Shown: in pieces, positions 1 through 32,000 of the stretch | Numbering within the stretch: the first letter of the stretch is position 1 | Layout: each line of letters opens with the position of its first letter | Origin: Candidatus Methanoperedens sp. | GTDB taxonomy: Archaea > Halobacteriota > Methanosarcinia > Methanosarcinales > Methanoperedenaceae | Assembly: GCA_041494705.1 (NCBI GenBank) | Contig: JBGQBI010000005.1 | Coordinates: 120,001-152,000, forward strand | Length of the DNA stretch: 32,000 bases | Reading direction: 5' to 3' | Made by a program: the position numbers and the translations under genes | Notes under the pieces: generated by a model | Databases searched by the model: none | What the model saw: only the letters and a program-made list of their open reading frames with translations | Told to the model about the DNA's origin: nothing

Positions 1-103
1 GGAGGGGGTATTTATATGGTGGTGCTGGTGAGTGTGATATTATTTTCGCAGGCTCACCGCAAAGGGCGCGAAGGGCGCAAAGAATCGAAGGAGAGAGAAT
101 GTG

Positions 104-2716
104 TTATTCCCCCTCCGCCTTCTTCTTCAACTCCGCCAGCGCATTCAGCGCCTCCAAGGGCGTCATGGCATCCACATTGAGCTTTTTAAGTTCCTCGACT
201 ACAGGCGATTCCTTTTTCTCTTCAGAATCAAAAAGCATAAGCTGCGTGTATTTCGCGCTGTCCTTCCCCCTGCCGCCGATAACGCTCCCGTTCTCCACTT
301 CCTTCAATATCTCCTTAGCCCTCTGCGTCACCTTCAGAGGCACACCAGCAAGCCTTGCCACATGGATGCCGTAGCTCTTATCTGTCGCGCCCGGGATTAT
401 CTTGCGGAGGAACACAAGGTCGTTGCCTTCTTCTTTGACAGCGACGTGATAATTCTTAACGCGCCGCAGGCTTCCGGTTATGGCTGTAAGCTGGTGGTAA
501 TGCGTTGCAAAAAGCGACCGCACACCAACGCGGTCTTTGTTATGGATGAATTCAACAACGGCTTTTGCGATGCTGTAACCGTCGTAGGTGCTTGTGCCCC
601 TGCCGATTTCATCAAGGAGAACGAGGCTTTTCGGGGTTGCATTGTTCAGGATGTTGGCAAGTTCTACCATCTCTATCATGAACGTGCTCTGCCCGCTTGC
701 AAGGTCGTCAAAAGCCCCGACGCGCGTGAATATCCTGTCCACAAGCCCGACGGATGCGTATGATGCGGGCACAAAACACCCCATCTGCGCCATTATCACT
801 ATCAGCGCGGTCTGCCTCATGTATGTCGATTTTCCTGCCATGTTAGGACCGGTCAGGAGCAGGAACTGGTTCTCCTGGCAGTCCATGTGGGTATCGTTGG
901 GGACAAACCCTCCAGGAATCGCAAATTCAACAACAGGGTGCCTCCCGTCGCGGATAAGGATATTGCAGCTATCGTTCACCTCGGGGCGCACATACTTGTT
1001 ATTAACAGCCATCTCGGCGAGGTTTACTATCACATCCAGTTCGGCTATTGCCTGTGCTGTAGCCTGCAATTCCTTTGACCGCCCCGCGATTTGCGAGTTT
1101 ATCTCTGTGAACAGCTCAAACTCAAGCGCAACCCGTTTTTCATCTGCAGTAAGTATCATCACCTCCTTTTCCTTAAGTTCAGGCGTATAGAAGCGTTCCC
1201 CGTTCGCGGTTGTCTGCTTTCTTATATAATCAGAAGGAACCTGCGAAAGATTGGTTTTCGTTACCTCAATGTAATACCCAAACACCGAATTGTATCCGAT
1301 TTTCAGGGATTTTATGCCAGTCCGGTCACGCTCCTTTTGCTGCATCTCCGCAATCCAGTCCTTGCCGTGCAGCGACATTTTCTTAAGCTCGTCCAGCTTT
1401 TCATTGTACCCTTCTTTAATCATCCCGCCTTCGCGAACACTTACAGGAGGTTCGTCCACAAGCGCCCGGGAAAGCAGCGCTACAATATCGGTATAATCAC
1501 CAAGTTTCGTTATTATATCTGCCAGAAGTCCTGATTTGATTTCGCTTTCTTTAAGGGATTTTATCATTTCAGGAAGCTTTTCAAGAGATACCTTGAGCGC
1601 TATGAGGTCCCTGGCATTTGAGTTGCCGTACACGATACGCCCGATTAAGCGCTCGATATCCCTGATACCCAAAAGCGCCGAGCGCAAATCGTATCTCAGC
1701 AATGTCTTTTTAATAATTTCATCCACAGCATCAAGCCGCTCGTTTATTTTATTAACAGAAATCAAAGGCTGCAAAAGCCATTTCCGGAGCATCCGCCCGC
1801 CCATGGGGGTTTTTGTGCGGTCAATAACAGATAAAAGTGAACCTGTTCCCTCGCCGCGAATGCTCTGGATTATCTCAAGATTCCGAAGAGTTATTGAATC
1901 CAGCACCATGAACTCGTTCTCGGAATATGTCCTCATCGCCTGTATGTGATTCAAGTCCCTCATCTGGGTTTTTTGTGCATATTCAAGAGCGGCACCGGAT
2001 GCCGAAACAGCAAACGTGAGATGCTCGCAGCCCATGCCTTCAAGTGTCACGGCGCCGAAATGTTTCAGAAGTCGATTCCGTGCGTTTTTGGACTCAAAAG
2101 CTTCCGCATCGAATTTATTGAGTATGATGCCACTGTCTTTTAACCGCTGCGTGAGTTTTTTATTTTCAAAAAGTTGAGCGGGAAGTATGCACTCCGCGGG
2201 TTTCATCCGCGCTGCTTCGCTTATTATTTTATCATAATTCTGATTGTCGGTAAACTGGGTCGTCAGGAATTCCCCGGTACTCACATCCAGGAACGATAAA
2301 CCGAATTCCATGCCTTCCCCGGAAACGGACATCAGGTAATTATTGGATTGGTCAGAAATCAGAGATGAATCGATAACAGTCCCGGGCGTGATGACCCTGA
2401 CCACTCCTCTTTTAACGATGCCTTTTGCGTTTTTCGGGTCTTCAAGCTGCTCGCATATCGCGACTTTATAGCCTTTTTTTATAAGTCTGGGGAGGTATGA
2501 ATCCACAGCATGATACGGAATACCGGCAAGAGGCATATCCTCACCCTCTTTATCCCTGCCTCTTGATGTGAGCGTTATTTCAAGTTCCTTTGCGATTATT
2601 TTCGCATCATCCCCGAAGGACTCGTAGAAGTCACCCATCCTGAAGAAAATGAGCGCATCCTTGTGCTTTTCCTTGGCTTCATAGTACTGGCGCATCGCAG
2701 GTGTCATCTTGTCCAT
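104..2716 (-). CDS. mutS: DNA mismatch repair protein MutS (bacterial MutS1 type)
   Basis: 870-aa ORF with ATG start. N-terminal mismatch-binding motif FFRMGDFYE, Walker A GPNMAGKST, and full-length MutS domain order. Confidence 0.95.
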   Translation of the reverse strand: MDKMTPAMRQYYEAKEKHKDALIFFRMGDFYESFGDDAKIIAKELEITLTSRGRDKEGEDMPLAGIPYHAVDSYLPRLIKKGYKVAICEQLEDPKNAKGIVKRGVVRVITPGTVIDSSLISDQSNNYLMSVSGEGMEFGLSFLDVSTGEFLTTQFTDNQNYDKIISEAARMKPAECILPAQLFENKKLTQRLKDSGIILNKFDAEAFESKNARNRLLKHFGAVTLEGMGCEHLTFAVSASGAALEYAQKTQMRDLNHIQAMRTYSENEFMVLDSITLRNLEIIQSIRGEGTGSLLSVIDRTKTPMGGRMLRKWLLQPLISVNKINERLDAVDEIIKKTLLRYDLRSALLGIRDIERLIGRIVYGNSNARDLIALKVSLEKLPEMIKSLKESEIKSGLLADIITKLGDYTDIVALLSRALVDEPPVSVREGGMIKEGYNEKLDELKKMSLHGKDWIAEMQQKERDRTGIKSLKIGYNSVFGYYIEVTKTNLSQVPSDYIRKQTTANGERFYTPELKEKEVMILTADEKRVALEFELFTEINSQIAGRSKELQATAQAIAELDVIVNLAEMAVNNKYVRPEVNDSCNILIRDGRHPVVEFAIPGGFVPNDTHMDCQENQFLLLTGPNMAGKSTYMRQTALIVIMAQMGCFVPASYASVGLVDRIFTRVGAFDDLASGQSTFMIEMVELANILNNATPKSLVLLDEIGRGTSTYDGYSIAKAVVEFIHNKDRVGVRSLFATHYHQLTAITGSLRRVKNYHVAVKEEGNDLVFLRKIIPGATDKSYGIHVARLAGVPLKVTQRAKEILKEVENGSVIGGRGKDSAKYTQLMLFDSEEKKESPVVEELKKLNVDAMTPLEALNALAELKKKAEGE

Positions 2717-2770
2717 TCAGCTTGTCTCCGGATGAGATATTCGTTTATTCCTATTTTTGTTTTTGCATAC

Positions 2771-2866
2771 ATAGGTGCTGTTAACTTTTATGGGTTTGGG
2801 GCGCACACCGCTGAGACGCAAAGTTCGCAAAGGCATTATTCCCAGCTTTGCGGTTTCAGCACCTAT
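2771..2866. repeat. Nested inverted repeat: perfect 10-bp outer arms (ataggtgctg / cagcacctat) enclosing a 7-bp hairpin (cgcaaag...ctttgcg)
   Basis: Read directly. Arms at 2771-2780 and 2857-2866 are exact reverse complements. Inner stem is 2826-2832 / 2846-2852. Confidence 0.6.
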
Positions 2867-2930
2867 AGCATGGTTCTTAAATCTACATAATTTTATGCAT
2901 ATCATTTAAGCAATTTTTTCGGACGGGATA

Positions 2931-3000
2931 ACAGGATTGACAGGATAAAATATTACAAAATCCAGTTCATCCTGTTAATCCTGTCAGATTTTCTTTTTTT
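2931..3000 (+). other. 16-bp stem-loop followed by a T-run (terminator-like on + strand; possible 3' end of a small RNA)
   Basis: acaggattgacaggat (2931-2946) pairs with atcctgttaatcctgt (2969-2984) with one G-U pair. A 22-nt loop separates them, followed by ttttcttttttt at 2989-3000. A TATA-like aattttatg lies ~35 nt upstream. Confidence 0.3.
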
Positions 3001-3025
3001 AACGGTTATTTATGAACTTGACTAT

Positions 3026-3088
3026 AACTCGTACGAACTGATACGAACTCACGCCGCCGGAGTTCGTACGAGTTCGTATTAGTTCGTT
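3026..3088. repeat. Palindromic array of 8-bp TACGAACT / AGTTCGTA units at 10-bp spacing
   Basis: tacgaact at 3032 and 3042. Inverted agttcgta at 3061 and 3071, plus agttcgtt at 3081. Symmetric about the GC-rich acgccgccg at 3051-3059. Confidence 0.6.
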
Positions 3089-3113
3089 GTTTCCGTACAT
3101 GTGATTTATCTAA

Positions 3114-4400
3114 TCATCTGCGGTCTTTTTTATTCATATCCACAAAAGATAAAACCAGGCCAATAACCACAAGCACCGCGCCTACAAGTAGAACCTTCCA
3201 CTCAAGCTGAAAAAGCATAAACACGCAAAATAAAATACCGAATAACGGCAGTACCGGGAATTTTCCTATCGCAAGAGGGACTTTAAAAGACCTTCTCATT
3301 TGCGGTTCCTTGTATCTTAACAGTATCAGGGCAGCATTTATCACAAAAAATGTCACAAACAGCGTGAAGTTATCCACCTTAGCCACAAAAGCAATATCAC
3401 CGGCAAAAACGAAAAGCATTGACAGCAGCATCGCAGCGAATATGGCAATCCATGGCGTTCTTCTCGTGATATGCACACTTCCGAGGATACCCGGAAGAGT
3501 GAAAGAATCCGCCATGCCATAGATTATCCTCGATGCGCCGAGCAGCATCATAAGAACAGTATTTGCAGTTGCAAAAAGTGCTATCATGGCTAATAGAATG
3601 AACGCATCGCTTCCGAAAGCACTGAATGCGAGGTCTGCAAAGGGCGCATCCGATGCCGCAAGTTTTTCCCATCCTGTTACACTGACTGCGGAGATTGCTA
3701 CTGAAATGTACAGGACAATACTGATTAAGATTGCCAGCATCAATCCTTTCGGAATTGTTTTTTCAGGGTTTTTAGTCTCTTCCGAGAGCTTTACAATACT
3801 TTCAAACCCGGTATATGCAAAAAATACAAGCGCAGAAGCCTGGAAAACTCCTGTCAAGCCCTGCGGCATCTCAAAATAATCCACTTTCCCAAGATAGGGA
3901 AGCCCTATGAAAATTATCAAAATAAGACCTGCGCTTTCTATGAGGGTGGATATTATCGCAAACCATACAGACTCTTTTAAGCCCCAGAAAAGGAGGATGG
4001 AGAGGGCGATTATGAGGAGGAGGGCGGACGTTATGATGGGCACTCCGGAAAGCGCTTTGAAATAACCTCCGAAACCCAGGGCTACAGTTGATGCGCCGAT
4101 TACGGCGCTCAGGATAATCAACCAGCCGATAATGAATGCAAGCCTCCTGCCGAAAGCATTTGAGGTATATTCATACTCGGCGCTCGCTCTCGGGAACATG
4201 GAAGAGAGTTCTGCATAGCTCAATCCTGTAAAAACTGCAATAAGCGATGCAAACGCAAACGAGAGCCAGACGGAGTTTCCCGCAAGAGCCGTCGCTTTTC
4301 CAATGAGCGCATATATCCCTGCCCCGAGGATTATTCCTACACCCGACAGGGTTACCTCGGTGAGGCCCAATTCACGTTTTAACGCCACCTTCTCGCTCAT
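3114..4400 (-). CDS. APC-superfamily amino acid permease
   Basis: 428 aa with about 12 hydrophobic segments. N-terminal LTEVTLSGVGIILGAGIYALIG is typical of amino acid/polyamine permeases. Confidence 0.85.
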   Translation of the reverse strand: MSEKVALKRELGLTEVTLSGVGIILGAGIYALIGKATALAGNSVWLSFAFASLIAVFTGLSYAELSSMFPRASAEYEYTSNAFGRRLAFIIGWLIILSAVIGASTVALGFGGYFKALSGVPIITSALLLIIALSILLFWGLKESVWFAIISTLIESAGLILIIFIGLPYLGKVDYFEMPQGLTGVFQASALVFFAYTGFESIVKLSEETKNPEKTIPKGLMLAILISIVLYISVAISAVSVTGWEKLAASDAPFADLAFSAFGSDAFILLAMIALFATANTVLMMLLGASRIIYGMADSFTLPGILGSVHITRRTPWIAIFAAMLLSMLFVFAGDIAFVAKVDNFTLFVTFFVINAALILLRYKEPQMRRSFKVPLAIGKFPVLPLFGILFCVFMLFQLEWKVLLVGAVLVVIGLVLSFVDMNKKDRR

Positions 4401-4619
4401 TCTGTACCTGTATAATGTATCGAATAGGTATAGATTTGGGTATAATTACGGAAAACAGTTTTAAGTATCGGTGTTAAATTAGAATATGAGGAACCTGATT
4501 TCCTATCCTATCCAAAAACCTTATTTTTTTGGTTCCTCAAACTATTCGATTAAAAGATATTGTTGTTAATAAATCCTTCGATTTTGTTCGGCTTTCATTT
4601 AAAAAAGATATAAAAGGAA

Positions 4620-5033
4620 TTATGGGGTTTTGGCCGGAGGAGTATATATGGAGGCATTGGATTCATATTTGGAGGGACATTTCGTTAACATACTGAAAGC
4701 TTCAAACACATTATTGTTGAATTTCCCGGTCACTACTGCCTGGATATTTGTAGCTTCAGGCGGGAGATCGGGTTTATCGCCTGTATAAACAACATCCAAC
4801 GTGGCAATGCCGTCTGTCATTTTAAAAATGAGTGTCCTGTTAAGCGAGTCCCAATTGTCTGTACCTGAAACCATGCTCCCATTGATGGTGATAACCTTTC
4901 CTGTCAGGTTCCCCTGTGCAGCAACCGCTTCGCTCACCTCATATATCTTCGAGGTATTTGTATAATAAAACAGGGATCCTAATAAGACAACAATAATGGA
5001 AACTCCAAGTATTAACCGCTTTTTCTTATTCAT
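4620..5033 (-). CDS. ccmE: Cytochrome c maturation heme chaperone CcmE, archaeal CxxxY variant
   Basis: 137 aa. N-terminal membrane anchor, an OB-fold-like core similar to CcmE, and a C-terminal KCPSKY motif where bacterial CcmE has HxxxY. Confidence 0.7.
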   Translation of the reverse strand: MNKKKRLILGVSIIVVLLGSLFYYTNTSKIYEVSEAVAAQGNLTGKVITINGSMVSGTDNWDSLNRTLIFKMTDGIATLDVVYTGDKPDLPPEATNIQAVVTGKFNNNVFEAFSMLTKCPSKYESNASIYTPPAKTP

Positions 5034-5118
5034 TTGTATCCTTACGAACCAAATTGGCTTGATTGAACTTAAATGTTTCCCGTAGCATTATTAATCCTAA
5101 TAGTATTAAAGAGATAAC

Positions 5119-5865
5119 ATGGAATTATTACTGATTATATTTATCGCATTCATCATTGCAGTCCTGTTCTCCATGCTCGGTCTTGGCGGGGCGATTATCT
5201 ATACCCCGTTTTTTTTCTGGCTTGGCGTGCCCATCCTTACCGCAATCCCCATGGCACTTTTGTTGAATGTGATTACAACCGCCTCTGCCTCGATGACTTA
5301 TTTAAAACAGCAGCTTGTGAACAAAAGCCTTGCCATGCCTATGATATTCACTTCCGTTTTTGGCGCGTTTTTAGGTTCCAGCCTTTCTCATAAAATAGAT
5401 ACGAAGCTAATAATCGTATTGCTTTCGATTATTCTTTTTATCGCTAGCATGAGGATACTTTTTTTCAGCAGTATCGGCGTCTCGGTCAGCGTAAGTGAGA
5501 AGAAAAAAATATTGATAGGTGCAACTGCCGCTTTTTTTATCGGGGCAGTTTCTTCACTGGTGGGTATCGGAGGGGGTACTTTCATGGTGCCGCTTCTTCT
5601 GGTTTTGGGCCTTGAAACACGAAATGCCGTTGCAACCTCGGCATTCATTATCACGTTCATGTCCCTATCAGGCTTTCTTGGATACCTGGGTTTTAGCTCA
5701 GAACTTGATATCCACTTGTTGGCCTACGCGGGCGTAGCGGCGTTTGCGGGCGCGCAGGTAGGCTCGAAAATAATATTCATGCATATAAATTCAACAACGA
5801 TTAACCGTATATTCGCGATTATTCTACTGTTCGTTGTAGGAAAACTCATTTACGGTCTATTGTGA
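5119..5865 (+). CDS. TauE/SafE (TSUP, DUF81) family membrane transporter
   Basis: 248 aa, polytopic. Duplicated GLGGA / GIGGGT motifs typical of the family. Confidence 0.8.
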   Translation: MELLLIIFIAFIIAVLFSMLGLGGAIIYTPFFFWLGVPILTAIPMALLLNVITTASASMTYLKQQLVNKSLAMPMIFTSVFGAFLGSSLSHKIDTKLIIVLLSIILFIASMRILFFSSIGVSVSVSEKKKILIGATAAFFIGAVSSLVGIGGGTFMVPLLLVLGLETRNAVATSAFIITFMSLSGFLGYLGFSSELDIHLLAYAGVAAFAGAQVGSKIIFMHINSTTINRIFAIILLFVVGKLIYGLL

Positions 5866-6652
5866 ATTTTTCAAAAGTTTTAACCGATGGCGTACGGCAT
5901 TGCCCTGCCAGCTTCATCTCTTTCTCTATCATCTTCGGGTAGGTCATCTCGATTATTGTCTTGAGATTTTCAACATCTTCCCTGTTATACCTTATGAGGA
6001 GCTCCAGCGCTTCATCATCCCCGCGCTCGTACCTGTTCCATAATCTTACAGCGTCAAAACCTGATATCCCCCCGGTTTCCTCGCTCCTCTTTATTCCAAG
6101 GGAACACTCAATCTTTTTAAGACCGCCGCTAAAGCCCAATTTCTTCAATGGGTAAAGCAGGTCTGTATGAAGGTGATTAAAAAACCCCGGGAACTCATGA
6201 TTAATAAAAGGAAGGTCAAACCTCGCCCCGTTGAAAGTAACGAGCTGTTTATATTTTGCAAGTTCTGCCTGTGCATCTTTAAGATTTATGCCCCGTATGT
6301 ACGTTTTCGTTTCATTCCCGTCATATATCCCGATTATTGTTATGCTGTCACCCTGTGATGAAAGACCTGTGGTTTCAATATCCACATAAGCTGTTTTTTC
6401 ACTGAAAAACTTAAACGCCCTCCACTGGTGACATGGCAAAAGCCGCCGGGCGAAAAAAACATGATTTCCGGCGGATAACTGCTCAATTGATTCCTCAACG
6501 CCTGAAAATAATACCCTCTGCCTGGTTTTCAGTGCTTTTATCGCGCTGTGGTTTTGAAGGAAGTCTTCCCAGCTTTTTATGCCGCATCCCCATATCTTCC
6601 GCTCTGTTGAAGAACCAATGCCGGGTATATGAATATAGGTGTTTTTCAGCAT
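5846..6652 (-). CDS. RNase H-like (DEDD-type) exonuclease with N-terminal helix-hairpin-helix
   Basis: 268 aa. IPGIGSSTERKIW is an HhH. DIETTG, FNGARFDLPF and YNREDV acidic motifs resemble YprB/PolB-exo-like predicted exonucleases. Lies 5 nt downstream of the PolD small subunit gene. Confidence 0.7.
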   Translation of the reverse strand: MLKNTYIHIPGIGSSTERKIWGCGIKSWEDFLQNHSAIKALKTRQRVLFSGVEESIEQLSAGNHVFFARRLLPCHQWRAFKFFSEKTAYVDIETTGLSSQGDSITIIGIYDGNETKTYIRGINLKDAQAELAKYKQLVTFNGARFDLPFINHEFPGFFNHLHTDLLYPLKKLGFSGGLKKIECSLGIKRSEETGGISGFDAVRLWNRYERGDDEALELLIRYNREDVENLKTIIEMTYPKMIEKEMKLAGQCRTPSVKTFEKFTIDRK

Positions 6653-6657
6653 AATAT

Positions 6658-8118
6658 CTAATTAAAATCCATTATTGAGTATTCCATGCTCGCAAGGTCA
6701 ACAACCGTAGCTTTAGCAGGCATGGGCTGGAGGTTCATCTTTTTCTGGAATTCGGTCTGGCTCTGCCATGTGCCACTATTAATAGTCAGCACCTCTTTGT
6801 AACGGGAAACTCCAACCGTGTGGACATGCCCGCAATGCAATATATCCGGTATCGTATCTATCACGAAATGGTCCTTCAGTTCAGGCGCAATTGATACCCT
6901 GCCCCCGTATATCGGCGAAAGATGACGAAGTTTTAACATCTCGCTCATGGGTTTTGAAGGGTCGCCATAAGAAAACCCCGGGATACTTGCAATTATATCG
7001 TCCATTGACCTGCCGTGATATATCAAGACCTTGACCCCGATATCCACCATCGCAGGATTTCCAACGAATATAATATCATTGCGAAACAATTTAGTAATTC
7101 TCTCTGGAAAGCGCGGCTGCGGTTCAGCCTGCCTCACCGCATCATGGTTTCCCGGCGAGACTATAATCCTGATGTGCCCCGGCACGGCATTCAGGTATTG
7201 CGCCGCTTTTTCATATTGTTCATAAATATCTGAAATCGCAAGCTCTTTATCCTGGTTCGGGAACACGCCGATGCCGTCAACAACATCGCCCGCTATCACA
7301 AGATAATTAATATCGTCTCCGAGCCATTCCACAAACTTAAGCCATGAATCTTCAAGAAAAGTCTTGCTTCCCACATGGATATCTGAAATGAACACAGCCT
7401 TTCCTTCGGGTTTTTTCCTGTTCAATGTATTTCCCTGGGTATTGGGAATGTCGGGGAACATTATTCTATTTGCAAACATCAGGCTGCCATCGGAAGAAAG
7501 CGTGCCGGTGACCCCGATTACCTCATCCAGGATTATTCTCTTCGCAAGTTCAAACAGCTCTTTATCTTTTTCTTTATGGATTAAAACAGGTATGGTTCCC
7601 GTGGTATCCTCAACCTCGATTAATTTATGCCCTTTGGCGCTTGTCCTGATATCCAGGACCATCCCGATAATAGAAAGCGGCTCTCTTGTATCCAGGTTCC
7701 TTTTCTTGATGCTTTCAATGGGTCTTGCGCTTATTCTTTTACGGAGCATATCCCCGAGTGAACTGAAGCGGTCCCTGAAATAATGCACGAACTCCGTATA
7801 TTCCCCGATGCAAGTTGACTGGTTTGTTATGTCTTTCAATATGGTAACCGGGTTTCCGTCGGGTTTAGCTTTGGATGGAATTGCATCCTGCTTTTGAGGT
7901 ATGGTTTTAGTCTTTTCTTTCAAGATATTGGTTTCAGGACGGGGCTTTTGAACCTGATGCTTTATGTGTTCTATCCCTACGACCATTACGGAACTGTCTA
8001 TTGATTTTAAAACATCGTGTATTAACTCCGGAGAACTTGTTTTCATTAAATCAAGTGCCAGGGGGTCAATCTGGAATCCTGATTCGGCAAACATTTGGAC
8101 GATTTCACCAGTCTCCAT
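6658..8118 (-). CDS. polB: DNA polymerase II (PolD) small subunit DP1
   Basis: 486 aa. Calcineurin-like phosphoesterase motifs DIHVGS, GDVVDG, GNHD and GHVH, with an OB-fold region upstream. Confidence 0.9.
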   Translation of the reverse strand: METGEIVQMFAESGFQIDPLALDLMKTSSPELIHDVLKSIDSSVMVVGIEHIKHQVQKPRPETNILKEKTKTIPQKQDAIPSKAKPDGNPVTILKDITNQSTCIGEYTEFVHYFRDRFSSLGDMLRKRISARPIESIKKRNLDTREPLSIIGMVLDIRTSAKGHKLIEVEDTTGTIPVLIHKEKDKELFELAKRIILDEVIGVTGTLSSDGSLMFANRIMFPDIPNTQGNTLNRKKPEGKAVFISDIHVGSKTFLEDSWLKFVEWLGDDINYLVIAGDVVDGIGVFPNQDKELAISDIYEQYEKAAQYLNAVPGHIRIIVSPGNHDAVRQAEPQPRFPERITKLFRNDIIFVGNPAMVDIGVKVLIYHGRSMDDIIASIPGFSYGDPSKPMSEMLKLRHLSPIYGGRVSIAPELKDHFVIDTIPDILHCGHVHTVGVSRYKEVLTINSGTWQSQTEFQKKMNLQPMPAKATVVDLASMEYSIMDFN

Positions 8119-8204
8119 GTCCTGAACTTATGTCTCTATATTCAGATAAGATTTTTCCTTCGATGCTTTTATTTACCTTCACCCTAATTAATAATCGGTG
8201 GAAC

Positions 8205-8948
8205 ATGGCATTGGAACAAGCAGAACAATTTGTGAAAGTCATCAATGAACCTTTAAAATCGAAGAACCCGTTGGTTATTGTCGGATTTCCGGGCATAGGG
8301 CTTGTAGGGAATATATCCTGCCAGCACATTATCGAAGAACTCAAAATGAAATACATGGGCTCAATCGATTCAAGGTATTTCCCGCCTCTTGCTGTCCTTT
8401 TCAACGGTCTTGTTTATATGCCTGTGCGCATATACGAATCCAAAGAAAAAGAGGTTGTTGTGGTAATATCCGATATACCGATACATCCGACTGCCTCATA
8501 CGATATAAGCAAAATATTGACGGATTGGATGCAATCGATTCATAGCAAGAATATTGTTTCGATTGCAGGCATAGCGACAACCACGGGAGAGCGGCGCGTT
8601 TTCGGGGGCGCGACAAATCCCGAGTTGCTGGAAAAGATAAAAAATAAAACAGAAATATTCCAGGTAGGGACCATTTCCGGCATTTCAGGCAGTATAATGA
8701 CCGAGTGTTATTTGCGCGGCCTGCCTGGCGTGAGCCTCCTGGGTGAGACCCCGGGACCAAATCCAGACCCGAGAGCCGCTGTCGAAGTGCTTAAGGTTAT
8801 CAATAAAATCTTTGAGCTGGATATTGATACTGAAAAATTATTGAGCCAGGCAGAGCAGATAGAGCTTGAACTTTCCAAACTTGCGGAACAGGTCAAAACC
8901 ACTGAAACGCCATCGATTCCCAAGAAAGAGTTTCCGATGTACGGGTGA
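8205..8948 (+). CDS. PAC2-family proteasome assembly chaperone
   Basis: Start re-set to the ATG at 8205 (MALEQAEQF...). The 8001 start would overlap polB. LVIVGFPGIGLVGNI is the family's N-terminal motif. Confidence 0.75.
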   Translation: MALEQAEQFVKVINEPLKSKNPLVIVGFPGIGLVGNISCQHIIEELKMKYMGSIDSRYFPPLAVLFNGLVYMPVRIYESKEKEVVVVISDIPIHPTASYDISKILTDWMQSIHSKNIVSIAGIATTTGERRVFGGATNPELLEKIKNKTEIFQVGTISGISGSIMTECYLRGLPGVSLLGETPGPNPDPRAAVEVLKVINKIFELDIDTEKLLSQAEQIELELSKLAEQVKTTETPSIPKKEFPMYG

Positions 8949-8952
8949 TTTT

Positions 8953-9342
8953 ATGCGTCATATCGTATTGAGCGGGATTTCGCAGCACATCTTAACGGAA
9001 CTTGAGCATGATAAGGTCAAAACTATCGAGATAAGAAGCCCGCATAACTTTCTCTCAATACTTGAAACCGATGTCGGGGATGTGATATTCCTTACGCCGA
9101 CAAGCCTTGAAGATGTGAGACCCGGAACGACCGGTGTTATCGCAAAAATCCGCGAGAAACAGATTTCAATGCAAAGGGTGGTCCAGAGGACAGAGGTATT
9201 CTATGAAGAAGCAGAGGTCCAGCTTGCCCGCCTCCAGCTTGAAATAAAAGGACATGCAAGGGTGCGTCGCGCGGAGTGCTGCGCGCTCGGGGAAGCCACG
9301 GTTGTGGACGCTGATGAAGTGCTGTTTTTTGAAGGGCGATGA
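8953..9342 (+). CDS. Hypothetical protein, co-oriented 4 nt after the PAC2 gene
   Basis: 129-aa ORF from the ATG at 8953. No motif recognised. Confidence 0.5.
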   Translation: MRHIVLSGISQHILTELEHDKVKTIEIRSPHNFLSILETDVGDVIFLTPTSLEDVRPGTTGVIAKIREKQISMQRVVQRTEVFYEEAEVQLARLQLEIKGHARVRRAECCALGEATVVDADEVLFFEGR

Positions 9343-9381
9343 GATTTTTTATAATAACAATACGAAATCAATTTTTCTAAC

Positions 9382-9735
9382 CTAATATATTTGCGTTGCA
9401 TCCCCATTTGCTATAAGTTCAGTCACTTCGTCTATGAACTCCAGCATGTACTTTTCAAGCTGCTGCTTCCGCCGTTCCAGGGTATCGCTATCAGCAGGAT
9501 ATTTCTTAATGAGCTCCGAGAATTCTTCGTATATTTCATTTGTCTTATTCATCATCGCTTCTTTTGTTTCACCCATTTCAGCCATATGGACTATATAGCG
9601 GCGCAAACGGATGCATCCCCTGTTTTTCCCGAAACTTTTATCAAAGAACAGCGGAATCCTCCACAACCCATGCTCGACTGCGCCGCTCTTTACTGACGGA
9701 AAAAGCCTGATAATCTCAGGGTCGATTGATGGCAT
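9382..9735 (-). CDS. Hypothetical protein
   Basis: 117-aa ORF with a helical, acidic C-terminal half. No family recognised. An internal start at MAEMGE is possible. Confidence 0.4.
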   Translation of the reverse strand: MPSIDPEIIRLFPSVKSGAVEHGLWRIPLFFDKSFGKNRGCIRLRRYIVHMAEMGETKEAMMNKTNEIYEEFSELIKKYPADSDTLERRKQQLEKYMLEFIDEVTELIANGDATQIY

Positions 9736-9755
9736 TATAATAATTCAAGCCCGCA

Positions 9756-9992
9756 TTAAAACTCTTCTGCGACATCGAGGTCATGTTCAAAGCGCCATGG
9801 GATACATTTGGGTCTGTTCCTGTCCCTTTCCCGGATTTTGTCCTGGAGTGCCTTGTAAGCCACATGATACTCTTTATCCCGCGCAGGGTCGCGTTTTGCT
9901 TCTTCTTTCAGTTCAGATGTTATATCTTCCAGTTGCCTTATGGACATGTACTTGTAGCGGTCGGCGCTTGAGTTAATGACAATTCCTCCCAT
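9756..9992 (-). CDS. Hypothetical small charged protein
   Basis: 78-aa ORF (63 aa if it starts at MSIRQLE). A TATA-like ttatataa lies upstream at 10043-10050. Confidence 0.4.
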   Translation of the reverse strand: MGGIVINSSADRYKYMSIRQLEDITSELKEEAKRDPARDKEYHVAYKALQDKIRERDRNRPKCIPWRFEHDLDVAEEF

Positions 9993-10064
9993 ATTGCTTT
10001 TGCCCGGGGTCGGTTTTGTAATTAATACTCTTTTAATAGGGTTATATAAGGTTATGGACTTGAT

Positions 10065-10151
10065 CTACCCGCTACCTCCCACCATCGCCTTCCTCACCAG
10101 CACATGCGGCGCCCCATCGCTCACAGGCACAAGCTGCCCCGCCTTCCTGCA
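10065..10151 (-). pseudogene. Displaced 3'-terminal fragment of tldD (28 codons plus stop); direct-repeat copy A
   Basis: 81/87 nt identical to 11194-11280. Encodes ...KAGQLVPVSDGAPHVLVRKAMVGGSG*, matching the TldD C-terminus. There is no TldD-like sequence upstream of it. Confidence 0.85.
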
Positions 10152-10227
10152 TCGCTCATAGGAAATTATAAATTCTCTGAGTACCATGAGTTTTGGTGAA
10201 TAAAATAAATAGAAAGAAGAAATCGAT

Positions 10228-10479
10228 ATGGATGTTGCAGTAAAAGCAATTGAAACAACAGGAACTGTTGACGCACAGCATAGGCTTCTTTTAGACGAAC
10301 CGTTGCCTGTTGCTGGTCCAACACGGGTTCGTGTCATTATCCTGCTCCCTGAAGATGCAGACATTGACGAAAAGGAATGGCTTTATGCAGCCGCCACCAA
10401 TCCTGCTTTTGATTTCCTGAAGGAACCTGAAGAGGATATTTATACATCCGAGGACGGAAGACCATTTCATGATAGGTAA
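10228..10479 (+). CDS. Putative type II antitoxin (partner of MazF)
   Basis: 83 aa. Overlaps the toxin start by 11 nt. Acidic C-terminal tail (EWLYAAATNPAFDFLKEPEEDIY). Confidence 0.6.
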   Translation: MDVAVKAIETTGTVDAQHRLLLDEPLPVAGPTRVRVIILLPEDADIDEKEWLYAAATNPAFDFLKEPEEDIYTSEDGRPFHDR

Positions 10480-10813
10480 AGTAGTCCTTGTCCCTTTTCC
10501 TTTCGATGACCTTACGGCGCACAAGGTACGACCAGCCATATGCCTGACCAACCCCATTGGCTCCCATCATCATGTCGTTTTGGCGTTTATCACGAGTAGA
10601 ATACCGAACGACTTACTGGAAACAGATGTTGTTTTGGACTCAAAGTCGGCGGATTTTAATGTAACTGGCTTGCGTGTGTCCTCTACGCTTCGATTACATC
10701 GCCTTATGACAGTCACAACAGCCTTGATAAAGCGCGAATTGGGAGAGTTATCACCCGAAATGCGCGCTGAAGTGGTTAGCAAATTACGTAAATTGTTTGG
10801 TTTGAAGAGTTAG
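10469..10813 (+). CDS. mazF: PemK/MazF-family type II toxin endoribonuclease
   Basis: 114 aa. GKVVLVPFPFDDLTAHKVRPAICL is the hallmark N-terminal MazF/PemK motif. Confidence 0.85.
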   Translation: MIGKVVLVPFPFDDLTAHKVRPAICLTNPIGSHHHVVLAFITSRIPNDLLETDVVLDSKSADFNVTGLRVSSTLRLHRLMTVTTALIKRELGELSPEMRAEVVSKLRKLFGLKS

Positions 10814-10874
10814 TTAAACTCCACCAAGCTGGAATTATGAGTAATGCGGATATGAAATATTTAGATTGCAGGAT

Positions 10875-11225
10875 ATGAATATCGTAGAAGAAATCAAACT
10901 GGAGCGCCAAAAGCTCAAGCATAAATACGGAGAACTCTACGATGAAGTACTGGAGATACTGTTTCGAAATGATCCCATCGGAATCAATTTCGGAATCAAT
11001 ACTGACGAATACGAGCCAGAAACTGGCACTATTCTTTCACGATTAAAGGAAGCACATTCGCCAGAAGATTTGCAGAAAATAATTCACCAGGAATTTATCC
11101 GATGGTTCGGCGCTGATATTGCAGGTTCAAAAGCAGAATACACTACGATTGCCCAAGAGATATGGGATGCATATAAGAAACCGCCATCTAACCTCACCCG
11201 CTCCCTCCCACCATCGCCTTCCTGA
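10875..11225 (+). CDS. Hypothetical protein; its 3' end reads into the tldD repeat in antisense
   Basis: ATG at 10875 (the track's 10866 start is TTG). The last ~10 codons lie inside repeat copy B, convergently overlapping tldD by 32 nt. Confidence 0.4.
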   Translation: MNIVEEIKLERQKLKHKYGELYDEVLEILFRNDPIGINFGINTDEYEPETGTILSRLKEAHSPEDLQKIIHQEFIRWFGADIAGSKAEYTTIAQEIWDAYKKPPSNLTRSLPPSPS

Positions 11226-11280
11226 CCAGCACATGCGGCGCCCCATCGCTCACAGGCACAAGCTGCCCAGCCTTCCCGCA
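11194..11280 (-). repeat. Direct-repeat copy B (functional 3' end of tldD)
   Basis: 87 bp matching 10065-10151 with 6 mismatches. Confidence 0.85.
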
Positions 11281-12522
11281 CCTGCCAGAATTCATCTCGC
11301 GATCATTCCCCACAGCAGCAACGCTATTTAAAATCTCAAGAGTATGCCCGGACAGCGAGACATCCCGGAGCGGCGTCGTGAGTTCCCCGTTCTCTACCAT
11401 GAACCCGCGCTCGGCATTGAACTGGAACACTCCCTCGCCAGGATTCACCTGGCCACCGCGCGAGCCTTTCAAATAGATGCCGTCCTTTAATTCAGCAAGC
11501 ATCTCCTCGAATTTCATCCCATCAGGAGCTATGAACGTATTGCTCATCCTGATAACCGGGCGGGCATATCCCTGGGCGCGGGAATTCCTGCTCGACCCCC
11601 CCAACTGCCCTGCGCTCTCCCTTGAATGGATGAATGATTTCAGCACGCCGTTTTCTATCAGCGTTGTTCTCTTTGATTCCGCGCCTTCGTCATCGAACGG
11701 ATAATAGCCGTATTCGTGCAGGGACGGGTCGTCATACACCGTAATAAGAGGAGAAGCTATTTGTTCGCCTATCTTTCCCGCAAGGATGGAATTCCCCTCA
11801 AGAACATGGTCAGCCTCAACAGCATGCCCCACTGCTTCATGAATGAATACGCCTGCCAGCTCCTGGTCAAGTATCACCGGGTATGTTCCAGCTTTTGGCG
11901 TTTTTGCAGACAATAATTCAACCGCGGTATCTGCGGCTTTCCGCGCCAGCTCAAAGGCATTATGTTTCTTGAAAAACTCAAAACCCATGACGCCGAACCT
12001 GCTTTCCCTTCCAATCTGGTAAACTCCTTCAGACTGGGCAACAGCGCTTACTGCAAAACCCACGCGGTTTAACGAATATTCGCAATCAAGACCTTCCGAA
12101 CTTGAATACCTGACCGTGATTATGGACTCTGAATATATGGCATTTGTACTTTTAATGCCTTCAATCCGGGCGCTTTTTTCAATTTCCGAAAGTAATTTTA
12201 CTTTATCCTCGATTGGGATATCCTCCGGGTTTTCTTTGACCTCCGGAAGATTCTGCAAATTCGGTTTTTCTATTGGGGCAAGCCTGACCGGGCTTCTTGG
12301 ACTTTTGGTTTTGGCAGCCCTCGCAAGCCTTTTCGCAGAACCAAGTGCAGCGTTCAGGTTTCCTGATGCGCCGTCCTGCGATACGAATCCCCAGGAGCCC
12401 GAATCCAGAACTCTTACCGCAGCGCCGCTTGAAAAATTATTCGAAATCTCGCGTATCTCGCCATTATCCAGGACGATAGCTGTGCTGGCGCTCTTTATGA
12501 CACGGGTATCATAAAAATCCAT
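11194..12522 (-). CDS. tldD: TldD-family zinc metalloprotease
   Basis: 442 aa. Has the HEAVGHAVEAD (HExxxH) motif that distinguishes TldD from PmbA/TldE. Starts 6 nt after the lonB stop. Confidence 0.85.
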   Translation of the reverse strand: MDFYDTRVIKSASTAIVLDNGEIREISNNFSSGAAVRVLDSGSWGFVSQDGASGNLNAALGSAKRLARAAKTKSPRSPVRLAPIEKPNLQNLPEVKENPEDIPIEDKVKLLSEIEKSARIEGIKSTNAIYSESIITVRYSSSEGLDCEYSLNRVGFAVSAVAQSEGVYQIGRESRFGVMGFEFFKKHNAFELARKAADTAVELLSAKTPKAGTYPVILDQELAGVFIHEAVGHAVEADHVLEGNSILAGKIGEQIASPLITVYDDPSLHEYGYYPFDDEGAESKRTTLIENGVLKSFIHSRESAGQLGGSSRNSRAQGYARPVIRMSNTFIAPDGMKFEEMLAELKDGIYLKGSRGGQVNPGEGVFQFNAERGFMVENGELTTPLRDVSLSGHTLEILNSVAAVGNDREMNSGRCGKAGQLVPVSDGAPHVLVRKAMVGGSG

Positions 12523-12528
12523 GTAATC

Positions 12529-14457
12529 TCACACTGCTGTAACAGGTTTGGGTTCAGGCAGAGGTATGCTGAATTTTGTCCTTGAAGCAATTTTCTTAAG
12601 CGTAGAGATGAGACCTTCTTTCTCTCTTCCTACAAGGCTGTATTCAAGCACCTCTTCGATATTTGACACCGGGATAATTTTGATAATATCCTTGTATTCG
12701 TCCTCAATGAGAACATCTCCAAGGTTTGATTTCGGAATTATTACGGTCTTCATCCCTGCAAGCGCTGCGGCCTCTATTTTGTATGTTACGCCGCCAACGG
12801 GCAGCACATCGCCCCGTACCGAGAGCGAACCGGTCATGGCAACGCTCTGGTCAACAGGAATTCCCTGGATTGCTGAGAGAACCGCGGTGGCTATGGATAT
12901 GCTGGCTGAATCGCCTTCTACGCCTTCATACGTTCCCACGAACTGGATATGGACATCCATCTTCGAAATATCCTTGCCGGTTGTCTTTTTAATCAGTGCA
13001 GATACGTTCTGGACTGCTTCTTTTGCAATGTTCTTAAGCATGCCTGTGGCAATAATGTGGCCTTCTGACGTGGATTGCGTGGGTGTGACCTCGGCTATTA
13101 TCGGAAGAACAATACCTGAATCGTCGCCCATCACTGCAAGACCGTTAACCCTGCCTATCTGTGCGCCCTCTTTCACGAACAGCTTGTAATCCTTCCTGCG
13201 CTCAAGATACTGGTGCGCAAGCTGCTGCTCGACCGAGCGCGCGATGCTTTTTGCTTTCAAAACATGCTGGGCTGTCGTGAGCGGCGCATTTTCACCATGC
13301 GCTATATCGCCTGCGACCCTGACAAGACCTCCAAGGTCACGAAGTTTAAGCGTCAAATGTCCCTTTCTTCCTGCCCTGCGCCTCGCTTCGCGGATGATTT
13401 CTTCCACGGCGCCCCGGTCAAAATGCGGGATTTTTCCGTCCCTGATAACTTCCTGGGCTACGAACCTGACAAGTTTCTGCCTGTTTTCTGCGGTATCTTC
13501 GATAGTATCGCTCATATAAACTTCATATCCGTATCCTTTTATACGCGAGCGCAATGCCGGGTGCATGCCTTTTATCGCGTCAAGGTTTCCCGCGGCTACC
13601 ATTATGAAATCGCATGGAACCGGGTCGGTTTTTACCATTGCCCCGCTTGAACGTTCTGACTGGCCTGTTATCGCGAATTCCTTTTCCTGTAGTGCAGTAA
13701 GAAGATTCTGCTGCGACTCTATCCTTAACGTATTTATCTCGTCTATGAATAGCACTCCCTTATTGGCTTTATGTATCGCCCCGCACTCAACCCGGTCATG
13801 GGCTGGGGTTTCAAGTCCTCCCGACTGGAAAGGGTCATGGCGGACATCGCCAAGAAGGGCTCCGGCATGTGCCCCTGTGGCATCGATATAAGACGCAACT
13901 TCCTTGCCTGTATTTGAAACAAGAAGTTTCGGTATCAATAGTGTTTCCTTTGGCATGAACTGGCGCATCATCATGGCGATTAAAACCGCTGCTATGATTC
14001 CCAGGAGATACTCCCTGATAAAAAATGAATAACCGACAATACCAAGCACAAGGAGCATTATGAACATGTTCCGCGCCGTGGTTCTTTTCTGGGCTTCAAG
14101 TTTGTGGGCGTCGGTAATCTCCTTGCCTTTACCCGCCGGAACAATTCGAATCTTCGGGTTATTCGGGTCGTCCGGGTTGTTGTACACAAGCACATCCTGC
14201 AATTCTTCTTTCGGAAGTAATTCAGCCATCGCTTTTGCCAGCATTGATTTGCCAGTGCCCGGTGTCCCGAGCATCATCACATGCCTTCGCTGGTTCGCTG
14301 CTTTCCTGACCACTTCTACAGCATGTTCCTGGCCAATGACCTGTTCAATTAACTTCTTGGGAACCTCGATATCTTTTGTGGACGTTATCTCCAGACCGCC
14401 AAGAATATCCTGGTTCTTTAATTCGTTTTCAGTATTTTCCTTTTCAGTATTTTCCAT
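12529..14457 (-). CDS. lonB: Archaeal membrane-bound Lon protease (LonB)
   Basis: 642 aa. Walker A GTPGTGKS, two TM helices inserted in the AAA+ module, and a C-terminal Ser-Lys protease domain (GDSASISIATA). Confidence 0.92.
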   Translation of the reverse strand: MENTEKENTENELKNQDILGGLEITSTKDIEVPKKLIEQVIGQEHAVEVVRKAANQRRHVMMLGTPGTGKSMLAKAMAELLPKEELQDVLVYNNPDDPNNPKIRIVPAGKGKEITDAHKLEAQKRTTARNMFIMLLVLGIVGYSFFIREYLLGIIAAVLIAMMMRQFMPKETLLIPKLLVSNTGKEVASYIDATGAHAGALLGDVRHDPFQSGGLETPAHDRVECGAIHKANKGVLFIDEINTLRIESQQNLLTALQEKEFAITGQSERSSGAMVKTDPVPCDFIMVAAGNLDAIKGMHPALRSRIKGYGYEVYMSDTIEDTAENRQKLVRFVAQEVIRDGKIPHFDRGAVEEIIREARRRAGRKGHLTLKLRDLGGLVRVAGDIAHGENAPLTTAQHVLKAKSIARSVEQQLAHQYLERRKDYKLFVKEGAQIGRVNGLAVMGDDSGIVLPIIAEVTPTQSTSEGHIIATGMLKNIAKEAVQNVSALIKKTTGKDISKMDVHIQFVGTYEGVEGDSASISIATAVLSAIQGIPVDQSVAMTGSLSVRGDVLPVGGVTYKIEAAALAGMKTVIIPKSNLGDVLIEDEYKDIIKIIPVSNIEEVLEYSLVGREKEGLISTLKKIASRTKFSIPLPEPKPVTAV

Positions 14458-14637
14458 ATGTTACCAACTGATATCAATAAATAATATGTTATTCAGGCTT
14501 AATATTATCGCACATTCGCAGGACTGATATTAATAAAAATAGCCACTTATATCTTTTTCGCTGCTATATCCGCAAAGTCTATACGATTTAACTCATATTA
14601 AGCATTCATATAAGCATCATTAATTGGAAGGAATTTC

Positions 14638-15753
14638 ATGAATACATCAATCCAGATAGGCAAAATAATGGGAATCCCGATTAAATTGCATATTACGTTT
14701 CTCTTGATACTGCCTGTCTTTGCTTATTATTTTTCAGTGAATCCTGCGCCATTTGGCTTTAATGACGTGCAATTATCAATAAGCCGTTATGCTCTTTCGT
14801 TATTTGCAGCAGTTTCACTTTTTATTTGTGTATTGCTGCATGAGCTGGGGCATTCAGCCGTAGCCAAAAAGCACGGCTCCAATATCCAGAGCATAACCCT
14901 GTTCCTTTTCGGGGGCGTTTCAGCCATGGAAGAAATCCCGAGAGACCCCAAAGTTGAGTTTAAAATGGCTCTTGCCGGACCAGGTGTCAGCTTTTTGATA
15001 GGCATATTGCTTGGAATAACCTATATACTTACCAAACCTGCCGATATATCTAACACTGCTTATTTGTTTATGGATATAAGCAATAATCCTTACCTGCGCC
15101 TTGTCTGGCTGATAGGGTATATTAACATAATTCTCGGTATCTTCAATCTCCTCCCCGCATTCCCGATGGACGGCGGCAGGGTGCTGCGAGCATGGCTTGC
15201 AGGCAGGATGTCTTATATCAAAGCCACACGGACTGCCGCTGGTATTGGCAAGATGTTTGCAATCGTTATGGGTATTTTCGGATTATTGGCTGGAGGTCTA
15301 TGGTTCATCCTCATCGCTTTCTTTATATACATCGGGGCTTCAGAAGAAGAAAAATCTACCGAGGTCACAGTCGTACTGGAAGGCGTCAAAATCAAGGATA
15401 TAATGTCAAGAAATGTCACTTCCGTGACTTCAGGAATGCCAGTTGAAGAACTTGTAGATCTTATGTTCAGGTTCAAACATATGGGATATCCAGTTTTGGA
15501 CGATACCGAAGTGAAAGGGATTGTGACCTTTACCGATGTGCAGAAAGTCCCAAAGGAGGAAAGGAAAAAGGTCAAGGTTTCAGAGATAATGACAAAAGAG
15601 CTTATTACCCTCGGGGAAGATGATGACGCAGTGAACGCAATAAAACTCATGACCGCAAACAATATCGGACGGATAGTTATTACAAAAGAAAAACAAATTG
15701 TTGGCATCGTGTCAAGGACAGATATTTTAAGGTCTGTGCAATTACTGGAATAA
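14638..15753 (+). CDS. Site-2 protease family (M50) metalloprotease with tandem CBS domains
   Basis: 371 aa. HELGHS and NLLPAFPMDGGR motifs, followed by a C-terminal CBS pair. Confidence 0.9.
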   Translation: MNTSIQIGKIMGIPIKLHITFLLILPVFAYYFSVNPAPFGFNDVQLSISRYALSLFAAVSLFICVLLHELGHSAVAKKHGSNIQSITLFLFGGVSAMEEIPRDPKVEFKMALAGPGVSFLIGILLGITYILTKPADISNTAYLFMDISNNPYLRLVWLIGYINIILGIFNLLPAFPMDGGRVLRAWLAGRMSYIKATRTAAGIGKMFAIVMGIFGLLAGGLWFILIAFFIYIGASEEEKSTEVTVVLEGVKIKDIMSRNVTSVTSGMPVEELVDLMFRFKHMGYPVLDDTEVKGIVTFTDVQKVPKEERKKVKVSEIMTKELITLGEDDDAVNAIKLMTANNIGRIVITKEKQIVGIVSRTDILRSVQLLE

Positions 15754-15754
15754 C

Positions 15755-17023
15755 ATGGATAACGGTTCTTACGCGGCCAGTTTCAAGTTCAATTATTTGA
15801 ACCCGGCAGCATCTGCCGGCAGGGTTACTATTGTCGGGACTGCTCATGTTTCTGAAAAGAGCATTTCCGAGGTCAATCAGATAATCGAGCGGGAAAAACC
15901 CGACATTGTGGCTGTTGAGCTTGACAGGGGAAGATACCATGCATTAAAAGGGGAAGAGGAGTTCCGTGAAATTAATGTCAAAGACCTTTTAAGCGGCGGG
16001 AAGTTCAATTACTTTTTGCTGCAATGGCTGCTTGCTTTTGTCCAGAAAAAAATAGGCGCTGATATGGGTGTCAAGCCCGGAGCTGAAATGCTTGCAGCCA
16101 TTGAAACCGCTGAAAAATCAGGCGCGCGCGTGGCACTTATTGACCGGGATATCCAGATTACGCTCGGGCGCTTCTGGAGTAAAATGTCCTTTTTTGAGAA
16201 ATTGAAGCTTTTCGGTTCCCTTATCGGCGCAACGTTCGGTATTGGAACAAAAGAAATCGACATCGATACGGTTACTGACGAGGATGTTGTGACCCAGCTC
16301 GTCGCTGAATTAAGGAAAGTGGCGCCGAGTGCTGCATCGATTCTCATAGACGAAAGGGATGCTTTCATGGCAAAAAACCTTCTTGATTTATCAAAAGAAG
16401 GCAATGTCGTTGCCGTGGTGGGCGCAGGTCACAGGGAAGGAATCAAGAAATATCTTGACGCTCCCGAGTCACTGCCGCCAGTCCAGGAACTGACCACGCT
16501 ACCGAAAAAAGGTTTTAGCTGGTTTAAGGCTGCGACAATCGTTATCATAGCAATGATAGTGGGAATGCTTGCCCTTCTTGTATATTCAGGTGGCGTTTCT
16601 TTTTCAACCCTTTTGACTGCGATGTTATACCTTTTCATTACGCAGGGAATACTTTCTGCTGTCGGGGTCATTATTGCAAGAGGGCATCCCCTGTCTGCGC
16701 TGACAGCATTCGGTCTTGCCTGGTTCGGATTCCTGCATCCTTTTTTAGCAATAGGATGGCTTGCAGGTCTTGTGGAATTTCATTTTCGCCCCCCGACGAC
16801 AGAGGATTTCAGGACGATATCGAAAGCTGAAACCATGAAAGAATTAATGCAGAACAGGGTGTTTCGCATAATACTTGTTGCAGGTCTTGCCAATCTTGGA
16901 AGCATGGTTGGGACTTTCGTGGCGATTCCAATCATGGTTCATTATCTTGGTATTACAAACCCTCTTGATATTCTTAAGACCGCGCTGGAAACGGGATTTA
17001 ATGCATTAAAAGCACTGATCTAA
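15755..17023 (+). CDS. TraB/PrgY-family protein with C-terminal TM region
   Basis: 422 aa. GTAHVS, VAVELD and GAGH motifs. Starts 1 nt after the stop codon of the M50 protease gene. Confidence 0.85.
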   Translation: MDNGSYAASFKFNYLNPAASAGRVTIVGTAHVSEKSISEVNQIIEREKPDIVAVELDRGRYHALKGEEEFREINVKDLLSGGKFNYFLLQWLLAFVQKKIGADMGVKPGAEMLAAIETAEKSGARVALIDRDIQITLGRFWSKMSFFEKLKLFGSLIGATFGIGTKEIDIDTVTDEDVVTQLVAELRKVAPSAASILIDERDAFMAKNLLDLSKEGNVVAVVGAGHREGIKKYLDAPESLPPVQELTTLPKKGFSWFKAATIVIIAMIVGMLALLVYSGGVSFSTLLTAMLYLFITQGILSAVGVIIARGHPLSALTAFGLAWFGFLHPFLAIGWLAGLVEFHFRPPTTEDFRTISKAETMKELMQNRVFRIILVAGLANLGSMVGTFVAIPIMVHYLGITNPLDILKTALETGFNALKALI

Positions 17024-17106
17024 AACCCTCTGCTATATTTTAGTTAATTTAATAACCTAACAGATTCAAAATGGCAGAAATTCTAAGAAACAAATAGAGG
17101 ACACTT

Positions 17107-18234
17107 ATGACACAATATAAAATTCCCGTAATCCCAGGCGACGGAATCGGTCCTGAAATAATCAGGGAAGGACGAAAGGTTCTTGATGCCACAGGTGAAA
17201 GATTCGGTTTCGATATCGAATGGCTTGAATATCCCCACGGCGCCGACCATTATCTCAAAACAGGCGAACTCATCTCTGAAGATACGCTAAAAGAGCTTTC
17301 GCAATACAAGGCGATTTATTTCGGGGCTATTGGCGATGAGAGGATTAAACCCGGCATACTTGAAAAGGGTATTCTCCTCACGATTCGTTTTTATCTTGAT
17401 GAATATGTGAACCTGCGCCCTGTGAAATTACTTGAAGGCGTATGGACGCCCCTCAAGGATAAAACACCGAAAGACATTGATTTCACTGTTGTGCGCGAAA
17501 ATACTGAAGACTTCTATATCGGGATTGGCGGGCGCGCCAAAAAGGGAAAGAGCAAGAAAACGCTTGAGGTGGCACGAAATCTGTACAATATAAAATTCGG
17601 GCTTGATATTGATTCCGATAGCGAGGAAATCGGCTACCAGCTCGGTCTTATCAGTAAAGAGGGCACACGGAGGGTCATCCGCTATGCCTTTGAACTTGCA
17701 AAAGACAGTAAAAAACATCTCTCTTCCGTTGACAAAGCGAACGTGCTGTCCGATATTTACGGCTTCTGGCGCGAGGAATTCACCTCTATCGCTGCCGAAT
17801 ATCCTGAAGTCAAGACCGATTTTAATTTCGTGGATGCCATTACGATGTGGTTTGTAAAGAATCCCGAATGGTTCGATACCGTTGTAGCGCCGAATATGTT
17901 CGGCGACATCATAACCGACCTCGGCGCAATGATTCAGGGCGGTCTCGGTCTTGCCCCGGGCGGGAATATAAACCCTGAAGGGACGAGCATGTTCGAACCG
18001 ATACACGGAAGCGCGCCAAAGTACAAGGGGCAGAACAAGGTGAATCCCATTGCCACGATATGGGCAGGGTCGCTGTTGCTTTCCCAGATTGGCGAGAAAG
18101 AGGCTGCGGATGCAATTGTCAAAGCCATTGAGCAGAATATCGTCAATGGTGAAGTGAAAACCTATGACATGGGCGGCTCAAATACCACATCCGATGTAGG
18201 GAGCGATATCGCGCGATTGCTTAAGGAAATTTAA
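17107..18234 (+). CDS. Isocitrate/isopropylmalate dehydrogenase family enzyme (3-IPM / tartrate / D-malate dehydrogenase-like)
   Basis: 375 aa. [17 protein letters not shown] and VRENTEDFY motifs. Substrate specificity cannot be assigned from sequence alone. Confidence 0.85.
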
Positions 18235-18263
18235 AAACCGCAGATAAACGCGGATGAACGCTG

Positions 18264-18944
18264 ATGAAAGATGTTGAGCTAATTGAAACAAGCTTAGATA
18301 ATGCCTTTCTTTTAGTAGAGAAAGGCTCAAAAAAGCTTGTCACAAAAAACCTTACGCCCGGAAGACAGGTCTATGGCGAGAAGCTCATAACTATCGCAAA
18401 CGTGGAATACCGCTTATGGGACCCTTTTCGCAGCAAGCTTGCAGCCATAATATTGAAAGGTTCATCTGTTTCGATAAAAAAGGATAGGGCAATTCTTTAT
18501 CTTGGCGCCGCCAACGGCACTACTGCAAGCCATGTTTCAGATATTGTTTCGGAAGGGGTTGTTTTTGCAGTGGAATTCTCACCGCGCGCGATGCATGACC
18601 TTATCCGCGTGAGCATCCCACGGATGAACCTAATCCCTATACTTTCAGATGCGATGCGCCCTGACTCATACAAGAATATGGTTACACAGGTCGATTTCAT
18701 TTACCAGGACGTGGCGCAGCGCGAACAGGCAATGATTGCCATCAGGAACGCAAAGCTGTTCCTTAAAACGGACGGGATTCTGGTGTTGATGATAAAGTCA
18801 AGAAGCATTGATTCTACCGGAGAACCAGAGGACGTGATAGATAATGAGGTGAAGAAGCTGGGAGGGGTTTTCAAGGTACTGGAAATTATAAATTTAGAAC
18901 CTTTCCATAGCGATCATGTGGCGGTCGTGGCGCAAAAGGTTTGA
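18264..18944 (+). CDS. flpA: Fibrillarin-like rRNA/tRNA 2'-O-methyltransferase
   Basis: 226 aa. YRLWDPFRSKLAA and the SAM-binding LYLGAANGTTASHVSDIV. Confidence 0.9.
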   Translation: MKDVELIETSLDNAFLLVEKGSKKLVTKNLTPGRQVYGEKLITIANVEYRLWDPFRSKLAAIILKGSSVSIKKDRAILYLGAANGTTASHVSDIVSEGVVFAVEFSPRAMHDLIRVSIPRMNLIPILSDAMRPDSYKNMVTQVDFIYQDVAQREQAMIAIRNAKLFLKTDGILVLMIKSRSIDSTGEPEDVIDNEVKKLGGVFKVLEIINLEPFHSDHVAVVAQKV

Positions 18945-19033
18945 AAAATCCAATTCTACAATGGAAAACCACCTTCACACTCGTTACTTATTTATACTCA
19001 GGTTATAATGATTAAGCTGGACTGATATCTAAA

Positions 19034-19681
19034 ATGATTATAGTCAGTGAAGAAGAAGACGATAGCGACTCTAGTCCGTTACTTTTTTTAAGGCAACCAG
19101 TGAATGACAGCGTACTTAATATCAACCATGACTACCGGTATTTGCGGATGGGATATTATGTATCTGCACATGCTGAAACCTATGGAGTAGAAGTCACACC
19201 GGATTGTACAGAAATAATGGATGCATACAGGAACCCGCTTTTAATCGAGAAGGCAAAAAAGCACGGCCTCCGGACCAGCGGTTACAGGCTTATAACATCG
19301 CCTGATAGCGAGCTTGCCGCACCAGTTTTGTTATTCGCTGTAAATCCTTTCACCAACAACTCGATGAAAGTGATAAAGTCAGATTCAAGACTGCCCGGAA
19401 TGATTAACAAAATGAGCTACGATGCACGGTTCCCTGTCTCACTGCACCCCCTGACCGGCGAAGTGCATGAGATTATACAGATGTTCGGGGAATCAACCTG
19501 CGAAGAGACAGCAGAGTTCACAAAAAAATTCTATGAGGTATTCAATATCCCGATATGTAAATTGATAGTCCAGATAGATGATGGCGGCGTTATACTGGAC
19601 CATTGTGAACCTGCATTGAAAAATGAAGTGAAATGGGATATAGTTCATGATAAAGTGCATGAGATGAAACAGAGAATGTAA
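19034..19681 (+). CDS. RLAN-like (RimK-like ATP-grasp N-terminal domain) protein, stand-alone
   Basis: 215 aa. YRYLRMGYYVSAHAETYGVEVTP resembles, from memory, the Y..GYY.SLLAEARG motif of RLAN domains. Lies 6 nt upstream of the ATP-grasp gene. Confidence 0.55.
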   Translation: MIIVSEEEDDSDSSPLLFLRQPVNDSVLNINHDYRYLRMGYYVSAHAETYGVEVTPDCTEIMDAYRNPLLIEKAKKHGLRTSGYRLITSPDSELAAPVLLFAVNPFTNNSMKVIKSDSRLPGMINKMSYDARFPVSLHPLTGEVHEIIQMFGESTCEETAEFTKKFYEVFNIPICKLIVQIDDGGVILDHCEPALKNEVKWDIVHDKVHEMKQRM

Positions 19682-19687
19682 TATTCC

Positions 19688-20554
19688 ATGAAAATAGCCT
19701 GTTTTGTCGAAGCATATAATTTCAGGGACGGCTCCGAACATAGAGCCCTTTTGAAATTCAAATCCACGGCAGAATCAATGGGTCATTCATTTGAATTCAT
19801 CTTCAAGGACGATATTTCAAAAATCCAGGATTACGATGCGCTGTTCATAAGAGCTACAACCGACCCCAGCAGCTCGGCATACATTGTCTCAAGACTTGCC
19901 GAACAATCAGGGATAACGGTGATAGATGACCCGCATTCGATAAGAACATGCTCGAACAAGGCAATACTCCACGACCTCTTCCTGAAAAATAATATACCAT
20001 CGCCAAAATCCATCTTATTTCATGGAGATTATGCGACCGGAACTCTTGATACGATATTCAAGACCCTGCGATTCCCTGTTATCATCAAAACACCTTATAC
20101 CCGTTTCTCTTCCCATGTCGAGAAAGCAAATAATGAAACTGAATTTATCGAACTCACAAAACATTTGCTAAGAAAAGCAAAAGTTCTGGTTCTCCAGGAA
20201 TACATCAAATCTGATTTTGACTGGCGCGTAGGTATTCTTGGAAATGAAGTGCTATACCTGTGTAAATACTGCATCCCGAAAGGGGGCTGGAAGGTAAAAT
20301 CAAAGATAAACGGAAGAAACGTATGGGGAGATACAATCGCTTTACCGCGGGAATCTATTGCTTCGGAATTAAGAGATATCTGTATCTCACTTTCAAAATG
20401 CGTGGGAAATGGGCTCTATGGTCTTGATGTTAAAGAAACAGATAGCGGGTATAAGGTTATCGAGATAAATGATAACCCCAGTATCTATGATGGATACGAG
20501 GATTCCGTGGACACTGACATTTACGAAAAAATAATCGATGCGCTGGTATCATAA
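19688..20554 (+). CDS. RimK-family ATP-grasp alpha-L-glutamate ligase-like enzyme
   Basis: 288 aa. Overall ATP-grasp layout (PVIIKTPYTRFSSHV, VLVLQEYI, GLDVKETDSGYKVIEINDNP). Confidence 0.8.
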   Translation: MKIACFVEAYNFRDGSEHRALLKFKSTAESMGHSFEFIFKDDISKIQDYDALFIRATTDPSSSAYIVSRLAEQSGITVIDDPHSIRTCSNKAILHDLFLKNNIPSPKSILFHGDYATGTLDTIFKTLRFPVIIKTPYTRFSSHVEKANNETEFIELTKHLLRKAKVLVLQEYIKSDFDWRVGILGNEVLYLCKYCIPKGGWKVKSKINGRNVWGDTIALPRESIASELRDICISLSKCVGNGLYGLDVKETDSGYKVIEINDNPSIYDGYEDSVDTDIYEKIIDALVS

Positions 20555-21019
20555 TTTCCTGGAAAGATGAAGCGCGTCGTCCCCGTTCTTGTAATAATTG
20601 TAGAGTTTTTTATCGACAACAAAACCCTTCGATGCGTACAGATTCTGGGCGGGTTTGTTATTGACCCCTACTTCAAGTGTTACTTTATTAACTCCTTTTT
20701 CTTTTAGTAATCCAATAGTTTTATCCATAAGCAAGCTCGCTATCCCCCGCCGCCTGTGCGCGGGATGCACGTTTAACGAATATATCCTTGCATTGTGGAT
20801 ATTTTCCCGCAAAAGAACGATAATTGACCCGATAACGCCACCGTCCCCGGCAACCAGCACAACCGACCTGGCTTTAAGTAAAAGATACTTTAATTGTTTC
20901 CAGTGAAATTTTTCTTCCTTGAAACATATCTCCTCAAGTTCAAAAAGGGCATCCATATCCTCTTTTTTCGCAATGCGAATTGTGGGTTTCAAGGAACGGT
21001 CACGCGCGCCCTTACGCAT
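20549..21019 (-). CDS. GNAT-family N-acetyltransferase (RimI-like)
   Basis: 156 aa. Acetyl-CoA motif A HRRRGIASLLM. Overlaps the upstream same-strand gene by 31 nt and the convergent ATP-grasp gene by 6 nt. Confidence 0.85.
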   Translation of the reverse strand: MRKGARDRSLKPTIRIAKKEDMDALFELEEICFKEEKFHWKQLKYLLLKARSVVLVAGDGGVIGSIIVLLRENIHNARIYSLNVHPAHRRRGIASLLMDKTIGLLKEKGVNKVTLEVGVNNKPAQNLYASKGFVVDKKLYNYYKNGDDALHLSRKL

Positions 21020-21396
21020 TCCTGCACCTGTTTTACAACCTCAGGATAATCGCCAAAGATGAAACCAAGGTCCACAGTGCCCACCACATCAACGACACCG
21101 ATGGCAGCTATGCCATATCCTTCCTCATTCCTTATCGGGGCGACTATCACGGGAATGCCCGCATATTTACCGCTTGTCGGGATGGTGCGTATGGTTTTGT
21201 TCTCTTTAAATACCGCCTCAAGCACAGGACCGCTATAATTATTATCAAGGATTTTTCCTTTTTCAATCCTGACGCCTTTTTTATTCAGGCTCCTCATGGT
21301 CACAGGCAGTCCCAAAAGTTCATGTATCGCCAGCGCAAAAGGCGCAATATCTTCGGAGTTTGAATCCGCTGAAATCTCAATTTTTTTGTAATTCAT
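20989..21396 (-). CDS. Conserved archaeal protein (DUF2111-like, from memory)
   Basis: Start re-set to the ATG at 21396 (MNYKKIE), which follows a GGGTGGG Shine-Dalgarno-like element. The GTG at 21405 is the alternative. Confidence 0.5.
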   Translation of the reverse strand: MNYKKIEISADSNSEDIAPFALAIHELLGLPVTMRSLNKKGVRIEKGKILDNNYSGPVLEAVFKENKTIRTIPTSGKYAGIPVIVAPIRNEEGYGIAAIGVVDVVGTVDLGFIFGDYPEVVKQVQECVRARVTVP

Positions 21397-21427
21397 ATTT
21401 CCCACCCGGTTTAAATTTCATATTAGA

Positions 21428-21850
21428 TTATCTTGCAACAAGTACCGTGCATTCCGCATTTCGCACCACGTTCTCGGCAACGCTCCCCAGAAGGACTCTT
21501 TTTATTCCTTTCCTGCCCTCGGAACCCATCACTATTGTATGAACCTTGAGGCTTTTTGACACATTCAAAATAGTCTCTGCAGGGCTCCCAAGCTTCAGGA
21601 TTTTCTGCACATCCACACCAATTTTTTTCCCGTCGGCAACCACTTCGTCAAGAACTTTTTCACCATATTTTATCAATTCGTCCCGTTCTGATGTGGAAGG
21701 AACATTTACAACAAAAAGCGCCGCCATCCTGATATTATATGATTTTGTGATTTTTAATGCCGCTATTTCCGCTTTCTTAGCTGATTCAGACCCATCGGTC
21801 GCAAGAAGAACTTCAACTTTTGCCATATGTGAATTTTGTGCGTTAAACAT
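21428..21850 (-). CDS. Universal stress protein (UspA family)
   Basis: 140 aa. VLLATDGSE and MGSEGRKGIKRVLLGSVAENV ATP-binding-type motifs. An alternative start lies at 21826. Confidence 0.85.
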   Translation of the reverse strand: MFNAQNSHMAKVEVLLATDGSESAKKAEIAALKITKSYNIRMAALFVVNVPSTSERDELIKYGEKVLDEVVADGKKIGVDVQKILKLGSPAETILNVSKSLKVHTIVMGSEGRKGIKRVLLGSVAENVVRNAECTVLVAR

Positions 21851-21918
21851 ATTAAAGCTTACAGTCAGGATTGCTTCCCGACTCTGGAGGGTCAGGCAAA
21901 GAAATCACTTGATAATAA

Positions 21919-22950
21919 TTATTCTAAATTTTCAACCTTGACTTCATTCTGTATTACAGGACTCATCACAATCAGGTTTTCAGAGCACCGGGATTTATAT
22001 TTGGTGCCGTTGGAATTAAGCACATTCAAAAGGATTTTTTCTATTGCATTTATAGCACGCACATCCGTATTCCCATGATAGATGTACAATGTATTCTCGT
22101 TCACGTCGATTCTTTCCACAATCCCCATGAATTCATATACCGATTTCATGGTCGGGATAAGTATTTCCAGCGGTATATCCCGTATCGGGATCTTATGAAT
22201 TGCCTCTATAGGCGCCGTGAGATAACTTGGGGCCTCCTTTCCTATCAACAGTTCATTATAATAATTTTTTGGGATGGTTACCATGTTATAATTTGTCTGT
22301 TTATATAGATTGACAATGCATTTCCAGAATTCCTGTTTTTTCAAAATTTCACACGCTATATCGTCCATATCCCCAAAATAATTAACAAGAGATTGCCTGG
22401 CAAGATTTGTATTCACCTGTTTCTTGAAACTAATCGTGATTTTGTTGGACATCTTTTTCAATGATACGATTTCCTGCTTTTTATGCGTGATTAAATAAGA
22501 AGAAATCATTCCACCGAGAAATTCCATTTTATATATACTGTTCCCGGAAAGAGTGACCTTCACATGCGATGGATGAACGTTATCATCGTAATCATCTATT
22601 TTTATAGTGGTCTGCCAGCTCACACCTGATGTCATATCATCAAGATACCGCTCAAGATCTGAGAGCATCACTATCTTTGCAGGATCAATAATGCTGTTAA
22701 GATGCTCCGTATCTATCAGCCTGCCGCGGGCCTGTTTGATCAGCCAGTAAACGATTGTTTCTGTGAAGTTGTAGTCTGTTTTTAACCCGTCTATAAGTTT
22801 ATTTATAGCCTCAGGATCTTTTGTCATTATATCTATAAGGTCTATTATTTCACGCATCGCAGCGCTGAAATTTCCATTATGTTTTCGGACAAGCGGCTCC
22901 AGTTTTTGGAGATGTCCTGTTTCTAATGATATATTTTTTCTTATAGACAT
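21919..22950 (-). CDS. Ribbon-helix-helix (CopG-like) domain protein with ~300-aa uncharacterised C-terminal region
   Basis: 343 aa. The N-terminus KNISLETGHLQKLEPLVRKHNGNFSAAMREIIDLI fits the RHH strand-helix-helix pattern. The rest matches nothing I recognise. Confidence 0.6.
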   Translation of the reverse strand: MSIRKNISLETGHLQKLEPLVRKHNGNFSAAMREIIDLIDIMTKDPEAINKLIDGLKTDYNFTETIVYWLIKQARGRLIDTEHLNSIIDPAKIVMLSDLERYLDDMTSGVSWQTTIKIDDYDDNVHPSHVKVTLSGNSIYKMEFLGGMISSYLITHKKQEIVSLKKMSNKITISFKKQVNTNLARQSLVNYFGDMDDIACEILKKQEFWKCIVNLYKQTNYNMVTIPKNYYNELLIGKEAPSYLTAPIEAIHKIPIRDIPLEILIPTMKSVYEFMGIVERIDVNENTLYIYHGNTDVRAINAIEKILLNVLNSNGTKYKSRCSENLIVMSPVIQNEVKVENLE

Positions 22951-22993
22951 AAAAACGTCCTTTTAGCGCGCAAAATGTTCTATGGTTCACCTG

Positions 22994-23031
22994 AATATAA
23001 ACGAAGTTGTGAAATTTGTGTGAATAGTGTA
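22994..23031 (-). promoter_or_regulatory. Promoter P1 (RHH gene): TATA box plus upstream tandem TCACA element
   Basis: Read in gene direction: ATTCACACaaatTTCACAacttcgTTTATAT. The TATA box is 44-50 nt upstream of the ATG at 22950. Confidence 0.5.
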
Positions 23032-23062
23032 CATGAAGTAATGAAAACCACATTAAATCAGG

Positions 23063-23096
23063 TATCACACTTATTCACAACAGCAGTTTTATCATT
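23063..23096 (+). promoter_or_regulatory. Promoter P4 (small TM gene): the same tandem TCACA element plus a TATA-like box
   Basis: TATCACACttaTTCACAacagcagTTTTATC. The distal TCACA to TATA distance is the same 22 nt as in P1-P3. Confidence 0.4.
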
Positions 23097-23128
23097 GAGA
23101 AATGAATTAGGATAATGAAGATTAAAAA

Positions 23129-23317
23129 ATGGTTTCTAAAAATATTACAACCCTGAGTTTTTTGCTTCCAGTTGCCATGACTTTAGGTACCAGTCTTGCC
23201 ATATTTTTTTATGAATATTATTCGTTGACAATGCTTATCCTGTATGCGGCCGGAGGTTTGCTGCTCTGTGTATATGTATTGGTATTAAGGGCTGACCGGC
23301 ACAGGTCTGTAAGGTAG
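23129..23317 (+). CDS. Small two-TM membrane protein (hypothetical)
   Basis: 62-aa ORF with two clear hydrophobic helices. It is the only + strand ORF in the block and sits downstream of P4. Confidence 0.35.
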   Translation: MVSKNITTLSFLLPVAMTLGTSLAIFFYEYYSLTMLILYAAGGLLLCVYVLVLRADRHRSVR

Positions 23318-23348
23318 ATTCTAAATAATTATGATTTTAAGGATGTTT

Positions 23349-23921
23349 TCAGACACCGGCAACAAGTTTTAATTTGGAGCCGCAATACGGGCATATGAGC
23401 CAGCTCGGCTCGATGTTTTTCTTACAGAATGAACACGTCTTGGCAACTTCCACTTTCTTTATCAATTGGCTGCCGCAATATGAACAATTATTCCATTTCG
23501 GGTCTATAAGGTTCTGGCATTTATCACAGAGCTTATAGGTCGAAGCCCATTTCTGGCTCTTTAACTCAATCCCGCATTTGGTACAGAACCTGTACGAAAC
23601 GACTACGCGTTCCCCGCATGAACACATTGGTACATCATGCATCCGCGTTGGATTGAGTTTCTTTTTAAGGTTCTCAAGGCACACACCGGCTTCACGCTTT
23701 ACCATTTCCTCAGGGTCTTTTTCTGCCTGAACTTCGATAATCCTGACAAGACTCTTGGTAAAATCAGGCATTTCCATATCCATTTTTGCAAAATCCACCT
23801 TATCCTGGTTTATCGAAGAAGAAATATATTTTAGAGTCATGAAGCGGGTGGCAACTATTTTACTTTCAAGCTTTTCAAGCATGTGCCGCCGTTCTTCTTC
23901 GGATAATATCTTGCCGCTCAT
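23349..23921 (-). CDS. Triple zinc-ribbon protein with N-terminal helical domain
   Basis: 190 aa with three CxxC...CxxC units (CSCGERVVVSYRFCTKCG, CDKCQNLIDPKWNNCSYCG, CSFCKKNIEPSWLICPYCG). Its start lies 1 nt after the upstream stop. Confidence 0.7.
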   Translation of the reverse strand: MSGKILSEEERRHMLEKLESKIVATRFMTLKYISSSINQDKVDFAKMDMEMPDFTKSLVRIIEVQAEKDPEEMVKREAGVCLENLKKKLNPTRMHDVPMCSCGERVVVSYRFCTKCGIELKSQKWASTYKLCDKCQNLIDPKWNNCSYCGSQLIKKVEVAKTCSFCKKNIEPSWLICPYCGSKLKLVAGV

Positions 23922-23922
23922 G

Positions 23923-24249
23923 CTATTCCGTTATCTCCTCAATCGATATGGATAATAATATTGCAAATACAAAAAACAGAATCAGGGTCACCGATAATAA
24001 AGCCTCAAAAACAGGATAGAACCCTTCAAAAATAATAGTTCCGATAGACCCGACCGCCCTTGTAATACCCAGCAATATGAAAAGATTGGTCATGATAATG
24101 AAATTCTTCCACATCATGTCCATAGTCTTTAAGCCTTTCAGTTCTCTTGAAATCCCGACAAGTAAATGAAAGGAAAGAACACTGCAAACCATTACTATCA
24201 TGGAGGCAACAGTATTCAGGACAACAAAGAATTCTTCATTCATCTGCAT
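23923..24249 (-). CDS. Three-TM membrane protein (hypothetical)
   Basis: Start set at MQMNEEFF (24249, or 24243), overlapping the upstream gene's stop by 8-14 nt. Three hydrophobic helices. Confidence 0.55.
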   Translation of the reverse strand: MQMNEEFFVVLNTVASMIVMVCSVLSFHLLVGISRELKGLKTMDMMWKNFIIMTNLFILLGITRAVGSIGTIIFEGFYPVFEALLSVTLILFFVFAILLSISIEEITE

Positions 24250-24715
24250 CCTCCTTGCTGAACACACTCCACGGCTCATTACGCATCGCATTTATAATCT
24301 TCCGAAGCCCGAAAAAAAGTATTACGAATACAATAACCTCTATAACCGGGTCAAGAATCCTTACAATCGCATAATAAGTATTCAGGGCATCCACTGATAT
24401 GGCAATATCACGCTCGGCTCTTTGCGCTGTCAGCACATCCAGCAAAATACCAAAAGCCATTATGACATTCCAGAAAACGAACAAAACCATGGAAATTGAA
24501 AGGTATTTCCAGGTCTCTGACCCTTTTTCCGCTCTCTGCCACAATCCTGCCGCCAGGTAAGTCGCACCGCACATGCCAAGAAGGAAGGATATCAACCTTA
24601 CGATTGTTCCACTCATGTCAATCCCGTTACTTATGCCGTTGACAGCCCGGGCGACATTCAAGTTAGCAAATAATAATAAAAAAACGCCAACTGTGGTTAT
24701 TGTTCGTTTATTCAT
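24236..24715 (-). CDS. Signal-peptide-bearing membrane protein (hypothetical)
   Basis: 159 aa. N-terminal MNKRTITTVGVFLLLFANLNVARA looks like a signal peptide and is followed by three TM helices. Confidence 0.6.
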   Translation of the reverse strand: MNKRTITTVGVFLLLFANLNVARAVNGISNGIDMSGTIVRLISFLLGMCGATYLAAGLWQRAEKGSETWKYLSISMVLFVFWNVIMAFGILLDVLTAQRAERDIAISVDALNTYYAIVRILDPVIEVIVFVILFFGLRKIINAMRNEPWSVFSKEDADE

Positions 24716-24773
24716 GGTATCAAGAACCTTAATCGTTTTATTCTGAAATCAAACTTAATGTTAATTAATCAGG

Positions 24774-24805
24774 ATATAAACCGATTTGTGAAAAACGTGT
24801 GATAT
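24774..24805 (-). promoter_or_regulatory. Promoter P2 (membrane/zinc-ribbon operon): TATA box plus tandem TCACA element
   Basis: Read in gene direction: ATATCACACgttTTTCACAaatcggTTTATAT. An ungapped comparison with P1 gives 24/34 identity. Confidence 0.5.
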
Positions 24806-24847
24806 GGAACAATTATAATCAACAGTAATAGTCAACAGGATTGACAA

Positions 24848-24886
24848 AATATATAAAAAGAAAATCTAACGGCTGCAAATCAGCCG
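24848..24886 (-). terminator. Hairpin plus T-rich tract downstream of the two-CW gene
   Basis: The minus strand reads cggctgatttgcagccg (6-bp stem), then ttagattttctttttatata, starting 7 nt after the stop at 24893. Confidence 0.35.
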
Positions 24887-24892
24887 CGAAGA

Positions 24893-25108
24893 TTACATCT
24901 TAACGGATTTATACCAATCGCAAACCATGCATGTAGCATGTTTCTGGGCAAACGATCCCTGGACTTTGCCTCCGCAGAATGTTCCTGCAACCATCCAGCA
25001 GTCTCTTCCATGATGCGGATATGCCGGGCATACGCCCATTTCTTTAACTTTTATTCCGCCAAGTTCTCTTCCGCATTTCTTAAGTTCCCAACAATTTTTC
25101 GGTGCCAT
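24893..25108 (-). CDS. Stand-alone Cys-rich 'two-CW' domain protein
   Basis: 71 aa with 7 Cys residues and two CW dipeptides (NCWELKKCGRE ... RDCWMVAGTFCGG ... CMVCDWY). From memory this matches the two-CW domain found at the N-termini of sensor proteins. Confidence 0.65.
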   Translation of the reverse strand: MAPKNCWELKKCGRELGGIKVKEMGVCPAYPHHGRDCWMVAGTFCGGKVQGSFAQKHATCMVCDWYKSVKM

Positions 25109-25121
25109 ATGTATTGGGTTG

Positions 25122-25164
25122 TTTTCACACGTTTATTAATCTACATGTGAAAAAGGTGTGTAAT
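25122..25164 (-). promoter_or_regulatory. Promoter P3 (two-CW gene): TATA box bracketed by the inverted repeat TTTTCACA-N16-TGTGAAAA, plus the tandem element
   Basis: Read in gene direction: ATTACACACctTTTTCACAtgtagaTTAATAA. The TATA box is 25-31 nt from the ATG, so the transcript is probably leaderless. An extra inverted half-site sits at 25122-25129. Confidence 0.45.
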
Positions 25165-25228
25165 GGTGGCAAACGCCAAGATTCCGTTATGTGAAAACTA
25201 TAATATGATTACAACTAATTGTGCACCT

Positions 25229-26509
25229 ATGTTCACAATAAAAAATCATCTTGAAATCAGGAATAATCACCTGGTAATAGGGGGGGCGGACACCACAGAG
25301 CTTGCAAAGCGATATGGTACGCCGCTATATGTTACCAATGAGTCCCGTGTTGTCGATAATTTCTCTACTTACAGGAAAGCATTCCCCGATGCCGATATAT
25401 ACTATGCGGCTAAAGCCAATGGAAGTTTTGCAATCCTGCGGATGCTTGCAAGGGAAGGAGCCGGCGCTGATGTTTTTAGTTACGGTGAGCTTTATATGGC
25501 GCTCCTTGCCGGTATCCCGCGTGAGAAAATCTTATTCAACGGCAATTCAAAAACAGACTTTGAGCTTCAAAAAGCCGTGGATATCGGCGTGAAAGTTTCC
25601 GTGGACTCAAGAGATGAGCTTCATACTCTTTCTGAAATTGCAAAAAGCCGGGGAAAAACTATAGAAATCGCATTTCGTGTAAATCCGGATGTTTCTACAA
25701 AGACGCATCCCAAGATATCAACAGGACTTCGGACTTCCAAATTTGGAATACCTGCTGAAGATGTTGTAAATATTTATGGCGAAGCAAAAGAGCTTCCCGG
25801 AATCTCACCCGCCGGAATACACTGCCATATCGGTTCGCAGATTCTGGATACAACGCCATTTAAGGAAACTGCGCATAAAATGATGGACCTTGTGGAGAAG
25901 GTGACCGCACTCGGCATCAATCTCAAATTCGTGGACATGGGCTCGGGTCTTGGGATTCCATATAAGAAAGATGAGAGCGCCCCGACGCCGCATGACCATG
26001 CAAACGCCATTCTCCCGGTATTCCGGGAAAGAACGGAAGCCCTTGGAATCACACCGAAACTCATAATTGAGCCGGGGCGCTATATCGTGGCTGATACCAC
26101 CATCCTCCTGACCCGCGTTAATACGGTAAAGAAAGCGGCAAAGAATTTTGTGGGTGTGGATGCAGGTTTTAATCTTCTTGTGCGCCCCACGATGTACGAT
26201 TCATACCATTACGCTGTCGTTGCGAACAAGGCAGCCTCGCCTACCGGGGATTTATATACCATAGTCGGTCCGATATGCGAGACCGGGGACATATTCGCAA
26301 AGGACAGGGAGCTCCAGCGCGTGGAAAAAGGCGACCTGATAGCCCTTCTTGATGCCGGAGCATACGGATTCAGCATGAGCAGCCAGTATAACGGAAGACC
26401 AAGATGCGCAGAAATACTGGTGAAGGATGGGGAAGCTGATGTCATACGGAGCGCCGAGGATGTCGGGGATTTGCTGGCGAAGCAGAGACTGCCGGCGAGG
26501 TTGATGTAA
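25229..26509 (+). CDS. lysA: Diaminopimelate decarboxylase
   Basis: YAAKAN (PLP-binding Lys), HCHIGSQ, EPGR and CETGD motifs. Start set at MFTIKNHLEIRNNHLVIGG because, from memory, methanogen LysA N-termini begin MF...EIKDGRFFIDG. The ORF is open back to 25163. Confidence 0.9.
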   Translation: MFTIKNHLEIRNNHLVIGGADTTELAKRYGTPLYVTNESRVVDNFSTYRKAFPDADIYYAAKANGSFAILRMLAREGAGADVFSYGELYMALLAGIPREKILFNGNSKTDFELQKAVDIGVKVSVDSRDELHTLSEIAKSRGKTIEIAFRVNPDVSTKTHPKISTGLRTSKFGIPAEDVVNIYGEAKELPGISPAGIHCHIGSQILDTTPFKETAHKMMDLVEKVTALGINLKFVDMGSGLGIPYKKDESAPTPHDHANAILPVFRERTEALGITPKLIIEPGRYIVADTTILLTRVNTVKKAAKNFVGVDAGFNLLVRPTMYDSYHYAVVANKAASPTGDLYTIVGPICETGDIFAKDRELQRVEKGDLIALLDAGAYGFSMSSQYNGRPRCAEILVKDGEADVIRSAEDVGDLLAKQRLPARLM

Positions 26510-26599
26510 ATCAATCGCACCCCAATATTTTTAATGATGCAATTATATCAAAATGCTATAATCTGGTTTTATCGAATATAATAATACAATAATTAAATA

Positions 26600-27034
26600 T
26601 TATTGAAAAGTTATTGGGGAAAAACCCATTTTTTCATTAAACACCCTTTCCGCAGCAATATCCATCTCCACTATAAATATTTCAACAACCATGAACGCCT
26701 CCGCCTTTTTCCTGAAACAGCCCATAACCATCCCCCTGATGCCGCCCGCTGCGCCATGAAGATGAACCTTTGGAGCGCCGTTCTCCCTGAAAATGTTACC
26801 TGCGCCAACAATCTCGCGCGCATCGTCGAATCCCGACCAGACAGTGGTGGGCGGCACTACTTTTTCTTTTGGACCTGTTACGAGTTCCGCGCCCGCCATT
26901 GCCCCTAGCATAACAAAAAAAGCTGAGTTTATGTTTTCATTCAAAGCTAATTTGCATATCTCTGCAATTACATCTTCGCCGTGGTCAACCCTGACTGCAA
27001 AGAGCCGCCCTATTGAACCTGTCCGATAATCCAT
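26600..27034 (-). CDS. PPC (DUF296) domain protein
   Basis: 144 aa. The pattern GRLFAVRVDHGEDVI...LGAMAGAEL...HLHGAAG is typical of PPC/DUF296 domains. Confidence 0.75.
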   Translation of the reverse strand: MDYRTGSIGRLFAVRVDHGEDVIAEICKLALNENINSAFFVMLGAMAGAELVTGPKEKVVPPTTVWSGFDDAREIVGAGNIFRENGAPKVHLHGAAGGIRGMVMGCFRKKAEAFMVVEIFIVEMDIAAERVFNEKMGFSPITFQ

Positions 27035-27141
27035 GAACAGTATATATCGAACATGATTTTAAAATTTGTGATTGGTTTTAACCATGCATTCAACCGTTAC
27101 CTTTTTGAAATCCTCTGCATATTAACGGTAGGAGATAACAT

Positions 27142-27633
27142 ATGTCAAAAAAATTATGGATATCAGCAGTGCTTATTATAACAGTCTTAATTTCAGGCTG
27201 TATTTTCGATAAGGGAAACAACCAAAATCCGACCTCGGGGGTTATTCCGCAAACCGGTTTACCTGTTGGATTCACGTATATGGGAATCCATGAAACCCCT
27301 GTGGATATCGGCGGAACCTCGATAAATGCAACTGAAGGAGTTTACAGGTATAATAATGTCGATGATGTTTATGTCCAATTAATTAGAAATAACAATCCTC
27401 AGGAGCTAGTTATCCAGTATAAGTCGCAGTACAAAGAGGCGAATTACAATCCATTTGAGGATGTCTCGTTTAACGGGCATAATGCAACACAGGTCAAAGA
27501 TTATAATACCGAAAACGCCACGCAGGTCGCACATTACAGTATAATATGGACAAATGGCAGCTCGATGATTATCGTAGGCCCATCGCCCGATGCCCATGTC
27601 GTGTTATCACTCGCAACTGCAACTGGTCATTAG
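27142..27633 (+). CDS. Putative lipoprotein
   Basis: 163 aa. Signal peptide with a lipobox-like LISGC. Confidence 0.6.
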   Translation: MSKKLWISAVLIITVLISGCIFDKGNNQNPTSGVIPQTGLPVGFTYMGIHETPVDIGGTSINATEGVYRYNNVDDVYVQLIRNNNPQELVIQYKSQYKEANYNPFEDVSFNGHNATQVKDYNTENATQVAHYSIIWTNGSSMIIVGPSPDAHVVLSLATATGH

Positions 27634-28358
27634 AGCAGACCCATCATCTTGTGCGTTTGCGGTATCGCACGCACATCTTTTAATTTTTCCCCTGCAAAAT
27701 CCATAAGCTCAGCCAGTTTCAACGAGGAAACCCTCGTATTTGAAGTTACAGGCTGGAGCACAAAGGGAATATTCCTGTCGATTGATGCAACACCGTCTAT
27801 TGCAAAAGATAATGATTGCCTGGTGGTCTCAGGGAGGATTATAACCTTTACGAAAGTTTTTGAGGTTTCGTTAAATATCGAAATTGTCTCAAGCTCGTTT
27901 TTTAATAATTCATCATAATGGTCTGTAGAATCGTGTTCAGGCAGCTTAATGTCGCATGATGCTATTGCAACCATATCTTTCAGTTCCCGGGCTTTTTCCG
28001 GAAACCCTGCGTTTGTTTCAAGATAAATCGGATATTCGATATCGAGCGTCCTGATAAAATCCGAATGGATGAGAGGTTCTCCCCCTGTCAGGCTTACATG
28101 CCTGGTTGAAGGCGACCATAATTTCCGGATTAATCCGGCGACTTCGTCCCTGCCGAGCGGATTTTTGACTGAATAGAAATCCCCGCTTCCAGGGTTTTTC
28201 TCAATCCTGCATGAGCCGGAGACATTCCGGGTTTGCGGCGTATCGCAGTATCCACAGTGAAGCTGGCATCCCTCAAACCTGACAAATACCTGCCGTACGC
28301 CTACATACGGCCCTTCGCCCTGTATTGAATTGAAAATCTCATTTATGTACGCAGGCAT
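27630..28358 (-). CDS. queE: 7-carboxy-7-deazaguanine synthase (radical SAM, QueE)
   Basis: 242 aa. EIFNSIQGEGPYVG at the N-terminus and the CQLHCGYC radical-SAM cluster motif. Confidence 0.85.
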   Translation of the reverse strand: MPAYINEIFNSIQGEGPYVGVRQVFVRFEGCQLHCGYCDTPQTRNVSGSCRIEKNPGSGDFYSVKNPLGRDEVAGLIRKLWSPSTRHVSLTGGEPLIHSDFIRTLDIEYPIYLETNAGFPEKARELKDMVAIASCDIKLPEHDSTDHYDELLKNELETISIFNETSKTFVKVIILPETTRQSLSFAIDGVASIDRNIPFVLQPVTSNTRVSSLKLAELMDFAGEKLKDVRAIPQTHKMMGLL

Positions 28359-28367
28359 TTAAAATTG

Positions 28368-29459
28368 TTATTTGACAAAATCAATTCCGTATTTTGCAGT
28401 GCGAATATCTCCTGTCGTATTTTTGCCCATTATCTGCGGTGACTTTACGCCAGTGACCACTATCATCGTCCTGACTATATTCTCAAGCTCCGGATCTACA
28501 GCGGCGCCCCATATCAACCTCGCCTTGGAATCGATACGGGTATAAAGTTCATTCACCACACTTTCGGCTTCGGCTATTGTCATATCGGGACCACCCACGA
28601 CATTGACAAGAGCGCCTGTTGCTCCCGAGACATCCACATCAAGAAGCGGGCTTCGAAGTGCCTTCTGGACAGATTCGATTGCTTTGTTCTCTCCTTCCGC
28701 TTCCCCCAGGCCTATCATTGCCACGCCGCTTTTTTGCATAATTACCCTTACATCTGCAAAATCAAGATTCACAAGTCCCGGCTTTGTTATCAATTCAGTA
28801 ATACCTTTGACAGACCGCATTAATATCTCATCGCAGACCTTAAATGCAGTTTGTAATGGAAGATGGGGAACCACTTCAAGCAATTTATCATTGGGCACAA
28901 CGATTACCGTATCAACGATATCGCGAAGCCGCTCAAGCCCGGCTTCTGCATTTTCCAGGCGTACTGACCCTTCAACCGAGAAAGGAAGCGTGACCACGGC
29001 TATTGAGAGGGCGCCTGCATCCCGTGCAATCTCCGCCACTACGGGAGCTGAACCCGTGCCAGTTCCCCCGCCAAGGCCGCATGTGATAAAAGCCATATCG
29101 GCATTTCCTATTGCTTTTTCTATTGCAGCCTTTGACTCCTGGGCTGCATCCATGCCTATCTGGGGAAGACTTCCTGCCCCCAATCCCCGTGTCCTGCTTC
29201 TTCCGATAAGGATTTTCCTTTTTACCTTAACATTCAACAGATGCTGGGCATCCGTATTGAGCGCATACAGGTCTGCGCCCTGTATTCCCTCTTCAGACAT
29301 TCTCTGGATTGTGTTTGAGCCTGAGCCTCCGCATCCTAATACCACGATTTTAGTTTTTAATTCCTGCAGAATTTCCGCAAGTTCCTGGTCTGTATCCCCG
29401 ACAACAGGTAATGGCGATTCTCCTGCTCTTGAAATTGCCTCTTTTATTATTGATTCCAT
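28368..29459 (-). CDS. ftsZ: Cell division GTPase FtsZ
   Basis: 363 aa. Tubulin signature [17 protein letters not shown], and a full FtsZ layout. Confidence 0.95.
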
Positions 29460-29471
29460 GCTTTTTCTCCT

Positions 29472-30854
29472 TCACTCGTTTAACTTGCCTAATTTAATGG
29501 CTCTTTTGTTTATTTCATATACCATCTCTGGATTTATAGTTTTTCCATCTATAATCACAGATTCGCCCTGAGCCAGTCTTCCAAAGAGAGGACCTTCGCA
29601 TATTCCATATGATTCTGCAAGTCTGGGGCTGAATTTTTTTTCTGTTATTTGCAAAGTCCCTTTGTCCAGTTTGACATCATAATGTTTCTTAAGTATTTCC
29701 ACGCATTCCTCTGTCAATTCTTCGGCCGCCAATCTTGCGCAGTGGTCATTCAAACCAATCAGGACATGGGCGAACCTGCCGTCTTCATATTCTATATATG
29801 CAATATTATGGCTTGAGAGGAATTCCTTCAACCTGTTCCTGTCAAGTTTTTCGGCTTCAGATAATAGAGCCGGGTTTATCCGCGCAATTTTCACCTTCGG
29901 GCAGATGCAGCTCTGGCATGAAGAAACTTCACATTTTATGCCGCTTGTTATCACCGGCTTGCCCGAAGGACAAATCTCCTTTACTCTCTTCTGGAGCTGC
30001 GCGCAGAACTCCCAGGGTATGCCGTCCATATCTTTTATATCACTTTCTTTCAGCACTTCAAACCCGATACTTTCCACCAATTTACGCAATTTTTCGCGCT
30101 GCTCGCTTTTCATCGATTTCCTGTCAAAATAAGCAAAATCCGCTTTTGATTTCATAAACGCCTGGCGTACCATATCCTCATCCAGTACATCGAGTGCGTG
30201 GGACGGGAATATATGCCCGAATGCGATATCGCAAGACTGGATGAGCGCTGTCTGCCTCGGGGCATAATGCGTTCCCCCGAAACCCACAGCTACCGGCGAG
30301 TCGTCTTCTTTTAGCATCAGGATTGCATTTGCAACCAGCCTGCCTGCAATTTCATCGGTCCACTGGGATTCGCCGCTCCCTATTTCAATGAAGACTGAAG
30401 GCACGTCGATATCCGTTGGGCCGTGGTGAGTGCATTCAAGAGTAACTTCATATTCCTCATTTTCAGCCAGTATTTTAAGGGAACGGAGTAAAGAGCGCAC
30501 AGCCTGCGGCGCTGCAATTGCAAGTTCCTTCGGGCTTCCTCCGAAAACGGCTTCATTAACATTCCCTGTGGAATGGACTGTAAGAATAGCCCGCCCATCT
30601 TTGCTCCTGTGTTTTGATGCAAAGATTATAAGGGATGCCGGAAAACCCCATGCAATTAATTTTTTATCAATCCCATTCTGGTGAATGAGGGATTCGCTTA
30701 TTTCAACAATCCTGAAATCCTTGTACTCAAGGGCTGTACAATCAGAATCGGATATAGCCTGCCATTTCCTGCTATTCAGGAGATTGTTTTTAATATTCTG
30801 GCTTGCCCTGTCCAGAGTTGAGCAAATTATTGTGACTTTTATTTCACCTTTCAA
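29472..30854 (-). CDS. dtdA: Archaeal-type D-aminoacyl-tRNA deacylase (DtdA) with ~190-aa C-terminal extension
   Basis: 460 aa with a TTG start. Residues 1-270 resemble DtdA (ICSTLDRASQNI, ECTHHGP, GFGGTHYAPR). Residues ~271-460 add a Cys cluster and a GPLFGRLAQGESVIIDGKTINPEMV motif. Confidence 0.8.
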   Translation of the reverse strand: MKGEIKVTIICSTLDRASQNIKNNLLNSRKWQAISDSDCTALEYKDFRIVEISESLIHQNGIDKKLIAWGFPASLIIFASKHRSKDGRAILTVHSTGNVNEAVFGGSPKELAIAAPQAVRSLLRSLKILAENEEYEVTLECTHHGPTDIDVPSVFIEIGSGESQWTDEIAGRLVANAILMLKEDDSPVAVGFGGTHYAPRQTALIQSCDIAFGHIFPSHALDVLDEDMVRQAFMKSKADFAYFDRKSMKSEQREKLRKLVESIGFEVLKESDIKDMDGIPWEFCAQLQKRVKEICPSGKPVITSGIKCEVSSCQSCICPKVKIARINPALLSEAEKLDRNRLKEFLSSHNIAYIEYEDGRFAHVLIGLNDHCARLAAEELTEECVEILKKHYDVKLDKGTLQITEKKFSPRLAESYGICEGPLFGRLAQGESVIIDGKTINPEMVYEINKRAIKLGKLNE

Positions 30855-30892
30855 AACATTGCCTTCTGATACCGCCCCTGATTTAAAAAAAT

Positions 30893-31156
30893 TTAATCAA
30901 AATCGCTGCCTGTTATCAGCTTTTTATCAACGATAGCGTAATCCTTTGCAGCCCTTACAGCTTCAAACGGTATCAATACGTAACCATTCTGTGTTTTATA
31001 TTTTGAAGTTTCAACCATTGGTGTTGGTTTGACAACCAAATATATCAAAGCTCCACTCTGGGTATCTATAACCACGTTGCTGGCAAATCCTAATTCTGAC
31101 CCGTCAGTAAGCATTACCCTCTTATTAGCTAAATTTTTTGCAAGTATTTTTGCCAT
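30893..31156 (-). CDS. PRC-barrel domain protein
   Basis: 87 aa. The pattern V...DGSELG....VVID..SG....LVV and LIPFEAV is typical of PRC barrels. Confidence 0.7.
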   Translation of the reverse strand: MAKILAKNLANKRVMLTDGSELGFASNVVIDTQSGALIYLVVKPTPMVETSKYKTQNGYVLIPFEAVRAAKDYAIVDKKLITGSDFD

Positions 31157-31175
31157 AGTAATCTCCTATCTTTTT

Positions 31176-32000
31176 TTATCTATAACCTATATAAGACTTC
31201 TGTTCCTGTTTTGTCCCGCCTTTGAATTGTTCCTGCAGCTTCTCATAATATTCCATCATATCTTCGGCAAGCGCCGGTCTTACTTTCTTCTGTGCATCAA
31301 GGAAATGTTTCATTTCAACCTTCTCGGTATCGAAATTCTCCCTGAGCGCCAACATCACCGCTTCCCTGCACAGTGATTCTATATCAGACCCTACATAATT
31401 TTCTGTAAGGTCAGCCAGTTCTTCTATATTCACGTCATCCGAGATAGGGATATTCTTCATGTGTATCCTGAATATCCCTATCCTTCCGTCCCTTGATGGC
31501 GGTCCTACGAAAACCAGCCTGTCAAACCTTCCTGAACGGATAAGAGCCGGATCGATTATCTCGGGCCTGTTTGTTGCCGCAATCACCACAACGCTCTTTA
31601 AAACTTCAATCCCGTCAAGCTCTGTGAGCAACTGGTTGATTACGCGTTCCGATGTCCTGGAACCGAATTCCGTGCCCCGGATAGGAGCTATTGCATCAAG
31701 TTCATCAAGGAATATTATAGACGGCGCCACCTGGCGCGCCTTCTTGAACACTTCGCGTATCGCTTTTTCCGATTCCCCTACCCATTTGGACAACAACTGC
31801 GGGCCCCGGACGCTTATGAAATTCGCCTCGCTCTCGGTCGCGACTGCTTTTGCAAGGAGTGTTTTCCCGGTTCCCGGAGGGCCGTATAGAAGTATTCCCC
31901 TCGGAGGACGGATGCTCATCTTTTCAAATTTCGATGGATGATTAAGAGGCCATTCAACAGCTTCTTTTATTTCCTGCTTTGCCTCATCAAGCCCGCCCAC
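31176..32000 (-). CDS. cdc48: CDC48/VCP-like AAA+ ATPase, C-terminal (D2) part; N-terminus lies beyond the window
   Basis: 274 aa are visible. Walker A GPPGTGKT, Walker B IIFLDELD, and the C-terminal helical lid. Confidence 0.92.
   Translation of the reverse strand: MGGLDEAKQEIKEAVEWPLNHPSKFEKMSIRPPRGILLYGPPGTGKTLLAKAVATESEANFISVRGPQLLSKWVGESEKAIREVFKKARQVAPSIIFLDELDAIAPIRGTEFGSRTSERVINQLLTELDGIEVLKSVVVIAATNRPEIIDPALIRSGRFDRLVFVGPPSRDGRIGIFRIHMKNIPISDDVNIEELADLTENYVGSDIESLCREAVMLALRENFDTEKVEMKHFLDAQKKVRPALAEDMMEYYEKLQEQFKGGTKQEQKSYIGYR

Follow-up and report, generated by a model that had tools for sequence, protein, structure and literature searches.

How small addiction and defence modules move without mobility genes of their own is a long-standing open question, and it is raised by a locus in which a toxin–antitoxin pair lies between two copies of the 3′ end of tldD. 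The host is a methane-oxidising archaeon, and the window, that is, the whole 32-kb stretch of DNA analysed here, comes from the chromosome of Candidatus Methanoperedens. We ask by what route the pair reached this position and whether it can still move.

The 3′ end of tldD is duplicated around a small cassette

The original prediction described 87-bp direct repeats, 81/87 identical, and our comparison confirms both their coordinates (Table 1) and their identity (85 nt at 95% in the repeat search). Each copy does encode, in frame on the minus strand, the last 28 residues of TldD and a stop codon, TAG in the distal and TGA in the native copy. The four internal substitutions are also those it had listed: three synonymous third-position changes (codons 4, 19 and 26) and one first-position change at codon 2 (AGG/GGG, R/G). 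This pair is the only high-identity direct repeat of at least 30 nt in the window, accounts for every repeated 20-mer in the 32 kb (26/26), and is far beyond chance. Homology of the native copy to the distal copy and to other genomes stops exactly at the stop codon.

The same gene order was found on four independent contigs, one longer than 1 Mb and one an NCBI MAG contig. In addition, an independent Logan unitig of 1145 nt (L082) corresponds to window positions 10110-11254 and carries copy-specific variants at both ends. We considered this unitig as a possible free or circular cassette and rejected it as evidence for a circle, because it is exactly the unitig expected from the 44-nt identical core at k=31, where the expected de Bruijn unitig runs between the last and first k-mers unique to each copy; it fits integrated and circular forms alike.

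The TldD protein matches the Pfam PmbA_TldD_1st, 2nd and 3rd domains (E down to 6e-74), and the lonB-tldD context is the same for the tldD orthologues of 32 Methanoperedens loci. In the repeat itself we found no hairpin or attC-like folding, both strands of both copies folding no better than shuffled sequences (z +0.6 to +1.5), no inverted repeat of at least 6 nt that could form a core, and no dif-like site of the kind exploited by Xer-dependent elements (IMEX), that is, no arm pair of at least 6 nt with a 4-10-nt spacer.

Table 1. Features of the tldD locus, in window coordinates
Feature	Position	Strand	Description
tldD (442 aa)	11194..12522	-	Target gene; downstream of archaeal lonB (12529-14457)
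Native repeat copy, functional	11194..11280	-	Last 28 tldD codons and TGA; attL-like; cassette DNA follows directly
ORF119 (116 aa)	10875..11225	+	Small all-helical protein; module separate from MazEF
MazF/PemK-family toxin (114 aa)	10469..10813	+	Pfam PemK_toxin (PF02452), E 3e-12
Cognate antitoxin (83 aa)	10228..10479	+	Overlaps the toxin start by 11 nt
Antitoxin leader, promoter-like	10152..10227	+	TATA-like TTATAAAT at 10166-10173; abuts the distal repeat
Distal repeat copy, non-coding	10065..10151	-	tldD 3′ end, TAG; attR-like; contiguous with the ancestral downstream flank
Ancestral downstream flank	9756..10064	-	72-nt spacer and 78-aa gene (9756-9992)

The cassette carries a MazEF pair and one small ORF

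The 1042-bp interior is fully occupied by three intact small genes. These had been read as a MazF toxin–antitoxin pair and one small ORF with no integrase, and this reading holds: ORF and domain searches revealed no integrase or transposase gene in the cassette or in the window as a whole. The window also contains no tRNA gene and no Rfam family.

The toxin has 3505 homologues and reaches 73-83% identity even in bacteria. The antitoxin is 76% identical to the protein encoded upstream of a MazF homologue in bacterial contigs, and its N-terminus resembles a RelN-family antitoxin model (E 1e-13, below the cut-off). The 83-aa ORF and the toxin are conserved together in bacteria, and the toxin domain and the overlapping antitoxin gene identify the pair as a predicted type II toxin–antitoxin system of the MazF/PemK family. 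The leader in front of the antitoxin gene may act as its promoter. We rejected the idea that the duplication is intrinsic to this MazEF family, because the close bacterial homologues, which adjoin an aldo-keto reductase gene, have no flanking repeats.

ORF119 is convergent with tldD, and its 3′ end overlaps the tldD end by 32 nt. It matches no Pfam or NCBIfam family above cut-off; its 25 homologues, typically of 105 aa, were seen only in Methanoperedens-type contigs. The AlphaFold model (pLDDT 82) is helical, with an uncharacterised protein, 1u84, as best PDB match (TM 0.61/0.77, E 0.2). As a candidate for a hidden recombinase, an excisionase or a split SSV-type integrase ORF119 was discarded, having no family match and resembling the helical bundle of 1u84; reading its frame through a left-type copy extends it by only ~25 residues. 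Among relatives, ORF119 is missing from the L004 cassette, is partly deleted in L025 and stands in a different order in L104 and L106. The ~45 nt beside the distal repeat are conserved next to differing downstream genes, adjoining mazE in the window and L025, a truncated mazE in L003 and the ORF119 homologue in L104 and L106.

Related genomes hold an empty site, extra copies and arrays

The original prediction proposed an insertion inside the 3′ end of the gene that supplied a replacement end, and suggested looking for an empty site in which tldD is followed directly by the 78-aa gene. One relative, L006, has this arrangement: the tldD stop codon is followed by 8 nt and then by the flank of the 78-aa gene, with no cassette, and the junction reads as the tldD end followed by ATCAAGTCCATAACC. 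The native tldD end of L006 thus directly occupies the position that the distal copy has in the window. From 10057 downwards the window flank is collinear with L002, L003, L005, L006 and L031; the distal copy is joined to this ancestral flank and the native copy to the body of tldD. The proposed geometry is supported by the empty site, by the continuity of the flank and by the other modules found at the same place.

In about 20 related loci, part of the tldD end is present once or twice more (12 extra copies in 10 GTDB loci, and more on ENA, JGI and Logan contigs), giving up to three copies per locus. Besides MazEF, at least three or four toxin–antitoxin modules occur at this position, each followed by a partial tldD 3′ copy; the modules between copies are MazEF, AbrB-PIN, ParE/RelE and RHH-PIN. 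The cassettes measure 0.4-1.1 kb, have mixed orientations and carry their own promoters. All extra copies end at a stop codon (T[AG][AG]) and each module begins directly after a stop, while the left edge of a copy varies with the module that it adjoins: position 1 for MazEF and RHH-PIN, ~8-16 for ParE/RelE and ~33 for AbrB-PIN, with ~14 in a 13-nt deletion derivative. MazEF-type and RHH-PIN-type copies have in common, besides this edge, ~5 upstream bases, and the two RelE-linked copies share derived substitutions. The independent junctions (three or four) are confined to the terminal 87 bp of tldD; the 72-nt spacer has none, apart from those directly at the stop codon in L003, L005 and L031.

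Contexts also vary. What follows the RelE cassette is the flank in L002 but the PIN cassette in L030. In L104, two copies enclose a 6.7-kb island with methyltransferase gene fragments and no integrase, and the same toxin–antitoxin modules lie adjacent to each other without intervening copies; in L101, MazEF lies beside tRNA-Arg with no tldD copy. Since modules occur without copies in L104 and L101, a cassette does not need such an end, and the copies are scars. No tldD-end duplication of comparable length was found in other Methanosarcinales genera.

The MazEF insertion is old and its distal copy decays

The MazEF insertion at tldD is confined to one large Methanoperedens clade, in which many relatives carry it, down to 78% core identity. 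Its divergence is in step with that of the core (MazEF versus core, 80 versus 78% and 92 versus 96%). In L096 the distal copy has degenerated, and L102/L103 have none. The cassette is present on each of the four contigs from the window's strain, with no sign of polymorphism. Because relatives share the insertion, its divergence tracks the core and the distal copy decays or is lost, the MazEF cassette of the window is an old inherited scar and neither recent nor demonstrably active.

The pattern of substitutions had been taken to mean that both copies evolved as coding sequence. This argument is not supported. Three third positions out of four is not significant (P = 0.11), and once the four differences are polarised against relatives, one turns out to be derived and synonymous in the native gene, a second varies among native alleles, and only two are novel in the window's distal copy (one first-position, one third-position). 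Over all distal copies, novel changes fall on codon positions as 18:7:15, a spread that indicates neutral decay. The original prediction had named a duplication shared by relatives, with a neutrally diverging repeat, as an observation that would speak against it; for this cassette that objection applies in part, as many relatives do carry the MazEF insertion and its distal copy does decay neutrally.

Other modules seem to have moved between strains. Genomes with a core identity of 82-84% share a RelE unit that is 91-95% identical, and of the differences seen in distal copies 42/82 match native tldD alleles of other lineages, 32 of these at third positions. Both the RelE identity and the shared allelic variants point to exchange between strains. 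At the tldD 3′ end of L030, identity rises only slightly, which is non-diagnostic of a recombination tract.

Searches for an integrase, a free form and a donor

The absence of an integrase extends beyond the window. Neither an integrase nor a fragment of one was found in ~45 related loci, including the downstream regions of 32 GTDB loci, where the Pfam census covers the top 25 families and the larger ORFs were inspected individually; being MAG contigs, these loci extend over no more than 6-7 kb of flank, and with one scan each of genome and metagenome collections an integrase-bearing relative could have been missed. Transposases, tRNA genes and known RNAs were likewise absent from the ~45 loci. 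A search for the cassette on extrachromosomal elements, also suggested at the outset, returned nothing: viral contigs did not match the exact 43-mer or the degenerate 29-mer of the repeat core, the TldD C-terminus or MazF, and the phage and plasmid collections did not match the whole cassette. A metagenome scan with the degenerate core gave one match, an ordinary single-copy tldD locus. No cognate integrase-bearing element using the same att site was found in the collections searched, which are not exhaustive, and no donor molecule, microhomology or recombination tract was demonstrated. In the literature we found no report of tldD as attB or of Methanoperedens elements targeting tldD; the Methanoperedens jumbo element that has been described bears an integrase and integrates at tRNA-Asp.

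Origin of the duplicated tldD end

Our results show that foreign DNA, a MazEF addiction module with ORF119, was joined to the chromosome by recombination within the terminal 87 bp of tldD, in a Campbell-type geometry: tldD keeps an intact end and stop codon, the new DNA comes after it, and the former end is left as a non-coding partial copy on the old flank. Vertical inheritance of this scar followed, during which the distal copy drifted neutrally and disappeared from some lineages. In the relatives, insertion by the same process, together with ordinary recombination between copies, built the toxin–antitoxin arrays. Taken as a whole, we read the locus, with about an even chance of being right, as the old insertion scar of a recombination anchored on conserved tldD, at a hotspot of toxin–antitoxin and defence genes behind tldD in one Methanoperedens clade.

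The recombination would most likely have been carried out by the host itself, through homologous or homology-facilitated illegitimate recombination, the strongly conserved lonB-tldD sequence serving as anchor for a looped-out circle or for DNA that came in from another strain. Such a route, known as insertion with long target duplication, would need no element-encoded integrase. A module with a flanking copy could then loop out, re-insert and pass from strain to strain by plain homologous recombination, and the addictiveness of toxin–antitoxin pairs may account for their being what remains. Against this reading stands that integration by a tyrosine integrase classically leaves a direct repeat of a gene's 3′ end, and that archaeal elements usually have identity blocks of 40-100 bp. 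Moreover, the clustering of junctions in the last 87 bp looks more site-directed than random illegitimate joining.

The main rival is a set of decayed integrative elements resembling CIMEs, which we consider unlikely but still the most credible of the alternatives. Each module would have been brought in by a larger plasmid or provirus, with a tyrosine integrase that targeted the tldD 3′ end and an attP that carried a replacement end, and deletions would have spared the toxin–antitoxin pair and the att copies, which might still be mobilisable in trans by a related integrase. This scenario agrees with the attL/attR geometry, the empty site, left edges that are attP-like and differ by module, and a right edge shared by all copies at the stop codon; the L104 island, too, has the look of a larger element in decay. 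Integrase-bearing elements do occur in Methanoperedens, though the one described integrates elsewhere. Tandem accretion at gene 3′ ends is, in addition, well described for bacterial elements (PMC5704250). On the other hand, the ~45 loci hold no integrase or fragment, the window cassette is filled by three intact genes, the viral, phage, plasmid and metagenome scans yielded no free element bearing attP, and the repeat has no inverted-repeat core. The scenario also needs three or four independent decays, each to a bare toxin–antitoxin pair with both att copies spared.

The tldD stop of this clade could alternatively be the attachment platform of a cassette system that is recombinase-free or served by a recombinase acting in trans, with partial tldD ends as recombination sites at which short toxin–antitoxin cassettes are captured, stacked, shuffled and exchanged between strains. 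We find this improbable; if true, the tldD cassette platform would be a functional analogue of integrons in archaea, with the end of a protein gene in place of attC/attI. Slightly more improbable is an active, integron-like system in which circular toxin–antitoxin cassettes with a partial tldD end are inserted and excised at the tldD stop by an unlinked, unrecognised recombinase. Toxin–antitoxin cassettes are typical of chromosomal integrons, and such a system would account for the arrays, up to three copies long, whose cassettes vary in kind and order, for copies that stay with their cassette in differing array contexts (RelE in L002 versus L030) and for the lateral spread of the RelE cassette. 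However, there is no IntI-like gene and no attC-like fold, the cassettes have mixed orientations and their own promoters, and modules also occur without copies (L104, L101, L102/L103). The MazEF cassette, moreover, is ancient with a decaying copy, is present without polymorphism in all four contigs of the window's strain, and the 1145-nt Logan contig is explained as the expected k=31 unitig.

Very little weight falls on a purely internal rearrangement, in which tandem duplication or unequal crossing-over of the tldD end came first and genes were acquired between the copies later. Recombination between copies alone can build arrays, and several copies may share one origin, given the left edge and upstream bases common to MazEF-type and RHH-PIN-type copies; but the sequences after the native and distal copies are unrelated, which is not expected of a tandem duplication, RelE-type and AbrB-PIN-type copies differ in left edges and flanking DNA, and the foreign nature of the MazEF pair is clear from its 76-83% identity to pairs in bacteria. 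Finally, an assembly artefact (a chimeric join or a collapsed repeat), already named as a possible refutation at the outset, is next to impossible: all data are metagenome assemblies, and contigs L099, L100 and L082 break inside the repeat, but the copies are distinguishable at six positions, four independent contigs and the Logan unitig show the structure, and orthologous structures are present in many independently assembled MAGs.

Comparison with known systems

As in integrase-mediated integrative elements, attL/attR-like repeats duplicate part of the target gene and restore it; no recombinase, however, lies in or beside the cassette. The tldD target is protein-coding and is accompanied by no integrase, whereas the genomic islands at ssrA in Dehalococcoides and the archaeal tRNA-associated elements carry their own integrases and target RNA genes. 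As outlined for the tandem ssrA islands (PMC3146451) and for archaeal tRNA-targeting elements with SSV- or pNOB8-type integrases (PMC7253208), these systems share with tldD the reuse of one conserved gene 3′ end and direct repeats that mark successive insertions.

A second comparison is with CIMEs and the accretion arrays at gene 3′ ends known from streptococcal ICE/IME/CIME tandems (PMC5704250). The window cassette fits the structural definition of a CIME given there, with attL and attR from the target gene's 3′ end and no integrase, and in both cases tandems are separated by chimeric att copies. CIMEs are, however, defined by a cognate integrase-bearing element, of which none was found for tldD, and the tldD cassettes are only 0.4-1.1 kb long and lack a recognisable core site.

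With integrons the locus has in common short, mostly one-operon cassettes, a repeated separator resembling a recombination site, a fixed platform and an enrichment in toxin–antitoxin cassettes, which chromosomal integron arrays often contain. In contrast, neither IntI with attI nor a hairpin-forming attC was found at tldD, where the separator is the coding end of a host gene.

The closest likeness is to insertion with long target duplication, described for restriction-modification modules in bacteria (Nobusato et al. 2000; Furuta et al. 2010, PMC2853133). Both concern a small addictive module without a mobility gene, a direct target duplication longer than 30 bp (here 87 bp), a related empty site that aligns with both repeats (here L006), and a repeat that spans the stop codon and leaves the target gene intact. 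The 1042-bp interior, with neither transposase nor integrase, is well within the 20-kb limit of that screen. In place of the R and M genes that the screen asks for, it carries a type II toxin–antitoxin pair, an analogous addiction module of a different class. The tldD locus also has an archaeal host, and the screen of Furuta et al. 2010 (PMC2853133) yielded no archaeal case; it differs, besides, in that its target was used repeatedly, with arrays reaching three copies.

The tldD locus would thus be an archaeal example of long target duplication with toxin–antitoxin cargo, in which one 87-bp target was used several times. It marks the lonB-tldD 3′ flank as a hotspot of defence and toxin–antitoxin islands in an environmentally important methane oxidiser, and cautions against taking every integrase-free direct repeat of a gene end for a decayed prophage. 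Close relatives show the site empty, singly occupied or stacked, and old and younger events can be compared, which makes the mechanism of long target duplication testable here.

The repeated end of tldD

The two 87-nt segments that bound the cassette are identical at 81 of 87 positions, and on the minus strand each corresponds in frame to tldD's final 28 codons plus a stop, which is TGA in the gene-attached (native) copy and TAG in the other (distal) copy. Their coordinates, identity and coding content are as given in the original prediction. The four internal differences comprise one at a first codon position (GGG/AGG, G/R) and three synonymous ones at third positions. A longest-repeat survey of the window returned the tldD-end pair as its only long repeat, and all repeated 20-mers across the 32 kb came from it. 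A 33-nt AT-rich direct repeat (76% identity, about 22 kb apart) is probably a chance match. tldD lies behind an archaeal lonB, and since the same gene order is present in four independent contigs, one of more than 1 Mb, the cassette structure is real.

The 1042-bp interior carries three genes (see table), and the surrounding DNA is core chromosome of Candidatus Methanoperedens, with genes including MutS, PolD small subunit, PAC2, LonB, S2P protease, isocitrate/isopropylmalate dehydrogenase, fibrillarin and FtsZ. A search of the window for integrase, transposase and tRNA genes found none. The ORF beside MazEF, ORF119, belongs to a family of about 25 proteins, typically of 105 aa, found only in Methanoperedens-type contigs; all examined cases lie in the island behind tldD. 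Modelled as a helical bundle, it is most like PDB 1u84, a Bacillus protein of unknown function, and we rejected it as a candidate recombinase. Because the usual stop of the family is missing in the window, its frame runs on for 32 nt, antisense to the tldD end.

The toxin-antitoxin (TA) and defence island stands directly behind two protease genes. Bacterial Lon degrades type II antitoxins, and in E. coli TldD/TldE has been linked to degradation of CcdA; a functional tie is possible, and the adjacency may be coincidence.

Features of the window and of related loci (L-numbers). Gene orders follow tldD and are given in its orientation; bracketed numbers and upstream edges are positions in the 87-nt end; flank, spacer plus 78-aa gene
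Locus	Feature or gene order	Position	Remarks
Window	Distal copy	10065-10151	
Window	MazEF pair	10228-10813	
Window	Antitoxin, 83 aa	10228-10479	
Window	PemK/MazF toxin	10469-10813	Overlaps antitoxin gene
Window	ORF119, 116 aa	10875-11225	End convergently overlaps tldD end
Window	Native copy	11194-11280	
Window	tldD	11194-12522	Minus strand; all three PmbA/TldD Pfam domains matched
Window	lonB-tldD	11194-14457	
Window	33-nt repeat	2930-2962, 24834-24866	
Window	ORF119, MazF, MazE, copy (1-87), flank		
L001	AbrB antitoxin + PIN, copy (33-86), ORF119 homologue + MazF + MazE, copy (1-87), Phd-like + ParE/RelE + 238-aa gene, flank		
L002	Phd-like + RelE, copy (about 8-85), flank		
L003, L005, L007, L031	Truncated antitoxin remnant, copy (14-87), variable gene		Variable gene: RelE, MNT-HEPN, HNH or 924-aa TIR-NACHT-TPR protein
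L004	MazF, MazE, copy, HNH gene		
L006	Stop codon, 8 nt, 78-aa-gene flank		Empty site
L025, L093	ORF119 remnant, MazF, MazE, copy (17-85), MNT-HEPN		M. nitroreducens type
L030	Phd-like + RelE, copy (about 13-77), 92-aa + PIN, copy (1-87), MazF...		Contig end
L030	Internal RelE-linked copy	8020-8052	
L031	TIR-NACHT-TPR protein	7753-10527	
L008	Phd/YefM-like gene	7326-7640	
L031	Phd/YefM-like gene	10640-10975	
L104	Island between native and distal copy	6870-13742	
L050	Duplication at tldD stop	7310-7410	Also L053, L051
L101	MazEF copy	1-870	Matches window 10156-10812
L082	Cassette-only contig		Window 10110-11254
	Upstream edge, MazEF type	1	
	Upstream edge, 13-nt-deletion derivative	~14	Same upstream promoter-like sequence as MazEF type
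	Upstream edge, RelE type	about 8-16	
	Upstream edge, AbrB-PIN type	about 33	
	Upstream edge, RHH-PIN type	1	~5 upstream bases shared with MazEF type

Copies and modules in related loci

A TldD-based scan with one genome per species gave 32 Methanoperedens loci, which were mapped from BLAST, ORF lists and family scans. In ten of these, one or two further copies of the 87-nt end lie downstream of tldD, at variable spacing; the others have a single tldD end. The empty site that the original prediction had proposed to look for is present in L006. Further contigs reached through MazF and ORF119 homologues have the kinds of array listed in the table (L099, L100 and L106). One of them, L104, adds a 6.7-kb island between the native copy and one distal copy, which contains N6-methyltransferase fragments, AbrB-PIN, RHH-PIN, UPF0158, DUF1186, MNT-HEPN pairs and an ORF119 homologue, with no integrase. 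The TIR-NACHT-TPR protein behind tldD in L031 is of defence type, and HNH endonuclease genes abut the distal copy in L004 and L007.

Every copy, native or distal, is terminated by a stop codon (TAA, TAG or TGA), after which the next module starts immediately, and the upstream edge of a distal copy varies with the module that it follows. To judge from their edges, copies of the RHH-PIN and MazEF types may be of one origin. The RelE-linked copies of L002 and L030 agree in derived substitutions and in 150 nt of sequence upstream, with different downstream neighbours. The junction between distal copy and flank in the window, TAG + (A/G)TCAAGT, is that of the L002 RelE-type copy; a different flank allele, TAA + ATCATCCA, is common to L006, L003, L005 and L031, and in the last three island DNA abuts this junction without a long copy. 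The internal copy of L030 contains a 9-nt tandem duplication, GATGGTGGG, and ends GGGGCGGGG, as do the native copies of L024 and L025, unlike L030's own gene. Single-stranded folding of the repeat was no better than that of shuffled sequence, and neither an inverted-repeat core nor an RNA family match was found in it.

TA modules are not tied to tldD-end copies. AbrB-PIN and RHH-PIN are adjacent in L104 with no copy between them, and L101 carries an 89.5%-identical copy of the exact MazEF module, promoter-like leader included; its neighbours are a tRNA-Arg(CCG) gene, some 130 nt away, and a gene for an NmeDI-like restriction enzyme, and no tldD fragment accompanies it. The MazEF pair is also 76-83% identical to pairs in bacterial contigs that lack flanking repeats: in bacterial-looking contigs (L085-L092) the antitoxin (76%) and MazF (83%) have an aldo-keto reductase gene on one side and an alpha-2-macroglobulin gene on the other. 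Annotations assign MazF homologues of 73-80% identity to Desantisbacteria, Deltaproteobacteria, Latescibacteria and Anaerolineae. These identities indicate a cross-domain TA family, either very recent or very constrained.

Two further arrangements were observed. A 63-67-aa Phd/YefM-like gene is convergent to a ParE/RelE toxin gene with a 4-nt overlap, an unusual TA arrangement; in L008 and L031 it stands alone beside the flank, L008 keeping only ~35 nt of the toxin gene. In Ca. Argoarchaeum / GoM-Arc1 the tldD stop overlaps the start of the next gene, and a 40-nt insert there is flanked by two direct copies of a 30-nt segment, GGAGGCACTGGATGCTAAATATAGAAGAAA. The insert includes a 9-bp hairpin without mismatches (CTCGATTGC TTC GCAATCGAG). 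At this gene end the sister lineage has a miniature insertion of the long-target-duplication type.

Origin and age of the copies

The original prediction took the third-position bias as a sign that both copies had evolved as coding sequence, which overstated its strength: three of four differences fall at third positions by chance with a probability of 0.11, and only positions 4 (a first codon position, also changed in the L004 distal copy) and 78 (a third) have changed in the distal copy. Polarised by relatives, the synonymous change at position 57 arose in the native gene of the window; native alleles themselves vary at position 12, and the two stop codons are each one step from the TAA of close relatives. 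Pooling 12 distal copies gave 82 differences from the native consensus, of which 42 also occur in native tldD alleles (32 at third positions) and 40 are novel, with a codon-position spread of 18:7:15. The shared variants and the spread of the novel changes together indicate that distal copies were originally genuine tldD ends, some like alleles of other lineages, as in the internal copy of L030, that later decayed neutrally.

Divergence of the MazEF unit from that of the window keeps step with the lonB-tldD core (79.8% against 77.9% identity for L025, 93.0% against 90.2% for L004 and 92.1% against 95.9% for L001). A neighbour-joining tree of tldD places every locus with MazEF at tldD in a single large clade, and in the remaining half of the genus tldD is followed by unrelated housekeeping genes, with no copies. 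The distal copy of L096 is interrupted and degenerate, and L102 and L103 have kept MazEF and lost the copy. By these observations the window cassette is an ancient, vertically inherited scar, not recently mobile. Between L030 and the window's clade the RelE units share 91-95% identity and the cores only 82-84%, which points to lateral exchange of this unit. In the tree, cassette-bearing relatives surround L006, the genome with the empty site, so that states are exchanged or lost within the population.

Recombination at the tldD end

Sequence comparison supports well a geometry in which recombination within the end of tldD supplied a replacement end and left the old one behind, as the empty site and the anatomy of copies in relatives bear out. 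Incoming DNA with a tldD end would recombine inside the last 87 bp of the gene; the functional tldD would acquire the incoming end plus cargo, and its former end would stay as a partial copy on the old flank. Of the original prediction, this geometry and the absence of an integrase stand, and the weight given to codon positions does not.

No integrase was found in the window, among the 25 most frequent families listed for 78 downstream ORFs of the 32 loci, in 20 larger ORFs scanned singly or in Pfam tables of additional contigs. Nor did the proposed search of extrachromosomal elements bear fruit, the repeat core, cassette, TldD C-terminus and MazF having no match in viral contigs, phage genomes or plasmids; one metagenome scan returned one ordinary tldD locus. 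A 1145-nt Logan contig (SRR29605729; L082) consists of the cassette alone, bounded by the shared repeat core. We rejected it as evidence of a circle, since a 44-nt identical core at k=31 predicts exactly those unitig boundaries and its limits are hence uninformative. Short-read contigs of this kind are open to being mistaken for small circular elements.

We favour recombination by the host, with the strongly conserved sequence of lonB-tldD as its anchor, because no integrase was found in about 45 loci, the copies have no core-site structure, some modules stand without a copy, distal copies resemble fossil alleles of other strains and the stop-codon boundary is merely where a conserved coding end meets variable island DNA. 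It could proceed by a single crossover with a circularised fragment or by homology-facilitated illegitimate recombination of another strain's DNA. Once one copy is present, ordinary homologous recombination between copies could delete, stack or transfer modules, and TA pairs would be retained because they are addictive.

The main rival, decay of integrase-borne elements to CIME-like remnants (CIME as defined in the review PMC5704250), explains equally well why all junctions cluster within 87 bp and why the left edges differ by module; choosing between it and host recombination on MAG contigs and single collection scans, we consider it rather unlikely. An active integron-like system is improbable, given that the distal copy is old and decayed and that modules without copies exist.

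Our comparisons show that one Methanoperedens clade has repeatedly taken up insertions at the 3′ end of tldD, a hotspot where partial gene-end copies separate different TA modules. [quoted passage not shown] The tldD locus matches it in that the gene-end repeat spans the stop and the target gene is intact. The hotspot is akin both to long target duplication and to CIME-like accretion, as a new variant of those.

Follow-up and report, generated by a model that had tools for sequence, protein, structure and literature searches.

A lineage-specific promoter element ties a detached six-gene block of Candidatus Methanoperedens to archaellum and chemotaxis genes

The window analysed here is a 32-kb stretch of DNA from Candidatus Methanoperedens (ANME-2d), a methane-oxidising archaeon. 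Six uncharacterised genes (A to F), all present at their predicted positions in the ORF list of the window, stand alone there among housekeeping genes, flanked by a universal stress protein gene and lysA (Table 1). The original prediction regarded them as a self-contained, possibly horizontally acquired module with a dedicated promoter element. The question raised by this locus is whether the block and its element belong only to each other or are parts of a wider gene set.

Table 1. Genes and promoter features of the block and its flanks
Feature	Position	Strand	Description
Usp gene	21428-21850		universal stress protein; flank of the block
Gene A	21919-22950	(-)	343 aa; candidate RHH N-terminus (residues ~3-44) and PF27313 AF_0136_C
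TATA box of A	22994-23001	(-)	TTTATATT, 5 nt 3' of the proximal TTCACAA; read from the sequence
Promoter site of A	23007-23024	(-)	TTCACACAAATTTCACAA, two TCACA repeats, 11-bp period
Promoter site of B	23064-23080	(+)	ATCACACTTATTCACAA, repeats one base closer; then TTTTATCA at 23087-23094
Gene B	23129-23317	(+)	62 aa; two predicted transmembrane segments (by eye)
Gene C	23349-23921	(-)	190 aa; three zinc ribbons; final gene in the E-D-C operon
Gene D	ORF 23923-24291, corrected 23923-24243	(-)	106 aa; three predicted transmembrane segments (by eye)
Gene E	24236-24715	(-)	159 aa; predicted signal peptide and three transmembrane segments (by eye)
Promoter site of E-D-C	24786-24803	(-)	ATCACACGTTTTTCACAA; TATA box TTTATATC at 24763-24770
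Gene F	24893-25108	(-)	71 aa; stand-alone two-CW domain; NF045718 two_CW_domain, 80.9 bits (cutoff 35)
Promoter site of F	25145-25162	(-)	TACACACCTTTTTCACAT, degenerate at both outer bases; TATA-like TTAATAAA at 25132-25139
lysA	opposite flank		TIGR01048, 506 bits

The shared TCACA element is non-random, and the prediction of four transcription units under one common tandem element holds well: CACAC-N4-5-TCACA has four matches in the window, whereas 100 dinucleotide-preserving shuffles gave an expectation of 0.03 and never reached four. All four matches lie in intergenic spacers of the block, oriented toward the downstream unit (A, B, E-D-C, and F), and each is followed, 5-7 nt on, by a TATA-like box. 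The transcript of F is predicted to be leaderless or nearly so. The AT-richness of the block is real but modest. Its GC content is 38.8% versus 45.1% and 45.4% in the flanks, so that it falls within the bottom 1% of sliding windows of 3.3 kb. The contrast originally drawn, with about 60% GC in a lonB line, was overstated; no flank window reaches 60%. Most of the dip comes from the ~0.5 kb of spacers (16-34% GC) together with genes A (37%) and D (36%).

Across genomes, the element defines a regulon, because it is found outside the block at functionally related promoters. It additionally precedes, in at least 30 Methanoperedenaceae assemblies, genes for archaellin (several arlB paralogs beyond the first arlB gene), many methyl-accepting chemotaxis proteins (MCPs), cheY-cheB, a KaiC-like ATPase, histidine kinases (HK), and response regulators; thus, it is not dedicated to the block, and the other promoters that carry it are not unrelated ones. 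The full element reads tTCACAC-n-ttTT-TCACAA-N5-6-TTTATAT. A scan of 185,579 species genomes with a 17-base form of the motif together with TATA returned at least 117 stretches; among the matches listed, about 93 lie in 31 Methanoperedenaceae-type assemblies, and the other 24 are single hits spread over unrelated genomes, 23 of them bacterial (MAGs or isolates) and one from Thalassarchaeaceae. A relaxed scan of the loci listed by this search gave 200 sites, with a downstream ORF for 189. The 161 sites in genome loci precede 41 MCP, 20 archaellin, 12 KaiC-like, 6 REC, and 4 HK genes, along with 21 E, 18 A, 12 B, 11 two-CW, and 16 other genes, and these counts are not genome-wide frequencies since the loci were chosen by exact motif match. 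By Pfam, the downstream products include Arch_flagellin, MCPsignal/HAMP/Cache, Response_reg, PadR, HisKA/HATPase, and KaiC, and the gene directly after a motif-bearing cheY is a CheB-like REC gene. A position-weight matrix built from 168 unique sites has fixed spacing to the TATA box and partly conserved bases between the repeat and the box; a TATA-like box lies 3′ of the element in 157 of 175 sites. The searchable literature yielded no account of this regulon or cis-element. The element is thus a lineage-specific promoter tag common to the block, archaellin, and chemoreceptor genes.

Conservation extends to the individual sites of the block. The site of gene A keeps its position and orientation in the orthologous loci sampled, and the element precedes every sampled A ortholog whose upstream region was at hand. 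E orthologs are preceded by sites near-identical to that of E-D-C, the motif lies upstream of E in 21 sampled loci, the variant with 1-bp shorter spacing recurs 5′ of B orthologs in 8 sampled loci, and the degenerate F-type site recurs 5′ of F orthologs in 6.

The six families co-occur across genomes. In five assemblies, the gene order is MCPs-F-E-D-C-B-A-A′-arlB, where A′, a shorter paralog of A, lies shortly before the archaellin cluster; one further assembly lacks F and A′ and otherwise keeps this order. A 210-aa REC protein is encoded between A′ and arlB. In close relatives of the window genome, the F-E-D-C-B-A block is isolated, and the flank A-DUF2111...LonB is common to another species in which the che genes still adjoin. 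A, A′, and E are confined to the Methanoperedenaceae lineage, and this restriction coincides with that of the element. Hence, the block in the window genome is detached from the arl and che cluster and still tied to both by its promoter element. The occurrence of the element at arl and che promoters and the embedding of the block between MCP genes and the archaellin cluster in several species mean that it is not a self-contained, horizontally acquired module. The reading we favour, with somewhat better than even confidence, is that the block represents a conserved part of the Methanoperedens archaellum–chemotaxis gene set, now detached, with gene A as its regulator.

Gene A (together with its paralog A′) is the best candidate regulator of the regulon, its DNA binding being inferred, and the original suggestion of a putative DNA-binding protein remains plausible. 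In a profile comparison, its N-terminus matched residues 1-49 of E. coli NikR (sequence of 1q5v_A) with an hhalign probability of 88.8% and an E-value of 2.5e-6, the strand-helix-helix aligning to NikR residues 1-39. An AF2 model with helices at residues 11-23 and 28-44 and two alpha/beta domains at 96-192 and 245-331 is consistent with a strand-helix-helix followed by two folded domains. The RHH assignment, supported by profile comparison, is weak at the database level: Pfam thresholds were not reached in the gene A family (RHH_1 E = 0.077 in 2 of 12 members), and PDB sequence and fold searches with gene A did not recover an RHH. Alignment to the NikR strand indicates that the putative DNA-reading residues (R, N, and S) are identical in A and A′ and different in the 480-aa paralogs. 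For the C-terminal ~300 residues, no similarity to the NikR metal-binding domain was detectable, and no PDB fold match was significant. All 84 homologs of gene A carry PF27313, orthologs are 69-97% identical, and those with a named source come from Methanoperedens or an ‘uncultured archaeon’.

The geometry of the element, with two TCACA repeats separated by one helical turn and lying 5-6 bp 5′ of the TATA box, just past the BRE position, would correspond to the usual archaeal place for an activator recruiting TFB/TBP. A might occupy the tandem repeats as two dimers, activate its own promoter, and co-activate the regulon, and A′ may take part in this role. For the entire swimming-and-chemotaxis set, the DNA-binding switch is probably the product of gene A. 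Its C-terminal domains would receive a signal, possibly via the membrane protein B, whose gene is adjacent and divergent in every locus containing the 5′ end of A.

Gene B has no match in Pfam, NCBIfam, or PADLOC, and Pfam likewise has no family matched by E or D; the product of B may be regarded as a small membrane protein, and those of E-D-C as a putative membrane pair with a zinc-ribbon protein. E, the first gene of this operon of conserved order, has only six representative clusters among 1.84 billion proteins. The true start of D is probably at 24243 (M17 of the 122-aa ORF), with an 8-nt overlap with the E stop; D orthologs are 106-107 aa long and overlap E identically. C starts 1 nt past the D stop, and its product matches Pfam DZR (50.3 bits) as well as Zn_ribbon_3 and Zn_Ribbon_1, with no Pfam model matching the N-terminal ~95 aa. 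B, E, D, and C could be lineage-specific accessory components, putatively co-expressed with the motility apparatus.

The two-CW domain of F, which has seven invariant cysteines (structure prediction pLDDT 48), also forms the C-terminus of MCPs (one of 733 aa with 72% identity and one of 501 aa), and on a Nitrospiraceae contig, a two-CW gene lies 17 nt 3′ of a soluble MCP gene. F is a free copy of a domain that elsewhere ends chemoreceptors, and most likely it works with MCPs. A metal/redox or envelope stress module had been proposed; the context points to motility and chemotaxis. The Cys-rich domain may still have a redox or metal role, and F could perhaps, speculatively, be a metal or redox sensor or adaptor.

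The most serious alternative, which we hold unlikely though worth weighing, is that the regulon is real and the TCACA repeats are bound by another protein, namely the REC-PadR response regulator, the 210-aa REC protein, or an EarA-type winged-helix activator encoded elsewhere, with A and A′ being members that have different targets or roles not involving DNA. Tandem winged-helix response regulators typically use 11-bp repeats arranged head to tail. The genes for REC-PadR (285-287 aa) themselves bear the element, the REC protein is placed between A′ and arlB, and one FilR1-type wHTH protein is also found in or beside the regulon. Moreover, the A′ promoter lacks the element, and a 348-aa subfamily of distant PF27313 members, which shares the R-K-N-I-S-L strand, has no tandem TCACA upstream of its own genes. 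However, element-bearing REC-PadR was seen in a few assemblies only, while A and the site at its own promoter are found in every sampled genome with the upstream region, A lying inside the supercluster. The element, A, and A′ are all limited to the same lineage, whereas EarA recognises a different site (TACATA), and its homologs are reported to be widespread in Euryarchaeota except haloarchaea (PMC10117864). The fam-like methyltransferase that is normally beside earA has no wHTH neighbour in the one genome examined, no adjacent pair of the earA kind being seen there.

It is improbable that the element is an extended core promoter read by an alternative TFB/TBP paralog for motility genes. Some Euryarchaeota do have multiple TFB/TBP paralogs, and the TATA spacing is fixed, with the intervening bases partly conserved; yet the repeats occupy the stretch from ~7 to 24 bp 5′ of the TATA box, past the ~6-bp BRE contacted by TFB, B-type sites tolerate 1-bp shorter spacing, and a two-copy repeat of 11-bp period is the hallmark of a DNA-binding protein that acts as a multimer. 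Least probable is a self-contained, possibly acquired module with a private element and its own RHH regulator, which the isolation of the six genes, the lowest GC in the window, and the confinement of all window motif copies to the block favour, but against which stand dozens of archaellum and chemotaxis promoters with the element in the same lineage, the fact that other species have the block contiguous with MCP and arlB clusters, the flank common to a relative, the lack of close relatives of A, A′, and E outside Methanoperedenaceae, a GC3 of 0.41-0.50 within the spread of the flanking genes (0.40-0.57), and the absence of a tRNA in the 32-kb window and of an integrase family match among its ORFs scanned with Pfam.

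Among known systems, EarA activates arlB promoters, where it binds short repeats adjoining the BRE on its 5′ side, and its gene is often beside arl or che clusters (PMC10665913, PMC5512572, PMC10117864). The EarA promoters of Methanococcus maripaludis, Pyrococcus furiosus, and Thermococcales resemble those described here in having repeats directly upstream of the BRE/TATA at archaellin promoters, implying recruitment of the basal machinery. However, the EarA site is a 6-bp sequence, while that of Methanoperedens is TCACA with an 11-bp period and also heads arlB paralogs, MCPs, cheY-cheB, the KaiC-like ATPase, kinases, and the six block genes; EarA is a winged-helix protein, and the candidate binder in Methanoperedens, gene A, is a putative RHH protein.

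NikR represses at inverted half-sites. Gene A would share with it an RHH DNA-binding head and C-terminal alpha/beta regulatory domains, with PF27313 AF_0136_C in place of the metal-binding domain, and, unlike NikR, the operator proposed for it is a direct repeat lying 5′ of a TATA box, suggesting activation. In the omega repressor, as in other RHH proteins whose repeats are not palindromic, an RHH dimer reads short asymmetric tandem repeats; the omega heptad WATCACW has the TCAC core in common with the TCACA element. Omega acts on contiguous 7-bp heptads to repress plasmid promoters, whereas in Methanoperedens two repeats lie 11 bp apart in the archaeal activator position. Finally, C-terminal accessory domains of chemoreceptors such as the zinc-binding CZB domain offer a parallel to the two-CW domain, which is found as a Cys-rich extension at the C-terminus of MCPs and as its own gene beside a soluble MCP; CZB and F, with its seven invariant cysteines, have no sequence relation.

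The six-gene block at window positions 21919-25228 (genes A–F, arranged in four transcription units, A, B, E-D-C, and F) is a detached part of the motility–chemotaxis regulon of Methanoperedens and holds its probable regulator. All six ORFs of the original prediction were found in place between a universal stress protein (Usp) gene and lysA, and the four units do have one tandem TCACA element in common: the pattern CACAC-N4-5-TCACA occurs four times in 32 kb, against 0.03 expected. Each site is directed at its own unit and, in the gene-oriented form tTCACAC-N5-TCACAA (one example of the 18-bp site is ATCACACGTTTTTCACAA), lies 5–7 bp upstream of a TATA box, a TATA-like octamer.

Genes of the block and their promoter elements (window coordinates)
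Feature	Position	Strand	Description
Gene A	21919-22950	-	343 aa
Site of A	23008-23022	-	CACAC-N4-5-TCACA match
Site of B	23066-23079	+	CACAC-N4-5-TCACA match
Gene B	23129-23317	+	62 aa
Gene C	23349-23921	-	190 aa
Gene D	23923-24291	-	122 aa ORF
Gene E	24236-24715	-	159 aa
Site of E-D-C	24787-24801	-	CACAC-N4-5-TCACA match
Gene F	24893-25108	-	71 aa
Site of F	25146-25160	-	CACAC-N4-5-TCACA match

Orthologs of D comprise 106–107 aa with an 8-nt overlap with the E stop codon, which places the true start of D at M17 (24243), and, because C starts 1 nt past the D stop, E-D-C should be considered a tight operon. The longest lysA ORF begins at 25163 and overlaps the site of F (25145-25162). As the TIGR01048 match covers residues from 33 onwards, translation of lysA probably starts at M23 (25229) or else at M15 (25205). 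The F–lysA spacer (25122-25153) bears an inverted pair, TTTTCACA (25122-25129) and TGTGAAAA (25146-25153). Of these, TGTGAAAA represents the proximal repeat of the F site, and TTTTCACA would fall shortly after the F TATA box, close to where transcription is predicted to start, and might serve as an additional, perhaps repressing, half-site.

The original prediction regarded the element as dedicated to the block, and this did not hold: it is also found ahead of archaellin (arlB), chemoreceptor (MCP), cheY, KaiC-like, histidine kinase, and receiver-domain (REC) genes. A scan for TCACAC-N5-TCACAA-N5-TTTAT over 185,579 species, one genome each, gave at least 117 matching stretches; among the matches listed, about 93 fall in 31 Methanoperedenaceae-type assemblies, where an assembly usually has several of them, located on different contigs, and 24 are single hits in unrelated genomes (23 bacterial and one Thalassarchaeaceae). 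A relaxed search of the matched loci yielded 200 sites, 189 of them with a downstream ORF; the consensus of 168 unique sites reads tTCACAC-n-ttTT-TCACAA-n-t-y-n-g-TTTATAt, and a TATA-like box follows in 157 of 175 cases. Clustering and Pfam checks allowed classification of 161 genome-locus sites by the downstream gene: MCPs of the 4HB, Cache, and HAMP types (41), E (21), archaellin (20), A (18), B (12), KaiC-like ATPase (12), two-CW proteins, the family of F (11), REC proteins (6, represented by cheY followed by a cheB-like gene, and by REC-PadR), histidine kinase (4), a recurrent 113–118-aa membrane protein (2), and singletons (14). As the loci were picked by exact motif match, these counts describe the genes behind sites rather than genome-wide frequencies. 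No more sites were found in unselected Methanoperedens DNA, namely the remaining window, loci L003 and L005 outside A-B, and L127.

A single locus may illustrate the breadth of the regulon. In L007, the element precedes, with equal spacing to the TTTATAT box, two MCP genes and a 73-aa two-CW gene, as well as the E-D-C operon, gene A, and three consecutive archaellin genes; it is also located ahead of MCP genes in L006 and of a KaiC-like ATPase gene in L001. Since the same 35-bp architecture precedes unrelated genes of one genome, the element is best explained as a functional regulon promoter element and not as the footprint of a recent duplication. Archaellum, chemotaxis, signalling, and block promoters carry this direct repeat, bipartite and specific to the lineage, at a constant distance from the TATA box that follows. 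Another regular member of the regulon is a 250-aa KaiC-like ATPase with a 151-aa partner (L001 2436-3640; L014, L025, L121, L098), which is not ArlH; its gene often adjoins that of a 482-aa histidine kinase or a REC-PadR response regulator, both bearing the element.

Synteny, assessed by tblastn of A–F and marker proteins against all loci, shows where the block belongs. Five assemblies, M. nitroreducens Mnv1 among them, possess a supercluster MCPs-F-E-D-C-B-A-A′-(REC)-arlB x3-4 (L007/L063, L080+L116, L054, L024, and L039), where A′ is a shorter paralog of A, and a sixth (L006/L051) retains this order minus F and A′. In six close relatives (88–98% identity), the F-E-D-C-B-A block is isolated as in the window, and at least three of these have the arlB cluster, together with A′, on a separate contig. 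BLZ2 and two others have A-B alone with (F-)E-D-C elsewhere, and the fourth arrangement is KaiC-like-E-D-C-B-A-A′. These four arrangements indicate that the six families, which co-occur throughout the lineage, are ancestrally linked to che and arl genes, so that the module cannot be regarded as self-contained. In L006, as in the window, DUF2111 comes next after gene A and LonB at some distance, and the left side in L006 keeps MCP, CheW, and ArlCDE; the window arrangement therefore looks like a rearrangement that lost its che neighbours, not like an insertion.

The suggested horizontal acquisition of the block also finds no support in its composition or surroundings. At 38.8% GC against 45% in the flanks, it is indeed the most AT-rich 3.3 kb in the window, but the contrast with flanks of "60%" GC is not real; the low value comes mostly from about 0.5 kb of promoter spacers at 16–34% GC, and GC3 of the block genes is inside the range of neighbouring genes. 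Rfam and tRNA scans revealed no structured RNAs or tRNAs in the window, the window ORFs scanned with Pfam gave no integrase family match, and A, A′, and E occur only in Methanoperedenaceae, with F alone having close bacterial relatives. The other window genes are housekeeping ones (MutS, PolD small subunit, LonB, TldD, M50 protease, LeuB-type dehydrogenase, fibrillarin, RimK, lysA, and FtsZ), amid which a PemK/MazF-type toxin gene is located at 10469-10813.

Gene A, whose homologs place the window in Candidatus Methanoperedens (ANME-2d), is a member of PF27313 (AF_0136_C), a Pfam family of recent date, the precomputed hit being present on 84 of 84 homologs and on orthologs from the fetched loci; a direct Pfam scan of A, made with a release older than PF27313, was without a match, and NCBIfam gave none either. 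The protein is probably a member of the ribbon-helix-helix (RHH) superfamily. For the N-terminus of its family, R-K-N-I-S-L-E ... G-N-F-S-A-A-M-R-E-I-I-D, hhalign gives an alignment to the RHH domain of E. coli NikR (residues 1–49, probability 88.8%, E 2.5e-6, the reference sequence having been checked as 1q5v_A), and Pfam RHH_1 matches the family only marginally (E = 0.077 in two of 12 members). In the AF2 monomer model (pLDDT 71.7), residues 1–9 are unstructured, as expected if the strand pairs only in a dimer, and they are followed by helices 11–23 and 28–44 and two well-predicted alpha/beta domains; an RHH-like head with two C-terminal alpha/beta domains makes the architecture resemble that of NikR. 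A PDB sequence search with the full or the N-terminal profile gave nothing significant, and Foldseek of the model against the PDB gave no match below E = 1e-3; weak LAGLIDADG-like and H-NOX-like resemblances of the model were not relied upon.

The paralog A′ (222–230 aa) has an N-terminus of the A type, down to the R/N/S strand positions aligned with DNA-contacting residues of NikR, and in most genomes is encoded directly upstream of the archaellin cluster. Instead of the TCACA tandem, its promoter has a conserved element of another kind, which suggests a second regulatory layer. Upstream of the 222-aa version one finds …GTATTAAATACT… and then ATTATCATCATTAT-like palindromic runs (L007 9054-9260; L116, L024, L054, L010, and L123). 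Paralogs of 480–488 aa have other strand residues and unrelated contexts, some being annotated as hydrocarbon-binding (V4R-like). Some PF27313 homologs (P0050, P0053, P0054, and P0083) carry a hydrophobic N-terminal extension of about 55–70 residues ahead of the RHH-like motif, probably two transmembrane helices; such versions of the regulator would be membrane-tethered.

As to the protein that reads the element, A, possibly together with A′, is our preferred candidate, an assignment that we hold at close to an even chance. It is the only predicted DNA-binding protein constantly present in the block, it is encoded inside the supercluster, and its narrow phyletic range is the same as that of the motif. 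Two RHH dimers of A would occupy repeats one helical turn apart and, bound just upstream of the BRE/TATA, might act as an activator recruiting TFB/TBP; A always has a site at its own promoter, which would imply positive autoregulation. Alternatively, the element may be bound by another regulator within the regulon, where REC-PadR and a 210-aa REC protein are also found. The 11-bp direct repeats suit tandem winged-helix response regulators as well, which counts against A, as may the distribution of the site among distant PF27313 members: in 80 metagenomic loci, the tandem site is present only at Methanoperedens-type orthologs, and a 348-aa subfamily has the same strand residues as A, yet is without it. 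The P0049 and P0055 homologs have no more than two isolated TTCACAA half-sites upstream. The genes of the 348-aa subfamily (MVVRKNISLE..., L138–L168) are preceded, at a distance of about 170 nt, by a conserved block cccCACTCCCCAACCCGCc, and some of them have a single TGTGA adjoining the TATA box. The activator mode is inferred from archaeal promoter logic and from EarA and Ptr2, precedents for an activator site just ahead of the BRE/TATA (PMC10665913, PMC5512572).

Protein F bears the two-CW domain (NCBIfam NF045718, 80.9 bits against a cutoff of 35), whose invariant residues in 39 sequences are C6, W7, C12, C27, C37, C45, C60, and C63. Its family is a large set of 70–100-aa proteins with seven invariant cysteines, found also in Nitrospirae at 60–70% identity. 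Two Methanoperedens MCPs, of 733 aa (L039; 72% identity to F) and 501 aa (L077), end in this domain, and on a Nitrospiraceae contig (L128 257-1664), a separate two-CW gene is located 17 nt downstream of that for a soluble MCP, which together argue for F being a chemoreceptor-associated module. In another genome (L129), a two-CW gene adjoins a GGDEF-EAL gene. The AF2 model of F (pLDDT 48) was unusable.

Pfam and NCBIfam gave no match for B, D, and E, which also fall into no Pfam family of the newer precomputed set; for E, a search of 1.84 billion proteins gave just six representative relatives. C carries only zinc-ribbon matches (DZR, 50.3 bits against a threshold of 27.3; Zn_ribbon_3, 45.9 against 27), and its N-terminal ~95 residues match no Pfam model. 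E and D were considered as paralogs and show no detectable similarity, and none of the six proteins matches the PADLOC models of anti-phage defence. Co-regulation and linkage argue for a role of E-D-C and B alongside the motility or chemosensory apparatus, and the constant association of A and B, divergent neighbours in all loci compared, suggests that B modulates A.

Methanoperedens oxidizes methane with nitrate or metals, and to our knowledge no genetic system exists for it. It alternates between motile planktonic cells and aggregates, its archaellin genes respond to the electron acceptor, and motility is tied to the life cycle and electron-acceptor use (PMC13046784). In such a genetically intractable organism, a sequence-readable regulon with a testable candidate regulator is useful: the sharply defined cis-element allows the motility–chemotaxis regulon to be listed straight from a MAG, two candidate regulators, A and A′, can be tested in Methanosarcina or in vitro, and a chemotaxis context is given to several orphan proteins and to two-CW, itself a widespread domain. 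Public metatranscriptomes exist (PMC13046784, PMC12138975). Literature searches gave no description of the element, the regulon, the functions of PF27313 and two-CW, or the regulation of Methanoperedens motility.

Among known systems, the EarA-dependent archaellum promoter comes closest, being alike in the position of the site and in the implied mode of action. However, the EarA site is TACATA and serves the first arlB only, whereas the TCACA site of Methanoperedens is found at many promoters, with a far wider range of targets (several arlB genes, MCPs, the che operon, and kinases). Membership of A in the EarA family, known here by description, was rejected, as A and A′ are RHH-like and give no HTH family match. 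In other Euryarchaeota, the earA gene adjoins a methyltransferase gene of the Methyltransf_28 type, whereas Methyltransf_28 in L120 is flanked by arlCDE and nth with no regulator gene; at this locus (3000-4043), nth is apparently split and the methyltransferase ORF has a masked run of X. A tentative overall reading, somewhat short of an even chance, is that Methanoperedenaceae replaced or never used an EarA-type activator and placed the whole motility programme under a lineage-specific NikR-like RHH pair, A/A′, acting on the 11-bp-period TCACA repeat, with E-D-C and B as new archaellum or chemosensory membrane components and two-CW as a new sensor domain with a Cys cluster, associated with chemoreceptors and present in Nitrospirae too. 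If so, A/A′ would control archaellins, about ten chemoreceptors, the che operon, the KaiC-like ATPase, and kinases, and the pair would constitute the genetic switch of a life cycle that alternates between planktonic-motile cells and aggregates. EarA is a winged helix-turn-helix protein, whereas the candidate regulator of Methanoperedens is of a different fold, and A/A′ would widen the list of euryarchaeal archaellum regulators, for which the literature found names only EarA and the haloarchaeal CsmR.

Follow-up and report, generated by a model that had tools for sequence, protein, structure and literature searches.

In the haloarchaeal gas-vesicle promoters, the UAS for GvpE consists of two direct repeats of about 8 nt, 4 nt apart; they border on the BRE, and activation depends on them. 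The EarA-dependent promoters of Methanococcus maripaludis and the Thermococcales carry boxes upstream of a weak BRE, to which EarA is proposed to recruit TFB (PMC5512572, PMC10665913, PMC10117864); the EarA motif is TACATA or A(C/G)(C/G)TACA(T/C) (PMC10665913). At the Ptr2, TFB-RF1 and ara-box sites, an activator upstream of the BRE makes up for the weakness of the TATA box or of the BRE itself (PMC5512572). Lineage-specific regulators are encoded beside the archaellin genes of Haloferax volcanii (CsmR) and Sulfolobus (ArnR/ArnR1) (PMC13286277, PMC6396743), and CdrS and aCcr1 are archaeal examples of RHH proteins (PMC7439475, PMC9976878).

Methanoperedens removes methane with the help of nitrate or metal oxides; no pure culture of it has ever been grown. 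Archaellum genes are turned on in its planktonic cells, and the archaella have been proposed to be conduits of extracellular electron transfer (PMC13046784); the words 'promoter' and 'transcription factor' are absent from this review. Our literature search returned no report of the TTCACA box, or of the AF_0136_C/RHH protein family, as found here.

The DNA analysed here (hereafter referred to as the window; 32,000 nucleotides) is chromosomal and belongs, together with its homologues, to Candidatus Methanoperedens (ANME-2d). Four promoters, P1 to P4, all inside 2.2 kb of the window, carry the element T(T)CACAC-N4-TTCACA(A), whose end lies 6–7 nt ahead of a TATA box (Table 1). It is composed of two direct repeats, TTCACAC-N4-TTCACAA, with their centres about 11 bp apart, followed by a spacer and then by the TATA box. 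The four sites were found exactly at the coordinates given in an initial annotation of this DNA, and its measurements were reproduced: unit spacings of 11, 11, 11 and 10, and a distance of 22 nt between distal unit and TATA box at each promoter. Its description of a TCACA pair holds for P1, P2 and P4 but not for P3, where the distal unit is ACACA (P3 orthologues read TTCACAC-yTTT-TTCACA), and the identity between P1 and P2, given as 24/34, is 25/34 on recounting.

Table 1. Positions of the promoter elements and genes in the window
Feature	Position	Strand	Remarks
343-aa gene (p343), N-terminal RHH and putative AF_0136_C (PF27313)	21919-22950	-	candidate regulator
TTCAGGTGAACC directly downstream of P1 TATA box	22984-22995	-	contains inverted unit (TTCACC on + strand)
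P1 TATA box TTTATAT	22995-23001	-	every column at least 90% conserved, 27 unique orthologous promoters
P1 proximal unit TTCACAA	23007-23013	-	5 nt upstream of TATA box
P1 distal unit TTCACAC	23018-23024	-	kept in 28/29 orthologous p343 promoters
P4 box ATCACAC-TTA-TTCACAA	23064-23080	+	unit spacing 10; distal 23064-23070, proximal 23074-23080
P4 TATA-like box TTTTATC	23087-23093	+	GTTTTATC(A/C)TTGAGAA conserved in most species
62-aa two-helix membrane protein (p62)	23129-23317	+	divergent from 343-aa gene
Three-gene operon under P2 box	23349-24715	-	syntenic in 18-19 loci
190-aa double-zinc-ribbon protein	23349-23921	-	member of three-gene operon
122-aa membrane protein	ORF 23923-24291, likely start 24243	-	member of three-gene operon
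159-aa membrane protein (p159)	24236-24715	-	member of three-gene operon
P2 TATA box TTTATAT	24774-24780	-	seen in sequence and column conservation
P2 box ATCACAC-GTTT-TTCACAA	24786-24803	-	distal 24797-24803, proximal 24786-24792
71-aa stand-alone two-CW domain protein	24893-25108	-	NF045718, E = 6e-23
Inverted full unit TTTTCACAC	25122-25130	+	just after P3 TATA box
P3 TATA box TTAATAA	25133-25139	-	TATA-to-ATG about 31 nt in all species
P3 box TACACAC-CTTT-TTCACAT	25145-25162	-	distal 25156-25162, proximal 25145-25151
Solitary unit TGTGAAAAC between P3 and lysA	25190-25198	+	doubtful

We compared the frequency of the motif with that expected by chance. The strict form, TCACA-N5-7-TCACA, occurs four times in the window (P1, P2, P4 and one unrelated site at 3341) against 0.08 expected, and a relaxed core occurs five times against 0.42 expected, the fifth match, at 13045 inside the LonB coding sequence, being probably a chance occurrence. 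In 372 kb of orthologous loci, we found 108 core sites (5.75 expected) and 104 core sites combined with a TATA box (0.4 expected), so that the frequency of box plus TATA, when checked, proved to be far above expectation. The half-site is short and has a look-alike inside LonB, as it might if the repeats were a functionless feature of chance or composition. This explanation is already refuted, and retains a negligible probability, in view of the excess just described, the clean footprints in about 30 species and the exclusive, fixed position of the repeats with respect to the TATA box and gene starts.

About 30 species of Methanoperedens show the box as a sharply delimited phylogenetic footprint, with the cross-species consensus TTCACAC-n-TTTTTCACAA. 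Nothing but the box and the TATA box has been preserved upstream of the orthologues of all four transcription units; at P2, 71% of the columns in the motif reach 90% conservation or more among 18 species, as against 0% further upstream. Across species, the units are spaced by 11 in 89 of 105 sites, by 10 in 10 and by 12 in 6, and the constant distance is that from the proximal unit to the TATA box, 5–7 nt. Upstream of the p62 orthologues (P4), the box is conserved with a spacing of 10–12; p62 itself (48–98% identity) adjoins the 343-aa gene in 29/29 loci that include its start. The promoter of p343 retains the tandem box in 28 of the 29 orthologous loci that include this promoter, and the autoregulatory architecture is thus conserved; in locus L015, the p343 promoter has a palindromic variant instead. 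The promoter-proximal repeats are genuine and conserved; as the initial annotation had it, they lie about one helical turn apart and abut the BRE/TATA region, where archaeal activators have their sites.

The spacer ahead of the TATA box is pyrimidine-rich, strongly constrained and alike across gene families. The five positions ahead of TATA, at the BRE, read M-T-Y-Y-R; 94% of sites have T at -4, 98% have Y at -3 and 98% have R at -1. The background set was too noisy to yield a reliable BRE consensus for Methanoperedens. The constraint on the spacer, along with the rigid distance to the TATA box, could also arise if the block of about 29 bp comprising repeats, spacer and TATA box were a specialised core promoter for an alternative TFB/TBP paralogue, in the manner proposed for the haloarchaeal TFB/TBP pairs. 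We consider this very unlikely: the direct repeats reach about 24 nt upstream of TATA, past the known BRE contacts of TFB, while the existence of inverted units and of units downstream of TATA, as well as the shared palindrome that they form in L015, fits a separate dimeric DNA-binding protein better.

To define the genes behind the box, we scanned loci of 30 species for box plus TATA without bias as to gene content. All 104 sites lie at most 260 nt upstream of an ORF belonging to one of six clusters, namely p343 (28 sites), two-CW/MCP (23), p159 (18), p62 (17), archaellin (16) and KaiC-like (2). A metagenome scan gave 168 sites with an unchanged family distribution and added cheY. Archaellin genes stand behind box and TATA 16 times in the genome loci and 34 times in the metagenome loci; in related genomes and metagenome contigs, the same holds for MCP genes, a KaiC-like ATPase and the cheY-cheB-cheA-cheR operon. 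The identities of the archaellins and MCPs were confirmed by Pfam, and those of CheY, CheB, CheA, CheR and KaiC were confirmed as well, as was a cluster in which arlB-arlF/G-arlH-arlI-arlJ is followed by cheY...cheD. No archaellum or che genes were found within the window. Because the same box and TATA precede the archaellin, MCP and KaiC-like genes, the cheY operon and the orthologues of the four window units, the element is assigned to the promoters of a motility/chemotaxis regulon. Judged by the genes that it precedes, the box marks the predicted archaellum/chemotaxis regulon of Methanoperedens, a reading absent from the initial annotation.

As for the products encoded in the window, the stand-alone two-CW protein scores 80.9 bits against NF045718 (curated cut-off 35), and the two-CW domain is also the C-terminus of the box-driven MCPs. 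The p159 protein is restricted to Methanoperedens and without Pfam domain. The distance from TATA to ATG at P3 suggests a leaderless mRNA. The box was present in every species examined, which allows the motility/taxis regulon to be listed from sequence alone in any Methanoperedens genome or metatranscriptome, and provides a short list of uncharacterised lineage-specific members.

These promoters resemble those of EarA in having several short repeated boxes directly upstream of the archaellin BRE/TATA. They differ from them in the sequence of the box, TTCACA(C/A) rather than TACATA, and in a wider reach, with MCPs, the che operon, the KaiC-like ATPase and several lineage-specific membrane proteins each having their own copy. 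Paired direct repeats 4 nt apart that abut the BRE are shared with the GvpE UAS, whereas the sequence, the regulator (GvpE is leucine-zipper-like) and the regulon are all different. The Ptr2, TFB-RF1 and ara-box sites share the position upstream of the BRE, but their protein families and their regulons are unrelated.

What might bind the box? We think it probable that all four promoters belong to a single motility regulon and that a dedicated activator, most likely p343, binds both units. Such a transcription factor would contact both units from the same side of the helix and, in an EarA-like manner, help TFB/TBP onto promoters that appear to lack a purine-rich BRE. The most likely factor would be p343, which is encoded at P1 and would then be autoregulated. 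It may operate together, or in competition, with p222, a 222-aa paralogue that has the same RHH and adjoins the archaellin genes in archaellum-bearing species.

The RHH character that the initial annotation had attributed to the 343-aa protein gained support, for its N-terminus, from profile–profile comparison. With hhalign, the p343 N-terminal family profile matched a hand-entered template profile of NikR/CopG/Arc/Mnt over 37 columns in register, with a probability of 93.6%; the HMM alignment of the NikR RHH with p343 is in register and weak (E = 0.9). Within the p343 family, conservation is highest at the RHH residues. An AlphaFold2 model (pLDDT 73, N-terminus below 70) places helices at residues 11–23 and 28–44, after unstructured residues 1–10. 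Sequence searches of p343 against Pfam, NCBIfam and PDB gave no match to RHH, its N-terminal fragments had no relevant Pfam match at E ≤ 10, and Foldseek of the full-length model against PDB returned only meaningless low-TM matches (homing endonucleases, H-NOX). PF27313 (AF_0136_C) is present in the precomputed annotation of 84/84 p343 homologues, including a 95%-identical protein, and the homologues are restricted to Methanoperedens/Methanosarcinales.

Like the RHH regulators NikR, CopG, Arc/Mnt, MetJ, CdrS and aCcr1, p343 has an N-terminal strand-helix-helix of about 40 residues with a G-x-x-S-x-x-I/R-D pattern, and the tandem or inverted subsites of RHH dimers, about one helical turn apart, match the unit spacing of 10–12 bp found here. 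Binding of tandem subsites by a putative RHH dimer of dimers is compatible with this spacing and with the direct and inverted units. Unlike these regulators, p343 has a large C-terminal region, assigned to AF_0136_C, which spans about 300 residues and has no fold match, and its N-terminal domain is missed by standard RHH HMMs; unlike the small RHH repressors, it would likely serve as an activator of the motility regulon. Among the box-linked genes, p343 alone both has a DNA-binding fold and occurs in every species locus, even where no arl genes adjoin, and in M. nitroreducens-like species it lies about 1.7 kb from the archaellin genes. On fold and gene context, we regard p343 as the best candidate for the factor that binds the box. 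Its gene, as a candidate, shares with earA the frequent proximity to arl/che clusters, and with CsmR and ArnR/ArnR1 a lineage-specific occurrence beside archaellin genes; the latter, however, are of the winged-helix or membrane-bound HTH type and have other motifs, and no homology to p343 was detected.

The motility box could instead be real but bound by another protein, either an EarA-like winged-helix protein encoded elsewhere, the response regulator RR210 or p222 only, with p343 being just a regulon member, for example a sensor or co-factor. EarA homologues are reported to be widespread in Euryarchaeota and to employ short boxes that are repeated ahead of the BRE (PMC10117864, PMC10665913). 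In each archaellum-bearing locus that we examined, RR210 and p222 lie immediately upstream of arlB, making them alternative candidates, equally placed in these species, and many regulon members have the box, so that its presence at p343 does not single p343 out. However, the EarA motif is not TTCACA, and the winged-helix plus methyltransferase pair characteristic of EarA (MMP1718 family), from which the RHH/AF_0136_C candidate differs, was not seen in the annotated arl-che neighbourhoods. No winged helix (wHTH) was detected in p343 or p222, RR210 has no recognisable DNA-binding output domain, and only p343 combines box and DNA-binding fold in every species locus. Taken together, these points render another binder rather unlikely.

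At P1 and P3, and likewise in the cheY and RR210 promoters, the TATA box is immediately followed by an inverted unit. At P1, TTCAGGTGAACC is conserved in all clades and is a possible feedback or repression site, a function that we infer. At P3, the inverted repeat described in the initial annotation does bracket the TATA box, and TTTTCACAC is conserved only in the clade of the window and a few metagenome contigs. These downstream units would be accounted for if the factor were mainly a repressor, whose proximal and inverted units block TFB or RNA polymerase and keep motility off until a signal arrives; the proximal unit, ending 5–6 nt from TATA, indeed touches the BRE position, and most characterised RHH proteins are repressors. 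We nevertheless judge this unlikely, since the archaellin, KaiC-like and p159 promoters have no downstream unit, and a site ahead of a BRE that departs from the consensus is typical of activators (PMC5512572). With a BRE position that appears not to be purine-rich, we prefer an activator, which might also bring about repression or feedback from the inverted units after TATA.

A broader proposal, to which we give somewhat less than an even chance, is that p343 and p222 represent a new class of archaellum/chemotaxis master regulator, unrelated to EarA, CsmR or ArnR, that recognises the same half-site in two different arrangements. Structural, taxis and accessory genes would be activated from the direct tandem units ahead of the BRE, and inverted units that bracket or follow the TATA box (RR210, P1, P3, cheY) would serve repression or feedback; p343/p222 together with RR210 would switch Methanoperedens between its motile planktonic and aggregated stages. 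If this is true, several lineage-specific proteins of unknown function can be assigned to motility/taxis, namely p62, the products of the 159/122/190-aa operon, the two-CW protein that stands alone and the KaiC-like ATPase. The RHH type offers a testable candidate for a further, unrelated class of archaellum regulator beside EarA, CsmR and ArnR.

Other paralogues and isolated units were also inspected. No box-like repeat was found upstream of the distant homologue P0049 (Methanosarcinales) or the 480-aa paralogue P0055, neither of which is near motility genes; as a test of co-variation between RHH residues and site, their promoters are uninformative to mildly negative. A V4R domain in the 480-aa paralogues, which carry the JGI label 'hydrocarbon binding protein', was not detected by Pfam and was dismissed. 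The solitary TGTGAAAAC at 25190 is present as the initial annotation claimed, but the extension of the box to lysA did not hold: this single unit is kept only among close relatives, whose entire spacer is conserved, its TGTG is lost in L009, and the linkage of lysA to the cluster varies between species. We therefore rejected lysA as a regulon member. The sequence GGTGTGAA before the p222 start codon was likewise rejected as a unit; it is most likely a ribosome-binding site (AGGTG), and degrades to AGGTGG in other clades.

The initial annotation had described paired repeat units just upstream of the TATA box at promoters P1 to P4 of the window. This observation was confirmed, and the interpretation attached to it was partly supported. 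The sequences upstream of the four promoters, read in gene direction, agreed with those reported, as did the unit spacing (11, 11, 11 and 10 bp) and the 22 nt between the distal unit and the TATA box at 4/4 promoters. Three details needed correction: the distal unit of P3 is ACACA, so that among the promoters the strict form (TCACA-N5-7-TCACA) matches P1, P2 and P4 only, and the identity between P1 and P2 is 25/34 rather than 24/34. Third, the 22-nt distance holds within the window, but across species the rigid distance is that from the proximal unit to the TATA box; of 105 unique sites, 89 have their units 11 bp apart, 10 have them 10 bp apart and 6 have them 12 bp apart. The motif exceeds chance in the window, with 4 strict matches against 0.08 expected, and 5 matches to a relaxed core against about 0.4; the fifth relaxed match falls within the coding sequence of LonB, and the leading T is absent from both of its units.

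We compared 30 orthologous loci taken from GTDB species representatives. The divergent 62-aa gene is present in 29/29 loci that hold the 343-aa gene start, the operon genes p190 and p122 in 19/30 (with p159 in 18), and the two-CW gene in 13/30. The flanks upstream of each transcription unit diverge freely, and the box and the TATA box are kept. Expressed as the fraction of alignment columns at least 90% conserved, P1 (27 unique sequences) gave 0% further upstream, 62% in the box and 100% in the TATA box, and P2 (18 unique sequences) gave 0%, 71% and 86%, respectively. The consensus of the 105 unique sites is TTCACAC-n-TTTTTCACAA-(M-T-Y-Y-R)-TTTATAT. All p343 homologues, like all 30 genome loci compared, belong to Candidatus Methanoperedens or Methanoperedenaceae. 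In one record labelled 'Flavobacteriales bacterium' (L017, CAJPFH010000044.1), the 343-aa and 62-aa genes are those of Methanoperedens and their promoters do not differ from those of BLZ2 (L012); the contig is probably mis-binned. The MAG JAPZAP01 contains two versions of the locus, L004 and L009, whose proteins share 97% and 85% identity, respectively, with that of the window, an indication that the bin is mixed or that two strains are present.

In 372 kb of the 30 loci, the core yielded 108 matches against 5.75 expected; requiring a correctly spaced TATA box left 104 against 0.4. Each of these 104 box-plus-TATA sites has an ORF no more than 260 nt downstream, and these ORFs form six clusters. 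Species like M. nitroreducens have additional sites upstream of tandem archaellin genes (PF01917) and MCP genes. A metagenome scan with TCACACNNNNTTCACAANNNNNTWTATAT as the query added at least 120 new loci with at least 168 box-plus-TATA sites, which showed the same family distribution plus cheY; what remained was a handful of singletons, together with sites where contigs end.

Protein families encoded downstream of box-plus-TATA sites
Family	Genome loci	Metagenome loci
343-aa protein	28	at least 15
Two-CW / MCP	23	at least 30
159-aa operon	18	at least 21
62-aa protein	17	at least 7
Archaellin	16	at least 34
KaiC-like ATPase	2	at least 26
CheY	0	at least 8

At locus L145, the gene order is arlB (three copies), arlF/G, arlH, arlI and arlJ, followed by a box and cheY-cheB-cheA-cheR-cheC-cheD. 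Because the downstream ORFs encode archaellins, MCPs, che products and the like, the box is very probably the promoter signature of an archaellum/chemotaxis (motility) regulon, an identity that is new. In the literature, we found no mention of the box, of PF27313/AF_0136 or of transcriptional control of motility in Methanoperedens. The window itself contains no arl or che genes, and its four transcription units are lineage-specific members of this regulon. Since some box-driven MCPs have the two-CW domain as their C-terminus, the 71-aa protein of the window can be tied to taxis sensing. The stand-alone KaiC-like ATPase, a 250-aa protein distinct from ArlH, is also a regulon member; it has its own box and TATA box at L035 and at least 25 other metagenome loci, and housekeeping genes, for instance that for adenylate kinase, often come next.

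The extension of the regulon to lysA was not upheld, and lysA is not counted as a member, because it has a lone inverted unit, kept only in close relatives in which the whole spacer is conserved; the TGTG of this unit is lost in L009, and the lysA linkage differs among species. The lysA ORF as listed probably begins too early: an in-frame ATG that follows the TATA-like ACTATAATAT is probably the true start, and orthologues align only from residues 6–11 onward.

The two units together cover a stretch from about 24 to about 6 nt ahead of the TATA box, from which the spacer M-T-Y-Y-R separates them. From this position, we propose that the bound factor would help TFB/TBP onto a promoter with a pyrimidine-rich BRE position and thereby activate it. 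That the factor is instead a repressor is somewhat less probable than activation, and would fit the proximal unit abutting the BRE. The half-site also occurs in other arrangements. In 25/30 loci, inverted units flank the TATA box of the gene for the 210-aa response regulator RR210 (TGTGAA, about 17 nt, CTTATAT, TT, GTGTGA), a layout suggesting that the same factor would regulate this gene in the opposite sense. At P1, TTCAGGTGAACC, with an inverted TTCACC, directly follows the TATA box and is kept in all clades; GTGTGAAAA follows that of P3 in the window's clade, and (G/A)TGTGG directly follows that of cheY promoters. At L015, one perfect palindrome, TTGTGAAATATTTCACAA, is common to the 343-aa and 62-aa promoters and replaces two tandem boxes, showing that the proximal unit is essential and its orientation flexible. 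That the unit occurs in either orientation is consistent with binding by a symmetric protein dimer, and these layouts suggest that position may decide between activation and repression. The 343-aa leader contains a GC-core palindrome (TTTTGCGCGCTAAAA in gene direction, TTAGCGCTAA in other clades) that is kept in nearly all species though its flanks diverge; a second operator is one possible role and an RNA hairpin another.

The p343 family corresponds to PF27313 (AF_0136_C), whose 84 matches are essentially all from Methanoperedens or Methanosarcinales. Its most conserved segment is the N-terminus (xRKNISLExxHLxKLEPLVxKHxGNFSAAMREIID); the initial annotation had described p343 as an RHH fusion. 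Curated HMMs and PDB sequence searches made no RHH call, and the NikR RHH aligned in register only with E = 0.9, but when the family profile was aligned with one of NikR (two species), CopG, Arc and Mnt, made from template sequences entered by hand, the match was in register across 37 columns, with a probability of 93.6%. The AlphaFold2 model places helices at 11–23 and 28–44, preceded by an unstructured strand region, as would be expected of a monomeric RHH; the remainder of the model matched no PDB fold. An RHH N-terminus is thus likely. The tandem box on the gene's own promoter, also claimed initially, was found in 28/29 species, L015 being the palindromic variant. Archaellum-bearing species also encode a paralogue of 222 aa; it shares the RHH (MLRKNVSISDAHLKLLEPLLKKHQGNLSAAMRDIID), is 27% identical to p343 over 205 residues and is absent from the window. 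Where both genes are present, the 222-aa gene comes immediately after the 343-aa gene, and RR210 and then arlB follow. Besides L022, the paralogue occurs in L018-L029, L063, L074, L087, L097 and others. The binder could be p343, p222 or their heterodimer. Three observations favour p343: its gene carries the box on its own promoter, is present in every locus and lies ~1.7 kb from archaellin genes where those adjoin. Assignment of the regulator to p343 and/or p222 is plausible, and we put it forward as a candidate with slightly less than even confidence.

EarA, a winged-helix protein, acts at boxes reading TACATA / A(C/G)(C/G)TACA(T/C) (PMC10665913). The Methanoperedens system would work in a like manner, but does not belong with EarA, since both the motif and the fold of the candidate regulator differ. 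CsmR and ArnR are unrelated to p343.

The window is chromosomal, as judged from its genes for MutS, the PolD small subunit, LonB, fibrillarin and FtsZ. The Methanoperedens-restricted p159 is without a known domain; its stop codon overlaps the likely 122-aa start, which is preceded by GGAGG, by 8 nt, suggesting translational coupling, and the 122-aa start as listed is probably too far upstream. The TATA-to-ATG distance of the two-CW gene, ~31 nt in all species, implies a leaderless mRNA. A MazF/PemK-type toxin gene lies amid the housekeeping genes.

Coordinates of the features described
Feature	Sequence	Position	Strand
343-aa gene (P1)	window	21919-22950	minus
62-aa membrane protein gene, divergent from 343-aa gene (P4)	window	23129-23317	plus
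Three-gene operon: 159-aa and 122-aa membrane proteins, 190-aa double-zinc-ribbon protein (P2)	window	24715 to 23349	minus
71-aa stand-alone two-CW domain protein gene (P3)	window	24893-25108	minus
159-aa stop / 122-aa start region	window	24236-24249	
Likely 122-aa start (ATG)	window	24243	
122-aa start as listed	window	24291	
Two-CW gene, TATA to ATG	window	25108-25139	
343-aa leader palindrome	window	22961-22975	
Element after P1 TATA box	window	22984-22995	
lysA start region	window	25163-25231	
lysA start as listed	window	25163	
TATA-like box before lysA	window	about 25197	
lysA in-frame ATG	window	25229	
Fifth relaxed match	window	13045	
MazF/PemK-type toxin gene	window	10469-10813	
222-aa paralogue	L022	8259-8927	
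RR210 promoter	L022	about 8990-9045	
Shared palindrome	L015	about 6930-6960	
KaiC-like ATPase	L035	6349-7174
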